Below are positions 1 to 64,000 of a stretch of 64,000 nt of DNA, in pieces. Source of the stretch: an uncultured bacterium (GTDB lineage Bacteria > Verrucomicrobiota > Kiritimatiellia > RFP12 > UBA1067). How positions within the stretch are numbered: position 1 is the first letter of the stretch; every line of letters starts with the position of its first letter. The notes beneath the pieces were generated by a model. It ran no database searches and was not told the DNA's origin. It was given only the letters and a program-made list of their open reading frames with translations. Both the position numbers and the translations under genes were made by a program. The DNA lies in contig CADCGZ010000001.1 in the NCBI GenBank assembly GCA_902801025.1, positions 11,091 to 75,090 of the forward strand. Reading direction: 5' to 3'.

Positions 1-3000
1 CAATACGAATATGGCCTTGGCGCGACCGAGTCGGCGGTGACGGAATGGCTGACCAACCCGACGAATATCGCCGAGGCCGGGACTTGGATCGTCAGGGCCA
101 CGATTCCCGCTAATGACAACTGGGCGTCCGCAACGAAAATCGCAACGTTTGAGATGTGGGACGATCCCGGGAAGCTCTACGACTACCGTGTTGACATCTT
201 CGTGAAGGGCGGATCAGTTCCCCTCACGAACTTCCCCGTCCCCGTGAGAATTTCTGAAGCACGCATAGGGGGCTTCAAGTACAAGCACGCGGATTCAAAG
301 GGGCAGCAGCTTGTGTTCATCGATACAGATGGCAACATCCTGCCCTACGAAGTCGACACGTGGGACACGGCTGGTGAGTCGCTCGTGTGGGTGGGGCTTG
401 CGACGTTGCCGACGACCGGCATGAAGATTACGATGTTCTGGGGGCTTGGCGACGGGAAGGAGCCGTTCGAATACACTCCAAAGGCGGTGTGGGACGAGAA
501 CTTTGTCGGCATCTGGCACATGACCGCATCTGGCGCAACGGGCAAGACCGTTGCGGATACTACTGGACGGAGCGACGGTACGCTTGTCGGATTAGCGACA
601 AGTCAGGCAGGACTGCTTGGCAAGTCAGTTTCGCTCCCGTCTCCAAACGAAAGTTCATGGATCACATGCGGGACAAAGCAGCCCAACTCCGAACTTGCAG
701 AGGGTTTTACTGTCGAGGGCTGGGCCAACGCGTCCAACTATTCAAGCAGGCACGCCATGTTTGGTAAGAAACAGTTTATATCGGTTCGAACTGAGTCCAA
801 GACGCAGATTGCCGTGACGACAATCGGTAAGAAGGATTTTTATATAGATACATCCCTGCCAGATGCCGGAAACTGGTTCCACTACGCGTTGACATTCAGG
901 CCCAGCGTGGCTGGCGGGCTCCAGTTCTATATCAACGGAGCACTGGTAAATGAGCAGACGACAGCGGTAGATAAACCGGGATACAACGACCCTACATCAT
1001 CCTCTGAAATGTTCATCGGTCGCAACGAATTCAGCACCGATCAGTATTTCCACGGACTTCTCGACGAATGTCGCCTTTCCAAGACGATTCGCCCAGGCGA
1101 ATGGATCGCTGCAGAATACGAGAGTATGTTTGATGAGAGCTTTGCGCTTACGAATTCCCCCGTCTATCACGGCGAAAAGAAGATAAATGTCTGGCTTGAA
1201 GTCCCTGCTCTTGACAAGACAGACTGGGATGCGAATGATACGCCCGGTTCGTTTATCTCCGAGGGCAAGTTGCTTTACGGCGATGTCACGAACGTTATTT
1301 ACTCTGTGTACACAGGTGAGACGTTTGCAGGGCTCTCGGATGTCACGAATGCTGGTCTTTATCGCATTGACTTTCTGCCGACCGAGACCGAGGGATATGA
1401 GCCGATCAGCTACACAATTGACATCCATGTCGTCGAGAGTCAGCCGTATACCGATATTGGCGGCAATGGTGGTGATTCTGGGCGTGTTCTCCTGATGAAT
1501 AATCATACTAAAGACCCTAATGCGGTTGACATTGATTATCAAGGATGGTATGATGCGGATAACACTGAACAAATCGATGGCAAAAAAGCTTTTGCAGGAA
1601 AATCCGACACAGTAACGTTCTGGCATCATCAGAATCTCACGGCGCCAGCGGTTACGGCATATAACCTTAAGCACGGAACGATATCGACTCTATACACAAA
1701 AAACTATGGGTCGCGACTTTGGGATCTTTATAATTGCCGTCATGGGAACACCTTCCCAACGAAAGATACAGATCCTCTTGTCGGCACGCAAAACTATTTG
1801 CCATGGAAAGCCACGTACTCACGGCGAATAAATGCTCATAACACATTGTCTGGTTCGCGTTCAACTGTTGGCCAACTTGTGATGCAGAACACGACTGACG
1901 CCGTTGTTTACTCGTCTTGCTTTACGAACGGTATTGGCACGATTTACTTCGATGCAGTGAATGGCTGGTGCCGTAGCGATGAGAATTACGAGAACTATAA
2001 AATTGTTGTTGAAATCGCGACGAATACAATTTATGGGCTTGAGCCGACGGACGTAAATAGCATGACAATCATTGAGACAACAAATGATGTCGAGAATGTT
2101 GGTATCGTCATTACTACAACCACAAACTATTATGGCAATCTTGAAGGGCAGTGGATTGCCGCGGGAATGATCCCATTCAAGCGCGATGGAACGGCAAACT
2201 TTGTCGAAGAGTCCAAGACGAGCGAGCTTGCGCTTTCAGTGATGAATGGCGGCACGATGGACAACTTCTACCGCGTTGTCGTTCCACTTGACATTGCAGG
2301 GCCAGTCCGTTTCCGAATAAGAAGAAGCAAGGCCGACGAAGATCGACCTGTTGACGTTTCCTCCTTCATCCTCCTCGATAACATCATTGCCTCGATTCCT
2401 GCGATGCGTGGAGATCTGGTGTCGGCGGGCCACTTCGACGCGGAAAAGAAGGGTTCGCAGGTGCTTGGCTGGGAGCTCGCGACGAGCACGCCCTATCCGT
2501 CCGGCGCAGATGCAGACCTGATAGCCCGCGCAACGCCTGTGTACACATTGAACGTCGGCGACGGCTCGACGCCCGATACGAACACGTTCTTCTCGTCTGC
2601 GACGATGCACTACCGCTGGCGCTACCTGAACCAGCAGGCAACCGACTGGCGGACGGTCGTCCTCAACCCGAGCGATGGCTTCAAGGCGCTTTCGGCCCTC
2701 GACCTCCCGGGACGCGTCGGCGACGTAGAATACTGGTTCGACTACAAGCTCCAGGCGCCGTTCTACAAGTACGTCGACTATTCAGGCGCGAGCAACGCCT
2801 CGATCAACTACACCGAGGAGCGCGGCATCCTCACGAACCGGCTCGACGGCGCGACGTTCGCGAGCGGCGGCACCGACTGGTTCTTCCGCCTGCGCGACGG
2901 GAAGAGCGACTATGCGGGCTTCGACATCGTCTTCAAGCGCGGCAACAGCGAGAATGTCGAGCGCGTCCACATGGCGCTTGCCGAAGATCATGTCTGGCGC

Positions 3001-6000
3001 GGCTTCGTCCAGACTAAGGAAAACCAGACCGGCCCGATAAAGTACCACATCGAGGCCCTTGACGAGCAGACGGAGCCCTTCGCCGAATATGCCGCGACGA
3101 CGAACTACTTCAACTGCAAGGTGGACGATCCCAAGTTCCCCGTCAGCGAGTCGCTCGTGCCCGGCGCCGCCGACAGCTGGTCGACGCTCACGCTCGACGC
3201 CGTGACGGGATACGTCATGTTCCAGATAGACGATACGTCGAAGGCGCTGACGGTAGTCCACGCCGACTACCAGAACGCAAACGGCTGGAACGACGCACAC
3301 GATCGCGTGGGACAGGACAAGAACGGGAATTCGGTGTCCAAGATCTTCGTCGGCACTTCGACGACCAACGCATACAAGATTGGCGTCTCGCCGTCGAAGC
3401 AGACGTTCAGCGAGGACTTCTCGGCCTGGGGCACGATGCCGGCGACGAACGAAACGTGGACGTTCCCGACGGGACTTACTGACATTCAGTCGGAACACAT
3501 GTACGGCCGCAAGGCATACGAGACGTTTGCGAGCGAGACGAACGGGCTTTGGGACATTGGCCAGGGCATGTGGGTGGCAAAGAAATACATGATTGACAAG
3601 GGCGCCGACGCCGGGGTCGCATTGCAGATGGAGGGCAACGGCAAGGGCTTCTTCCAGTTCACCGACAAAGACAGGGCACCGCGGGGTCTTGAATCGATAT
3701 CGTTCAACGTACGTCTCGGCCAGTTCATAGAATTCGACGATTTCAACTACTATGACGGCGAGGTCAAGATGTCGCTCATGAACTATACGTTCTACACGAG
3801 GGCGGCCTTTGACACAAATTCGAACAAGGATTTCAGGGGCAATGGGTCGCTTTCGGTCATCGCCAACTACCTGCCGAACAAGGGATGCTACGAGGCGAGA
3901 TGGGAACAGATAGCCAACGAATCAAGTAGCAAGGGCGGTCAGCGCCTGTGCCTCTATCGCTGGAATGTGTCGCGCAACGGGAAGACTGAAAAGCTGTTGA
4001 CCGCATGGACCAATGTCAACACATTTGCACAGGCGAAGACAACGGCGTTTAGCAGCAGTGCAAAGTTCATGCCGTTCTACATTACCGTCTCGAACGACAC
4101 GGCAAACGCCTGCACATGGGTCGCGGCAGGTGTGTGCGACACCGCCATAGCGCCAAACGCTTCGTGGCAGTCGAGCAAGTGGTACATTGTCGCCTGCAGG
4201 GACAACGATTCTCAAAATCGCCTTGTCAGGGGCACATACGGCGTCCTGTCATCGAACTGCGACGGCGTCTTTATGGTGCCGCAGTATTCCCCGAACGTGG
4301 TTTTCAGCAAGGATGACGAATTGAAGCTGGCGGCAGGCAAGGCCGGGTTCTACACGCAGAAGACTCGTACGGGGCCGGCGGGACTTGTCATGCGCACGGA
4401 CGGCTTTGGATCGAAAGACGACGTAGATGTAAACTGGAACATAATTCCAGGAAGAATGAAGACGAGGAAAGAGGGAACGGACGACTATACAATAGGAATC
4501 GTAGCCGATCCGAACGTCCAGAACCTTGAGATATATCTCGGCACGGCCGGTCGCGCCGACTGGGGTGCAACACCGTACAAGACAATTGCCATTAATGGCT
4601 TCGGCGGCGCCACGACAAACATTGCCCTCTACACGACGAAGGACTGCTCCGTCAGGTTTGCGGTCGCCGGAACGGGTCGAGACATCAGAACCGACGTCGT
4701 CGTCGATACTGTGCAGCTAAGGCAGTGGCGCGGCGGGAACTGGGACGACGACGATGTGTGGCCGCTTCTCCCGGCGTGGGCGGACGCCCAGCACCGCAAC
4801 AAGCCGGTCGGGCACACGAACTTCGTCTTCACCTCGGCCTGGGTGACGAACCATACCGTGCTCCTTAGCGCCAAGCGCGCGAAGGTCGACGAGCCGTCGT
4901 CGATACGCTCGCCGCTGATGGACGGCTTCTCGGACGATAACACGGGCTACGTCCGCGGCAAGGGCCTTGGCATGATCTCCATCGGCTACGCGAACGCCCA
5001 GGAGAACGCCGTCCTGACGCTGCAGATTGCGACGAACGGCGTCGACTACACGTCGATCGGGACCTACGACCACCATCTCGAGTCCACCATCTGGACGCCG
5101 ATCACGAATTATAACTTCGGGGCGATGACGGAGACGCAGCGCAAGTCGGGCGTTCTCAATACCTACTTGGGGCTCCATGATCTCAAGGGCGCGATGCGCA
5201 TCATCGTGAGCACCAACGTAATCGCCAATGTCGCAGGCGAGACGAATCCTCAAAGATTCGGCGACGTGACGATAACCTCGATTTCCTGCAGCGACGAACC
5301 CGCCGTGGACGTCCACAGCTGGTGGGGCTGGAACCTGCGCACAGTAGGCGGTGACGAGGATAGCGAGAAGAAGATGTTCCTTGGCGACTTTTCGACGGAT
5401 GTCGGCGGGGCGGGCCTCTCGGTCGCGCTTAACAACTCGGTCGACGGCGATAACTGCCAAATTTCCAAGATCGACTACCGTGACCGCGAGTCGTACATCC
5501 AGCACAAGCCGTTCATCCAGACGCCGACGTTCACTTCGAACATCGTGGGCGAAGTCTCGTTCAAGGCCCGCAAGTACTCGTCGTCCGACCCGACGGCCAC
5601 GATCACGATCTACGGGTCGAGGAACGCCTCCGAGACGGACGAGGGCACGTGGGACAGGATCGACAACGGTGTGTTCATGGTGTCGAACGACTGGTACGAG
5701 ACCTACAGCTGCAAGATGGATTCGCGCTACAAGGCGTTCCGCCTCGCCGTCGCGGGCGTTGACGGCGTCATGGAGACCGCCGCAGGCGGCGGCAACGGGC
5801 TTCCCGACGGCGCCTACGACCCGCCGCCGCGCGTCCTCCTTGACGAAATATTCGTCAGCGAAGCCATAGACGCCAGGATGGGCTTCAAGAACGTCGGCTG
5901 CTTCAGGCACGACATGTCGGGGCTCGGCGAGGTGCCGAACGTCCCGAGCGCCGGCGAGCAGCCGCTCTGCGAGGAGTCGTGGGGCGTGCAGTGCGAAATC

Positions 6001-8214
6001 TACGGCGCCCAGCTCGCATCGGACATCGACTTCTCCCACACGCCGCGCGTCAAGCTGTACTGGTACGCGGACATCTCGCCATGGGGCTTCGAAAACTGGA
6101 AGGACAACCCAAAAGCCAATTCCGCGTGGCTTTCCCGCGCGCTCGAGACCGAGGAGGACCGCTACGTCTATCGTTCGAGCATGCGCACGAGCCCTGACGC
6201 CGTCGTGCCGATGTCTATCGTGGCGCCGACTCGCGTGCAGTACATGCTCGAGGTCGTGTTCTACACGAAGGAGAACCCGACCGTCCCGATGACGAACTGG
6301 CTCTCGGCGACCGACTGGCAGATCCCCGACTGGTACAAGCCGCTCGACCTCAACGCCGAATACGGCCGGAACGGCGACTTCGCGGCGTACAACATCCTCG
6401 ACAACGTGGCTCCGGGCTGGGCGTGGATCAACGAGGTCAACATCTTCGGCGAGTTCAAGAACTGGAGCAACTCCGACGAGAACTGCCAGTTCGTCGAAAT
6501 CGCCCATCCGCCTGAGGCCGATGTCTCCGGCTGGCAGGTGCGCCTCCTCGAGCCGAGCATGGGCAACAACCTCATCTACACCAATGTTCTCGCAAGGTTC
6601 GGCAGCGGTGGACTCGCGGGCACGAAGCAGATGTCGTCCGAGGACGCCGAGGTCAACATGGTCTTCCGCGTGATCGGCAGCCCCCTGTCGCGGTCGAGCG
6701 GACGGCTCAAGAAGTCGGACGGCACTCTCGACGCCGTGTGGGGCGTCGACAACCCGACGCTTGAGTTCACGTCCGACGGCGTCATCAGCTACTACGACCC
6801 GATGGTCTTCCAGCTCGTCCGCACAAGCGGCATCATCGAACACGAAATCATCGTCGAAGGCACGAACTACCTCGAGTCGCTCGAGATCGAGTCGCCCGAC
6901 TACCTCAGGGAGATGCGCGACTTCGTGACGAACAAGCTCCAGCAGAGCACGATTCCGATCCCCGGCTACGACTACGGCGGCGCGAGCAACTCCCTCAGCG
7001 TGATCCAGAACTTCGGGCACAACGGCATGGAGGAGCCCGAGAACGACTGGACGACGGCCGTCAAGATGACGCCCGGCGGCCGTAACATAGGCCAGGTCAT
7101 CGACCCCAACCATCCGGTGCCGGCGGGCGAGGAGATTCTCGTCTACTTCACCGTGACAGGCGACCACATCACGCAGTCCATGGATGGCTCGAACTTCACG
7201 AACGGCATGTTCTCCGCGATCGTAACGAAGAACAACCCCGTCGGCACTAACGTCATCTACAGGGTCGACCCGTGGTATGTGCTCGGCTCGGTGAGGACAG
7301 GGACGGTCTCGCTGATCGACAAGGCGGTGCAGACCAAGGCGACGCAGCCCTTCGAGTATACGCTTTCCAACGTCGCGAAGGGAATCTCCAACAACGTGAC
7401 GGTCGTGGCTTCGGCTGTGCTCAACCCGAAATTAGGCACCGACTGGGGCGTTCCCGAGGACGATCCCTACCGCGACGCGATCATCGACTGGCTCGAGGGC
7501 GGCACGGACCTCTACGGCAATCCGTTCGCCGACGTGGAATCGGGCGACATAAAGCTCGCGAACTACCGCTCGTGGTGGACCCGCGAAGTCGTGACGAACC
7601 TGACGCTGAGGGAGATGTACTGGCTCGACATGGATCCCACGATCGGCAACCTCTCGCTCATCGGCGGCATAACCGTCGATCCGCACGGCATAGAGCACGT
7701 CGTGACGCGGACCATCGGCGAAAGCTCGGTCATCATGACGAACCGCCGCGTGAACGTCTACATGATGATCTCGAACGAGAACGCGACGGTTGCGGCGCCG
7801 ACGCATCCGCGCGGCGCACACGACTTCACGACGCACTGGACGCCGTACGTTCTGCGCGGGCTGAAGCCGGGAGAGAGCTCTCGCTACTACGTGTCTGCGA
7901 CGGACGACTGGGACAGCGTCACGTTCAAGATCACGGGCATGCTCATGAACGGCTACACGTCGTTCGAAAACGTCGACAACAAGGTCCCCTTGAGGCACTT
8001 CGTGTTCAACGAGAACTCGTTCAGCGCCGAAGGGCTCTCGAAGATCGAGGTCTACGACCCGTATTCGCCGCTCTCGGTCGGCTACAACGCCGGCTGGAAG
8101 CGCTGGTGGGACAAGCACGGCTACTGCCCCGTCGTATTCTTCTGGATGATCGACACGAGACTTCCGCCTGTTGGCGTGGAGCAGTTGCAGGAGGACAGCT
8201 ACTATGGCGACTGA
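1..8214 (+). CDS. giant secreted/surface protein, 5'-partial (>=2737 aa): DUF2341-like + LamG jelly-roll modules near the N-terminus, lamin-tail-domain (LTD)-like module near the C-terminus
   Basis: Frame 1 has no stop from nt 1, so the GTG at 37 in the ORF track is not a credible start. Stop is TGA at 8212-8214. The translation shows a LamG/ConA-like module ending LLDECRLSKTIRPGEWIAAEYESM (nt ~150-1130). It also shows an LTD-like signature AWINEVNIFGE..CQFVEIAHPPEADVSGWQVRLLE (nt ~6420-6550). Overlapping antisense ORFs are Arg/Val/Ala/Asp-rich low-complexity artefacts. Confidence 0.85.
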   Translation, partial: QYEYGLGATESAVTEWLTNPTNIAEAGTWIVRATIPANDNWASATKIATFEMWDDPGKLYDYRVDIFVKGGSVPLTNFPVPVRISEARIGGFKYKHADSKGQQLVFIDTDGNILPYEVDTWDTAGESLVWVGLATLPTTGMKITMFWGLGDGKEPFEYTPKAVWDENFVGIWHMTASGATGKTVADTTGRSDGTLVGLATSQAGLLGKSVSLPSPNESSWITCGTKQPNSELAEGFTVEGWANASNYSSRHAMFGKKQFISVRTESKTQIAVTTIGKKDFYIDTSLPDAGNWFHYALTFRPSVAGGLQFYINGALVNEQTTAVDKPGYNDPTSSSEMFIGRNEFSTDQYFHGLLDECRLSKTIRPGEWIAAEYESMFDESFALTNSPVYHGEKKINVWLEVPALDKTDWDANDTPGSFISEGKLLYGDVTNVIYSVYTGETFAGLSDVTNAGLYRIDFLPTETEGYEPISYTIDIHVVESQPYTDIGGNGGDSGRVLLMNNHTKDPNAVDIDYQGWYDADNTEQIDGKKAFAGKSDTVTFWHHQNLTAPAVTAYNLKHGTISTLYTKNYGSRLWDLYNCRHGNTFPTKDTDPLVGTQNYLPWKATYSRRINAHNTLSGSRSTVGQLVMQNTTDAVVYSSCFTNGIGTIYFDAVNGWCRSDENYENYKIVVEIATNTIYGLEPTDVNSMTIIETTNDVENVGIVITTTTNYYGNLEGQWIAAGMIPFKRDGTANFVEESKTSELALSVMNGGTMDNFYRVVVPLDIAGPVRFRIRRSKADEDRPVDVSSFILLDNIIASIPAMRGDLVSAGHFDAEKKGSQVLGWELATSTPYPSGADADLIARATPVYTLNVGDGSTPDTNTFFSSATMHYRWRYLNQQATDWRTVVLNPSDGFKALSALDLPGRVGDVEYWFDYKLQAPFYKYVDYSGASNASINYTEERGILTNRLDGATFASGGTDWFFRLRDGKSDYAGFDIVFKRGNSENVERVHMALAEDHVWRGFVQTKENQTGPIKYHIEALDEQTEPFAEYAATTNYFNCKVDDPKFPVSESLVPGAADSWSTLTLDAVTGYVMFQIDDTSKALTVVHADYQNANGWNDAHDRVGQDKNGNSVSKIFVGTSTTNAYKIGVSPSKQTFSEDFSAWGTMPATNETWTFPTGLTDIQSEHMYGRKAYETFASETNGLWDIGQGMWVAKKYMIDKGADAGVALQMEGNGKGFFQFTDKDRAPRGLESISFNVRLGQFIEFDDFNYYDGEVKMSLMNYTFYTRAAFDTNSNKDFRGNGSLSVIANYLPNKGCYEARWEQIANESSSKGGQRLCLYRWNVSRNGKTEKLLTAWTNVNTFAQAKTTAFSSSAKFMPFYITVSNDTANACTWVAAGVCDTAIAPNASWQSSKWYIVACRDNDSQNRLVRGTYGVLSSNCDGVFMVPQYSPNVVFSKDDELKLAAGKAGFYTQKTRTGPAGLVMRTDGFGSKDDVDVNWNIIPGRMKTRKEGTDDYTIGIVADPNVQNLEIYLGTAGRADWGATPYKTIAINGFGGATTNIALYTTKDCSVRFAVAGTGRDIRTDVVVDTVQLRQWRGGNWDDDDVWPLLPAWADAQHRNKPVGHTNFVFTSAWVTNHTVLLSAKRAKVDEPSSIRSPLMDGFSDDNTGYVRGKGLGMISIGYANAQENAVLTLQIATNGVDYTSIGTYDHHLESTIWTPITNYNFGAMTETQRKSGVLNTYLGLHDLKGAMRIIVSTNVIANVAGETNPQRFGDVTITSISCSDEPAVDVHSWWGWNLRTVGGDEDSEKKMFLGDFSTDVGGAGLSVALNNSVDGDNCQISKIDYRDRESYIQHKPFIQTPTFTSNIVGEVSFKARKYSSSDPTATITIYGSRNASETDEGTWDRIDNGVFMVSNDWYETYSCKMDSRYKAFRLAVAGVDGVMETAAGGGNGLPDGAYDPPPRVLLDEIFVSEAIDARMGFKNVGCFRHDMSGLGEVPNVPSAGEQPLCEESWGVQCEIYGAQLASDIDFSHTPRVKLYWYADISPWGFENWKDNPKANSAWLSRALETEEDRYVYRSSMRTSPDAVVPMSIVAPTRVQYMLEVVFYTKENPTVPMTNWLSATDWQIPDWYKPLDLNAEYGRNGDFAAYNILDNVAPGWAWINEVNIFGEFKNWSNSDENCQFVEIAHPPEADVSGWQVRLLEPSMGNNLIYTNVLARFGSGGLAGTKQMSSEDAEVNMVFRVIGSPLSRSSGRLKKSDGTLDAVWGVDNPTLEFTSDGVISYYDPMVFQLVRTSGIIEHEIIVEGTNYLESLEIESPDYLREMRDFVTNKLQQSTIPIPGYDYGGASNSLSVIQNFGHNGMEEPENDWTTAVKMTPGGRNIGQVIDPNHPVPAGEEILVYFTVTGDHITQSMDGSNFTNGMFSAIVTKNNPVGTNVIYRVDPWYVLGSVRTGTVSLIDKAVQTKATQPFEYTLSNVAKGISNNVTVVASAVLNPKLGTDWGVPEDDPYRDAIIDWLEGGTDLYGNPFADVESGDIKLANYRSWWTREVVTNLTLREMYWLDMDPTIGNLSLIGGITVDPHGIEHVVTRTIGESSVIMTNRRVNVYMMISNENATVAAPTHPRGAHDFTTHWTPYVLRGLKPGESSRYYVSATDDWDSVTFKITGMLMNGYTSFENVDNKVPLRHFVFNENSFSAEGLSKIEVYDPYSPLSVGYNAGWKRWWDKHGYCPVVFFWMIDTRLPPVGVEQLQEDSYYGD

Positions 8215-8647
8215 CGAAATGAAAGACAGCAAGAAGCCGAAATGGCTGCTGCCCGCGGCGATAGGCGCCGCGCTGCTCGCGATTGCCGCGTTGGTGGCCC
8301 TGGTATGCCTCCGCGGCAAGTTCGCCGCGGAGCAGCCCGCCGATCCGTACGATACGCAATACGCGCGGATGCACGACCCAGCGTACCTCAAGCAGCTCGA
8401 CGAACTTCGCCAGGAGCAGAAGGGAATCGCCAGGATGCTCGGCGAGGCGCAGGCCGCGCTCGAGCAGGCGAAGGAGAAGGGCGAGGACTCGGAGGAGTTC
8501 AAGGCCGCGCAGGCCAAGATGGCGGCGGCGAAAGACGCATTTCAGAAGAACCGCATAAAGGCGCAGACGCTCGTCCGCGACCGCATCATGCAGGAAAACG
8601 ACGCAATAAAGGCCAAACAGGAATCTTCGAAAGAGAAGGGTGAATAA
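8204..8647 (+). CDS. small single-pass membrane protein with a long Ala/Glu/Lys/Gln-rich predicted coiled coil (hypothetical)
   Basis: ATG 8204 is preceded by GGAGG (8190-8194, 9-nt spacer) and overlaps the upstream stop by 11 nt. An in-frame alternative ATG lies at 8219. One TM helix (WLLPAAIGAALLAIAALVALVCL). Stop TAA 8645-8647 lies 3 nt before the next gene's ATG. No recognisable family. Confidence 0.6.
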   Translation: MATDEMKDSKKPKWLLPAAIGAALLAIAALVALVCLRGKFAAEQPADPYDTQYARMHDPAYLKQLDELRQEQKGIARMLGEAQAALEQAKEKGEDSEEFKAAQAKMAAAKDAFQKNRIKAQTLVRDRIMQENDAIKAKQESSKEKGE

Positions 8648-8650
8648 ATC

Positions 8651-11600
8651 ATGAAAAAGAAACTGACGACCCTCGCACTGACAGCAGCCCTCGGATTGTT
8701 CGCGGGGCCATTCGCCAAGGCCGCCGACGGCGACATCTACGACATCGTGCCGTGCACCGAGTACGGCGTGGACCGAGGCGCGTGGACGATTCCCGACGAT
8801 CCGTTTGGCTCGGGCGTCGACGTCTACTTCAAGATCCGCCTCGTCGCGCGCGAGTTCAACGGCGCTGCCCCGGTCAGCCTCTGGCGCCTCGACTACGACG
8901 GACTTATCTCCCCGAGCGTCGTCTCGAACCTCTACCCGATGCAGATCGGCATCTACGTCTCTGGCAGGCAGACGTTTGCAAAGCTTGACACGGTGCTGGC
9001 CGAGGGCAACTACACGACGGCGCTCATCTTCAAGTACACTACGAAGCCGGGCGACTTCGCGATGCCAATACGCCTTGCGACCGCCGCCGGCCCCGCGGGC
9101 GATGCGATTGGCAACGGCGAGTATGTGTTCAACCCGGCCACCTCCTACTGGAAGATGAGCCGCTACGACTCCAGCAACAACAGCATCTCCGACTGCAACT
9201 GGACCTTTACGTCCGACAACACGAGGATCGGCCGCGCGATAACCGACATCGGCCGCTCGCCAGTCACCGACTACTCGCTCCAGGATTGCGGGATATACGT
9301 CAAGACTGTCGACTTCTCCAACGACTGGGAAGACGCGGCCTATTGGCGCTCGATCCACGAGAACTCGACGATTACCGGCGGCGGCATAAGCCCCCGTCTC
9401 GCGATCACGGCGCCGTCCGACGAGAAGCGCTCGTTCTACGTGTGGTCCTCCGACGAGAGCAAGATCAAGGTCAAGGCCTCCGGGTCCGTCACCGTCTCGC
9501 CGGTCACGATGCAGATCGACTCCTCTGGCACCATGGACACTTTCCAGGTGGCCAAGGTGTCGTTCGAAGGCGGCTCGGGCGATCCCGTTCCGTTCCTCGT
9601 CGAGGCCCAGCCCAACTCGTCGGGCGACACGGCCAACCTCATCCTCAGCGCATACGACCACTTCAACTACTCGGCCTCGTCCACCGACCAGCTCATCGAC
9701 TACATCACGGTTCCCGTGAAGTGCATCGAGGCGCTTCCCGCGAGCGTCATCGTAGAAAGCGCCGACAAGTCGATAACGGCGGACAACGACTACATGACGG
9801 CCAAGACTTCGCTCGCCGTCTATCTCTCGCAGGCGGTTGAAACCAACGTCACCATCACGATCAAGACGACGTTCGAGGACGACGCCACCAAGACCGATTG
9901 GGGCAACTACGTCCGCTTCTCGACTTCCGCCAACACGGTGCAGACCCTTCCGGTCGACAACGAGGTCACGATTACCATTCCCGCCGGCTCGACGGAAAAG
10001 AGGATCGTCTACATCTACGCGCTGCGCGGCGACTCGCATACGACAGGTGACGGGCACCAGGTGAAGTTTACCCCGTACGTCGACCCTGCGGTAATGGCGG
10101 CGGCGGGCATTCAGGATCTCACGGCGGCGGGCCTCTGGATCAGCGCCGCGAAGCCGGTCATCACGACGCCCGACTCGACGAGCACCTATGAGGTCACGGC
10201 AGGCGAGGAACTCGAGATCAACGTCGCCGTGGAGGATACCTACGCCGACATGACCGACACGGCGACCGGCTACCAGGTCAAGATCAAGACCGGCTCGACG
10301 GCAAGCTGGACGACTCTCCCCGAGCGGTTCAAGGTGACCGGCGAGGAAGGCGAGCTTATCGGCCTCACGTCCGGCAACCCGCCGACGATCGAATACCCGT
10401 CCGCCGGCACACAGACGTCGCAGATCCAGGTAATTGCGCCGATCAGCGGCAAGAAGAGCGAAATCGTCACCTTCACCGTGAACGTTGCCGCTGCGAAGAC
10501 GACGAGCGCCATGTCGCTCGACCCCGATCCCGACAACTACGTCGAAGGCGACATCGTGCACTTCCGCATCGCGCTCAGCTCGCAAAACGACACGGGCGCC
10601 CCGATCTACGCGTTCCTCGTCTGCAACGAAGACGTGGATCTCTCGATGTTCGGCGGCACGGCCTCCAAGGCGATCCTGAGGGACAGGACGGCCGCGGCGC
10701 CAGGTTCCGTCGGCAGGCAGATCGGCGAAGTCGGTTCTTACGCCGACAGCTCCTTCACGGTGCTTGATGGCCTTTCCTCGGACGACGGCGGGCTCAACTA
10801 CACGTTCTCCGTGGTCCTCTGCAGGACGAAGGAATACGATCCCGCCCAGCGGCTCGAGGGCTACGCCACGACCGAGATGCTCAACATCACGGTCTACAAC
10901 AAGGAGCCCGAGTTCGTAACCGTGTCCCTCAACGGCTTTGACGCGGACGGCGACGGCTACACGTTCTCCAACCAGTACCCGAAGGGCCAGGACCAGACGA
11001 TCCAGCCGACCTTCGACGACGTCTCCTACGACCTGAAGCACGGCTTCTCCTACAAGTGGACGGCCTCCCGCGACGGCAAGGCCGAGGTGAACGGCACGGT
11101 GATGCACGACACGACCGGAACGGTCACGACGCCAACGACGACCTGGAACGGGAACCAGTGCACGACCGTGGTGCCCGACGGCGAAAACATCAACGAGTGC
11201 CCGATCGTCTACAACTTCCCGCGCGCCGGGACCTGGACCGTCAAGATCCAGATGAAGGACAAGGACATGACGAAGATCTCGCCCGTCTCCTATTCCATCT
11301 CCTTCGTCATACTCTCCAATCCCGCGATCACGATAACGGCCGATTCGTCCTACGACGAAAACCTGAACGCCGCGAAGTTCGACGTCGGGCTCGGCTACTT
11401 CGATTCCGACGACGACATCGTCGTCAAGCTGACCGTTACGCCGCCTGCGGGCACGAACCCGGGATCGCTCGTCCTCGACAACGAGTTCAAGACGGTGCCT
11501 GCGGGCTACCCCGCGCTCGCCGACAACGAGTACTACGTGGTCTTTGACTCCGCGCAGGCGATATCGATCGGCATTGACTCGATGGACGGCACGCGCCTGT

Positions 11601-14600
11601 CGAGCTCCAAGGGCTTCGTCGTCAGGGCCGAGGTGGTCACCACCACGCAATCGGTCGACCCGACGATGACCTGGGCCGAGTACTACACTCCCCACGAGAC
11701 GAAGATCTACGTCAACAACATTACGCCCGAGTTCGACTATGTCACGCCCGAGAACACGAACGCGTGGACCGTTGCCGGCGGCGCGGCCGATTCCTACCCG
11801 ATCAGCTGGGGAATCCGCAACGACGTCGACTACGACTTCACGACCGGCTGGGCCAACGGCGAAGGCCCCGGCATCAAGGTGTCGTTCAAGGGCTGCGACA
11901 ACGAGACGACCTTCTATGTCACCGACACTGACCCGTGGAGCGGCACGTTCATCCCGAACTTCGGCTCGCGCCAGAAGGATCAGACCGTCGTCCTGACGAT
12001 TCAGGACAAGGACGGCGGCATCCAGTCGTGGACGTACCTGTACTTCATAAGGCCGTCCAAGTTCCTGACGACGATACCGAACGGCCCGACGGGCTTCGGC
12101 AACAGCGACCTCTCGAAGAAATATTCGCGGACGGCCCTCAAGGGAGGCCGAGGCGAAGGCCATCTCTACGTGCCCGGCGCGACATTCTCGGACGGTACCG
12201 GCTGGCGCCAGAGGTGGAATTGCTCGTCGTCGGCTGCCGTCGACGTGTATGCGTGGGGCTACCACGTCGGGGCGTTCGACAACGGCTGGCTGAACAACGA
12301 GAGGGACATCGCTATCGACGAGGTCGGCGAGAGCACGGCGAAGGCCGCCGCCGCCGACGTAACCGCCGGCTACTACCCCTATCCAGACGCAGAGAAGGAC
12401 AGCTTCCTCTACGCCTGGCTCATCTCGACTCCGCAGACCGAGAGCGGCCCGCCCGAGTGGACACTTACGCTTGCGCCAGAACAGCCGAGCGCCAAGGCCG
12501 AGCCGGCGACGGCATACCTCCCTACCGCCACGACCGAGGACGAGTCGTACATACCTGTCTATGCGGAGGCGGTGTTCTCGAAGGAATGGTATCCCGAGGA
12601 CAACCTCGGCGACATCAACCAGGACGGCATACCCGACTACTTCGCGATCGCCACGTGGGGCAACGGCCTGTCGCTCATCACGACGATGACCGGCGCCGAG
12701 AACGCGGATGCCGACCTTACCGACATTGCTGCCGGCAACCCCGACGAGGACTACATCCCCGGCGTGTGGCAGGCGCAGGGCAAGCTCAACCTCGTCAACA
12801 AGGAGCTCGCGAGCTACGCGCCGATCGGCTATCCGCTCAACAACCGCCTTGAGCTCCGCGGCTTCCACTACGGCCTCAACGAGACGTCGTTGACCATGAG
12901 CGACGTGTGCTTCAGCACGGCCGAGACGAACGCGTACAAGGCGGCCTTCAAGGCGAAGAACAATGCTGACTGGACCGAAGCCGATGGCTTTGACCTCAAC
13001 TTCTGGTGCCCAGAGCCGCGCGGAAAGGGCGAGCAATACCGCATGGACCCGACGATGGACGACACCGACTCCGACGGCATGCCCGACGGCTGGGAGTACT
13101 TCTTCTGGTACCAGGCCAAGGTCTGGGCCCCCGCCAACGAAGGCCTCGGCAAGCCGAGGGACGGCCAGCTCTTCGTCTTCGAGCGCTTCAACCCGAATGA
13201 CATCGTCAGGGGCATCGAGATCCCCGCAGCGGAGGTGCTTGAGCGCTTCGACCCGTGCGTCGAGCTCGACATGACCGTCAAGGACTTCAACCCCGACTTC
13301 GACGGCGACGGCCTCACGGACTTGGAGGAGCTTGTCATCGGCACAAATCCCTGCCACTGGGATACCGACGGCGACCACATGTGCGACGGCTGGGAGGTTC
13401 TGCATTCGCTCGACCCGCTGAACGGCTCGAAGGTCGGCAACCCCGACGGCGACTTCATGGCGTACCTGAGTCTCCGTCTCTATATGGCCGCAGAGATACC
13501 GAACGCCGACCCCAACGCCCCCACCACATACGTGTTCGACCTTGGCCAGGAACTCCGCGAACCCCGCGATTACGAGACAAGGGAGATTGAGATGTATGCC
13601 ATGAAGAAGTACTACGATTCGAATGGCTTCTACATCCATACGGTCAGTCCAAAAGACGCCAACGGCGACGACAACTATCCGCTCTACTATTACCTCGACG
13701 CCGATGGCAATATGCGCTATACGGTCGACGAGAACGATCCCAACGCCGGCGCCAACACGATAATGCGCTATACGTCGATGGGCGCGATCACGGTCCGCGA
13801 CGTCCCGCTGACAGCGGCGCTGATCGCCCCGGAGAAGCTGGACGCCACCGGCGCCCCCTACCTCTACGGTCTTGAGACCGACGCTCCGCCAATTCCGATT
13901 CCCGCCGTCTGGCACTGGAGCTACCCGATGCTCGACCACAAGTATACCGACGCTGACGGCAATCTGGTGTTTAGGCGCGGCACGTACACGATCCCCGAGG
14001 GAACCCTGCTCGTCAACACTACCCACATCCTCATACACGACCAGGTTGAAGCGGCCTTCGGCTTCGATCCGCGCACGGGCTGGTACAGGAACGGAGCCGG
14101 CTATGTGGCCGACCGCTGGAACCCGCAGATCAACCTCGACCTTGCGCCGACCGACTCGACGGGCCTTGCGGTCAACACCGATCCGTACACGGACTACGAC
14201 GAATACCTCGTCATGCGCTACCGCCACGATTTCGGCATCAGGTACTATGACGACGGGAAGTACGACCCAGGCGACATCTGGGCGACGTTCCTCGCCTTCA
14301 CGACGAAGCCGAACATCGTGTACGCGAAGTCGGACATCGAGGCGATGCTGAACCAGACCAACGCCACGGAAAACGCGACGACGTACGACACGGAAACGTC
14401 GGCGAACCTTCTGGCGACCGCAAACATCTCCGAATACCTTGCAAATGCATTCGCCGAGGTCGGAAGCACGAAGAGCCCCGTCAAGGGCCATGGCGCCGAC
14501 ACCGACGGCGACGGCGTGCCTGACGGCTGGGAGCTCTACAAGGGCCGCAACCCGAACGCGGCGCCTTCCAGGCCGACGGCTGTCGGCAGAGACAGAGAGG

Positions 14601-17600
14601 GCTTTGGCGAGCCGTGGGACAAGGACGGGGACCTTCTCGGCTACACCGCCGAGTACGCGGGCACCGACTCCTGCAATGCCTACAAGGACTGCCCTTCGAT
14701 CTACAACAACCATCCCGGCCTCCACCCGGCGGGAGAGGGCTTCCAGCAGGGCTGGTTCAACAAGTTCTTCCCGACCGACCCGGACAATCCCGACACCGAC
14801 GGCGACGGAATCCTCGACGGCTATGAGGGCATGGCGTGGCGCGGAACGTGGTACAACGGCGGCAACTCCTACATTGTTGCGCCTACCGCGGCCGGCATGA
14901 CGTTCATCTACGGCAATCCGCAGGATTCCATCACCTGCTGCGTGCGCGGCGGCGGCATGAACCCGTGCACGGTTGACACCGATATCGACGGTCTCCCCGA
15001 CCCGTGGGAGATGCAGTACGCCGGCATCGCCGTCGACGCCTTGACGCGCAAGTACGTGGGGCCGGCTCCCAACTTCGACCCCGATATCGCCGAGGCGACG
15101 TTCACGTCCGACGGCCTCAATGCGGCGGGCTTCGCGCTCGCGAGCAACGTCGTCTACATCTGCGGCGGCATGGACGCGACATGGGGAGGCGACGGCTTTA
15201 CCGATCCGCTCATGAACGGCAATTCCACGGACGCGCTTCTCGGCACGGTGCGCGACGTCGACTTCGACCATGACGGTCTCCAGAACTACCAGGAGTATCT
15301 CGTCCAGCAGGTGCGCCACTTCCGCTACGACGACATCACGACCCCGCTCATGGGCCGCTATCTCGACGAGGGCGAGTACGATCTGATGAATCCCATGGGG
15401 CCGCTTCTCAGCAACCACGTCATCAACGAGGCACCGGCCTTCACGCCGATGATGCAGGATGCAGACCAGTTCGTCTTCACGGCAATCGGGAACTGGGGCG
15501 ACGGCGCTGTGGTCTCGATCGTCACCAACGCCATTGACAGCACGGTCACCATCAACGAGTTCACGGGTGCCGAAATGACCAATTTCGTCTACGAAGTGAT
15601 CACGAACGTAGTGCCCGGCAATACAGTCATCGCGAGAAAGTACTACGGCGACGGCTACAACTACATGTACTCGACGCCCTGGGTCGCTGCCGGCTGGCGC
15701 AAGAACGGCTACATGGCGTCGCCCATCCACTACTGGGACCGCATGATCACCTGCGCCGTGATACAGCCGAGCATCATGATGCCTCCTGCGGGCGTCTACG
15801 TCTCGACCGATCCTCGTCTCGCCGACACTGACGGCGACGGCATGGACGACTACTACGAGATGTTCCACGGCCTCAACCCGCTCCTTGGCTCGACCGGGGC
15901 AGGGGCCAAGGACATAATTGCCCTTGCCTGGGGTGCGCCCGCCTTCTACAACGCGTTCTGGAACGAGTGGACCCATCCCGACTTCAACCGCATCGTCGCG
16001 CTCATGGGCATGCCGGGCAGCATCGCCGATCCGACGCCGCTCCAGGCCGCCGCGGCCCTTGATCCGTTCCGCTATCCGTGGTCGATGGGCGCAGGCGAGG
16101 CCGATCCCGACGGCGACGGCCTCAGGAACGACTCCGAACGCGTCACGGCGAACCTGACGAGCCCGATGACGACTCACACCGACCCGACGCCGCTCTGGTT
16201 CACCGACACGAGTTCGCCCGCCAGCTATACGGCCCAGTACTACCAGAACACCATGCCGGTCACCGCCATGCCGTTCTGGCCGCTTTTGGTCGGCTTCGAC
16301 GATCCCTATTCGCCCCAGACGCCCGACGGCGGCTACGGCGGCTTCAGCTACCTCTATGCGTTCGAGGAGAACGAGGGCTACGACACCGACAATGACTGGA
16401 AGAGCGACGGCCACGAGATCATAACGACGACTCGTCCGGGAAGCGACCCGCTCGACTTCACGGACCCTGCGCGCCGTCAGGCGCTCTATCTCGACGGCAA
16501 CAGGTCGTGGGTGCAGTCGCGCGCCATGTTTATGCGCGACATCTTCGAGGGCAAGGAGCCGAGCGCGACGACGGTAGACTTCTTCAAGCAGTTCACCGTC
16601 GAGGCGTGGATCCGTCCCGAGAAGAAGGCAGCCCAGACGATACTCGACCGCTGCTCGCTCTACGGCTACGACGCCATCAACAAGAACGAGGCCGCGATTC
16701 GCTCGAACTTCCGCCTCGGGCTTACGGCTGACGGCAGGGTCTACGGCATGTTCGACAACGACGACGCCAGGGATTCCGGCGACAACGACACCGTCAGTAG
16801 CCAGACTGTCGACGGTCCCGAGGTGCCCCTCAACGAGTGGACCCACGTCGCAATGACCTACGACGGCAAGGCGCTTCTCCTCTACGTGAACGGCATCGAG
16901 CGCGGCCGCAAGCCGACGTCGCTGATTCCGGCCAACGGCGTCACCGTCATCATTCAGGACCCGACGTACACGAACGCCTTCACGCAGCTCTCCTACGAGG
17001 CGGTGCCCGGTGCGTTCTTCATCGGCGGCAGGCCGCTCCCGGCCGGCGACGGCGGCGCGGCGGCGTTCGACACGGCCACCATCACCTACGACGCCATGAA
17101 CGGCGACGAGTGGTTCAAGGGCTATGTCGACGAGGTCCGCATTTGGGACGGTGTGCGCACAGCGAGCGAGATTTCCGCGAACTACGCGAAAAAGATGACG
17201 AAGGCGGATGCCTCGGCGAATCGCGAAGAGGTCTACGCGCACCTTATGAGCCCGAACGCCGACGCGTCGCGCAACGACAACGACGGCAAGCTCAGGCTCA
17301 CGGCCGAGCTCGTCCAGCTCTACGACTTTACGACACTCCCGGGCGCGGTCAACGCCGCTGACGTCGCGACTAATCCGATGGGCTTCGACACGGCTGTCCG
17401 CGGGCAACTCGTCAGCAAACCAGCCGCCTTCAGCGAGAACATCGGCTGGTGGGACGCCTGCGCGACGAAGAGCACGGTATACACCGACTACGCCGTCATG
17501 CCGTGGATCGAGAACACCGTCCACCACCTCCCGGTCATGGACGGCAGCGTCGTCGACTCGTTCCTCTACTCCGACTATCTCGGCGGCTACACCACAACCG

Positions 17601-20600
17601 CGACGCAGCACGAGCTCTCCAAGTACGCGCTCAACAACTCGGCGATGCCGTATCCTTACCACAATTACTTCCTCGAGCGCTACCAGCGTCTCTTCAAGCT
17701 CAACCTGCTCGCCCAGACCGATCCCGAGAACTTCCTGCTCGAAGATCTCGTCTGCCGCTACGAGTACGAGATTCGCTCCGACTTCATCGGCACGGCCGAT
17801 CTCGTCCCGATGGGCGGCGCGTACTCGAAGACCTGCCCGGCCATGTGGGACGGCAACGGCGTCGCTGACGCCTGGGAATACACATCGGTCGACACGGACG
17901 CCGACGGACTTCCTGACTGGTGGGAGGACCTCTACGGTCTCGACCCGGCGGGCGGCTATGACTGGAACTCCATGGTCGACTGGAACGGCGCTCAGATGCC
18001 CGCCTACATCGCCTACACCGTCGACCTCGCGCTCGGCATGCAGCCCGATGGCGAGTACCATCCCGAATACGCCTCGACAGTTGACGCAGACGCCGACAAC
18101 ATCCCCGACTGGTGGGAGAACCTGTTCGGCGTCGCCGGATACGGCGCCGAGGACGACCCCGACAAGGACGGACTTCCGAACTACGCGGAATACCTCATCA
18201 GCTTCGGCCCGTATCCGTATGGCATCACGAACGGCTGGGCGTTCATCAGCCCGCTGAACGCCTATTCGACGAAGGCCGACCAGCGTGTGCCGGACTACTA
18301 TCTCCGTGCGCCCAAGGCGTTCGACGATGGCGGTCGCCACATCAATGCGAATGAATACTACGGCGAAATCGTCACTGACCATGACTTCATGGAAAGCTGG
18401 TGGGAGAACAGCTTCCCGCTCGCCTACGTAAACTCGCACGTCTACGATCCTGACAGGGATGTGGATGGCGACGGCTGGGACAACTGGAGCGAGAACCGCG
18501 CGGCAACATGGTACGGCACGCTGCTCTCCGACCTGATCACGAAGTATCTCTCTGACGACGTGTCGCTCAAGAACTACCCGCAGCCGGCGATCGGCATCAG
18601 GTTCACTTATCCTGAGGGCAACATCCAGGACATCTCCGGGAAGTCGGTCGTTGTCAGGACAATGACCGCTGGCCGTGCAAGGACAGATGCAACGTTTACC
18701 ATTGTGGCTCCAGAGGCGGCTGAGGTCGGCATGGCTGTATACACCGTAGGGGCATTTATTGATAATAGCACGCCAATACAAGGCTTCTTGCAACCGGGCA
18801 ATGTGGTTCCAACCTCTTGCTATGTTTACGGCTTGCATCTTTCAAAGGAAGGCGTCAGTTATTGGGGCATTCCGAGATCGATTTATAGGGAGGATGTCCA
18901 GTGGCGTGATGGCATAAGGGCGCCAAGTTCCTCTGGCACGTATATAGCTACGACAACATTGACCAGAGCCGATGGGACAGCTGTGGATTGCTGGTATTTC
19001 AGAGGAACTTTCCCAGATTATGTCGCAGACGTTCGTTCCTATGGGCGGGATAATGTTATCCTTGATAATCCAGCACTTGACTTTGAAATTGTTGGACGTG
19101 CGGTCAGCCGCGACGACGGGCGCATCGGAGACATAATAATTTCGAGCGCTCAGACCACCGATCAAAGCGTGTTTGGCAGCATCAATTTCATAACGGGTGA
19201 GTTCACTCTGAATCCGGCGCAGCTTGAGACGGCCGGACTTGAACCTGACGGAATGTTGGTGAAGTTCGAATACACTTATTCGATCAGCACCGAGTGGCCG
19301 CAAACGCTGTGGCTCAACAATCCTTCGTCCGGTCGCGTCAGACAGGGTCTCAACACCATTGAGGCGTGGATTGACCTCAATCTTGACGGAGTTTACACGC
19401 CTGGCGAGCCATACGGTGTCGTGCGCAATGTCAACGTTGGCTGGCACAAGACGGCCGAGACGGTAATTGAACTAAAGGACACCTCGACTGTAATTCCGCG
19501 TTATCTGCTTGCCGACGGCTCGAGCGACCGCGCGGTGGTCAAGGGCATCTCCAGCGGTGTGCTGCCCGCCGAGGCTGCCGCGGGCGGCGAAGGCGGCGGC
19601 GCGTCGATTGCTGCGGCCGGCCTGACGGCCGACGTCCTCGTACGTCGTGTCAGCCTGAACGGCCAGCCGAGGGTCGGCGACAAGACGGTGCCTGAGCGCG
19701 TGCTCGTCTCGAAGACGGTCGTCCTGGATGACCGCGCCTATCTGACGGAGGCCGACGTCCTCTCGGACGACAAGTTCGATCTCGACTGGAAGTGGCTCGC
19801 CAAGGACGCCGAGAAGCTCGGAATCACGGGTGTTGACCTCAAGACGGCCGAGTACGAGATATCCACCACCGCCACGTTGCCCGACGGCAGCTCGACGAAC
19901 ATCGCGTTGTCGACGTTCGTAAACACGTTCAACGCGCAGCGCGTCAAGCCGGCGCCCGTGTCGCCGACGCTTGTATCGCCTGTCTACAGCGCGGCGCCGA
20001 CTTTCACGTTCACGTCGCCCGACGACACGATGACGGCGTTCCGCCTGCAGGTTTCGACGTCTACGAACGCGGCCGACGTCGTCTACGACTCCGGCATCCG
20101 TACTCTGCCAGGCCGTGTCCCGACTGCGGTCGGTACCATCGGCTGCACGTTCACGCCGCAGCTGTATGTGAACGACTCCGTCGCGACGAACGGCGCCCCC
20201 GTCTTCGTGGACGGCAGCAACTATTTCTGGCGCGTGACGCTGATGAACGCCAAGTACAACTCGCCTGACGCGGGCTGGGGCGAATGGGCCGAGTTCCAGA
20301 TGGACGTCGCGAACGAGAACCGCTACCCGAAGCTGCCTACTGGCTACGGCAAGTGTGGCGCAGTTGTCCGCTACTTCGGCCCGGGCGAGGCGCCAGAGGG
20401 ACAGGTCGTCGTCGAAGTCCATAAGTCGGCCGACTTCGCCGGTCAGCCGCTCGCGCAGCTGCGCGCCGACGTGTCGCAGCTCGACGACATCGACGACATC
20501 GACACGGTCAACGCGGCGTTCATGGGCATCGAGCCCGGCGCCGTCTACCTGATGGCCTATATCGACGCGAACAACAACGGTCGCCGTGACGTGAACGAGT

Positions 20601-23600
20601 CGTGGGGCTATGCCAACTACATCGGCACCGCCCATCTGTCGATCTACACCCCGCGTGACGTAACGGTGACCGACGAGCTCTACCTGACTGGCGAGCCGCC
20701 GAAGGTCGTGATCTTCATCGAGGACACCGACATCAACCGCAACGAGATTCCCGACTGCCTTGAAGACGCGGACGTTAGCTCGTCCTCTGCCGCCTCCGGC
20801 GACACGGACCGCGACGGCCTTCTCGACGAGGAAGAGCCGAGCTACGCCACCGAGTCGACAATCTGGGATACCGACGGCGACGGCATGCCCGACGGATGGG
20901 AAGTCAAGTTCGCCGACCTCGACCCGAACTTCAACGACGCAGTCGAGGCGGCAGAAGGCGACGTGATGGCCTTTGTCAAGCAGGACTGCACGATCGTGAC
21001 GGTTAGGAACACCGACGGCTCCGATGCCGTCAACTACATCCTGAAGGAAGGCCAGTTGCCGCCTGTCAGGGGAGACTCCATCGACGGGTACTCGCTCTAC
21101 GTTCCGTACGACTACCCCGTCGTCACGAGCAACGGCGTCGAGAGCTGCTACGGACGCGGCGCCGAGGTGCAGCTCAAGGCGGCGGCCGGCACGACGAACC
21201 GCGTCATCGACGTCTCGTCTGGCAAGGTCGTGCTTGTCCACTGGCAGGTGTACGACGAGTTCGGCTTCAATCCTCGGACGGCGAACCCAGTCGCCTTCGC
21301 CAACGGAACCGCCGTCAACACCAAGGAGTTCACGGCGCTCGACAAGTATCTGGTCATCCGCTACCTCGAGGCGCTTGGGCTTTGTAGCGAGGACGAGGTC
21401 AATGTCAAGGGCCAGTGGGCGCAGTATTCGCTCAGGCCGTTCGACAGCGACAACGATCTCGACGGCATTGCGGACGGCTGGGAGCTCTACGTGATGTTCG
21501 GCCATGGCGGCGCTCAGGAACTTTCGATGGAGCCGAGCCCGAAGGTCATCAGCCCGTGGGTCTTCGACGACAGGTCGATGGATCACGACGGCGACAAGCT
21601 CGCGGACGTCCATGAGTACGACCGCGGCAACTACCCGACCGATCCCTGGGACGTGGACAGCGACGGAGACGGCGTAACCGACTACTTCGCCTGGAAGTAC
21701 CATCTCAAGGGCACCGACGGCGTCAAGGACTTCGACGGAGACGGCCTCTCCAACTACGTCGAGTATCTGCTCGCCGAAGTGTTCTCGATAGCCGAATTCT
21801 CGCCGGACGACGCCTTCAGCGTGAACCCGAACGTTTCCGACTACTTCTATCGCCTCAACGAGCTCTATGTCGGCGAGATCTTCACGGATCACGATCGCGT
21901 CTGGGACGTCTGGGAGTCTGGATACTTCGCCAAGGAGGACGATGTCTCGCCGTATGTCTATGACGAAATGCTCGATCCCGACGGCGACGGGTGGTCGAAC
22001 TACTCCGAGTTCCAGGCCGGCACTGCGCCGACGAAGCTTGGCTCTCTCAGCGTCGACGCGATCCAGATGGACGAGTACCCGGTGCCGACGATCGAGCTCA
22101 AGCTCTCCTACAACGGCAACCAGTCCGTCGGCGACAAGGCAGTCGTCGTCAAGGCGTGGAGCGACCCGAAGCTCGTGACCATTCCCGACGCCGTCTGGAC
22201 GCTTGGCGGGCAGGGCAACGTCTCGGTCACCGAGAACGGCAACTCCAACATAGTGACCGGCGTCAAGTACTTCGGCATGAACCCGATGCGCGAGATGCTC
22301 GTCCACCTCTCGCCCGGTAGCGTCGTCCCCGGATCGGTCAAGTTCGAGTTCAAGGATCTTGCCTGGGTGCTCTACAACGAGCTTACGGAGCAAGGCTACC
22401 TCAACGACCCGGTGACCGCTCTCTGGGAGGGCGGAATCATCGACCAGCAGCGCAACGACAACTCCGGACTTGGCGACATCGTCAGCCAGGACGAAACGAC
22501 CAAGTCGCTCGGCACTATTGACTACGCGACGGGCGAGATGAAGGTAGACTTCGCCGCGTTCTCGGAATACTTCGCCATCGTCGGCGACATTTCCGGGCGA
22601 GTCACGGGCAACGGCTGGCTCTCGATCTACAACCTGCAGAAGAGCTATGTCCGCGTCAACTGGCAGTCGAAGCTGATAGCCGGCAGCACGGTCACGACGT
22701 ACTACCTCTCCGAGGCCGACAAGCGTTCTGCCTCCAACAACTCGCTTGGCCACGTCAAGGAGGGTCTGAACACGTTTGTCGCGTTCTACGATCTCGACGG
22801 CGACGGCATGTACACGGCGGGTGAGCCGTACGGCTGCGCGGTCGGCGTCGACGTTGGCTGGAACTATGCCCGCGCCGAGATCGAACTGACCGACACGCAT
22901 CCGGTCTCTGCCCGTATCTGCTGCATCACAGGCGCGGCCGGCGGCGCCGCGGCGGCCGGCTCGACAGGCGGCGGATCTTCCGACAGCACGCTCGGCCAAA
23001 GCGACCGTAAAGTCCTCTGGGGAACCGAGCATGGCGACATTCCCCCGGAGATGCTTCTCGTGAGCCAGGAAACCGGTGGCAAGTATATGCACATCCGCGT
23101 CGTCCGTACGCTGATCGACGGCAAGGACTGCACGCTGTACAACGTGCCCGCAAGGGTCGTCCTCGACAAGGAGTATCTCAGCGTCGACAGCGTACGCTAC
23201 CTCACCGAGGCCGACTTCCTTGCGAACGGAGCGCTTGACATCGACTGGCAGGACCTTGCCAACGACCTCAGCAAGGCCAACGTCAACGGCCTCGCGATTT
23301 CGAACGTGACCTATCGCATTGTCATGGGCGAAGGCGACGTCTCGAACTCCGCGACGAACAACTGCGTCGGCGCGTTCAATCGCTGGTTCGACTCGCTGTC
23401 CGTCTACAATGCCTCGAAGCCGATCCTCCTTGACGACGACCAAATGATTACCGCCGTCTCGCCGACGTTCAAGTGGGCGATTCCGAACGGGCTTGGCACC
23501 TATACGGCGTTCCGCATCGAGATTACCGGCGATGGCTTTGCCTGGGATTCCGGGTTCCAGAGGATGCCGCCGCGCATCATGGATCCAGGCAAGGACTACA

Positions 23601-24769
23601 AGTGCCACTACGAGTGGACGGCGCCCATTTGCGTGGACGATCTGGTCGCCATCAACGGCAGGACGGCGCGCTTCGCGAACGACAAACGGTACGCCTGGCG
23701 CGTGACGCTTGCGAACGCCCGGTTCCGCGAGAACTGGTCGGTGCAGGGGCATTTCCACATGAACGTGCCAGAGCCATCGCGGGAATGTGGCAAGGCCCAA
23801 GTGGCCGTCCGCTACTACGGCCCCTCCAATGTCGCAAACGGCTCCGTCATCAGGGTCGAGGCGTTCACGACGCCCGACTTCTCGGGAGAGCCGGTCTCTC
23901 GCGGCTATGTGACGAACAAGTCCGACATCGCCTCGGCGGATGCGATCACCGTTGCGAACGCGACGCTTCCTGGGCTCAAGACCGGCAGCTACTACATCCG
24001 CGCCTACATTGACACGCTGTCCAACGGCATGCACGAGGGTTGGGAGTCGTGGGGTTGCTACTGCACGCGTGACGTCGCGACTGGCACGATCTACACGCCG
24101 AAGAGCGTGACGGTTGGGCCGGAGATCGGCGGGGGCGACATCATCCCTGTCTACATCGATGACTGCGATACCGATCGGGACTGCCTGCCCGATGCGTGGG
24201 AATGGGCGTCGAACGGCAATCTCTCGACGTATGGCTCCGCGCAGATCGACCAGACCGCGACGGGTGGCTTTGCGCTGAAGACGTCCCTTGGCCAGAACCT
24301 GAGGTCCGGCGGCTCGCCGTCGGGCGGGCTTGCGGTGATGGTTAGCCGCGTGCTCTCGTCGCCGCGCATCGCCGCGCAGATTGTCGGCGTCGACGCGACT
24401 GGAACCGACGAGCAGGTCAATGCGACGCTTGCAAACGTCTCCGCCGATGCCGAGGCGACGCCTGTTGCCGTTGCGATCACGGCGATTGCGCTTGACCGCA
24501 CGGCCGGCACCGTCTCCATCTCGGCCGACACCGAGGGTGCAGCGTCCGGCGACGCGGCGTCGCAGATATACACGATACCAGGCGGCGCCGACACGCTTGA
24601 GCTGACTTGCAAGGTCCTGCACCGCGATTCGCTCGACTCTGGCGACTGGACGGTGATCAAGACCGAGAAGGTCACGATCGAGAAGAAGTCCAGGACGTAC
24701 ACGTTCGACCTCGGCTCGTCGCCGATCGACCTCTCGAGCGGGTTCTTCAAGGTTTCTCTGGAAAAATAA
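8651..24769 (+). CDS. giant secreted protein (5372 aa) with many thrombospondin-type-3-like Ca-binding repeats, a LamG-type domain and a duplicated ~470-aa C-terminal module
   Basis: Signal peptide MKKKLTTLALTAALGLFAGPFAKA. More than 15 DxDxDGxxDxxE repeats (DTDGDGMPDGWE, DFDGDGLTDLEE, DTDADGLPDWWE, DPDKDGLPNYAEY...). LamG-like module ending VDEVRIWDGVRTASEISANYAKKM (nt ~16440-17200). TAA at 24767-24769. Confidence 0.9.
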   Translation: MKKKLTTLALTAALGLFAGPFAKAADGDIYDIVPCTEYGVDRGAWTIPDDPFGSGVDVYFKIRLVAREFNGAAPVSLWRLDYDGLISPSVVSNLYPMQIGIYVSGRQTFAKLDTVLAEGNYTTALIFKYTTKPGDFAMPIRLATAAGPAGDAIGNGEYVFNPATSYWKMSRYDSSNNSISDCNWTFTSDNTRIGRAITDIGRSPVTDYSLQDCGIYVKTVDFSNDWEDAAYWRSIHENSTITGGGISPRLAITAPSDEKRSFYVWSSDESKIKVKASGSVTVSPVTMQIDSSGTMDTFQVAKVSFEGGSGDPVPFLVEAQPNSSGDTANLILSAYDHFNYSASSTDQLIDYITVPVKCIEALPASVIVESADKSITADNDYMTAKTSLAVYLSQAVETNVTITIKTTFEDDATKTDWGNYVRFSTSANTVQTLPVDNEVTITIPAGSTEKRIVYIYALRGDSHTTGDGHQVKFTPYVDPAVMAAAGIQDLTAAGLWISAAKPVITTPDSTSTYEVTAGEELEINVAVEDTYADMTDTATGYQVKIKTGSTASWTTLPERFKVTGEEGELIGLTSGNPPTIEYPSAGTQTSQIQVIAPISGKKSEIVTFTVNVAAAKTTSAMSLDPDPDNYVEGDIVHFRIALSSQNDTGAPIYAFLVCNEDVDLSMFGGTASKAILRDRTAAAPGSVGRQIGEVGSYADSSFTVLDGLSSDDGGLNYTFSVVLCRTKEYDPAQRLEGYATTEMLNITVYNKEPEFVTVSLNGFDADGDGYTFSNQYPKGQDQTIQPTFDDVSYDLKHGFSYKWTASRDGKAEVNGTVMHDTTGTVTTPTTTWNGNQCTTVVPDGENINECPIVYNFPRAGTWTVKIQMKDKDMTKISPVSYSISFVILSNPAITITADSSYDENLNAAKFDVGLGYFDSDDDIVVKLTVTPPAGTNPGSLVLDNEFKTVPAGYPALADNEYYVVFDSAQAISIGIDSMDGTRLSSSKGFVVRAEVVTTTQSVDPTMTWAEYYTPHETKIYVNNITPEFDYVTPENTNAWTVAGGAADSYPISWGIRNDVDYDFTTGWANGEGPGIKVSFKGCDNETTFYVTDTDPWSGTFIPNFGSRQKDQTVVLTIQDKDGGIQSWTYLYFIRPSKFLTTIPNGPTGFGNSDLSKKYSRTALKGGRGEGHLYVPGATFSDGTGWRQRWNCSSSAAVDVYAWGYHVGAFDNGWLNNERDIAIDEVGESTAKAAAADVTAGYYPYPDAEKDSFLYAWLISTPQTESGPPEWTLTLAPEQPSAKAEPATAYLPTATTEDESYIPVYAEAVFSKEWYPEDNLGDINQDGIPDYFAIATWGNGLSLITTMTGAENADADLTDIAAGNPDEDYIPGVWQAQGKLNLVNKELASYAPIGYPLNNRLELRGFHYGLNETSLTMSDVCFSTAETNAYKAAFKAKNNADWTEADGFDLNFWCPEPRGKGEQYRMDPTMDDTDSDGMPDGWEYFFWYQAKVWAPANEGLGKPRDGQLFVFERFNPNDIVRGIEIPAAEVLERFDPCVELDMTVKDFNPDFDGDGLTDLEELVIGTNPCHWDTDGDHMCDGWEVLHSLDPLNGSKVGNPDGDFMAYLSLRLYMAAEIPNADPNAPTTYVFDLGQELREPRDYETREIEMYAMKKYYDSNGFYIHTVSPKDANGDDNYPLYYYLDADGNMRYTVDENDPNAGANTIMRYTSMGAITVRDVPLTAALIAPEKLDATGAPYLYGLETDAPPIPIPAVWHWSYPMLDHKYTDADGNLVFRRGTYTIPEGTLLVNTTHILIHDQVEAAFGFDPRTGWYRNGAGYVADRWNPQINLDLAPTDSTGLAVNTDPYTDYDEYLVMRYRHDFGIRYYDDGKYDPGDIWATFLAFTTKPNIVYAKSDIEAMLNQTNATENATTYDTETSANLLATANISEYLANAFAEVGSTKSPVKGHGADTDGDGVPDGWELYKGRNPNAAPSRPTAVGRDREGFGEPWDKDGDLLGYTAEYAGTDSCNAYKDCPSIYNNHPGLHPAGEGFQQGWFNKFFPTDPDNPDTDGDGILDGYEGMAWRGTWYNGGNSYIVAPTAAGMTFIYGNPQDSITCCVRGGGMNPCTVDTDIDGLPDPWEMQYAGIAVDALTRKYVGPAPNFDPDIAEATFTSDGLNAAGFALASNVVYICGGMDATWGGDGFTDPLMNGNSTDALLGTVRDVDFDHDGLQNYQEYLVQQVRHFRYDDITTPLMGRYLDEGEYDLMNPMGPLLSNHVINEAPAFTPMMQDADQFVFTAIGNWGDGAVVSIVTNAIDSTVTINEFTGAEMTNFVYEVITNVVPGNTVIARKYYGDGYNYMYSTPWVAAGWRKNGYMASPIHYWDRMITCAVIQPSIMMPPAGVYVSTDPRLADTDGDGMDDYYEMFHGLNPLLGSTGAGAKDIIALAWGAPAFYNAFWNEWTHPDFNRIVALMGMPGSIADPTPLQAAAALDPFRYPWSMGAGEADPDGDGLRNDSERVTANLTSPMTTHTDPTPLWFTDTSSPASYTAQYYQNTMPVTAMPFWPLLVGFDDPYSPQTPDGGYGGFSYLYAFEENEGYDTDNDWKSDGHEIITTTRPGSDPLDFTDPARRQALYLDGNRSWVQSRAMFMRDIFEGKEPSATTVDFFKQFTVEAWIRPEKKAAQTILDRCSLYGYDAINKNEAAIRSNFRLGLTADGRVYGMFDNDDARDSGDNDTVSSQTVDGPEVPLNEWTHVAMTYDGKALLLYVNGIERGRKPTSLIPANGVTVIIQDPTYTNAFTQLSYEAVPGAFFIGGRPLPAGDGGAAAFDTATITYDAMNGDEWFKGYVDEVRIWDGVRTASEISANYAKKMTKADASANREEVYAHLMSPNADASRNDNDGKLRLTAELVQLYDFTTLPGAVNAADVATNPMGFDTAVRGQLVSKPAAFSENIGWWDACATKSTVYTDYAVMPWIENTVHHLPVMDGSVVDSFLYSDYLGGYTTTATQHELSKYALNNSAMPYPYHNYFLERYQRLFKLNLLAQTDPENFLLEDLVCRYEYEIRSDFIGTADLVPMGGAYSKTCPAMWDGNGVADAWEYTSVDTDADGLPDWWEDLYGLDPAGGYDWNSMVDWNGAQMPAYIAYTVDLALGMQPDGEYHPEYASTVDADADNIPDWWENLFGVAGYGAEDDPDKDGLPNYAEYLISFGPYPYGITNGWAFISPLNAYSTKADQRVPDYYLRAPKAFDDGGRHINANEYYGEIVTDHDFMESWWENSFPLAYVNSHVYDPDRDVDGDGWDNWSENRAATWYGTLLSDLITKYLSDDVSLKNYPQPAIGIRFTYPEGNIQDISGKSVVVRTMTAGRARTDATFTIVAPEAAEVGMAVYTVGAFIDNSTPIQGFLQPGNVVPTSCYVYGLHLSKEGVSYWGIPRSIYREDVQWRDGIRAPSSSGTYIATTTLTRADGTAVDCWYFRGTFPDYVADVRSYGRDNVILDNPALDFEIVGRAVSRDDGRIGDIIISSAQTTDQSVFGSINFITGEFTLNPAQLETAGLEPDGMLVKFEYTYSISTEWPQTLWLNNPSSGRVRQGLNTIEAWIDLNLDGVYTPGEPYGVVRNVNVGWHKTAETVIELKDTSTVIPRYLLADGSSDRAVVKGISSGVLPAEAAAGGEGGGASIAAAGLTADVLVRRVSLNGQPRVGDKTVPERVLVSKTVVLDDRAYLTEADVLSDDKFDLDWKWLAKDAEKLGITGVDLKTAEYEISTTATLPDGSSTNIALSTFVNTFNAQRVKPAPVSPTLVSPVYSAAPTFTFTSPDDTMTAFRLQVSTSTNAADVVYDSGIRTLPGRVPTAVGTIGCTFTPQLYVNDSVATNGAPVFVDGSNYFWRVTLMNAKYNSPDAGWGEWAEFQMDVANENRYPKLPTGYGKCGAVVRYFGPGEAPEGQVVVEVHKSADFAGQPLAQLRADVSQLDDIDDIDTVNAAFMGIEPGAVYLMAYIDANNNGRRDVNESWGYANYIGTAHLSIYTPRDVTVTDELYLTGEPPKVVIFIEDTDINRNEIPDCLEDADVSSSSAASGDTDRDGLLDEEEPSYATESTIWDTDGDGMPDGWEVKFADLDPNFNDAVEAAEGDVMAFVKQDCTIVTVRNTDGSDAVNYILKEGQLPPVRGDSIDGYSLYVPYDYPVVTSNGVESCYGRGAEVQLKAAAGTTNRVIDVSSGKVVLVHWQVYDEFGFNPRTANPVAFANGTAVNTKEFTALDKYLVIRYLEALGLCSEDEVNVKGQWAQYSLRPFDSDNDLDGIADGWELYVMFGHGGAQELSMEPSPKVISPWVFDDRSMDHDGDKLADVHEYDRGNYPTDPWDVDSDGDGVTDYFAWKYHLKGTDGVKDFDGDGLSNYVEYLLAEVFSIAEFSPDDAFSVNPNVSDYFYRLNELYVGEIFTDHDRVWDVWESGYFAKEDDVSPYVYDEMLDPDGDGWSNYSEFQAGTAPTKLGSLSVDAIQMDEYPVPTIELKLSYNGNQSVGDKAVVVKAWSDPKLVTIPDAVWTLGGQGNVSVTENGNSNIVTGVKYFGMNPMREMLVHLSPGSVVPGSVKFEFKDLAWVLYNELTEQGYLNDPVTALWEGGIIDQQRNDNSGLGDIVSQDETTKSLGTIDYATGEMKVDFAAFSEYFAIVGDISGRVTGNGWLSIYNLQKSYVRVNWQSKLIAGSTVTTYYLSEADKRSASNNSLGHVKEGLNTFVAFYDLDGDGMYTAGEPYGCAVGVDVGWNYARAEIELTDTHPVSARICCITGAAGGAAAAGSTGGGSSDSTLGQSDRKVLWGTEHGDIPPEMLLVSQETGGKYMHIRVVRTLIDGKDCTLYNVPARVVLDKEYLSVDSVRYLTEADFLANGALDIDWQDLANDLSKANVNGLAISNVTYRIVMGEGDVSNSATNNCVGAFNRWFDSLSVYNASKPILLDDDQMITAVSPTFKWAIPNGLGTYTAFRIEITGDGFAWDSGFQRMPPRIMDPGKDYKCHYEWTAPICVDDLVAINGRTARFANDKRYAWRVTLANARFRENWSVQGHFHMNVPEPSRECGKAQVAVRYYGPSNVANGSVIRVEAFTTPDFSGEPVSRGYVTNKSDIASADAITVANATLPGLKTGSYYIRAYIDTLSNGMHEGWESWGCYCTRDVATGTIYTPKSVTVGPEIGGGDIIPVYIDDCDTDRDCLPDAWEWASNGNLSTYGSAQIDQTATGGFALKTSLGQNLRSGGSPSGGLAVMVSRVLSSPRIAAQIVGVDATGTDEQVNATLANVSADAEATPVAVAITAIALDRTAGTVSISADTEGAASGDAASQIYTIPGGADTLELTCKVLHRDSLDSGDWTVIKTEKVTIEKKSRTYTFDLGSSPIDLSSGFFKVSLEK

Positions 24770-24777
24770 TTGAGGGG

Positions 24778-24795
24778 GCGGGCCTTCGGGCCCGC
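24778..24795 (+). terminator. GC-rich stem-loop directly after the giant gene (GCGGGCC-TTCG-GGCCCGC), no U-tract
   Basis: Perfect 7-bp stem with a TTCG tetraloop, 9 nt after the stop codon. The missing T-run makes intrinsic-terminator function uncertain. Confidence 0.35.
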
Positions 24796-24809
24796 GGGAA
24801 TACAACGAA

Positions 24810-25946
24810 ATGAAAAAGCAGATAAGGAAAGTTCTCGTAATCAACTCGGGCTCAAGCTCGCTCAAGTATCAGCTCTTCGACATGAAGACGGAGACGCGGC
24901 TCGCCAAGGGTCTCGTCGAGCGCATTGGCTGCGGCGGCCCCAAGGACCACGCCGCCGCGCTCGCCAAGGTCGTCGCGGATCTTGGCGACATGGCGAAGGG
25001 CATCGACGCAATCGGCCACCGCATCCTCCACGGCGGCGAGGTCTTCAAGGACTCCGCCGTGATGAACAAGGCGAACATGGCTAAGGCGAAGAAGCTCGTC
25101 AAGTTCGGCCCCTTGCACATGCCCGCCAACCTCGGCGGCGTCGAGGCGTGCGAGAAGATCTTCAAGGGAGTTCCGAACGTCGGCGTCTTCGACACGGCGT
25201 TCCACATTGCGACGATGCCCGACTGCGCGGGAATGTACGCGATCGACCCTAAGTACTACAAGAAGATGGGAATTAGGAAGTACGGCTTCCATGGCACCTC
25301 GCACAAGTTCATCACCCAGGCCGCCGCGAAGTTCCTTAAGAAGCCGCTTGCGAAGGTGAATCTCGTCACGTGCCATCTCGGCAACGGCTCGTCTCTCGCC
25401 GCGATCAAGAACGGCGGCGTCGTAGATACGTCGATGGGGCTCACTCCTCTCGCCGGCATGGTGATGGGGACGAGGTGCGGCGACATCGATGCCGCGGCGG
25501 TTCTCTCCATCATGGAGGCCGAGAAGCTCACGCCCGCCCAGACCGACACGCTGCTCAACAAGAAGTCGGGGCTTCTCGCGCTTACCGGCTCGAGCGACTG
25601 TCGCGACATCTGCACGATGGCCGACAAGGGCAACAAGCAGGCCGAGCTCGCGCTTGAGATGCTCGCCTACCGCGTCGCGCTCTACATCGGCGCGTACAAC
25701 ACAGTCATTGGCGGTGCGGACGCCATCATCATGACAGGCGGCATCGGCGAGAACTCGAAGGAGGTGCGCGAGAGGATCATCCGCCGTCTCGGCGCGCTCG
25801 GCATTAAGCTCGACCCGAAGGCCAACAAGGTCCGCGGCGAAGTCAAGATCATCAGCGCGAAGGGCTCGAAGATCCCCGTTGTCGTCATCCCCACCAACGA
25901 GGAGCTCATGATTGCTCGTGACACCGTGAAAGTGCTGGGAAAGTGA
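24810..25946 (+). CDS. ackA: acetate kinase
   Basis: 378 aa. N-terminal VLVINSGSSSLKYQLFDM matches the acetate/propionate kinase signature. HGTSH, CHLGNGSS and TGGIGENS motifs are present. Confidence 0.95.
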   Translation: MKKQIRKVLVINSGSSSLKYQLFDMKTETRLAKGLVERIGCGGPKDHAAALAKVVADLGDMAKGIDAIGHRILHGGEVFKDSAVMNKANMAKAKKLVKFGPLHMPANLGGVEACEKIFKGVPNVGVFDTAFHIATMPDCAGMYAIDPKYYKKMGIRKYGFHGTSHKFITQAAAKFLKKPLAKVNLVTCHLGNGSSLAAIKNGGVVDTSMGLTPLAGMVMGTRCGDIDAAAVLSIMEAEKLTPAQTDTLLNKKSGLLALTGSSDCRDICTMADKGNKQAELALEMLAYRVALYIGAYNTVIGGADAIIMTGGIGENSKEVRERIIRRLGALGIKLDPKANKVRGEVKIISAKGSKIPVVVIPTNEELMIARDTVKVLGK

Positions 25947-25950
25947 AATC

Positions 25951-26000
25951 GACCCTAAAGGACTCTAAAAGACTCTAAAAGACACTAATTGACCCTACTG
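25951..26000. repeat. 5 x 10-bp phased tandem words GACNCTAANN in the ackA-pta spacer
   Basis: GACCCTAAAG GACTCTAAAA GACTCTAAAA GACACTAATT GACCCTACTG. The same word family occurs inside kdsD, inside uvrA and in the hairpin after the secretin gene. Confidence 0.9.
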
Positions 26001-26002
26001 CT

Positions 26003-27040
26003 ATGAACGCAATCAAGAACATCATTGAAAAGGCCTCGAAGCTGAACGGAACGGTCGTTCTCCCCGAGGGCATGGACCCCCGCGTCATAACCGCCGCGTG
26101 CGCTTGCGTCGACCGCAAGATCGCGACGCCCGTCGTTCTCGGCACTCCCGCGGAAATCGCCGACGCAGAGGCGAAGGCCGGTCTCAAGCTCGCAGACCGC
26201 GGCATCAAGACGATTGACTATACGCAAGGCGACGCGGAACTCGAAGCCGCGTATCTCGAAGCGTGGAACGCAAAGGAGTCGAAGAAGCCGGCCGAGAAGC
26301 AGAAGATCATTGACCTCGCCGCAGCGCAGAAGACGCTCCGCACGAAGCGCATATACTTCGGCGGCATGATGGTTAAGCTTGGTCGCGTCAACGGTCTTGT
26401 CGCGGGTTCGATCGCCTCGACTGGCGACATGCTTCGCGCGGCGTTCCACACGCTTGGCACGCAGAAGGGCGTCAAGACGGCGTCGAGCTGCTTCATCCTC
26501 GACCTCAAGACCCCGACGGCGTCGGGCGACGAAGTGCTCGCGTTCGGCGACTGCGCGGTTATTCCCGATCCGACGGCCGAACAGCTCGTCGACATCGGCC
26601 TTGCTACGGCGCAGACCTACCGCGACCTCACCGGCAAGGAGCCGCGCGTCGCGTACCTCTCGTTCTCCACAAAGGGCTCCGCGGCGGGTCCGCTCGTCGA
26701 GAAGGTCCAGAAGGCCGTCGAGCTCGCAAAGCCCCGCTTCGAGGAAGCCGGCATCAAGATGGATGGCGAGCTGCAGTTCGATGCGGCGATCGTCCCTGCG
26801 ACCGGCAAGCAGAAGAACCCGAACGGCGCCGTGCAGGGCGACGCGAACGTCTTCATTTTCCCTGACCTCAACGCAGGCAACATCGGCTACAAGATCGCGC
26901 AGAGAATCGGTGGCGCCGACGCCATCGGGCCGAACCTCCAGGGACTCGCCAAGGCGATGAACGACCTCTCGCGCGGCTGCTCCGCCGAGGACATCGTTGG
27001 AACCATCTGTGTAACGCTGCTTCAGTCGACGACAAAGTGA
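26003..27040 (+). CDS. pta: phosphate acetyltransferase (short form)
   Basis: 345 aa. VVLPEGMDPRVI, the DCAVIPDP region and FIFPDLNAGNIGYKIAQR are typical Pta/PTA_PTB motifs. Located next to ackA. Confidence 0.95.
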   Translation: MNAIKNIIEKASKLNGTVVLPEGMDPRVITAACACVDRKIATPVVLGTPAEIADAEAKAGLKLADRGIKTIDYTQGDAELEAAYLEAWNAKESKKPAEKQKIIDLAAAQKTLRTKRIYFGGMMVKLGRVNGLVAGSIASTGDMLRAAFHTLGTQKGVKTASSCFILDLKTPTASGDEVLAFGDCAVIPDPTAEQLVDIGLATAQTYRDLTGKEPRVAYLSFSTKGSAAGPLVEKVQKAVELAKPRFEEAGIKMDGELQFDAAIVPATGKQKNPNGAVQGDANVFIFPDLNAGNIGYKIAQRIGGADAIGPNLQGLAKAMNDLSRGCSAEDIVGTICVTLLQSTTK

Positions 27041-28143
27041 CAGACAACAAGATGATCGAGCGCGCGAAGCAAGTCTTCGCAGTTGAGATCGAGGGTCTCG
27101 AGAAGACCCGCGACTCTCTCGGTGCATCTTTTGTCAAGGCGGTCCGGCTCATTCTCGACACTGTCGCGGACGGCGGCATTGTCGTCGTCTCCGGCGTCGG
27201 CAAGAACCTCCACATCGCCGAGAAGATGAGCGCCATCTTCTCTTCGACTGGCACGCGTTCGATCGTCCTCAATCCCGTGCAGGCGATGCATGGCGACCTC
27301 GGCATGGTCTCCGCGAAGGACGTCCTTATCGCGCTTAGCTTCTCCGGCGAGTCGGCCGAGGTCAACAACTTGATTCCCGCGATCCGCCGTCACGGGCTCA
27401 AGGTCATTTCGATGACTGGCCGCCCCGACTCGACGCTTGCGCAGATGAGCGATATCCACATCGAGATTCCGTGCGGCAAGGAGGCGTGTCCGTTCGGCAT
27501 GGCGCCGACGAACTCGACGACGGCGACGATGGCGATGGGCGATGCGCTCGCGATGGTGATGATCGACGCGCAGAAGTTCCCTGTCGAGGACTACGCGATG
27601 AACCATCCGGCGGGCGCGATTGGCAGGGCGCTTGTCATGAAGGTGACGGATGTCATGCGCTCGGGCGAGCGGCTTGCGAAGGTCGGCCCCGAGGCGACCG
27701 TTCTCGATGCGCTGATGGCGATGACGAAGGCGCAGGGCGGCAGTGCCATTGTCGTGGACGCGAGCGGCAAGCTGCTCGGCATCTTCACCGACGGTGACTT
27801 CCGCCGCATCATGAGCGAGAGGGGCAAGTTTGGGTCAAATAGCGTCGGTGTAGAGTCTGGTAGTGTCGGCAAGACCCTGAGCGACTCTAATTCGCCCCTA
27901 AGCGACGCTAAAGGACCCTATTCGACCCTAAGCGACGCTAAAGGACCCTATTCGACCCTAAACGACCCTATCTCCCTCTACATGACCAAGTCTCCGCTCT
28001 TCGTCTACGACGACGCGTATGCTGCGGAGCTCCTCAAGATCTTCGAGAGAAAGCGCATCGACGACCTGCCGGTGTGCGACAAGTCTGGCCGGGTGGTCGG
28101 ACTCGTGGACATCCAAGACCTGCCAAAGATGAAAGTATTGTGA
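27037..28143 (+). CDS. kdsD: KpsF/GutQ-family arabinose-5-phosphate isomerase (SIS + CBS pair) carrying a ~50-codon repeat-derived insertion
   Basis: SIS motifs VVVSGVGKNLHIAEKMSAIFSSTG and ALSFSGES, followed by a CBS pair. GTG 27037 overlaps the pta stop (GTGA); an alternative ATG lies at 27052. The protein is ~40-50 aa longer than typical KdsD, and the excess maps to 27828-27978. Confidence 0.9.
   Translation: MTDNKMIERAKQVFAVEIEGLEKTRDSLGASFVKAVRLILDTVADGGIVVVSGVGKNLHIAEKMSAIFSSTGTRSIVLNPVQAMHGDLGMVSAKDVLIALSFSGESAEVNNLIPAIRRHGLKVISMTGRPDSTLAQMSDIHIEIPCGKEACPFGMAPTNSTTATMAMGDALAMVMIDAQKFPVEDYAMNHPAGAIGRALVMKVTDVMRSGERLAKVGPEATVLDALMAMTKAQGGSAIVVDASGKLLGIFTDGDFRRIMSERGKFGSNSVGVESGSVGKTLSDSNSPLSDAKGPYSTLSDAKGPYSTLNDPISLYMTKSPLFVYDDAYAAELLKIFERKRIDDLPVCDKSGRVVGLVDIQDLPKMKVL
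27828..27978 (+). repeat. in-frame foldback word array inside kdsD: ~4 inverted words (nTAGnGTC) then ~11 forward 10-bp words (GACnCTAn), including a perfect 30-bp x2 duplication (27901-27960)
   Basis: Read directly from the sequence. It encodes KFGSNSVGVESGSVGKTLSDSNSPLSDAKGPYSTLSDAKGPYSTLNDPISL between the two CBS motifs. Confidence 0.9.
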
Positions 28144-28151
28144 TTAAAATA

Positions 28152-28296
28152 AGCCACAAAGAACAGGAGAAAACAGGAGAATGGGAAAGAAAGAACGTAA
28201 TATCACCTATTTGGTGATGAGGGATATTGAAATCGGTGCTGTTGAAATGTCAAATTGCCGAGACAATACCTCCTGTATCTCCTGTTCTTTGTGGCT
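28152..28296. repeat. foldback element: 28-29-bp imperfect inverted repeat (19 bp perfect AGCCACAAAGAACAGGAGA / TCTCCTGTTCTTTGTGGCT) around an AT-rich 88-bp core
   Basis: Left arm 28152-28180 contains AACAGGAGA twice. Right arm 28269-28296 contains the complement TCTCCTGT/CCTCCTGT twice. The core holds a sub-hairpin TCACC..GGTGA. Located between kdsD and the pilus-like cluster. Confidence 0.85.
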
Positions 28297-28362
28297 AAAC
28301 GATGGCGAGACCTGGGGCAACAGAGGAATTTAAGTTAAACCAAATAGGAAAGGAACAACAAA

Positions 28363-29064
28363 ATGAACAAGAAGCTTATGACATTTTCCATTGCGATGCT
28401 TGCTGTTGCAGTGGCGTTTGCCGCCCCCAGGACTTCGAAGAAGCCGGTGGCCACTGACGACGATGCGCCTACGACTGGCAAGGAGGCGAAGATCATGCTC
28501 GACCAGTTCCCGAAGCTTGGCCGCCAGTCCACTCTTTCGGCGCCGGCCCTTCAGGGCGGCTCGATTATCGGCGCATGCTATACGAAGCCGCGCAAGTGGA
28601 TCGTCCTTGAGGCGAAGTATACGACTTTCGTGAAATGGCAGGACCAGCTCACCTTCACTTGGCACGTCCTCCTCGAGACGAAGAGCGCGACCGAGAACAA
28701 GGGCAACAAAGAAGGGCTCGCCCCCTATTCCTACTTCACGGCCTCCACGACCTACCAGAACATTCCGCAGGGTTCGCATGCGGCGTCCGTATGCCTGCAT
28801 CCGTCCTACCTCGAACGCTACGGCGAGGCGAAGGCCATCGGTCTCGTCATCACCAACGCGAAGGGCGAGATTCTGCAGGGCGACAGCGAGAGCGAGATCA
28901 ACGGAATCGCCAAGCACACGAAGTGGTGGGAGAACCAGGACATCATGAACAAGCAGCAGGCCGACGGCAAGCCCATGATCGAGCGCCGCCAGGGGCTTAT
29001 GGATCGCTCGAAGACGATCTGGGCCCTTGTGAACCCGAACGACTACGAGCAGGTCGCGCAGTAA
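28363..29064 (+). CDS. secreted protein, first gene of the pilus-like cluster (occupies the position of Amuc_1102 in the Akkermansia cluster)
   Basis: 233 aa. Signal peptide MNKKLMTFSIAMLAVAVAFAAP. The family assignment rests on synteny and size only. Confidence 0.75.
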   Translation: MNKKLMTFSIAMLAVAVAFAAPRTSKKPVATDDDAPTTGKEAKIMLDQFPKLGRQSTLSAPALQGGSIIGACYTKPRKWIVLEAKYTTFVKWQDQLTFTWHVLLETKSATENKGNKEGLAPYSYFTASTTYQNIPQGSHAASVCLHPSYLERYGEAKAIGLVITNAKGEILQGDSESEINGIAKHTKWWENQDIMNKQQADGKPMIERRQGLMDRSKTIWALVNPNDYEQVAQ

Positions 29065-29065
29065 T

Positions 29066-29118
29066 GGGGTAACGGGGAACGGGAACCGGGTAACGGGGAA
29101 CGGGGAACGGGTAACGGG
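29066..29118 (+). repeat. array of 8 G-tracts (GGGGTAAC/GGGGAAC/GGGTAAC, ~7-bp period): canonical G-quadruplex motif on the + strand
   Basis: G3-4 runs start at 29066, 29074, 29081, 29088, 29095, 29102, 29109 and 29116, separated by 3-4 nt. Located between the stop at 29064 and the pilM ATG at 29133. Confidence 0.85.
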
Positions 29119-29132
29119 AACGGAAACTTTCT

Positions 29133-30770
29133 ATGGCTAAACGATACCTAACATTAGACATCGGCGCTTCCGCGGTGAAGCTTGCCGAATACGAAGGCGG
29201 GAAAGGCGGCCTGACGCTCGTCAACTACGGCATCGCCGCCCTCGCCGCTCCACTCGACGCCGGCAACGCGGGCGCGCTCCTCTCGCCGGCGCTCCTCGAG
29301 ATCGTCCGCGAGAAGGGCATCAAGCCGGGTCCAGTCGCCATCTCGATTTCCGGGCAGATGGTGTTCCCGCGCTTCGCGTCCATCGCGGCCGCCGGAGGTG
29401 CGGACCGGTTCGACCAGATGGTCCGTTTCGAGATCGAGCAGAACATTCCGTTCCCGATCGACGAGATGATCTGCGACAGGCAGGTTCTCGGCGACAACGA
29501 AAACGGCGAGAAGAACGTGATGATCGTCGCCGCGAAGATCGACCAGGTCGAGGACATCGTGGCCGCCGTGCGTGGCGCGGGATTCACGCCGGAGCTCGTG
29601 GACGTCGCGCCGATCGCCCTCACGAACGTGCTTCGCCACGCGGGCGCCGCAGACGGCGGGTGCTGCGTCGTCCTCGATATCGGCTCCAAGACGACGTCGC
29701 TCGTGATCGTCGACGGCGACAAGCTCTACAACCGCTCGATCCCCGTCGCGGGCAACACGATCACGAAGGAGATATGCTCCGCGCTCGGGTGCACGCCGGA
29801 GGAGGCGGAGGAATACAAGCGCGCCGCCGCGTACGTCGCCCTCGGCGGTGTCGTAGAGGACGAGGACGCGACGCGCGACCGCGTGTCCAAGGTCTGCCGC
29901 GCGGTGATGACGCGCCTTCACGCCGAAGTGTCGCGTTCGATCAACTTCTACCGTTCGCAGCAGGGCGGGAGCGTCCCCGTGAAGCTCTACATCACGGGCG
30001 GCACCGCGCTTCTTCCGCAGCTTGACCGCTTCTTCGCCGAAAGTCTCCAGCTCGAAGTCGAGTACGTTAATCCGTTCGACGTCGTCGGCGTCGGCCCCAG
30101 GATCGACGCCGAGGCGCTTGAGGGCGATGCAACGCAGCTCGCGGCGACGGTCGGCCTTGCCCTTCATCTGGCAGGCCACGCGACGTTTGCGATAAATCTC
30201 CTGCCGCCCTCTTTGGTGAAGGAACGCGCCGACATCGCGAAGATCCCGTTCGTGGCCGTTGGCGCCGTATCGCTTGTCGCGGCACTTGTGCTCGTGATGC
30301 TCGCCGCCAACAAAGGCGCCGCCGAAGCGGAGGCCAAGAGTTCGGCTGTCTCGGCCGAGGTGTCGCGTCTCCGCTCCGTGGAAGCCAAGGTCAAGGAAGC
30401 GATTGCGGAAGAGGAGCAGGTTACCGCCAAGGCGGACTCGTTTAAGGCGCTCTTTGCGAAGCGCAGTCTTCCCGTAGCGAAGATCATGGCGATTCGCTCC
30501 GCCCTCGGCAACGAGATGTGGATCGAGAAGTGGGAGGGCGACCGCATCACCGTTCGCGGCTGGGCGGACGACCTCAAGACGCTCGTCTCGCGCACGAAGA
30601 CGGGCGGCTCCACGGCCGCGCAGATAATCGAGGCCCGGCTCAAGGGGTCGCCGGTGGTTGATCCGGCGTCAGTCAAGATCGAGTCGATGACCGATGTCGG
30701 CAAGGACGCTGCGCTCAAGCAAATCGTCGTCGTCGCCAAGTTCAAGTTCGGGAAGGGAGAAGAGCGATGA
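29133..30770 (+). CDS. pilM: PilM-like actin-fold ATPase fused to a PilN-like membrane/coiled-coil segment (Amuc_1101-like)
   Basis: 545 aa. The N-terminal YLTLDIGASAVKLAEYE and VLDIGSKTTSLVIVDG motifs are typical of PilM/FtsA. A TM helix (IPFVAVGAVSLVAALVLVMLAA) sits at ~aa 370, followed by a PilN-like tail. Confidence 0.88.
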   Translation: MAKRYLTLDIGASAVKLAEYEGGKGGLTLVNYGIAALAAPLDAGNAGALLSPALLEIVREKGIKPGPVAISISGQMVFPRFASIAAAGGADRFDQMVRFEIEQNIPFPIDEMICDRQVLGDNENGEKNVMIVAAKIDQVEDIVAAVRGAGFTPELVDVAPIALTNVLRHAGAADGGCCVVLDIGSKTTSLVIVDGDKLYNRSIPVAGNTITKEICSALGCTPEEAEEYKRAAAYVALGGVVEDEDATRDRVSKVCRAVMTRLHAEVSRSINFYRSQQGGSVPVKLYITGGTALLPQLDRFFAESLQLEVEYVNPFDVVGVGPRIDAEALEGDATQLAATVGLALHLAGHATFAINLLPPSLVKERADIAKIPFVAVGAVSLVAALVLVMLAANKGAAEAEAKSSAVSAEVSRLRSVEAKVKEAIAEEEQVTAKADSFKALFAKRSLPVAKIMAIRSALGNEMWIEKWEGDRITVRGWADDLKTLVSRTKTGGSTAAQIIEARLKGSPVVDPASVKIESMTDVGKDAALKQIVVVAKFKFGKGEER

Positions 30771-31834
30771 ACCTGTCCAAGAACCAGATAGTGATGCTCG
30801 CGATAGGCGGAGTTGCGCTTGTCGCCTCGGCCGTGCTTGGATATTTCGCATTTAGCGCCTACTCCGCGAAGTCCGAGGCGGAGGATGCTTTCGAAAGCGA
30901 TTCCGCCGCGGTTCGCGCCTTGCTCGGCGCCGCGATAAGCCCAGACGCCGCGAGCACAAAGGCGGTGAAAGACAACAGCGCCGCCCTCGCGGGCTGGACG
31001 GAGGCCGCGCTTTCGACGGCTTCGGCAGGCGACCGCGTCGTCGAAGCCGACGTCAACGAGGCCGCCTTCAAGCAGAAGCTCGTCGACGAGGCTCGCGCCC
31101 TTTCCGCTCTCCCCGGCGGCGTCGATGGCAAGATCGTCAAACCCGACTTCGCGTTCGGCTTTCCCGATTTCGTGACGGGCGACAAACTTCCCGAGAGGGA
31201 GAAGCTTCCGCAGCTCCAGCGCCAGTGGGCCGACATCCGCACTGTCGTCGAGGCGCTCGCCGACTGCGGAATCGTGGAGATTGTCAGGGTCGAGCCAATC
31301 CTTGCGAAGCAGCCCCAGGCCAGCGAGCAGCAGAAGGACGCGAAGACGAACAGGCGTCAGCGCAGGCGGAAGGACGCCGAGGAGGCGAAACCCGCCTATA
31401 CGGAGGAGAAGTACGCAATCGACTTCCGTGCGAAGCCGGCGGCGCTTGTCAAGGTCGTAAACGCGTTTGCGACGTCGCAGCGTTTCCTCGTCGTCGAGAC
31501 GCTGGACTTTGCGCGCGAAGGCGACATGATCGGCAAGGCCCTCGGCGAGGGCGACAAGAGGGGCGCGTCCGAGCAGCAGTCCTCGCGTCCGCGGCGGAGG
31601 CGCCGCGGCGAGCAGACCGGATTCGGGGAGGAGAAGCCGGCCGAGGGCGCCGAAGAGCCGGACAATGGCGTCGTGAACGATCCCGAGAAGGAGGAGCCGT
31701 TCCTCGTGCATGCAGTTGTTGCGACGTATGATTTCGGTTTGGCGGTGAAGCCAGTCGTAGGCGAGAGCGCCGAGCTCCCTGCGGCCGAGGGCGACGCCGA
31801 GGGAGTCAAGGAAGAGAAGGAGGGCGAGGAATGA
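30767..31834 (+). CDS. Amuc_1100-family pilus-like protein
   Basis: ATGA overlap with pilM. N-terminal TM helix. ALADCGIVEIVRVEP and YAIDFRAKPAALVKVVNAFATSQRFLVVETLDFARE parallel my recollection of Amuc_1100 (LAECGLSKFIKVYRP; PLEIAFQGDRESVLKAMNAITGMQDYLFTVNSIRIRNE). The C-terminal strand FLVHAVVATYDF parallels VFVQVSLNLVHF. Confidence 0.75.
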   Translation: MNLSKNQIVMLAIGGVALVASAVLGYFAFSAYSAKSEAEDAFESDSAAVRALLGAAISPDAASTKAVKDNSAALAGWTEAALSTASAGDRVVEADVNEAAFKQKLVDEARALSALPGGVDGKIVKPDFAFGFPDFVTGDKLPEREKLPQLQRQWADIRTVVEALADCGIVEIVRVEPILAKQPQASEQQKDAKTNRRQRRRKDAEEAKPAYTEEKYAIDFRAKPAALVKVVNAFATSQRFLVVETLDFAREGDMIGKALGEGDKRGASEQQSSRPRRRRRGEQTGFGEEKPAEGAEEPDNGVVNDPEKEEPFLVHAVVATYDFGLAVKPVVGESAELPAAEGDAEGVKEEKEGEE

Positions 31835-32916
31835 TCTCCAGGAATGCCGAAGGCGGCTTTTTCGCCGCACATTGGGACTGGCTTGTGGCAGCGGTCGGAG
31901 TCGCTGCGCTCGTTGTCGGTGTGGTGCTTTTCGTGATGACGGGCGGCGGCGATCCCGATGAGAACGCGAGAGTGGCCGTCGACCGGCTGAAATTGGCCAA
32001 GCGCTCCGAGACCGGTGTCAAGCCCGTGGACATGTCGCAGTACGAGCGTGCGCTCCAGTTTGCCGTCAAGCCGGCGACGATTTCCGAAATCGAGGATGCG
32101 GGCGGGAACTTCCTCGTTTCCGAGCGGCGCGTGTTCTGCAAGTCCTGCAAGAAGCCAATCAAGGACGGCTCGAAGACCTGCCCGTTCTGCGGCGAGGCCC
32201 AGCCAGAGCCCGAGAAGGTCGTGGTCGACTCCGACGGCGACGGACTGCCCGACTGGTGGGAGGAGAAGTACGGGCTTGATGTTACGCAGAACGACGCCGA
32301 TGCGGATAAAGACGGCGATGGCTTCACCAATGCCGAGGAGTATGCGGCGGGAACGGATCCGTCCGACAAGAACTCGCATCCGGACTACTTCGATTCGCTT
32401 AAGCTCGTGCTTCCGCTGAAGGAGACGGTCCTCCCGTTCTACCTGCGCTCGTACATGAAGACCCCGAACGGAATGAAGCTCGAGTTCTTCGATCCGAAGC
32501 GCCGCAACGACTACGGGAAGAACGGATATCGCTACTCCGTGCTCGTCGGCGAGGCGATCGGCGACACTGGCTTCACCGCTAAGGCGTTCGAGCAGAAGGA
32601 AAAGAAAGTCAAGATCAAGGGCTCTAACGTCGAGCGCGCCGTCGATGTCTCGGCCGTGACGATCGTTCGCAAGAAAGACGGCAAGGAACTCGAGCTTGCG
32701 CTCGACGAAAAGCGCAAGCCGGTAGACGTGCAGGCGACGCTCGAATTCAGCCGCGGCGAGACGAAGACCTTCGTCGTTGTGCCGGGCGGGACGATTGATT
32801 TGTACGGAAACAAATACAAGGTTATGGACGTGAAAAGAGTCGAAAAGGGTGCAAAGGTCACTCTTGAAGACGTGCTACTCGGCAAAATTCGTACTGTAGA
32901 GACCCTTGAACAGTGA
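31831..32916 (+). CDS. membrane protein with zinc-ribbon and TSP3-like repeats (Amuc_1099 position)
   Basis: ATGA overlap with the upstream gene. TM helix WLVAAVGVAALVVGVVLFVM. CKSCKKPIKDGSKTCPFCGE. DSDGDGLPDWWEEKYGLD..DKDGDGFTNAEEY. Confidence 0.7.
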   Translation: MISRNAEGGFFAAHWDWLVAAVGVAALVVGVVLFVMTGGGDPDENARVAVDRLKLAKRSETGVKPVDMSQYERALQFAVKPATISEIEDAGGNFLVSERRVFCKSCKKPIKDGSKTCPFCGEAQPEPEKVVVDSDGDGLPDWWEEKYGLDVTQNDADADKDGDGFTNAEEYAAGTDPSDKNSHPDYFDSLKLVLPLKETVLPFYLRSYMKTPNGMKLEFFDPKRRNDYGKNGYRYSVLVGEAIGDTGFTAKAFEQKEKKVKIKGSNVERAVDVSAVTIVRKKDGKELELALDEKRKPVDVQATLEFSRGETKTFVVVPGGTIDLYGNKYKVMDVKRVEKGAKVTLEDVLLGKIRTVETLEQ

Positions 32917-32928
32917 GAAGAATTAGGA

Positions 32929-32934
32929 TATAAT
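32929..32934 (+). promoter_or_regulatory. -10-like TATAAT located 5 nt upstream of the secretin ATG (possible leaderless transcript)
   Basis: GGATATAATACACAATG. The hexamer is at 32929-32934 and the ATG at 32940. Confidence 0.4.
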
Positions 32935-32939
32935 ACACA

Positions 32940-35900
32940 ATGCAAAACATTAGGAGCATGTTCGATATGACGAACCTCAGGACATACGTCGCGCTGACGG
33001 CGACCATCGCTTTCATCGCGCTCGGCCAGAGCATGAACGCGCAGGACGATCTTGACGATCTGCTTGCCGACCTCGAAGGCGAGGCCCCCGCAGCGACACC
33101 AGCCGCGCCTGCACCAGCCGCCGAGGAACCGGCACCGGCGCCCGCAGCTGAAGAGCCTGCGCCAGCGGCCGAGGAACCGGCACCGGCGCCCGCAGCTGAA
33201 GAGCCTGCTGCCGAGGAGCCCGCACCGGCGCCAGCCGCCGAGGAGCCCGCGCCTGCTGCCGAAGAACCGGCACCAGCACCTGCGGCTGAAGAGCCCGCTG
33301 CTGAGGAGCCCGCACCTGCTGCTGAGGAGCCGGCGGCCGAGGAGCCTGCACCTGCAGCTGAAGAGCCCGCACCTGCTGCCGAAGAGCCGGCGGCCGAGGA
33401 GCCTGCACCTGCAGCTGAAGAGCCCGCGGCTGAGGAGCCCGCTGCCGAGGAGCCTGCACCCGCGCCAGCGGCTGAAGAGCCCGCTGCCGAGGAGCCCGCG
33501 CCCGCTGCCGAAGAGCCCGCGCCCGCGCCTGTGGCTGAGGAACCTGCTGCCGAGGAGCCTGCAGCTGAGGAACCTAAGGCTGATGACAAGAAGATTGATG
33601 ATACGCTTAGTCTTCTCGACGAACTCGAGGCCGAGGAGCCCGTCGCAACCGATCAGATCGGGGAGGCGGGCGTCTCGCCCGCGCCGGCGGCCAAAGCCGA
33701 CGAACCGCTTCCAGAGCCCGTCGCTGCGACTGAAGCCGTCGAACCGGCTTCTGCTGCCGAGTCGGAAGAATCGGCCGTAAAGCAGCGGCTTCAGAACAGG
33801 AAAGACGGCGGTCTCATCGGCGAGATCCTGACGGTTGAAAAACTGCGTCGCGAGGCGATGGACACCCAGGCGATGCGCGAGATTTCGGAGGCCCGCGCTG
33901 CGATGACCAGTGGCGAGTATGCCGAAGCCGTCCGTCACTATGGCATTGCCGCTAAGCTCCTGAACGACAGTGAGAAGTCCAAGATCTTCAAGGCCGAGTG
34001 CACTGAAGGCATTGCCGAAGGGCTTTACAGGGCCGCGCTCGAGGAAGAGCGCACCGGTCGCCGCGCGCGTGCGATAAAGTACATGGAGAAGGCCGTCGAC
34101 CTTCGCCACCCGAAGGCCCGCCGCCAGCTTGAGGCCTGGCTTTCCACTGTAGACCCCGATGCCCTCAAGACCGATGTCTCCGAGATTTCGCATCGTCGCA
34201 ACGATGCCGACTACAAGGCCCGTCGCGAAATCGAGCGCCGCCACCTGAAGCGCGCCAGTCAGTTGCTTGCCCAGCGCGAGATCGACCGCGCGCTCGACGA
34301 GTGCGAGCTTGTCCTCGTGAAGGACCCCTACAACCAGGAGGCCCTTCGCCTCAGGGACTCCATCGTCCGGAAGAGCGACGTCATTCTCAAGAAGGAGCGC
34401 GAAGTCGCCCGCGAGAAGTGGATAGCCGACGTCGACAAGGCGTGGCGTCCGAACTACGCCACCGACGCCAAGGACCGCGACGACAAGAAGGGTGCCACCA
34501 TAAAGGCCAAGCCCGACCCCAACAACAAGGAGCGCACGATCGAGCAGACGATCATCCAACGCATGAAGGAGATGCGTCTCCCGGCGATTTCGTTCAAGCC
34601 GCCGGCGACGATCATCGACGCGGTCGAGTATTTCCGCGGCGCTTCGAAGGACTTCGACCGTCCCGAGATCCCGCTTGAGCAGCGCGGCTTCAACTTCGTC
34701 CTCAAGACGCCCGAGGCCGTTCGCATGAAAACGGCCGCAGCGGCGGGCGAGGATGCTGATGACTTCTCCGACACTGGTTCCGACGAGGCGGCGGATGCCG
34801 GCGGGCCGCTTGGCGTTCCTGTCATCCCGATGATCACCGCGAGCGACATCACGTTCTACGACGCCCTCAAGCTCGTGTGCGAATCCGTCGAGTACAAGTT
34901 CACCGTGCAGGGTCCGATCGTCATGGTCATGCACAAGGACATGTCGGTCGAGGAACTCGTCACGCGCTCCTTCCCGGTTCTCTCGTCCTTCACCGAGAAG
35001 ATGGAAAGCGCGAAGGGCGACATCACGACGATGCGCTCGAGCAATAGCGGCTTCGGCGGCGCATCGCGCAAGAACGACGACGGCGAGGAAAACGAAGAGC
35101 GCGACTGGAAGGAGTTCTTCTCGCTCCTCGGCGTCAAGTGGCCCGAGGGCAGCTCGATCTTCTACGTGAAGACCGTCGGCCGGCTCTTCGTAAAGAACAC
35201 CCAGGAGAACCTCGCCGAGTTCGAGAACGTCCTCGCCCAGCTCAACCAGCAGGTCACGCTCGTCGAGATCGAGACGAGGTTCATCGAGGTCTGCCAGGAC
35301 GACCTGACCTCTCTCGGTTTCGAATGGATTCTCAACAGCGACTATTCACTTGGCCTCAACAAGCACCTCGGTAGGGCGCTTGGCATTCGTGGCGGCGCGT
35401 TCAGCGGTCTCGGCGGTGAAATTGGCACTGGCAGTTCCTCCACTTCGACTACTGGCGGCGATACGACGACTATCACGACGCAGGCCGGCGGGATTATCAC
35501 TTCCCAGGGTACGGGCACTGCGGTTTCCGGGGGCAGCAGCTCTGGCACTGCGTCTGCTTTGTCGCAAGACGCTTCTTGGGTGCGTAGCTCTGGTGCAAAA
35601 AGGAACATTGGCATCAATTCGGTTGACGGTGAGACTTATGCAAGCGGGCATCGATATCTCTCGGATGTCGGGAATCATATTTCCGGTGAATCGAAGTCGA
35701 CAAATGATCGCTTTATGCGGCTGAATGCCTTCCTTGGCAGTGCCGACCTCTCGATGATCCTGCACATGCTTTCGCAGCGCAGCGACACCGATCTCCTCTC
35801 TGCTCCGAAGGTGCTGACGCGTCCGGGCGAAGAGGCCGTCATGAAGGTCGTGACGGAGTACATCTACCCGACCGACTACGACGTGCAGCTCCAGTCGAGC

Positions 35901-36611
35901 TCTTCCGGCAGTTCGGGCAATTCGGGCGGCAGCCAGTCGGCCATTCTCGCCGTCGTTGAGCCCCAGAGCTTCACGATGCGCGAAGTGGGCGTCATACTCC
36001 AGGTCACCCCGACCCTGACTGACGACGGCAACGTCGTTGACCTCGAGCTCAACACCCAGGTCGTCGACGAGCCGACATGGAAGAACTACGGCATGAGGAT
36101 CCCGTTCACGGGCAATGCCTCGGCCGGCAATCTCACGATCGGAATAGGCGACGGGCCGTTTGCGGAACAGGGCTACACGCCGTCTGCCGCTGTAATGGAG
36201 CGCATTGTCACGCGCTATTGGGAGGCGGTCGCCAACATGTTCGAGAACCTCTCAGGCGGCAACCAGAACATTACCTACTACGATGCACCGATGGAGCAGC
36301 CGTTCTTCCACGTCCGGTCCGTCGATTCGAAGATAAGCGTGTATCCTGGGGCGACGATCGTCATGGGCGGCCTTATCACCGAGGCCCGCAAGGCGATGGA
36401 CGACAAGATTCCGTTCCTTGGCGACATTCCGTTCCTCGGACGCTTCTTCCGCAGCCATTCCGAGCAGACCTCGAAGCGCAACCTCCTCATCTTCGTCACG
36501 ACCCGCATCGTCGACGGACGTGGTCGTGAGATGCACAACGATGGTTTTGAGATCTCCGATCAGTCCGCTGGTGCCGACGCGAAGGAGGCGCCCGAGATGC
36601 CGGCTAATTAA
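32940..36611 (+). CDS. secretin (GspD/PilQ family, Amuc_1098-like) with a long acidic Ala/Pro/Glu N-terminal spacer and TPR-like region
   Basis: 1223 aa. Signal peptide ending SMNA/QDD. C-terminal secretin core: DLLSAPKVLTRPGEEA, VGVILQVTPTLTDDGNV, IVMGGLI, IPFLGDIPFLGRFFRS and NLLIFVTTRIVD. Confidence 0.9.
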   Translation: MQNIRSMFDMTNLRTYVALTATIAFIALGQSMNAQDDLDDLLADLEGEAPAATPAAPAPAAEEPAPAPAAEEPAPAAEEPAPAPAAEEPAAEEPAPAPAAEEPAPAAEEPAPAPAAEEPAAEEPAPAAEEPAAEEPAPAAEEPAPAAEEPAAEEPAPAAEEPAAEEPAAEEPAPAPAAEEPAAEEPAPAAEEPAPAPVAEEPAAEEPAAEEPKADDKKIDDTLSLLDELEAEEPVATDQIGEAGVSPAPAAKADEPLPEPVAATEAVEPASAAESEESAVKQRLQNRKDGGLIGEILTVEKLRREAMDTQAMREISEARAAMTSGEYAEAVRHYGIAAKLLNDSEKSKIFKAECTEGIAEGLYRAALEEERTGRRARAIKYMEKAVDLRHPKARRQLEAWLSTVDPDALKTDVSEISHRRNDADYKARREIERRHLKRASQLLAQREIDRALDECELVLVKDPYNQEALRLRDSIVRKSDVILKKEREVAREKWIADVDKAWRPNYATDAKDRDDKKGATIKAKPDPNNKERTIEQTIIQRMKEMRLPAISFKPPATIIDAVEYFRGASKDFDRPEIPLEQRGFNFVLKTPEAVRMKTAAAAGEDADDFSDTGSDEAADAGGPLGVPVIPMITASDITFYDALKLVCESVEYKFTVQGPIVMVMHKDMSVEELVTRSFPVLSSFTEKMESAKGDITTMRSSNSGFGGASRKNDDGEENEERDWKEFFSLLGVKWPEGSSIFYVKTVGRLFVKNTQENLAEFENVLAQLNQQVTLVEIETRFIEVCQDDLTSLGFEWILNSDYSLGLNKHLGRALGIRGGAFSGLGGEIGTGSSSTSTTGGDTTTITTQAGGIITSQGTGTAVSGGSSSGTASALSQDASWVRSSGAKRNIGINSVDGETYASGHRYLSDVGNHISGESKSTNDRFMRLNAFLGSADLSMILHMLSQRSDTDLLSAPKVLTRPGEEAVMKVVTEYIYPTDYDVQLQSSSSGSSGNSGGSQSAILAVVEPQSFTMREVGVILQVTPTLTDDGNVVDLELNTQVVDEPTWKNYGMRIPFTGNASAGNLTIGIGDGPFAEQGYTPSAAVMERIVTRYWEAVANMFENLSGGNQNITYYDAPMEQPFFHVRSVDSKISVYPGATIVMGGLITEARKAMDDKIPFLGDIPFLGRFFRSHSEQTSKRNLLIFVTTRIVDGRGREMHNDGFEISDQSAGADAKEAPEMPAN
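33075..33575 (+). repeat. coding low-complexity tandem region (AEEPAPAP/AAEEPA units, ~165 aa)
   Basis: Imperfect repeats of GCYGARGARCCNGCNCCNGC-type units read directly from the sequence. The antisense ORF 32858-33589 over this region is an artefact. Confidence 0.9.
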
Positions 36612-36687
36612 GGGTCAGACCCCTCTGACACAGTAGCTGACACAGCTAAAGCTGCGGTCAGCTACTGCAGTCAGAAAGGTCCGACCC
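36612..36687. repeat. long imperfect hairpin/foldback element immediately after the secretin stop (possible terminator)
   Basis: Outer pairing is GGGTCAGACC (36612-36621) with GGTCCGACCC (36678-36687). Inner pairing is CTGACACAGTAGCTGAC (36625-36641) with GTCAGCTACTGCAGTCAG (36657-36674). The outer words belong to the GACCCTAA family (TTAAGGGTC ... GACCCTCTAAAA). No U-tract. Confidence 0.8.
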
Positions 36688-36696
36688 TCTAAAAAC

Positions 36697-37302
36697 ATGA
36701 AAGTCGCACTAACGGGAGGGATTGCCTGCGGCAAATCCCTCCTTTCTAAGTTTTTGAATGAGCTCGGCGTCGAGACGCTTGACGCCGACGATGTCGTGCA
36801 CGAGTTTCTCCCCGACCCCGAGGAGCGTCGCCGCATCGCGGCTGAAGTCTTCGCCGACCCCGAGAAGCGCCGCGCACTCGAGGCGAAGATACATCCAGTC
36901 GTCAAAGAGAAAATTGACGCTTGGCTTGACAGGACGAGCGGGACTAACAGGACCACCGGGACAGACGTGACAAACGGGACTATCGCCTGTCCCGTTAGTC
37001 TCGGTGGTCTCGTCTGTCCTGTTCGTGTCGCTATAATTCCGCTTTTGTTTGAAGCACACTGGGAGAAAAATTTTGATATAATATGTTGTGTCGCTTCCAC
37101 ACGCGAGAGCCAGATCGAACGTATGACGGCGACGCGGGGGATGACGCTTGCGGAGGCCGAAGCCCGTCTTGCGGCACAGATGCCAGTCGAGGAAAAGGCC
37201 AAGCGTTCGCACTACGTCATTCATAACAACGGCACAGCCGATGAACTTCGCGCAGAGGCGCAAAAATTCGTCGCCTGGTTGCATGAGCAGAAATCCAATT
37301 AA
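36697..37302 (+). CDS. coaE: dephospho-CoA kinase with a 30-codon repeat insertion
   Basis: P-loop VALTGGIACGKS. IHPVV, IPLLFE and the C-terminal HYVIHNNG are typical CoaE. The insertion lies between AWLDR and VAIIPLLFE. Confidence 0.88.
   Translation: MKVALTGGIACGKSLLSKFLNELGVETLDADDVVHEFLPDPEERRRIAAEVFADPEKRRALEAKIHPVVKEKIDAWLDRTSGTNRTTGTDVTNGTIACPVSLGGLVCPVRVAIIPLLFEAHWEKNFDIICCVASTRESQIERMTATRGMTLAEAEARLAAQMPVEEKAKRSHYVIHNNGTADELRAEAQKFVAWLHEQKSN
36940..37029 (+). repeat. 10 x 9-bp in-frame array inside coaE: five GGGACnnnC-type words followed by five reverse-complement GnnnGTCyC-type words
   Basis: GGGACTAAC AGGACCACC GGGACAGAC GTGACAAAC GGGACTATC | GCCTGTCCC GTTAGTCTC GGTGGTCTC GTCTGTCCT GTTCGTGTC. 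It encodes GTNRTTGTDVTNGTIACPVSLGGLVCPVRV. Confidence 0.9.
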
Positions 37303-37328
37303 TTGCGGTATTCAACATGGCGAAGAAG

Positions 37329-37442
37329 TTTTTAACGCAGAGTAGCGGAGTAGCAGAGTAGCAGAGTTGTTTTGGGCCGCGCAAGCGCGGGGTCTGGGGT
37401 GCAACCCCAGCATCAACATCCTCTGCGTCTCTGCGTTAAAAA
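37329..37442. repeat. foldback element / candidate structured RNA between coaE and rho
   Basis: Perfect 14-bp terminal IR: TTTTTAACGCAGAG (37329-37342) and CTCTGCGTTAAAAA (37429-37442). Left arm has 4 x 8-bp CAGAG words (37335-37366). Right arm has 2 x CTCTGCGT (37421-37436). The core is TTTTGGG plus hairpin CCGCGCAAGCGCGG plus hairpin CTGGGGTGCAACCCCAG (37370-37410). Confidence 0.85.
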
Positions 37443-37510
37443 TCAATTCCCCAACTTGAAATTCTACACGATCTACATGTTCTACACGGCTAAAAAAGAT
37501 AGATAAGATT

Positions 37511-39070
37511 ATGGCAGAAGAACTCGATGTGTTTGCGAGCGCCGTCACCAAGAGCGCCGCGCCGAAGCCCCAGCAACCCCAGCCGCCGCAGCAGGGGGGC
37601 AGCGGCAATAATGGCCAGAAAAAGCGGTTCCACAACCGCGGCGGCAAGAACTTTAACCGCGGTGGCGGCAAGCCGAACAACTCCCCGATTCGCGGCGCGA
37701 ACGGCGAGGAGAGCGTAAATCCGCTTCTCAACGCCCCGCTTCCGACGGAACAGCGAGTGCAGGAGGTCGACGCCCCCGCGAACCCGAACCGCAATCCCGA
37801 CCTCCCGGAGTACCGCCTCGCCGACATCCAGACGTGGACTGCGCCGGAGATAGTCGAGCGCATGATGCCCGGCGCCGATCCCGAGGAGCTCGGCACCTAC
37901 CGCAAGCACGAGCTCATCTTCGCCGCTATACGCAGATATCTCGCGAACGGCGGCGCGGTGCTTGCCTCCGGCTGCCTTGAGATCGTCCGCGAAGGGCACG
38001 GCTTCTTGAGGTCCGCGAAGAACAACTTCCTCGCATACCCCGAGGACGTCTTCGTCACGCAGCAGCAGATCCGCCGCCATGCACTCAGGACGGGCGACAT
38101 AGTGGAGGGCCCGATCCGCGATCCGCGCGACCGCGACCGATTCTTCTGCCTCGGCAACGTCGCGACGGTCAACGGCAAGGAGCCGTCCGTCGCCGCCCGC
38201 GTCATACACTTCGAGAACCTGACCGCCACGTTCCCGACGCGGCGCATCATCCTCGAGACCGACCCGAAGGAGTTCTCGACGCGCGTCGTCGACCTCTTCA
38301 CGCCGATCGGCTTCGGACAGCGCGGCCTCATTATCGCGCCGCCGCGCGTCGGCAAGACGGTTCTTCTCCAGAAGATGGCCAATGCGATTTCCAAGAACTA
38401 CCCCGAGGCGATGCTCATCATCCTTCTCATCGACGAGCGCCCCGAGGAAGTCACCGACATGCAGCGCAACACGAAGGCGATGGTGCTTTCGTCTACGTTC
38501 GACGAAGAACCTCAGCACCACGTGAGCGTCACCGAGATGGTCCTCGAGATGTCGAAGCGCCAGGTCGAGAATGGGCGCGACGTGATTATTCTCATGGACT
38601 CGCTGACTCGCATGGCGCGCGCCTACAACACGGTGCAGCCGCATTCCGGCAAGATCCTGACAGGCGGCGTCGACGCGCTCGCGATGCACAGGCCCAAGAG
38701 GTTCTTCGGCGCGGCAAGAAACATCGAGGGCGGCGGCTCGCTCACAATCATTGCAACAGGCCTCGTCGACACGGGTTCCAGGATGGACGAGGTCATTTTC
38801 GAGGAATTCAAGGGCACCGGCAACATGGAAATCGTCCTCGACCGCGGGCTTGCGGACAAGCGCATATACCCGGCGATCGACATCGACAAGTCCGGGACGC
38901 GCAAGGAAGACCTCCTTCTGGATCCGGTCGAACTCGAGAAGACGTGGGGCATGCGCCGCATCCTTTCCGACGCAGGCCCCGAGAGCGCGATGAAGTCGGT
39001 GTTGAACTCGCTCAAGAAGACAAAATCCAATCCAGAGTTCCTGCTTGCCCTCGACCTCAAAAACCTCTAA
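37511..39070 (+). CDS. rho: transcription termination factor Rho with a ~95-aa Gln/Gly/Asn/Arg-rich N-terminal extension
   Basis: 519 aa. GFGFLR-type motif (EGHGFLRS), Walker A (PPRVGKTVLLQ), and the DSLTRMARAYN and IDKSGTRKEDLL motifs are present. The N-terminal extension reads PKPQQPQPPQQGGSGNNGQKKRFHNRGGKNFNRGGGKPNN. Confidence 0.95.
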   Translation: MAEELDVFASAVTKSAAPKPQQPQPPQQGGSGNNGQKKRFHNRGGKNFNRGGGKPNNSPIRGANGEESVNPLLNAPLPTEQRVQEVDAPANPNRNPDLPEYRLADIQTWTAPEIVERMMPGADPEELGTYRKHELIFAAIRRYLANGGAVLASGCLEIVREGHGFLRSAKNNFLAYPEDVFVTQQQIRRHALRTGDIVEGPIRDPRDRDRFFCLGNVATVNGKEPSVAARVIHFENLTATFPTRRIILETDPKEFSTRVVDLFTPIGFGQRGLIIAPPRVGKTVLLQKMANAISKNYPEAMLIILLIDERPEEVTDMQRNTKAMVLSSTFDEEPQHHVSVTEMVLEMSKRQVENGRDVIILMDSLTRMARAYNTVQPHSGKILTGGVDALAMHRPKRFFGAARNIEGGGSLTIIATGLVDTGSRMDEVIFEEFKGTGNMEIVLDRGLADKRIYPAIDIDKSGTRKEDLLLDPVELEKTWGMRRILSDAGPESAMKSVLNSLKKTKSNPEFLLALDLKNL

Positions 39071-39085
39071 ACGGGAGGAAAAGCC

Positions 39086-42000
39086 ATGAAGAAGATCCTT
39101 GCATTGATCGCTTCGGCGTGGACCGCGCTCGCGGTTGGCGCCGCCGTTCAGCTGACAGCGTCAGTCTATGACGACGATACAGGCGGAACCTACACGGGAA
39201 GCGGGGTTTTCGTGGAGGTGACATATTCATGGTGGCAGGGCGAGCGACAGGAGACGGGGGTTGACGATGTATCTGTCACGATAGGCGAATACAACAGCGC
39301 GAGCTACGCTATTGTCCGCGGTTGCATCACGAACGAGAACATCGACCGCGACAAGTGCAAGTGGGAAGTCGTCAGCGACAGTTCCAATCTCGGCTTTGCA
39401 GAGGATGCCAATGGCGCGGACCTTGCGGCTGGATATCTCACCAATCGCGTAGTTGGCGTGCGTGCGGACGGGACCGGAACGTATGGCAAGGCGGCGATAG
39501 TCCTGCATGTCGCGCGGCGGCACTGCACGTTGACGTACAACGCAAACGGCGGCAATGCCTCCGGACTGCCTGGCGCCGTCGAGATTGTCAGCGGCGTATC
39601 GACGCGGCTTACATCTGTGGTTCCTACGCGTTCTGGCTATGCGTTTGGGGGATGGTCGAAGTCCGCTACCAGCATTTCGGCAATGTACAGCCCTGGGGCT
39701 TCGGCGACGTTCTCGGAAGACACGACGCTTTATGCAGTTTGGGTCGCCAACGACTACTCGGTTGCCTTCAACGCCAATGGCGGCACGGGTACAATGGCTA
39801 CGCAGGCGATGACCTATGGGACGCCTACAAGTCTTTCCATCAACGCGTTCACGCGGCCTGGATATGCGTTTGCAGGGTGGTCGTTGACGGCAGACGGCGA
39901 GGTCGCATACACCGACGGGGCCGCAGTTACCGGAATCGCGACTGGTTTAGGCGAGACAGTCATGCTCTATGCCGTCTGGACCCCCGAGGAATATCTGCTG
40001 ACGGTAGATCCAAATGGCGGCGTCTATAAAGGGAGTTCGGAGACAACGGCCTTGTCGCCATCGATCAAGTATGACACGAAGCTGTGGAACAACATTGGCG
40101 CAGCGACTCGGACCGGCTATGCGCTCAGGGGATATTACGCCGACCGCGAAGGCGAGACGCGCGTATACGATGAAAAGGGCAAGAATGTCGCTGCTGGCGG
40201 CTATTGGTCTGCGGCGTATTCGAATGGCGTCTGGAGATGTCTGGGCGACCTGAAGGTCTATGCGCTGTGGTTGCCTGTCGTCTACAAGGTTTCCTTCAAC
40301 GCCAATGGTGGCAATGGCACGATGCCGGCGCAGCAGCTGACTTATGACGCGAAAACCGCGCTGACTTTGAATGCCTTTACCCGCACGGGGTTTGCTTTCG
40401 CCGGCTGGGCGCAGTCCGCCGATGCGGACAAGGCGAGCTACGCCGATGGTGCGGAAGTCCTGAACCTGGCCGACACTGCCAATGCGACTGTCGCGCTCTA
40501 TGCCGTCTGGGAGGCGAGTCGCTACTATGTCGCCTTTGCCGCGAACGGCGGCAAGGGAACGATGAACGCGCAGAACGCGACTTATGGAGTCGAGACCGAC
40601 CTTGAAACAAACGCATTTACAAGGGTGGGGTATGCATTCGGTGGCTGGGCAAAGACGCCAGGCGGGGCCGCTGTCTATGCTGACGGAGCGTCCGTTTCAA
40701 ATCTGACGGACGTCGCCGACGCTACCAACACTCTATATGCCGTGTGGAAGGCCAATGACTATTCCGTCGCCTTTTACGCGAACGGCGGCACGGGGAAGAT
40801 GGATCCGCAGAATGCGACTTACGGGAAGGCGCTCGTCCTTGAGCCCAATACCTTCAGCCGGACGGGTTACGAGTTTGGTGGATGGAAGGCGACGGACGGG
40901 TCGATATACGTAGACGGCGCGACCGTCTCTAACTTGACGACGATCGCCGGCGCCGCAGCTCCGCTCTATGCAGTCTGGACTCCAAAATCGTACGACCTTT
41001 CGTTTGATGCTGACGGCGGCACAGGCGAACTCGCCCCCCGTACGGTTTCCTACGACTCCGCGTATGGCGATTTGCCGACGCCGACTCGTCCTGGCTACGA
41101 TTTCGTCGGATGGTTTGACGAGTCCGGCAAGGAGGTTACGAAGGATACGCGTGCAAAGTCGACGAGCGCAGGGACATTGAAGGCCCGCTGGGCATCGATC
41201 GCCTACAACGTAGTCTTCGACGCGAATGGCGGTGAGGGGTGGAAGGAACCGTTCGAGGCAATCTGCCGCTACGACGAGACGCTCACGCTGCCGGACGAGA
41301 CCTTCGTGCGCGCGGGCTATACATTAGACGGATGGGATTGCGGCGGAACCAATTATGTCTGCGGCGCCATCGTGTCCAACCTGACGACGGCGGCAGGCGG
41401 CCGCGTCACATTTGCCGCGCAATGGAAGCCGGTTGTCTACAATGTCGTCTTCGACGGAAACGGCGGAACATGTGAAACCAATTCGGCTTCGTCCGTCACG
41501 AATGTAGTGACATACGGCGAGGAGCTTGAAGTGCCGGCGTTTGTCCGCCTCGGCCGCGTTCTCAACGGATGGAATTGCGCGGACGCAGCCTATCCTACCA
41601 ACGCCGTAGTGTCCAACTTGACGGCGACGGCTGGCGGGACAGTGAAGATGAGGGCCAATTGGAATCTTGGCCCCAACGATTTGTCGGAGGCGCTGGATAT
41701 TGACAACCTTGTGTTTGAGAACGACGGCGGAGCGTGGACTGTCCGAGATGATGCCGCCGCCGTGAGCGGCACATGCATCGCCGTGACGGGAGACGGCGTA
41801 ACGAATGAAGTCGCCCTTGCGACGGAGACAGACAGTGGCGGTACGATTAGCTTCTGCTGGAAGTTTGCCAGCGTAGATTCCACATCGGCAGCGTTTGGGT
41901 TTAGACTTTACGATTCTACGGAGGGCAAGACCCTCTGGTCTACAAACTATTCTCGGGACACGGCTTCGACAAGTCCGTTTTACGCGGATTATTCGCCTCA

Positions 42001-44572
42001 TTGGGAGCCGTTTTCCACCAACATTGTTGCGGATGGCATTCATAAGCTTCAATGGGAAATAACGGAATCGCATTCCGGCACCGACGACGAAGGCATAATG
42101 CTTGACCATGTGACATGGGAGCCTGCGGGTGGTGCAGCCGGCATTGCCGCAGTGGAAATCCCCGTTGCGGTCCCCGGTCTTGTCTACGACGGCACTAAAA
42201 AGATCGGCGTTGACGAGAATGCGGCCTATACGCTTGTCGGTAATGTCGCGACAAACGCGGACGGATATCTCGCGACTGCGACGCTGAACAACAAGGCCGC
42301 AAGCGTCTGGGCAGACGGCACGACGGACGACAGGGAGATCCCGTGGCGAATCGCTACCAAGGTCATAGATCTTAGCGGCGTTGCGTTTGCGGATGCATCG
42401 TGGAAGTTCGACGGCAAATCCAAGAGTATCAATGCCTCCGGCGTGCCCGCTGGTGTAGAGGTGACCTACGATGGCAATAATCGAACAGAGGTTGGCGAAT
42501 ACACGGTGACAGCGTGGTTCAAGAGCACTTCCACTGGAAATCTGCTGACGAACATGACGGCTACGCTCACGATAGAGGCGCTGAGCGTCGGCGAGCCATC
42601 AGCCGTTGCGGGACTCGTCTACGACGGCACGGCGAAGACTGGCGTTGTCGAAAGTGTCGGTTACACGCTTGCCGAGAACGTTGCGACGGCCGCAGGCGAT
42701 TATGTCGCGACGGCAACGCTTGACGCCGGATATGTCTGGTCCGACAACACGACTGGACCGAAGGAGATTTCGTGGTCGATTGCGCGCGCTACATACGACA
42801 TGGGCGACGTGTTGTTTGAAGACGGGACGTTTGAGTTCGACGGCACGAATCTGTATCTTGCCGTGGAGGGAGATCTTCCCGATGGCGTTGACGTCTACTA
42901 CCTGTACAACGGGAAGTCCGGCGTCGGCTCTTATACGGTCATTGCCAGGTTCACGGCATCCGATGCCGTCAACTACGAGCCGATTCCAGATCTTGCGGCC
43001 ACGCTGACTATCGTGCTCCCTCCGACGAAGATTGAGGTGCCGACGGCCGTGTCGGGGCTTGTCTACGACGGTGCGGCGCAGATCGGCGTCCTTGAAGGCG
43101 TTGGATACGCCCTTGCCGGGAACGTCGAGACGAACGCGGGCTCGCATGCCGCTACCGCGACGCTGGAGGACGGGTATGTCTGGGCTGACGGCACGACGGT
43201 TGCGCAGACAATCCACTGGTCTATTGCCAAGGCAACATACGACATGAGCGGGGTGTCGTTCGCGAGCAAGACGTTTGAGGCCGATGGCACGAAAAAATCT
43301 ATTGCCATTACGGGAACGCTTCCTTCTGGCGTGAAGGTGTCTTATGTTGGCAACGGCCAGACCGAGCCCGGGACATACACGGTGACGGCGAAATTCACGG
43401 GTGACGCGAACAACTACAATTCGATTTCAGATAAAAAGGCCACACTGACCATAACGAAGAAGTCTGATCCTGTCCCGCCAGGCCCAGGCCCTGGGCCAGA
43501 ACCCGATCCTGATCCAGTGGACGAGACGCCCGATCTGTATCCGAGCGGAGTCGCGGTGCTTGGCGCATTCACGGCCGAGAAGGCAGAGACCTACAACGGC
43601 TGGCTTAAGGATGATGCCGAGCGAGTCGTCGCATTGCTGACAGTGAAGACGACAGCGGCAAAATCTGGCAAGCAGACTAAGTCGACGATCACAGTGACGC
43701 CTGTCAATGGAAAGAAGTACACAAAGAAAACGTCTTTCGATCCAGGGGGGAATCCGACCGACGAATTTGGCATCGTCTACGGCTCGCGTGGGCTCCTTGG
43801 CACATTTGGCGGTTATTCCGTCGAGGCCGGTGTAGATGTCTACAAATCCAAGATTTCCGAGGTAAAGGCCCTTGCTGCGAATATTCCAGTTGCGACGCAT
43901 ACGTTCTCCGTCGACACTGGGAACGGCATGGCGGTGTTCTCGGCCGTGATTGCCAAGACTGGCAAGACGAAAGTCCAGGGATATCTTGAAGACGGCGCAA
44001 AGATATCGGTCTACACTACCGGTGCGCTTGGGGAAGAATACTTTGCCGTCCCTGTCGTTTCGCCAAAAGCGGCGACGCGGTGTGGGTTTGTCCTCTGGTT
44101 CCCCCTTGACGGCGGTTCGCCGACACTCGCAAACTTCTACGATTCGAACTGGACGGCTTCGCTGTCTGGTGGATCATACGCCCTGGCCAACGGTGAGCAT
44201 GTCTTTGACTTCGAGGAGCCGGACTTCCGCAATTATCTCGCTTCAGTCGACGGCTTTGCCGTTGCGCCCGTTGGAGCCGTGTTTACCGTTAAGCGCGGCA
44301 AATGGGACGCCGGCAAGACGGTCGGCCGTCTCAAGGTTATCGATGGCGCACCGGCTGTCACCGGAACTTCGTCGCCGTCGAATCTGTCCGCGCTTAAGCT
44401 GACGTATACTGCGAAGTCGGGGCTTGTGAAGGGCTCGTTCAAGCTGTACTATATGGATGGCAAGCGGCTTAAGAATGACACTGTGACGGTTACGGGCGTT
44501 GTTGTCGACGGCAAGCTATTCGGAAGTGGCACAATCAAGAAGCTCGGCTCCTTTGCCGTAACGGCGGAATGA
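39086..44572 (+). CDS. large surface protein (1828 aa): ~10 Listeria-Bacteroides (InlB B / Flg_new) repeats, then YDG-containing MBG-like repeat pairs, a Pro-rich linker and a C-terminal domain
   Basis: GGAGG RBS at 39075-39079. Signal peptide [19 protein letters not shown]. Repeats of the type [24 protein letters not shown]...LYAVW. Repeated VxGLVYDGTxKxGV...ATLTI units. Linker [19 protein letters not shown]. Confidence 0.9.
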
Positions 44573-47481
44573 GCGACATCAGCATACACAACGCCAAGGT
44601 CCACAACCTCAAGGGGATAGACGTCACGATTCCCCGTGACTCGCTTACGGTCGTGACGGGGCTTTCGGGGAGCGGCAAGTCGTCGCTCGCGTTCGACACG
44701 CTCTATGCGGAAGGCCAGCGTCGCTACGTCGAGTCGCTTTCCGCGTATGCGCGGCAGTTCCTCGACAGGATGCAGAAGCCGGACGTAGAAAAGATAGAAG
44801 GGCTCTCGCCTGCGATCTCCATCGAGCAGCGAACGACGAGCGGCAACCCGCGCTCGATTGTCGCGACCGTCACCGAGATACACGACTACCTGCGAATCCT
44901 CTACGGCGCGATTGCGGTTGCGCACTGTCCGCACTGCGGCAAGCCGGTCACTAAGCAGTCGGCGGAGCAGATTGTGGAGGCGATTCTCGGGGAATGGGGA
45001 ACGGGAAACGGGGAACGGGCAGGTGGCGCAAAAATTATCATCTACGCCCCTCTCGTGAAGGGCAAGAAGGGGCGGCACGAAGAGCCGCTTGCCGCCGTCA
45101 AGCGCAACGGCTTTGCGCGCGTCAAGATCGACGGCACGATATATCCCGTCGACGAGCTTCCCGCGCTCGACAAGAAAAAGGCGCACACCATTGACGTCGT
45201 GGTTGACCGCCTCGTGATTCCGGCGGCGCCCGACGCAGCGTTCAAGACGCGCCTCACCGATTCCGTCGAACTTGCTCTCAAGACCGGCAAGGGCATAATG
45301 GAGGTGGAGAGATTGGGGAACGGGGAACGGGATATATACTCAGAACTCAACGCGTGTCCCGATTGCGGTATTTCCTTTGACGAGCTGAAGGCGCGGTCGT
45401 TCTCGTTCAACTCGCCCTTTGGTGCATGTCCGACATGCGCGGGGCTTGGGCAGCTCTACTACTTCGACGAAGATCTCGTCGTGCCCGACAAGTCGCTTCC
45501 GCTCGAGGAGGCGATACACCCGTGGCGTCGCATGGGGCAGATGAACATCCTCTATCACAAGGAGCTTCTTTCGCAAATCGCAAAGCAGAACAAGGTGAAG
45601 CTCTCGACTCCCTACGAGAAGCTGCCGGCGAAGTTCCGACACGGGCTTATGCACGGCTTCAAGGAAGACCTCGTTCTTCCGTGGCGGCGCGTCGACCGTC
45701 CGTTCGAGGGAGTCCTCGCGTCGCTTCAGCGGCGGCTCGACGAGGCGGAGGACGACGAGATGCGTGCGAAGTTCGAGGCATACCAGAGCTTCCGTACCTG
45801 CCCCGACTGCGGCGGTTCGCGGCTTAGGCCCGAGTCGCGCGCGGCGACTGTCGCCGGGAAGTCGATAGTAGAGGTAATGGCGATGCCGGTCACCGAGGCG
45901 CTCGAGTTTTTCAGCGCCATTCAAGATTATGCAAATGGCGTAGTGTCTGATAGAGGTGCGACCCTAACCGACTCTAATCGCCTCCACGGCCTCAAGGACA
46001 TCATCGCGGAGATCGTGCGGCGGCTCCAGTTCCTTCTCGACGTTGGACTAGACTATCTGACGCTCGACCGCGCCGCGTCAACTCTCTCCGGCGGCGAAAT
46101 GCAGCGCATCCGCCTCGCGACGCAAATCGGCTCTGGGCTCACGGGAGTTCTTTATGTGCTCGACGAGCCGACAATCGGCCTCCACCCGCGCGACAACGAG
46201 CGGCTTATCTCTACCCTAAAGGGGCTCCGCGACCGCGGCAACACCGTCGTCGTCGTAGAGCACGACGAAGAGATGATGAGGAACGCCGACTACATCGTCG
46301 ACCTTGGTCCCGGCGCGGGGCGTGAAGGCGGGAAGGTGATGTACCAGGGCGACTTCAAGGGGCTCCTAAAGTCTAAGTCGCTCACCGCCGACTACCTCAC
46401 GGGGAGGAAGAGGGTGGTGACGGCCGACGACCGGCAGCCGACAGTCGCAAGTCGAAAGTCGAACGGATTGTCGGGTGACGGTTGCCGACTGTCGAAAAAC
46501 TCCGCCTACCTCACCATCTCCGGCTGCACCGAGCACAACCTCAAGAACATCACCGCCCGCTTCCCCGTAGGCGCGTTCACCGTGGTGACAGGCGTCTCTG
46601 GCTCCGGCAAGTCGACGCTCGTCGACGAAACGCTAAAGAGGGCGCTTCTCCAGAAGTTCTACCACGCGAAGGCCGTCCCCGGCAAGTTCAAGAAGCTCAC
46701 TGGCTTCGAGAACTTCGACAAGATTGTGGAGATCGACCAATCGCCTATCGGCCGCACTCCGCGCTCGAACCCGGCGACGTACGTCGGCTTCTTCTCCGAG
46801 ATACGCGAGCTTTTCGCGAAGACAGAGTCGGCGCGCGCGCGCGGCTACACTGCGGGGCGCTTCTCGTTCAATGTGAAGGGCGGAAGGTGCGAGACGTGCG
46901 GCGGCGATGGCCTCCAGAAGCTCGAGATGAGCTTCCTCCCCGATGTCTACGTCACATGCGACCAGTGCGGCGGCAAGCGCTTCAACGCCGAGACTCTTGA
47001 AGTCACCTACGGCGGCAAGAACATCGCCGATGTCCTCGAGATGACGGTCGCCGAGGGGTGCGAGTTCTTCGCGAAGGTGCCGTCCCTCGCCCGCAAGCTC
47101 CAGACGCTTGTCGACGTCGGGCTTGGCTATGTCGCTCTCGGGCAGTCCGCGACGACGCTCTCAGGCGGCGAGGCACAGCGCATCAAGCTCGCGACGGAAC
47201 TTTCACGCCGCTCGACGGGCCGCACACTCTATCTTCTCGACGAACCGACGACGGGGCTCCACTTCGACGACGTGGCGAAGCTGATGAAGCTTCTCCTGCG
47301 GCTCCGCGACCAGGGGAACACGATCATCGTCATTGAGCACAACGTAGACGTGATGAGGTGCGCCGACTGGATCGTCGATCTCGGGCCCGGCGGGGGCGAT
47401 GCGGGCGGCGAGCTTGTCTGCGAAGGGCCGATTTCGGCCATTAAGGCATGCAAATCTTCCATCACTGGGCGCTTTTTGTAA
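44569..47481 (+). CDS. uvrA: excinuclease ABC subunit A
   Basis: 970 aa. [58 protein letters not shown] and [12 protein letters not shown] are present. The ATG overlaps the upstream stop (ATGA, 44569-44572). Confidence 0.96.
45938..45985 (+). repeat. in-frame copy of the GACCCTAA-family foldback element inside uvrA
   Basis: GTAGTGTCTGATAGAGGTGCGACCCTAACCGACTCTAATCGCCTCC aligns with kdsD 27850-27898 (GTAGAGTCTGGTAGTGTCGGCAAGACCCTGAGCGACTCTAATTCGCCCC). It encodes ..[18 protein letters not shown].. in a segment that I recall as longer than in E. coli UvrA. Confidence 0.8.
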
Positions 47482-47492
47482 TCCGCCCTTTT

Positions 47493-47501
47493 TGATATAA
47501 T
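47493..47501 (+). promoter_or_regulatory. extended -10 promoter (TGATATAAT) upstream of recA
   Basis: The TTTTTGATATAAT motif recurs at 37071-37082 and, as TATAAC, at 57986-57998. It would give recA a ~100-nt leader containing the CTCTGCG array. Confidence 0.45.
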
Positions 47502-47567
47502 ACTGGCAAGTGAAATTCAACCGAAACCAACCATGAGAAAATCTGCACGCCAGTCCGAAGCATCCAC

Positions 47568-47591
47568 GCTCTGCGGCTCTGCGCCTCTGCG
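47568..47591 (+). repeat. 3 x 8-bp CTCTGCGN tandem words in the recA leader
   Basis: CTCTGCGG CTCTGCGC CTCTGCGT then TAAG. This matches the right arm of the 37329-37442 element. No complementary left arm is present. Confidence 0.85.
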
Positions 47592-47608
47592 TTAAGACAT
47601 TTCAAACA

Positions 47609-48637
47609 ATGGCAACGAAAGAAACAGTGAAGAAGTCCGGCAACACCGCGCTTGACGCGGTGATGAGCCAGATCCGCAAGGAATTCGGCGAGATGGCGAT
47701 TATGCGTCTCGGCGACCAGGAAGTGAAGTCCATCCCCGTGATCTCCACGGGCGCCCTCTCCTTGGACATGGCGCTTGGCGTCGGCGGGCTCCCGCGCGGG
47801 CGCATCGTCGAGTGCTACGGCCAGGAGTCATCGGGCAAGACGACGCTCGCCCTGCATGTCGTCGCGAACGCCCAGAAGGCGGGCGGCGTCGCGGCGTTCA
47901 TCGACGCGGAGCACGCGCTTGACCCCGGCTATGCGAAGCAGATCGGCGTCGATCTCGACAACTTGATCGTCTCCCAGCCGAACAGCGGAGAGGAAGCGCT
48001 TACGATTTGCGAGCAGCTCGCGAAGTCGGGCGCCCTCGACGTGATCGTGGTCGACTCGGTCGCGGCGCTCGTTCCGCAGGCCGAGATCGACGGCAACATG
48101 GGCGACAGCCACATGGGGCTTCAGGCGCGCCTCATGTCGCAGGCGATGAGAAAGCTCACGGCCGTCGTCGCGCAGACGAAGACGCTCATCATCTTCACGA
48201 ACCAGGTGCGCGAAAAGATCGGCGTGATGTTCGGCAATCCCGAAACGACGCCCGGCGGCAAGGCGCTCAAGTTCTACGCGAGCTGCCGCCTCCAGGTGCA
48301 GAGGATCGGCGCGATCAAGAATCCCGCCGGGCAGGTCGTCGGCAACAGGACGCGCGTCAAGGTCGTGAAGAACAAGGTCGCTCCGCCTTTCACCGAGGCC
48401 GAGTTCGACATCCTCTACACTTGCGGCATCTCCTACGAGGGCTCGGTCCTCGACGCGGCGCTTGCGCGCGGAGTCGTCGAGAAGCGCGGCAGCTGGCTTT
48501 CCTTCGGCGACGAGCAGCTTGCGCAGGGAGCGCTTGCGACGATCGAGTACTTGAAGGCGAATCCCGACGTGACGGCGAAGATCGTCGGGCTCGTGAAGTC
48601 CACGCCGGTCAATCCTGCGTTGGCTAAGAGGAAGTAA
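47609..48637 (+). CDS. recA: recombinase RecA
   Basis: 342 aa. Walker [13 protein letters not shown]; [18 protein letters not shown] and [22 protein letters not shown] are present. Confidence 0.97.
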
Positions 48638-48662
48638 AAGATTTTGCGAGTCCCGGACGAGA

Positions 48663-48752
48663 GGAGGGTTGGCGGAGTGGTTGAACGCGGCGGTCTTGAA
48701 AACCGTTGAGGATGCAAGTCCTCCGGGGGTTCGAATCCCTCACCCTCCGCCA
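48663..48752 (+). tRNA. tRNA-Ser (anticodon UGA), CCA encoded
   Basis: Acceptor GGAGGGT/ACCCTCC. Anticodon loop CTTGAAA on stem GCGGT/ACCGT. Long variable arm GAGGATGCAAGTCCTCC. T-arm GGGGGTTCGAATCCCTC. Confidence 0.9.
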
Positions 48753-48785
48753 CTTTGGAGTGACTTTTAAAAAAGGAGACAAAAA

Positions 48786-49949
48786 ATGAAGAAGACCGTC
48801 ATCGTCAACGCGCACGTCGTTTCCCCCGGCGTCGACATCGAGAACGCCACGATATTCGTCGAGGGCAAGAAGATAAAGAAGGTCGTCAAGGGCTCCAAGC
48901 CCGTCAAGTCCGACGCGAACACGACCGTCGTCGACGTTCGCGGGCAGTACGTGATGCCTGGCTTCATCGACGTCCACACCCACGGTGCGCTCGGCTACGA
49001 TTTCTGCGACGCCGACCCCAAGGCGGTCTTCGAGTTCGCGAAGGCGAAACTCCAGGAAGGCGTGACGACCGTTCTCCCGACCACGCTCACCGTCTCCAAC
49101 GGCGAGCTCAAGGCAGCGGCGAAAAACGCCAAGGCCTACGCCGACGCGGGCATGCCCTATGCGAAGGTTCCCGGCATCCACCTCGAGGGCCCGTTCATCA
49201 ACGTCAAGTGCTGCGGCGCGCAGAACCCGAAGTTCGTCCGCAGGCCCGACATCAAGGAAGTGAAGGAGATCGCGAAGGTCTATCCCGTGAAGCTCATCTC
49301 CTATGCCGTCGAGACCGAGGGCGGCGACAAGTTTGCGAAGGAGTGCTTCAAGGCCGGCGTCGTTCCGAGCTGCGGCCACACGGGCGCCAAGTTCGCCGAC
49401 CTCAAGAAGGCGTACAAGAACGGCCTCCGCCACATGACGCATTTCTGCAACCAGATGACGCCGCTCCACCACCGCGAGATCGGCATGGTCGGCGCGGGCT
49501 TTCTCGTCGAGGACCTCAACACCGAGGTCATCTGCGACAAGATCCACCTTTGCCCCGACATGCTCAACCTCATCTTCACGCGTCGTAGTCTCGCGCACAT
49601 CCAGATGATCACCGACTCGCTCCGCTGCTCGCACTGCAAGGACGGCTACGCGTTTACGATGGGCGGCCTCGAGGTCAAGCTCGAGAACGGCGAGGCGCGT
49701 CTCGTCAAGGGCGGCAACCTCGCGGGCTCGACTCTCTGGATGGGCATGGGCCTCAAGAACGTCCACGACGTCACCGGCATACCGCTCAAGGACCTCGTCC
49801 GCACGACCTCGTGGAACCAGGCCATCGAGCTCGGCTGGGGCAAGAAGCTCGGCAAGGTCGAGAAGGGGTTCATAGCCGATCTCGTCGTGATCAATCCGCG
49901 CAGCTGGAAGCCGTCGGCCGTCTTCATTGACGGCGAACAGCGCATTTGA
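48786..49949 (+). CDS. nagA: N-acetylglucosamine-6-phosphate deacetylase
   Basis: 387 aa. AAGGAGA RBS 8 nt upstream. The GFIDVHTHG metal motif and the overall amidohydrolase/NagA pattern (HLEGPF, GHT.A) are present. Confidence 0.9.
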   Translation: MKKTVIVNAHVVSPGVDIENATIFVEGKKIKKVVKGSKPVKSDANTTVVDVRGQYVMPGFIDVHTHGALGYDFCDADPKAVFEFAKAKLQEGVTTVLPTTLTVSNGELKAAAKNAKAYADAGMPYAKVPGIHLEGPFINVKCCGAQNPKFVRRPDIKEVKEIAKVYPVKLISYAVETEGGDKFAKECFKAGVVPSCGHTGAKFADLKKAYKNGLRHMTHFCNQMTPLHHREIGMVGAGFLVEDLNTEVICDKIHLCPDMLNLIFTRRSLAHIQMITDSLRCSHCKDGYAFTMGGLEVKLENGEARLVKGGNLAGSTLWMGMGLKNVHDVTGIPLKDLVRTTSWNQAIELGWGKKLGKVEKGFIADLVVINPRSWKPSAVFIDGEQRI

Positions 49950-49971
49950 TACAATACGCGCCGAACGATTT

Positions 49972-50062
49972 GGAGAGATGGCCGAGTGGCTGAAGGCAAC
50001 GGTTTGCTAAATCGTCGTACGGGTTAATTTCCGTACCGAGGGTTCGAATCCCTCTCTCTCCG
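49972..50062 (+). tRNA. tRNA-Ser (anticodon GCU), CCA not encoded
   Basis: Acceptor GGAGAGA/TCTCTCC. Anticodon loop TTGCTAA on stem ACGGT/ATCGT. Long variable arm. T-arm GAGGGTTCGAATCCCTC. Preceded by TGATACAAT (49947-49955). Confidence 0.9.
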
Positions 50063-50151
50063 CGCGTCGGTGCTGCCTGACGCCGCTTGGCCCCGACGCG
50101 GAGCTGCCGCTCGGCCAGCCCAACGTCTTCAAGCGACCCTATCCGACGAGG

Positions 50152-51381
50152 ATGGGGCAGCTTGGGCCGCTCTTCTCGTGCGTGCCCTCGATGCAGAACT
50201 TCCCGCGCCAGGTGAACGCAGGCGAGAACCAGGACCTCTACTTCGCGACGCAGCTCGCGTTCGACGCGCTCGCCGACGCGGGGCTTCGCCCGCACTCGCC
50301 GACTTCCGTAAAGGGCAGCGTGCGCGTCGGCTACGCGCCGCCGTTCAACGCCTCGACGGTGAACTGGCTCCAGCATACGGCGTTCCTCGACCAGACGATG
50401 GACATCATTCGCCGCTTCTTGCCGCATGCGCCCGAGGATTCGCTCGGCGTCGTGAAGGAGAAGCTTGTGGAGTCCCTTCCCGCGCCGAACGCGTCTTCCT
50501 TCCTTCTCGGCACTGGCTACCGCTTCGCGTCGTGGATTGCGCGCGAGTGTTCCTTTGCGGGCGTGGCGACGACGATGGACGCGGGGCTTCTAACCGGCGC
50601 TGCGACTTTGCAGGATGCGATGGCCGACCTCGTTTCGGGGCAGGCAGACGTCGCCCTCGCGGGCGCGCTCACGCCGCCGATTCCTCGCGCCTACCTCGAG
50701 GGGCTCTCGGGCGAGGTGCTTTTTTCGACGCGCACGGAGCTCTATCCCTTCGCACAGGATCAGGACGGCACGATTCCCGGCGAGGGCGGCGCGTTCTTCG
50801 TCTTGAAGCGTCGCGCCGACGCGCTGCGCGACCATGATCGCATCTATGCCAACATCCGTTCCGTCGCGATAGGCCACAACCCCGAGGACGATCCGTCTGC
50901 CATTTTCGCCCAGGCGACGAAGGACAGCGGCATCCCCGTCAAGACAATCGGGCTCATAGAGGCGGATGGCACTGGAATTGCGGTCTCCGAGCAGCGCGAG
51001 ATCGACGCCGTCCACCGGCTCTGGGGCGAACACCGTCCCGGCGGGCCGCTTGTCGCGATGGGGTCCGTGAAGGGCAACATAGGACACACGCTCCGCGCGG
51101 CCATGGCCGCAGGCGTCGCGAAGGCCGCGCTTGCGCTTTTCCACCGCGTCCTGCCGCCACAGATTTCGCCGGAGCGGCCGCACGAGTCGCTTGCAAACCT
51201 CTCGTCGAGCGTCTATCTCCTCGACGAGGCGCGTCCGTGGATAACGGGCGACAGCTCGAGCCCGCGCCGCGCCGTAGTGCTTGGCGCGAACTTTGACGCG
51301 ACCGATCCCATTGGCAATGCCTCGAAGGGCGGTCGCGCCGCCGCAATCGTGCTTGAAGAGGAACCGGAGGACCGGCTGTGA
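50152..51381 (+). CDS. ketosynthase-like protein, N-terminally short, with catalytic Cys and first His substituted (predicted inactive)
   Basis: 409 aa. GVATTMDAGLLTGAATLQDAMADLVSGQADVALAGA aligns without gaps to the KS motif G.AVTVDTACSSSLVALHLA.Q.LR.GECD.ALAGG, giving Cys->Leu. EADGTG replaces EAHGTG (His->Asp). KGNIGHT is retained. The C-terminal AAAIVLEE is KS-like. Confidence 0.8.
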   Translation: MGQLGPLFSCVPSMQNFPRQVNAGENQDLYFATQLAFDALADAGLRPHSPTSVKGSVRVGYAPPFNASTVNWLQHTAFLDQTMDIIRRFLPHAPEDSLGVVKEKLVESLPAPNASSFLLGTGYRFASWIARECSFAGVATTMDAGLLTGAATLQDAMADLVSGQADVALAGALTPPIPRAYLEGLSGEVLFSTRTELYPFAQDQDGTIPGEGGAFFVLKRRADALRDHDRIYANIRSVAIGHNPEDDPSAIFAQATKDSGIPVKTIGLIEADGTGIAVSEQREIDAVHRLWGEHRPGGPLVAMGSVKGNIGHTLRAAMAAGVAKAALALFHRVLPPQISPERPHESLANLSSSVYLLDEARPWITGDSSSPRRAVVLGANFDATDPIGNASKGGRAAAIVLEEEPEDRL

Positions 51382-54300
51382 CGGCGGAATTCGGAGCGAT
51401 GGGAAGGGTTGAGCTCGTCCTTGTCTCGGCGGCGGACGACGAGGCGCTTGTCGCCGAGATCTCCCGCCTTGCGGCGTTTCTCGACCGCATTCCCGACGCG
51501 CCTCTCGCAGACGTCGCCTACACTTGCTCCCTTACGCGCGGCGACGCCGTTCTCGCGCTTGTAGTCTCAAGCGTCAACGAGCTGAGGGTGCGGCTTCTCT
51601 CCGCGCGTTCGCGCATTGCGTCGGGCACGGCGAAGATACGCGACAAGAGCGGCACTTACTACTTCCGCGAGCATCTCGTCGGCGAAGGAACTGGGAAGCT
51701 CGCGTTCGTCTACCCGGGCGTGATGAGCTACTATCCCGACATGCTCCGCGACATCGCGATCCTCCATCCGGAGTGCCGCACGCCGTTTGACGAGCTCGAA
51801 GAGGCGCTTTCCGACAATCCCGACTTCACGCCGTCAAGCTTCATCTTCCCGCCCGCTCCCTACTACCGCCACGACGCCGACATCTTCAGCTCCGGCGCGT
51901 ATGCGCAGGCGTTCGTCGCGTCGTTCGCCGGCTGCGTCGCCCTGTCTCGGCTCCTTGGCCGCCTCGGCGTCCAGCCCGACGGCGTCGTCGGCTGCGTCGG
52001 CGGCGATCTTGCCGCGGTTATGCGCTCCGGTGCGGCTGGCATTGACAACCCTCGGCCGGTCAGGGTGCGCGCAATCCGCGACATCTACAAGATCGTCGAC
52101 AAGGCGGTGGACCATTCGGGGCTTCCCAAGACGTCGATGATCTCCGTCCTCCTCAAGCACGAGGGCGAGGCCGACGAAGTGGTGAAGGGCTTTCCCGCAG
52201 ACAAGGTCGCGCTTGCGCTCGACTTCTCTCCGCGCCAGCGCACCTACGCCATCGCGCCAGACTACGAGGAGACGGCGCTAAAGGCGTTTGCCGACGCAGG
52301 CATCCGCACGATGAAGCTCGCGCTCGAGCGGCCCTTCAACACGTCGAAGTGCAAGCCGATAGTCGCGGGCGTCAAGAAGTTCGCCGGCGACTGGATGAAG
52401 CACGAGTCGGTGTGCGACGTCTATTCTTGCGCCCAGGCCGAGAAGCTTCCGAGAAAGGCGCGTCCCGCGCGCAACGACACCGCCGAGCGCTGGGCGCAGC
52501 CGGTGAGGTTCCGCGAGACAATTCTCAAGATGTACGCCGACGGCTACCGCGTGTTCCTCGAGGTCGGTCCGCGCGGGCTGATGACTACGGCGGTCTCCGA
52601 GACGTTGAAGGGCTCCGACTTCGCGGCGATTGCGCTCAACTCGATACACCGTCGCGGAGTCCTGCAGGCGTGCCACGCGCTCGGGCAGCTTGCAGCGTAC
52701 GGCGTGAAATTCGACTTCTCGAAGTCGTTCGAGCGCCGTCGCGCGAGAAAGCTCGACTTTGACTCCGCCCTGTCGCTCGAAGTGCGCCGCGACGCGGAGA
52801 TGCGCCTTTCGAGCGCGTTCCCGCGGCTTACGCTCCTTGGCGACGAGTCCTTCCTGCAGGGCGCTAACTTCCTCGTAGAGCCGACGGGCCGCGGCGCAAA
52901 GGCCGCGCAGAGGGCGGCGGCGGCCGCGGCGAAGGCCCGCCGCCAGAGGCAGTTCGACTTCGGCGCCGCGAACCCGCTTGTCTCAGACGCGGACGTCCTT
53001 GCGCAGAGCCCGGGCGTCTCGATTGAGATCTCGAAGACTTTTCGCATTTCCGATGCGCCGTTCCTCGCGGACTTTGCGCTCGGCGCGAGCCAGCTTTCCT
53101 ATTCCGACCCGAACCTCAAGGGACTCGTCATGCTGTCGATTCCCGTTGCCGCAGAGATGATGGCAGAGGTCGCGCGGATGCTCGTTCCGAACAGGACGCT
53201 CGTTTCAATCGAGAATCTGGGCTGCAGGCGCATGGTCGCGTTTACCGGCGGCGAACTGAAGCTTTTCATAAAGGCCGAGCGCGTCGCCTCTGGAGACGCA
53301 AAACTTGCGGCCGTCAAGGTTCAGATACGCGACGACTCGCCGAACTCCGCCTATACGTGGCCCGTCATGGACGGCGTGTTTGTCATGGCCGACGGCCACG
53401 CCCCGGCGGTGCCGGCGTCTGCGCCTCCGATGTTCAAGCCGCGCAGCGTCCACTGGTCGGGCCGCGACATATATCCCTCTCGGCTCTGCTACGGCCGGCG
53501 GCTTAGGGGCATCCGCTTCGTCGAGTCGTGGAGCGAGTCTGGGCTCGACTACGAGGTCGAGGTTCCGTCGCTTTCCGACGCCGTAGTCTTCACGCGCTTC
53601 CCGCTGTGGGTCGTGAATCCGATTCTCCTCGGCGCCATCACGAGCGGCTTCGCGCTTTGGCGCAGCCACGAGAAGTTCGTCGGCGCCTTCTCCTTCCCGT
53701 TCCGCCTGCGGAAGCTCGCGCTTCACGGCGCCCAGCCACACGAGGGCACGCGGCTCAAGTGCTATCTGCGGCTCACTGGCGTGACGCCGAAGTCGCACGT
53801 CTGCGACATCACGGCCACGGACGGCAACGGTGTCGCCATAATGTCCCTCTCCGGCTGGGAGGAGCTCACCGAGCGCGTTCCCGCGGAGTACCGCGAACTA
53901 GTCCTCCAGCCGGCCAACGCGTTTCTCACACGCCGTGTCTCGACCGACATGCTCGGAGACCCCGCGACCGACGTCGCGAGCGCGTTCATCACCGACGTCC
54001 CGTATCCGATCTTCGAGCGGAACGAGGAGCTTTGGCTGAAGACGCTCTCCAACGTCGTCCTCGGCTCGCAGGAGCGCGAAGAGTTTCGCAACATGCCGGG
54101 CTCCACGTCTCGTCGCACCGAGTGGCTGTTCGGGCGCGTCGCCGCGAAGGAGGCCGTCCGGCGGTATTTGAAGGACTTCCACCAGGCGAGGTGGAGCGAC
54201 GCCGACATACAGATCTGGCGCGACGACGCGGGCAAGCCCCACGCGCTCGGCGAATGGGGCGACCGCCTTTCCTCGAAGATCGACATAGCGATCGCGCACA

Positions 54301-54704
54301 CGGCGCAGTTCATCATCGCGCTCGCGGCGGCGAACGCGCGCGTCGGCGTAGATGTCGAATCCGTCGCCCGCGACCTTTCCGAGGAGTTCACGGCGGGCGT
54401 GTTTGTTCCCGAGGAACTCGAGTTGGCGGCGAATGCGGCGAATGCGGCGCAGGCGATAATCCGCTTCTGGTGCGCGAAGGAGGCCGTCTCCAAGGCGCTC
54501 GGCACCGGCATTCGCTACAGTCCGCGCGAGATGCACGTCACCGAATACCAGCCGGACACCGGCCGGCTCGCCGTCCGCTTGGAGGGCGCGTGGCTCGACG
54601 CCTTCAAGAAGTTCCGCGGCCGCGACATCGACGTCGTGTCGCGCGTGATGCGCGACCATGCGCTCGCCTTCTGTTTCATTCCAATGACGCTGTTCGATGA
54701 GTAG
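51378..54704 (+). CDS. multidomain PKS-like protein: KS-AT linker + acyltransferase-like (Ser-less) + double-hotdog DH-like (His-less) + C-terminal 4'-phosphopantetheinyl transferase domain
   Basis: 1108 aa, with GTGA start/stop overlap. FVYPGVMSYYPDM replaces FPGQGSQ. GVVGCVGGDLAA replaces GHSxGE. RVFLEVGPRG is AT-like. FLADFALG..LSIPVAAEMMAEVA resembles the DH HxxxGxxxxP region but has no His. PPTase motifs GKPHAL, VGVDVE and FWCAKEAVSKALGTG are intact. I found no carrier-protein GxDS motif. Confidence 0.8.
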   Translation: MTAEFGAMGRVELVLVSAADDEALVAEISRLAAFLDRIPDAPLADVAYTCSLTRGDAVLALVVSSVNELRVRLLSARSRIASGTAKIRDKSGTYYFREHLVGEGTGKLAFVYPGVMSYYPDMLRDIAILHPECRTPFDELEEALSDNPDFTPSSFIFPPAPYYRHDADIFSSGAYAQAFVASFAGCVALSRLLGRLGVQPDGVVGCVGGDLAAVMRSGAAGIDNPRPVRVRAIRDIYKIVDKAVDHSGLPKTSMISVLLKHEGEADEVVKGFPADKVALALDFSPRQRTYAIAPDYEETALKAFADAGIRTMKLALERPFNTSKCKPIVAGVKKFAGDWMKHESVCDVYSCAQAEKLPRKARPARNDTAERWAQPVRFRETILKMYADGYRVFLEVGPRGLMTTAVSETLKGSDFAAIALNSIHRRGVLQACHALGQLAAYGVKFDFSKSFERRRARKLDFDSALSLEVRRDAEMRLSSAFPRLTLLGDESFLQGANFLVEPTGRGAKAAQRAAAAAAKARRQRQFDFGAANPLVSDADVLAQSPGVSIEISKTFRISDAPFLADFALGASQLSYSDPNLKGLVMLSIPVAAEMMAEVARMLVPNRTLVSIENLGCRRMVAFTGGELKLFIKAERVASGDAKLAAVKVQIRDDSPNSAYTWPVMDGVFVMADGHAPAVPASAPPMFKPRSVHWSGRDIYPSRLCYGRRLRGIRFVESWSESGLDYEVEVPSLSDAVVFTRFPLWVVNPILLGAITSGFALWRSHEKFVGAFSFPFRLRKLALHGAQPHEGTRLKCYLRLTGVTPKSHVCDITATDGNGVAIMSLSGWEELTERVPAEYRELVLQPANAFLTRRVSTDMLGDPATDVASAFITDVPYPIFERNEELWLKTLSNVVLGSQEREEFRNMPGSTSRRTEWLFGRVAAKEAVRRYLKDFHQARWSDADIQIWRDDAGKPHALGEWGDRLSSKIDIAIAHTAQFIIALAAANARVGVDVESVARDLSEEFTAGVFVPEELELAANAANAAQAIIRFWCAKEAVSKALGTGIRYSPREMHVTEYQPDTGRLAVRLEGAWLDAFKKFRGRDIDVVSRVMRDHALAFCFIPMTLFDE

Positions 54705-55467
54705 CAGGGATCCGTTTGGTGAGTTGGCGCCGCGCCGTTCGCTGCCGCCGGGGCTTAAGCAGAGGTTTCCCGACCGCGTGCTCGTGATGACGACGGACCG
54801 CTGCTTCGGCGCTTGCACGCACTGCACCAGGAAGTTCATTCTCGGGAAGTCGCCTGTCGTTGACTCGGCCGAGCGGCTTGCCGCCTGCGTCGACTACGTG
54901 AAGCGCCATCCGAAAGTGCGCGATGTGCTTCTTTCCGGTGGCGACGTCCTCACGCTTTCCGATGCGAAAGTGGCGAAGTTCGTCGAGGCGTTTGCGAAGC
55001 TCGACCAGATCGAGGTCGTTCGCGTCTGCACTCGCGCGCCGGTGTCGAATCCTGCGCGGATTACCGTTCGTCTCGCGCGGCTCTTGCGCCGCGTCGGGCG
55101 CGGCAAGGTTTGGGCGAATGTCCACGTCAACACGGCAGAAGAAGCGCGGGTCGCGCGCGAGGCGTCGGCGCGGCTTGTCGACTGCGGTATTCCCGTCTCG
55201 TCGCAGACGGTGCTTCTCCGTGGCGTGAACGACACGCCGCGCAAGATGCTATCTCTTCTCCGTGCGCTTTCCGCCGCGAGGATTCGGCCGTACTATGTCT
55301 TTCAGTGCGATCCGGTGGAAGGGCTTGTCGAGCGTTTCGGCGTTCCGCTCTCCCGCGCGAAACAAATCGAGGCTTACTGCGCCGAGCGCATTGGCGGCCT
55401 TGCGCTCCCGCGCTTCGTCGCCGACCTCCCCTCCGCCAAGCGTAAAACACCCCTCGACCTCCTCTAA
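54697..55467 (+). CDS. minimal KamA-family radical SAM protein (lysine-2,3-aminomutase-like core only, 256 aa)
   Basis: ATGAGTAG overlap with the upstream stop. FPDRVLVMTTDRCFGACTHCTRK carries the CX3CX2C motif. DVLLSGGD, VLLRGVND, RPYYVFQCD and FVADLPSAKRKTPL parallel KamA. The protein lacks the ~100-aa N- and C-terminal extensions of KamA/EpmB. Confidence 0.85.
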   Translation: MSSRDPFGELAPRRSLPPGLKQRFPDRVLVMTTDRCFGACTHCTRKFILGKSPVVDSAERLAACVDYVKRHPKVRDVLLSGGDVLTLSDAKVAKFVEAFAKLDQIEVVRVCTRAPVSNPARITVRLARLLRRVGRGKVWANVHVNTAEEARVAREASARLVDCGIPVSSQTVLLRGVNDTPRKMLSLLRALSAARIRPYYVFQCDPVEGLVERFGVPLSRAKQIEAYCAERIGGLALPRFVADLPSAKRKTPLDLL

Positions 55468-55521
55468 CCAGCGCCTCATCCAAAAGTAAACGCGCGTTCT
55501 GAAAGTAAGCGCACAAGAATT

Positions 55522-55745
55522 AACTCCGATCGTTTGGGCTCTCGCTACCGCTCCGCTGCTTCGCGAGGCCTCAACGACAATCCAGTGAGTGGAATTGTCT
55601 TTTGGGGCCGCCTTCGGCAGAGGAGGTCTGGAGGAAACCTCCTCCAGCTTAAAGACAATCAGCATCATTCAGCGAGAAACGAATGATGGGCGCGAAGCAA
55701 ATGTAATTCTGCGGAGCGGTAGCGAGAGCCCTGCTGATCGGAGTT
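55522..55745. repeat. long-stem hairpin element, copy A (224 bp)
   Basis: Left arm AACTCCGATCGTTTGGGCTCTCGCTACCGCTCCGCTGCTTCGCG (55522-55565). Right arm CGCGAAGCA..GCGGAGCGGTAGCGAGAGCCCTGCTGATCGGAGTT (55691-55745), including a perfect 21-bp pairing. The interior holds TTTTGGGG plus two hairpins (55600-55647). Confidence 0.9.
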
Positions 55746-55775
55746 TGTGAATCGATGAGAAACGCACTACAAGTA

Positions 55776-55784
55776 TGGTATAAT
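55776..55784 (+). promoter_or_regulatory. extended -10 promoter TGGTATAAT, 9 nt upstream of the parE-like ATG
   Basis: TATGGTATAATATCTGCTCTATG has the same geometry as the tkt promoter TATGGTATAATATACCCCCTATG. Confidence 0.5.
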
Positions 55785-55793
55785 ATCTGCTCT

Positions 55794-57607
55794 ATGGCTA
55801 CAGACTACGGTGATAAAAGCATAAAGACTCTCGATCCGGTGACGCACATCCGCCTGCGTCCCGGCATGTACGTCGGCGAACCCGGCACGGGCGCGATGTA
55901 CCATGACTGCATCTACATCCTGATGAAGGAAGTGATCGACAACGCGATCGACGCGGGCGAAGTGTCCGTGCGCGACTACGGGCGCGGCATTCCGCTTGGC
56001 AAGGTCGTCGACTGCGTCTCGCAGATGAATACCGGCGGCAAGTACGACAACGAGAACTACCAGTTCTCCGCCGGTATGAACGGCGTCGGCACGAAGGCCG
56101 TGAACGCGCTTTCCGAGTTCTTCGAGGTGCGCTCGTTCCGCGACGGCGAGTTCTCCGAGGCGTATTTCGAGGAAGGGCGACTAAAGTCCAAGAAGCGCGG
56201 CAAGCTCAAGACGAACGAGCATTCGGGAACGTACATCCGCTACAAGCCCGACCTCAAGGTTCTGAAGAAGTTCAAGGTGCGCGAGGAACACGTCCTCAGG
56301 CGCATGAAGATGTACTGCTACGTGAACGCGGGGCTGACGATAGTCCTGAACGGCCAGGAGATCTGCTCCGACCGCGGGCTTGCCGACCTCATCGCTGACG
56401 AGGCGCAGTTCGAGAAGCTCTACCAGCCGTTCCACGTGAAGACGAAGTCGCTCGAGATAATCTTCACGCACACCAACCGCTTCGGCGAGGAGTACCACAC
56501 GTTCGTGAACGGCCAGTACACGACCGACGGCGGCACGCACCTCACGGCGTTCAAGGAGGCGCTCACCAAGGCGCTCAACGACTACGACCCGAAGAAGAAG
56601 TTTGACGGCGACGACATCCGCGACGGTCTTCTCGGCGCGGTGTCGGTGAGGATCATGAACCCCGTCTTCGAGGGGCAGACGAAGATCAAGTTCGTGATGA
56701 ACGACATCAAGTCCGAGCTCGTCCAGCAGATGAAGAAGGAGATCGAGGCGGCGCTCCACCGCTCGCCCTCCGAAGCCGACAAGCTCATCTCCAAGGTCGA
56801 GGAGACGGGGAAGATACGCTCGCAGCTCAACACGATAAAGAAGCAGGCGCGCGAGAGGTCAAGCAGGCGCGCGAGAGGTCGCAGGCCGTCTCGGTGCGCG
56901 TTCCGCAGCTCAAGGACTGCAAGAACCACCTGAAGCTCGACAAGGTCGACAAGAAGACCGGGAAGGCCGAGGGCGAGGACACGATGATCTTCCTCACTGA
57001 GGGCCAGTCGGCGGGCGGCACGCTCGGCGGCGCGCGCGACGCGATGAACCAGGCGGTCTTCTTCCTGCGCGGCAAGTGCCTCAACACGTGCGGGCTCAAC
57101 AAGGACGTTCTCTACAAGAACGAGGAGTTTTTCAACCTCATCAAGACGCTCGACATCGAGGACACGCTCGAGCACCTTCGCTACGGGAAGATCATCTTCG
57201 CGACGGATGCCGATGTCGACGGACTCCACATCAGGATGCTCCTCACGACGTTCTTCATGCGCTTCTACCGCCAGCTCATCCTCGACGGGCGCGTCTTCAT
57301 CCTCGAAACGCCCCTCTTCCGCGTCAGGAACAAGAAGGAGCACTACTTCTGCTACACAGACGAGGAGCGCGAGGACGCGATAAAGAAGTGCGGGCGCGGC
57401 TGCGAGATCACGCGCTTCAAGGGACTTGGCGAGATCGACAAGGAGGACTTCAGGGGCTTCATCGGCGAGGAGATGCGCCTTACGCCCGTGACTTGCTCCG
57501 ACGACACAGACGTCGAGAAGACGATCAAGTTCTACATGGGCGCCAACACGCCCGAGCGCAAGGACTACATCATGGAGTCTCTCGTCTGCGACGCCGCCGA
57601 GTTCTGA
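55794..57607 (+). pseudogene. parE: type IIA topoisomerase subunit B (ParE/GyrB family, Bacteroidetes/PVC-type topo IV B-like) disrupted by a 20-bp tandem duplication
   Basis: The GHKL region (EVIDNAID, DYGRGIP, NTGGKYD, GMNGVGTKAVNALS) and transducer lie in frame 3 up to ~56880. Toprim (FLTEGQSAGG, ATDADVDGLHI) and the tail (RFKGLGEI) lie in frame 2 from 56894. Deleting one copy of 56841-56860 restores a single ~597-aa ORF that reads ..KKQARERSQAVSVRVPQLKDCKNH... Confidence 0.8.
56841..56880 (+). repeat. perfect 20-bp tandem duplication AAGCAGGCGCGCGAGAGGTC x2
   Basis: 56841-56860 is identical to 56861-56880. Twenty nt is +2 in reading frame, which is exactly the observed frame change. Confidence 0.97.
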
Positions 57608-57649
57608 TGCGGCGTTCCAAATTTCACCGCTCCACACGGAGTGATTTTG

Positions 57650-57658
57650 TGGTATAAT
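57650..57658 (+). promoter_or_regulatory. extended -10 promoter TGGTATAAT upstream of the low-GC orphan ORF
   Basis: TTGTGGTATAATAAC, 77 nt upstream of ATG 57735. Confidence 0.4.
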
Positions 57659-57734
57659 AACAATGTTCCATGCAGGGGATGTGGAATCGCACCCTATGCC
57701 CATAGCACGCCGTTGAAAAGAAAGGGGCTTTGAA

Positions 57735-57992
57735 ATGATGTACAAATTCATGGAATTGCCGGACAAGACGGAAATCACTCATTCCGACTTAAGAGATGAC
57801 GGAACCGTGAAGGTTTGCGTCGAACGTCCTATTGAGGGAGATTTTAAGACCGCGTATTGCACTATCCCCGGCTATGGGTGGTATGATGTCGAGGGATACT
57901 TGCCAGAAGAGCTTGCTGAGAATCGGAAAATCCTTGAATCCCTTTCGCATCTGATAGTCCGATTTGCTCGCAACGGAGGAGTGGCTTTTTGA
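57735..57992 (+). CDS. hypothetical small protein (85 aa) in a visibly AT-richer segment
   Basis: ATG preceded by AAAGGGG. The ORF has no long overlapping competitor. No family recognised. Confidence 0.5.
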   Translation: MMYKFMELPDKTEITHSDLRDDGTVKVCVERPIEGDFKTAYCTIPGYGWYDVEGYLPEELAENRKILESLSHLIVRFARNGGVAF

Positions 57993-58037
57993 TATAACGA
58001 TGCTGTTCCAATGACAACATTCTGTGGAGTGTGATCT

Positions 58038-58440
58038 TTGACATCGTTGGAGGTTCCCCAGTTTTTCGGGCATGAAAACGGCCACACCCCTGTAAACAAA
58101 GGGTGAAGTGGTGATTTTCATTTCGCGATAAGTGAAAACTCCTTTCCCGATTTTCTAAGCAACTCCGAGCGTTTGGGCTCCCGCTACCGCTCCGCAGCTT
58201 CGCGTCCCTCAACGACTGAATATGTGCAGGGTTAAGCGTTTGGGGATGCGACTGCGTCGCATAAATCGGCCGAGGGCCGCTATAAACACTATGAAAGGAG
58301 TCACTTGATCGTGGTTGAAAAGCGCGAAGCAGTGAAGCGGTAGCGGGAACCCTAACCATCGGAGTTTCTGAAATTCCGCGCGGGGTGTCGGAAAGGGGCG
58401 GCAGTACCTGCGAAAATTGGGGAACCTCCAATTGACATCG
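58038..58440. mobile_element. non-autonomous transposable element (MITE, 385 bp) with 19-bp terminal inverted repeats and a perfect 9-bp target-site duplication
   Basis: TSD TTGACATCG at 58038-58046 and 58432-58440. Left TIR TTGGAGGTTCCCCAGTTTT (58047-58065). The reverse complement of the right TIR (58413-58431) is TTGGAGGTTCCCCAATTTT, an 18/19 match. No transposase ORF lies inside. Confidence 0.75.
58161..58366. repeat. long-stem hairpin element, copy B (206 bp), nested inside the MITE
   Basis: Arms are ~90% identical to copy A (AACTCCGAGCGTTTGGGCTCCCGCTACCGCTCCGCAGCTTCGCG ... CGCGAAGCAGTGAAGCGGTAGCGGGAACCCTAACCATCGGAGTT). The interior holds TTTGGGG plus hairpins ATGCGACTGCGTCGCAT and CGGCCGAGGGCCG (58239-58279). 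Confidence 0.9.
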
Positions 58441-58481
58441 GCATTGCCACGAGGGGCGCGATTTGGTAGACTACGCGGAGA

Positions 58482-58570
<89 letters not shown>

Positions 58571-58593
58571 GACCTAAACTTCGCAAGTGTCTC

Positions 58594-58618
58594 GCGCAGA
58601 GGCGCAGAGAGCATAGAG
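58594..58618 (+). repeat. GCGCAGAG x2 plus a degenerate third unit directly upstream of rnc (CAGAG-orientation half element)
   Basis: GCGCAGAG GCGCAGAG AGCATAGAG. This is the reverse-complement orientation of the CTCTGCG array upstream of recA. Confidence 0.8.
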
Positions 58619-58624
58619 ACCATC

Positions 58625-59266
58625 ATGGAAATATTCGGGTACGCCTTCAAGAACGCCGCGCTTCTCGAAGAAGCGCTGACGACGCCGTCGTTCAAGATGA
58701 GCAGTCCGGATGCGGCCGACAACCAGCGGCTCGAATTCCTCGGCGACGCCGTTCTCGGCTTCATCGCGGCGGAGCGGCTCTACGGCTCCCTGCCCGACGC
58801 GCCGGAAGGCGTTCTCACCGTAAAGCGCACGCACATGGTCTCCTCTGCCGCGCTCTGCGAGGCGGCCGCGCGCCACGATCTCGCTCCTCGCCTCAGGCGC
58901 AACAAGGGCGCGGCGCCTCTCCCGGAAAACTCGAAGACTCTCGCCGACGCAGTTGAGGCCGTGATCGGCGCCGCATTCCTCGACGGCGGTCTCGACGCTG
59001 CGCGGACGATTTTCGACGCCTTGGATCTCGCCTCGATGGCCGACACTGCCGGTTTCAACCCCAAAGGCGACCTCCAGATCCGTGCGCAGGCCATGACTCC
59101 GCCGCGCCACCCCACCTACCAGCTCGTCAAGACCGAGGGCAGCGACCACGAGCCGGTCTTCACCGTGGAAGTCACCGTAGACGGTCTTGGAACCGCTTCC
59201 GCGTCGGCGCACAGCCACAAGGAAGCCGAGGCGCTTGCCGCCGCGAAACTCCTATCTATGGTATAA
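58625..59266 (+). CDS. rnc: ribonuclease III
   Basis: 213 aa. RNase III signature NQRLEFLGDAVL and ADAVEAVIGAAFLD. The C-terminal dsRBD-like segment ends KEAEALAAAKLL. Confidence 0.9.
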   Translation: MEIFGYAFKNAALLEEALTTPSFKMSSPDAADNQRLEFLGDAVLGFIAAERLYGSLPDAPEGVLTVKRTHMVSSAALCEAAARHDLAPRLRRNKGAAPLPENSKTLADAVEAVIGAAFLDGGLDAARTIFDALDLASMADTAGFNPKGDLQIRAQAMTPPRHPTYQLVKTEGSDHEPVFTVEVTVDGLGTASASAHSHKEAEALAAAKLLSMV

Positions 59267-59267
59267 T
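59259..59267 (+). promoter_or_regulatory. extended -10 promoter TGGTATAAT inside the rnc 3' end, 9 nt upstream of the tkt ATG
   Basis: TATGGTATAATATACCCCCTATG. The hexamer is at 59262-59267 and the ATG at 59277. Confidence 0.5.
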
Positions 59268-59276
59268 ATACCCCCT

Positions 59277-61214
59277 ATGAAACTCACCGAAGAAACATTC
59301 CGTCTCGTCGCCAACACCATCCGCTGCCTCTGCGCGGATATGGTTGAAAAGGCGAAATCAGGCCACCCCGGCGCCCCGATGGGCATGGCCGACCTCGCTT
59401 CAGTCCTCTGGCTCAAGCACCTCAATGTCGACCCCAAGGACCCCGAATGGGCCGGTCGCGACCGGCTCGTCTTCTCCGGCGGACACGCCTCTTCCCTTGT
59501 ATACGCTCTCTTCCACCTCTCCGGCATGGGCGGACTTAAGATGGAGGAGCTAATGGAGTTCCGCCAGTGGGGCAGCCGCTGCGCCGGCCACCCCGAGCGC
59601 GGCGTGACGCCCGGCGTCGAGGTGACGACGGGTCCGCTCGGCCAGGGCATCGCGATGGCCGTCGGTCTCGCGCTCGCTGCGAAGAAGAAGGGCGTCCAGA
59701 ACCGCACGTGGGTCTTCTGCGGCGATGGCGACCTCGAGGAGGGAATCTCCCACGAGGCGGCGAGCCTCGCGGGCGCTCTCAAGCTCGACAATCTCACGCT
59801 CATATACGACTCCAACCACATCACCATCGAGGGAGACACGGCCCTCGCGATGGCCGACGACGCCAAAAAGCGCTTCGAGAGCTACGGCTGGAAGGTCTTC
59901 GAGGTCGACGGTCACGATCCAGCCGCGATCGACCGCGTCCTCTCCCGCGCGAAGAAGGTCGCCGGACAGCCCTCGATAATCATCGCGTCCACGCATATCG
60001 GATGCGGAGCGCCGACGAAGCACGACACGGCAGACTGCCACGGGGCGCCGCTCGGCGCCGATGAGCTCGCGGCCACGAAGAAGGCGCTCGGCTTCGACCC
60101 TGAGAAGAGCTTCTACGTTCCGGAGGAAGTCTACTCCGTCTTCAAGTTCCGCACGACCCAGCAGCACCGTTTCGCCAAGAAGACGGCGAAACCCGCCGAG
60201 GAGACCGCCCCTGCGCCCACGCGCAAGGACCTCCTCAAGGCGCTGCCCGCGTTCGACCCAGCGAAGCCGGTCGCGACGCGCGCCGCCTGCGGCACGGTCA
60301 TGAACGCGCTTGCGCCGGTCTTCACCGGGCTTGTCGGCGGCTCGGCCGATCTCGCGCCGTCCAACAAGACCTACCTCAAGGGGCTCGGCGACGTCGGTCC
60401 CGGCTCATACGAGGGACGCAACATCCACTTCGGCATCCGCGAGCTCGCGATGACGGCGATCGTCAACGGCATCACTGCGTTCGGCCAGGGCCTGCGCGGC
60501 TACGGCGCGACGTTCTTCGTGTTCTCCGACTACTGCAAGCCGGCGATTCGCCTCGCGGCGCTCATGGAGCTCCCGTCGATCTTCGTCTTCTCCCACGACA
60601 GCTACTGTGTCGGAGAGGACGGCCCGACGCACGAGCCCGTTGAGCAGCTCGCGAGCCTCAGGTCCATGCCGAACGTCCGCACGTGGCGCCCGGCCGACGC
60701 GAACGAGACGGCATACGCGTGGGTCGAGATGCTTATGCGCACTGACGGCCCGAGCTGCATCTTGACGACGCGGCAGAACCTGCCGATCCTCGAGGGCGTG
60801 ACGCCCGATGGCGTCGCGAAGGGCGGCTATGTCGTATACCAGGCGGGCAGGCAGGACTCCGAGACGATTCTCTTCATCGCGACTGGATCCGAAGTCTCGA
60901 TCTGCATCGAGGCCGCGAAGCGCCTCGCGGCGGAAGGCCGCGGCGTGAGGGTCGCGAGCTTCCCGTGCATCGAACGCTTCTACCTCGAGACGACGCCGGA
61001 GTACCGCTGCGAGGTCATGCCGCAGGAGATGAAGCGCCGCGTGATCGTCGAGGCGGGCGTGAGGTACGGGCTTGACCGCTTCCGCCTCGACTTCCGCACT
61101 ACGGCGTTTGTGACGCTCGACCACTTCGGCGCGTCCGCGCCGTACCAGACGCTCTCCACCAAGTTCGGTTTCACGCCCGAGAACGTCTACAACGTCGCGA
61201 AGACCATAGTCTGA
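59277..61214 (+). CDS. tkt: transketolase
   Basis: The start is moved to ATG 59277 (MKLTEETFRLVANTIRCL..). The ORF-track start at 59187 would overlap rnc and adds an Arg/Pro-rich non-homologous leader. SGHPGAPMGMADLA, GPLGQGIAMAVG, GDGDLEEG and HDSYCVGEDGPTHEPVEQL are present. Confidence 0.95.
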   Translation: MKLTEETFRLVANTIRCLCADMVEKAKSGHPGAPMGMADLASVLWLKHLNVDPKDPEWAGRDRLVFSGGHASSLVYALFHLSGMGGLKMEELMEFRQWGSRCAGHPERGVTPGVEVTTGPLGQGIAMAVGLALAAKKKGVQNRTWVFCGDGDLEEGISHEAASLAGALKLDNLTLIYDSNHITIEGDTALAMADDAKKRFESYGWKVFEVDGHDPAAIDRVLSRAKKVAGQPSIIIASTHIGCGAPTKHDTADCHGAPLGADELAATKKALGFDPEKSFYVPEEVYSVFKFRTTQQHRFAKKTAKPAEETAPAPTRKDLLKALPAFDPAKPVATRAACGTVMNALAPVFTGLVGGSADLAPSNKTYLKGLGDVGPGSYEGRNIHFGIRELAMTAIVNGITAFGQGLRGYGATFFVFSDYCKPAIRLAALMELPSIFVFSHDSYCVGEDGPTHEPVEQLASLRSMPNVRTWRPADANETAYAWVEMLMRTDGPSCILTTRQNLPILEGVTPDGVAKGGYVVYQAGRQDSETILFIATGSEVSICIEAAKRLAAEGRGVRVASFPCIERFYLETTPEYRCEVMPQEMKRRVIVEAGVRYGLDRFRLDFRTTAFVTLDHFGASAPYQTLSTKFGFTPENVYNVAKTIV

Positions 61215-61227
61215 AAAGGGGAAGCCG

Positions 61228-62808
61228 ATGTCCGCTCCGAAGACACTGAGAAATGTGTTTACTGTCGGGGCGTTCACGATGCTCTCGCGCGTGCTCGGGC
61301 TCGTCCGCGAGGTGCTGCAGGCGTGCCTGATAGGCGCCGGCGTGGCGCAGAGCGCGTTCGCCCTCGCGTTTGCGGTTCCGAACATGGCACGCAAGCTCTT
61401 CGGAGAGGGTGCGCTCACCGCCGCGTTCGTGCCTGTCTTCAAGGGGGAGGTAGAGACGGTCGGGCTCGAAAAGGCGGAACGTCTCGCGCGCATCGTCATG
61501 ACGATGGTGCTTGCCGTTCTCGCTTGCGCCGTTGCCGTCGCGCTCGCGGCGCTCGTCGCGGCCGATGGACTGCTCACCGGATGGCGGGCGTTCGTCGGCG
61601 ACGACCGGCGATGCCTCGTCATCTCCCTCGTGATCATTCTCGTCCCGTACATGATCGCGATATGCGGTGCGGCGTTCGGAATGGGCGTCCTGAACGCGCT
61701 CGGCAGATTCAAGGCTTCGAGCTTCATGCCCGCGTTCCTGAATCTTTTCTGGATAGCCGCGCTCGTCGCGCTTGTTCCGTTTCCGGCTCTTCCCGTCGCA
61801 GTTCGCGTGCGCATCGTGGCCGGCGCGATTCTCGTGGCCGGCTTCGCGCAGACGGCGTTCATGTTCCGCTGCATGTCCCGCGCAGGCGTGAGTCCGCGCC
61901 CGCTATTCTCGGGCTGGGGCTCGGAGAAGGTGCGGCTCGTCTGGCGGAATCTCGGCATCGCGGCGCTTGGCGCCGGGGCGGTGCAGGTGAACTATATGCT
62001 CGACCAGGTCCTCGGACAGATAGCGAGTCCGTGGGCGGCCGGTGTGATCGGCTACGCGGAGCGGCTTATGGACCTTCCGCTCGGAGTGATCGGCGTCGCT
62101 TTCGGAACCGTGCTTCTGCCGACGTTCGCGGGACTCTTCGCGAAAGGCGACGTCGAAGGCGCGAGGGAGGCGCTTTCGTCTTCCGTCCGCTCGCTGATGT
62201 TCGTGATGCTCCCCTCGGCGGCCGGACTCCTCGTGCTTGCGCCCGAGATAACGCGCGTAGTCTACGAGCGCGGCGAATTCGACGCGCTCGCGACTGTGCG
62301 CGTGTCGCGCGCGCTCGCGGTCTATGCGGCAGGGCTCGGCCTCTTCGGCTTCCAGAAGACGCTTGTTCCGTGGTTTCATGCGCAGAACGACATGAAGACG
62401 CCTCTCAGGGTCTCCGTGCTGACTGTGGCCGTGAACGCGGTTCTCAACATTCTCGCCGTGTGGCTCCTCCCTGTCGAGTGGCGGCACGTCGGGCTCGCGC
62501 TCTCGACGGTATTGTGCGCCGCGATCGGGTGCGCCCTGCTCGTCGCCATCGCGCGGCGGCGCAACGGCTCGCTTGGTTTGCGCAAGACCTTTGGCGTGCT
62601 CGGCGCGCCCGGTCCGCTTCTGAAGATGCTCGCGGCCTCGATCCTCATGGGATTTGCCGTCGCCGCGGCCAAGCCGCTTGTCGCCAATGGCCCCGCGCTT
62701 ATTGCCCTTGTGGCGCTTATCGCGCTTGGTGCCGTCGTCTACGGCGTTCTCTCGCTCCTTTTCATGCGCGGCCAGGTCCGCGAGCTCCTCCGCCGCAGAA
62801 GGCGGTAG
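61228..62808 (+). CDS. murJ: lipid II flippase MurJ (MviN family)
   Basis: 526 aa polytopic membrane protein. The N-terminus TMLSRVLGLVREVLQACLIGAGVAQSAFALAFAVPNMARKLFGEGALTAAFVPVF matches the MurJ signature. Confidence 0.9.
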   Translation: MSAPKTLRNVFTVGAFTMLSRVLGLVREVLQACLIGAGVAQSAFALAFAVPNMARKLFGEGALTAAFVPVFKGEVETVGLEKAERLARIVMTMVLAVLACAVAVALAALVAADGLLTGWRAFVGDDRRCLVISLVIILVPYMIAICGAAFGMGVLNALGRFKASSFMPAFLNLFWIAALVALVPFPALPVAVRVRIVAGAILVAGFAQTAFMFRCMSRAGVSPRPLFSGWGSEKVRLVWRNLGIAALGAGAVQVNYMLDQVLGQIASPWAAGVIGYAERLMDLPLGVIGVAFGTVLLPTFAGLFAKGDVEGAREALSSSVRSLMFVMLPSAAGLLVLAPEITRVVYERGEFDALATVRVSRALAVYAAGLGLFGFQKTLVPWFHAQNDMKTPLRVSVLTVAVNAVLNILAVWLLPVEWRHVGLALSTVLCAAIGCALLVAIARRRNGSLGLRKTFGVLGAPGPLLKMLAASILMGFAVAAAKPLVANGPALIALVALIALGAVVYGVLSLLFMRGQVRELLRRRRR

Positions 62809-62858
62809 GGCCACGATTTCGCTTGCGCTTCAGACGTAGAATGTAGTATACTAATGTC

Positions 62859-64000
62859 ATGATGTTCAGAAAGGTATCTTTCGTTTTTGGGTGCACGGCA
62901 CTTCTCGTGTCGCCGGTCGCGTCGTTCATTGCCGTCGCCGACGACCCTGCGCCAGCGCCTGCGGCCGAGGCTCCCGTCGAGGAGACCGATCCCGCGCTTG
63001 AGCTCGAAATCCGCTACGTCGAAGCGCTGATCGAGTACGGCTATCCCGATTTCGCAGAGCCCGTCATCGAGGCGACGAAGAAGAAGTGGCCCGAGGCCGA
63101 GACCAAGTTCTTCGCGATCGAGATCCGCGGCATGCTCTCCTTGGGCAAGTTCGACGAGGCCGAGAAGAAGATAGCGGCGCTCCCCGACCGCAACGGCCCT
63201 AAGTACTGGGCGGCGCGACTCGAAGTCGCCAACAACCTCTTCTTCCGCGGCAAGAAGGCCGAGTGCTCGAAGATCTACGACGAGTTCTTCAAGGCGTTTC
63301 CGAAGCCCACGAAGGAAATCCGCGAGTTTTACATGCAGGCGTGCTACGCCTGGGGACAGATCCTCGTCGGCGACAAGCGCTTCGAGGAGGCCGTGAAGGT
63401 CTACGCCGGGCTCCTTGCGCAGATCAACAAGAAGAAGAGCGACGACGACGCGAACACGTGGTGCAACGTCGCCTGCGAGACGGCAGAGATGTACCTGAAG
63501 CTCGCGTCCGACCAGCCCAACGTCAAGAACCGCAAGCAGTACATCGACCCCGCGAGGAAGATCATCGACGCCCTCCTGTGGGAGTCTGACCGCCCCGTCT
63601 ACTTCGGCCGCGCCATCGCGATGAAGGCAAACTCCGAGCTTTTGAAGGGCGACGTCGCCAAGGCCCAGCAGACGATCAACGAGTACATGCAGCAGCTCGA
63701 GCAGCTCCACCAGTCGATCGTCGAGTTCGACCCCGAGGGCAAGGAGGGGCTGAGGAAGTTCTCTCCGATGCCGCTCTGCCGCTTCATGCTCGCGAAGATG
63801 CTGTGGGACGAGGCCCAGGCCGAGTTCAAGAAGCCGAAGCGCGACGACGACCGCATCAAGGCGCTCCTCTTCGGCGACAAGCTGCCCTCCGGCAAGCGCA
63901 ACGGCCTCGGCGCGTACAACCATGCGCTCAACGTCTTCATCCAGTATCCCGAGTCCACGTGGGCCGCCGACGCGGGCGAGATGGCCGAGAAAATCAAGGA
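62859..64000 (+). CDS. secreted TPR-like/helical-repeat protein, 3'-partial (runs off the window; absent from the ORF track)
   Basis: My own translation of frame 3 from ATG 62859: MMFRKVSFVFGCTALLVSPVASFIAVADDPAPAPAAE...EIRYVEALIEYGYPDFAEPVIEA... No stop through nt 64000. Preceded by TAGTATACT (62847-62852). The listed antisense ORF 62739-63923 is Arg/Val/Leu/Asp-rich low complexity. Confidence 0.75.
   Translation, partial: MMFRKVSFVFGCTALLVSPVASFIAVADDPAPAPAAEAPVEETDPALELEIRYVEALIEYGYPDFAEPVIEATKKKWPEAETKFFAIEIRGMLSLGKFDEAEKKIAALPDRNGPKYWAARLEVANNLFFRGKKAECSKIYDEFFKAFPKPTKEIREFYMQACYAWGQILVGDKRFEEAVKVYAGLLAQINKKKSDDDANTWCNVACETAEMYLKLASDQPNVKNRKQYIDPARKIIDALLWESDRPVYFGRAIAMKANSELLKGDVAKAQQTINEYMQQLEQLHQSIVEFDPEGKEGLRKFSPMPLCRFMLAKMLWDEAQAEFKKPKRDDDRIKALLFGDKLPSGKRNGLGAYNHALNVFIQYPESTWAADAGEMAEKIK

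Follow-up and report, generated by a model that had tools for sequence, protein, structure and literature searches.

A 385-bp element inserted beside a tRNA-Leu gene in the window (the whole 64,000-nt stretch of DNA analysed here) is almost certainly a non-autonomous derivative, or MITE, of an IS4-family insertion sequence (IS) common in gut and rumen Kiritimatiellae, its transposase gene having been replaced by a palindromic module termed element B. We directly observed the anatomy of the element, its sibling family, an autonomous partner, the target-site duplications and an unoccupied allele of the insertion site.

In the window sequence the junctions of the element read ...tctTTGACATCG / TTGGAGGTTCCCCAGTTTT ... 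AAAATTGGGGAACCTCCAA / TTGACATCGgca..., and the repeat finder agreed with the original prediction on both signatures of an insertion. The terminal inverted repeats (TIRs) are 19 nt long, match at 18 of 19 positions (95% complementary) and have 347 nt separating their arms, while the flanking direct repeat, i.e. the target-site duplication (TSD), is identical at 9 of 9 positions. Allowing for up to three mismatches, the 19-mer was found at only two sites in the 64-kb window, where 0.00 were expected from 100 shuffles. The 9-mer taken alone is unremarkable, with three copies in the window versus 0.57 expected, and its significance derives from the fact that the copies abut both TIRs, not from the copy count. 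The predicted 385-bp body without an open reading frame had to be corrected in one respect, as 385 bp is the length of the entire element with its repeats, below the ceiling of ~600 bp taken for a bacterial MITE; the lack of coding capacity was borne out, the window ORF list holding solely mechanical ORFs that cross the borders of the element or enter the tRNA. The GC content of the MITE is 53%, compared to 61% for the window.

Coordinates of the MITE, its parts and the adjacent tRNA-Leu gene in the window
Feature	Position	Strand	Basis and remarks
Whole MITE, 385 bp including repeats	58047..58431	-	Its 58431 end corresponds to the left end of the IS, on the upstream side of the transposase gene
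Left TSD copy TTGACATCG, 9 bp	58038..58046	.	Sequence and repeat finder; single copy in empty-site contig L150
Right TSD copy, 9 bp	58432..58440	.	Sequence and repeat finder
TIR TTGGAGGTTCCCCAGTTTT	58047..58065	+	Repeat finder
TIR, reads TTGGAGGTTCCCCAATTTT on the - strand	58413..58431	-	Repeat finder
IS-right-end part (downstream of the transposase gene), ~96 bp	58047..58142	-	Aligns locally with the final 96 bp of the IS at L040 5220-6817
IS-left-end-like part (upstream of the transposase gene), ~60 bp	58372..58431	-	Alignments to L031 and L078
Element B, 206-bp palindromic module	58161..58366	-	Arms ~58161-58216 / 58311-58366, bounds ACTCCGA...TCGGAGT
Predicted sigma-70-type promoter of tRNA-Leu	58444..58472	+	Consensus scan: TTGCCA, 17 nt, TAGACT, TG before -10
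tRNA-Leu(UAA), gene beside the insertion	58482..58570	+	Rfam, 55 bits

That the inverted and direct repeats arose by chance, mark the edges of a larger duplication or reflect an assembly artefact can practically be dismissed. The surplus of the 9-mer would suit such a reading, but the same shuffles leave no room for a chance TIR, hundreds of copies exist elsewhere, and self-comparison of the window revealed no larger duplication explaining the 9-mers, a longer duplicated block being excluded by the window sequence. Furthermore, five public bovine-gut runs, all independent, yielded contigs that span the junctions (both junctions in X1-X3 and X5, the left one only in X4); thus, the junctions are real and not products of assembly.

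Further copies of the TIR, whose absence everywhere else had been named in advance as evidence against a transposed element, proved to be abundant. Scanning one genome per species for the pattern TTGGAGGTTCCCCARTTTT yielded matches in at least 117 loci, nearly all of them in MAGs from gut or rumen that carry the label Kiritimatiellae, Lentisphaerae or Verrucomicrobia, with at least ten matches in MAG202 alone. Among the matches listed, many lie within ~150 bp of a contig end, as is expected of a multi-copy repeat. BLAST detected homology with the window beyond the TIR in 63 loci among those listed, and the alignments pile up at 58047 (31 starts) and 58431 (20 ends), none of those with the listed repeat-bearing loci reaching into the flanks of the window element. 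Eight siblings of 384-393 bp among the listed loci align over the full length at 80-93% identity, and most of these carry a distinct duplication of 9-10 bp. Thirteen siblings were included in an alignment with the MITE. At loci retaining both ends, exact 9-bp TSDs, all of different sequence, were found at seven siblings (L020, L037, L046, L067, L072, L079, L080); TSDs of 10 bp occur at L043 and L099 as well as at the full-length IS L069, and a clean TSD is missing in some family members (L018, L025, L003 and the IS L040). Not every short lineage has the same interior: the 318-bp L043 contains short tandem repeats and no element B. Two loci (L003 6505-6961 and L046 7330-7786) hold 457-bp variants of the MITE with an extra 72-bp GC-rich insert in the left arm of element B. 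Matches in Cellulophaga (L002), Desulfobulbaceae (L029) and Solirubrobacterales (L068) were rejected as family members, with nothing homologous beyond the 19-mer; we take these three as chance, since we estimate ~9 random matches in 596 Gb.

The search for an autonomous IS sharing these TIRs, proposed together with the original prediction, was also successful. Full-length elements with the same TIRs were located at L040 5220-6817 (1598 bp, one ORF of 443 aa) and L069 5792-7376 (1585 bp, one ORF of 436 aa, 10-bp duplication), and across the elements of ~1.59 kb the transposase ranges from 426 to 443 aa. The transposase matches the Pfam family DDE_Tnp_1 (E = 1.7e-11, 44.7 bits versus a cut-off of 23), while it scores 25-43 bits against NCBIfam IS4_1 to IS4_4 (cut-offs 115-250) and far below the cut-off of every NCBIfam IS4 and IS701 model. 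At E <= 1e-5 we retrieved 964 homologues, typically of 426 aa and on contigs of 1.4-2.5 kb, for which the sole informative source name is ‘transposase [Kiritimatiellia]’, a few JGI entries being named ‘hypothetical protein’. As for the window itself, the predicted absence of a cognate transposase held, the cognate transposase, used as a tblastn query on a database of which the window formed part, having no match in the 64 kb.

De Palmenaer, Siguier and Mahillon (2008, PMC2266710) define the IS4 family by a catalytic triad spaced as D(60-110)D(100-150)E and by a Y(2)R(3)E(6)K motif, with the transposase encoded in one ORF and the target duplicated over roughly one turn of the helix. Twelve aligned transposases, with identities of 59-91% to the first sequence, all conserve D119/D122, D208 and E332, at spacings of 86-89 and 124 residues, and likewise the residues of Y325-x2-R328-x3-E332-x6-K339 (motif YITRWRVEDTIRHVK). 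The autonomous partner thus shows the catalytic triad spacing and YREK motif of the family, together with its single ORF and a duplication of 9-10 bp. Searches of PDB sequences, run with the single protein and again with a profile, gave no transposase match and just spurious annexin ones. An AlphaFold model (pLDDT 73, pTM 0.76) retrieved Tn5 transposase structures, 1mus, 1muh and 4dm0 among them, as its top five Foldseek matches (E = 1.6e-13 to 5.5e-13, TM 0.51-0.56), and the fold is therefore predicted to be Tn5-like. Judged by its spacing, YREK motif and predicted fold, the autonomous partner is an IS4-family IS. The IS701, ISH3 and IS1634 families lack the YREK motif and generate duplications of 4-6 bp (PMC2266710), so that the presence of the motif and the length of the duplications rule out membership in them. 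Among the families originally suggested (IS4/IS50, IS10 or IS903-like), IS4 is accordingly retained and the IS903 group of IS5 finds no support: the sole IS5 match, NF033579, is marginal (E = 0.0017, 17.9 bits versus a cut-off of 140), and the IS4 hallmarks are present.

Both ends of the MITE can be related to such an IS. BLAST aligned 58047-58138 with L040 6817-6726 at 89% identity, i.e. with the right end of the IS. The right-hand end of the MITE matches at ~75-80% the IS variants L031 and L078, in which the N-terminus of the transposase lies beside the left end; L040 and L069 have the 19-bp TIR alone in common with it. Shorter elements still carry transposase fragments (L064, 665 bp; L109, 824 bp; L010, 252 bp), and thus a series of deletion derivatives links the IS to the MITEs. 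Full-length transposase copies also share MAGs with orthologues of the locus studied here (L044 with L123, L048 with L121). The MITE would accordingly have retained ~96 bp of the IS right end and ~60 bp of its left end, including the TIRs, with the 206-bp palindrome substituting for the transposase gene. By analogy with IS4 enzymes of the Tn5/Tn10 type, transposase supplied by a full-length copy elsewhere in the genome would bind both TIRs and excise the MITE, which would then be inserted at a 9-bp staggered cut, repair of the cut producing the TTGACATCG duplication. From this analogy we infer both the mobilisation in trans by the parent transposase and the cut-and-paste chemistry.

The repeat finder recorded the inverted repeat of element B at 58158-58216 / 58311-58369 (59 nt, 78% complementary), and a scan placed its arm core in at least 109 loci of gut Kiritimatiellae. 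The 41 complete copies among the matches listed measure 160-480 bp, mostly 200-270 bp, and conservation falls sharply beyond the ACTCCGA...TCGGAGT bounds; most of these copies have no recognisable TIR-type repeats within 260 bp. One of the stand-alone copies lies in the window itself, at 55522-55745 (224 bp, -136 kcal/mol, z = -12), where it ends ~10 bp upstream of the gyrB/parE-like ORF and has no IS-type repeat within 260 bp. Rfam contains no family for element B at gathering or at permissive thresholds. A Hammerhead_HH10 match at 55589-55661 in the stand-alone copy (24.8 bits versus a gathering score of 75, E = 0.067) is probably due to chance.

A second, related MITE family of ~427 bp (L162 1327-1753, also L247, L172, L152 and L198), with the related repeats CTGGAGTTTACCCATTTTT and an 8-bp flanking repeat, has a central element B of a 260-bp subtype. 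Judged visually, the subterminal ~110 bp of this family look like the IS-right-end part of the window MITE. The original prediction had viewed the hairpin as nested in the MITE. Its presence there was confirmed, and the idea of a private insertion was not: in all close siblings, which reside in other genomes, element B occupies the same position with the same junctions and is therefore a family-wide module, not an insertion nested at this locus, and it recurs in the second MITE family. It could still be argued that element B is itself mobile or recombining and entered a pre-existing MITE, either here or in an ancestor of the lineage. The copies without recognisable repeats, the one at 55522-55745 included, would fit true nesting of this kind, as would the sharp drop in conservation outside the bounds, the absence of element B from other MITE lineages of the same IS (L043, L010, L064) and a metagenome word depth that is greater for its arms than for the MITE ends. 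The siblings refute the locus-specific version, however, and no duplication flanks element B either inside the MITE or in the stand-alone copies. L113, moreover, is an internal deletion of element B and not a B-free ancestor. An ancestral insertion is possible, with capture by recombination or deletion also possible, and we consider true nesting unlikely on the whole, if by no means far-fetched.

We also entertained the more speculative view that element B is a functional, separately evolving module, acting as a structured RNA or a DNA cruciform, spread through Kiritimatiellae genomes by at least two related MITE families and occurring alone as well. In DNA metagenomes its arms reach 15-40 times the baseline word depth, and the value is greater in two libraries labelled metatranscriptomic. 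In the runs X26, X27 and X28, labelled metatranscriptomic, the word depth over 58141-58368 is ~500 on the arms versus ~4 on adjoining sequence, where DNA carry-over is possible. In the stem, 112 G.U mismatches compare with 103 A.C mismatches; the figures thus reveal no strand asymmetry and are uninformative on selection at the RNA level. Such a function for element B seems to us rather improbable. If real, it could help to pair both TIRs for transposition or act on neighbouring genes.

The favoured reading of the element as a MITE of an IS4-family IS predicts a site without it, and an empty-site allele with a single TTGACATCG was one of the checks suggested at the outset. We searched metagenome contigs for an exact match to the predicted junction GATCTTTGACATCGGCATTGCC and found it in one contig, L150. 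Window positions 57978-58046 align with 1749-1817 of this contig (95.7%) and positions 58432-58837 with 1809-2215 (93.9%), and the two alignments overlap by exactly one TTGACATCG. By this alignment L150 represents the unoccupied allele; its flanks are just 94-96% identical to the window and it is therefore taken to come from a relative, i.e. another strain. With this allele and the negative self-comparison, the counter-scenario raised beforehand, in which no empty site exists and the 9-mers belong to a larger duplication, does not apply. Empty-site joints were not found in eight public runs, which hold the insertion or diverge at 57980.

Orthologous loci were located via the neighbouring RNase III gene (92-98% amino-acid identity) in L118-L124 and L128. 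At all eight, homology with the window ends at 57607-57611, the stop of the gyrB/parE-like gene, and resumes exactly at 58440/58441, the intervening unrelated sequence measuring from 28 bp (L122) to 2.9 kb. These closer orthologues yield no empty site because unrelated sequence has replaced 57612-58439. Among close relatives, 57612-58037 is a hypervariable interval, separating the topoisomerase gene from the tRNA-Leu promoter by 28 bp in L122 and by 0.9-2.9 kb with unrelated ORFs at other loci; one of these ORFs, in L118, encodes a DUF1796 papain-like peptidase. In the window, an 85-aa ORF without a Pfam match occupies 57735-57992 of the interval. A perfect 20-bp tandem duplication at 56841-56880 (aagcaggcgcgcgagaggtc, twice), missing in the orthologue L118, shifts the frame of the gyrB/parE-like gene and so splits it into ORFs at 55755-56933 and 56894-57607. 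Near 55952, a further 51 bp are deleted in frame compared with L118. The split may reflect a true pseudogene or a mistake in the assembly.

On the other side of the MITE, the tRNA-Leu gene is separated by 41 nt from the right TSD copy and by 50 nt from the last base of the element, which amends the distance of 42 bp originally given. An 89-nt contig in an RNA library matches exactly 58482-58570. The predicted promoter begins 3 bp past the TSD, the insertion being placed 3 bp upstream of the predicted -35 hexamer, and the predicted core promoter is therefore intact. A conserved block, GGCATTGCCACGAGG, beginning with GGCATTGCC (58441) directly after the duplication, is present in all orthologues. 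With this arrangement, the insertion may be neutral for tRNA-Leu. IS4 transposase promoters normally point inward from the left end, and on the IS-left-end side of the MITE the inward direction faces away from the tRNA. A short repeat, AGGCAAACCAGCAyAGG...AACGCGAAGC..., was noticed in orthologues just upstream of the topoisomerase gene and of the tRNA-Leu promoter (L118 ~930-1000; L120 ~330-420 and 3300-3357; L124 and L128 upstream of tRNA-Leu); it is missing from the window at the corresponding places.

The proximity of the gene raises the question of whether the stretch is a host-encoded structured RNA or a regulatory leader of tRNA-Leu in which the repeats are incidental. The whole MITE folds very stably (-183 kcal/mol, z = -8.3), libraries labelled metatranscriptomic are rich in the arms of element B, and the left MITE junction is spanned by one cDNA contig (58021-58183), for which DNA carry-over is possible. 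The eight orthologous loci and the empty-site contig nevertheless retain the tRNA with its promoter while lacking the element, and the copies elsewhere occur in unrelated contexts with duplications of their own. Rfam returned no match for 58047-58431 at gathering score and no family even at E up to 5, the stem lacks strand asymmetry, and two of the RNA runs may contain DNA. Together, these observations make a host RNA or leader very improbable, and we return to the reading of the stretch as a MITE of the IS4-family element.

Taken as a whole, uncultured gut Kiritimatiellae contain a complete and consistent IS/MITE system. In addition to the autonomous IS4-family element, it includes intermediates formed by deletion, several lineages of MITEs and an unoccupied site. 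In practical terms, the system explains contig breaks in Kiritimatiellae MAGs, offers a strain-level polymorphic marker beside tRNA-Leu and makes available a candidate Tn5-like transposase for which the element ends are defined. The MITE itself is ordinary in kind and leaves the concept of MITE function unchanged. Our literature search for IS and MITEs described from Kiritimatiellae retrieved nothing relevant.

Within the IS4 family, the models that have been studied are IS50/Tn5 and IS10/Tn10. Like this family, the partner has one transposase ORF, D..D..E spacing, the YREK motif, 9-10-bp duplications and a predicted Tn5-transposase fold. Its 5'-NT ends are those of the IS10, IS50 and ISPepr1 subgroups (PMC2266710), and by our own reading of Table 1 in PMC2266710 its end signature agrees with the IS50 pattern in part, at 5-6 of 7 positions. 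Resemblance to the IS50 and IS10 subgroups lies in the 5'-(C/T)T ends and the 9-bp duplication, whereas the length of 1585-1598 bp slightly exceeds the size ranges of both, and the enzyme of the partner has no detectable sequence match to Tn5 transposase or to any PDB chain.

Among non-autonomous elements, our MITE can be compared with two groups. The MIC231 and other IS231-derived cassettes and MITEs of Bacillus cereus have IS4-family ends with foreign DNA replacing the transposase gene; MIC231 is larger, contains passenger genes and was experimentally demonstrated to be moved in trans by the parent transposase. The element in the window likewise combines IS4-family ends with foreign DNA, its passenger being a 206-bp non-coding palindrome and its mobilisation in trans being presumed. 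The classical bacterial MITEs and palindromic repeats (Correia/NEMIS, RUP, ERIC, Nezha) are small, with TIRs and a duplication, high copy number, intergenic positions near promoters and strong folding. Our element has the same traits and differs from them in its parent family. Furthermore, unlike in those repeats, the parent IS is directly identified here, and the folding core is separable and common to a second MITE family.
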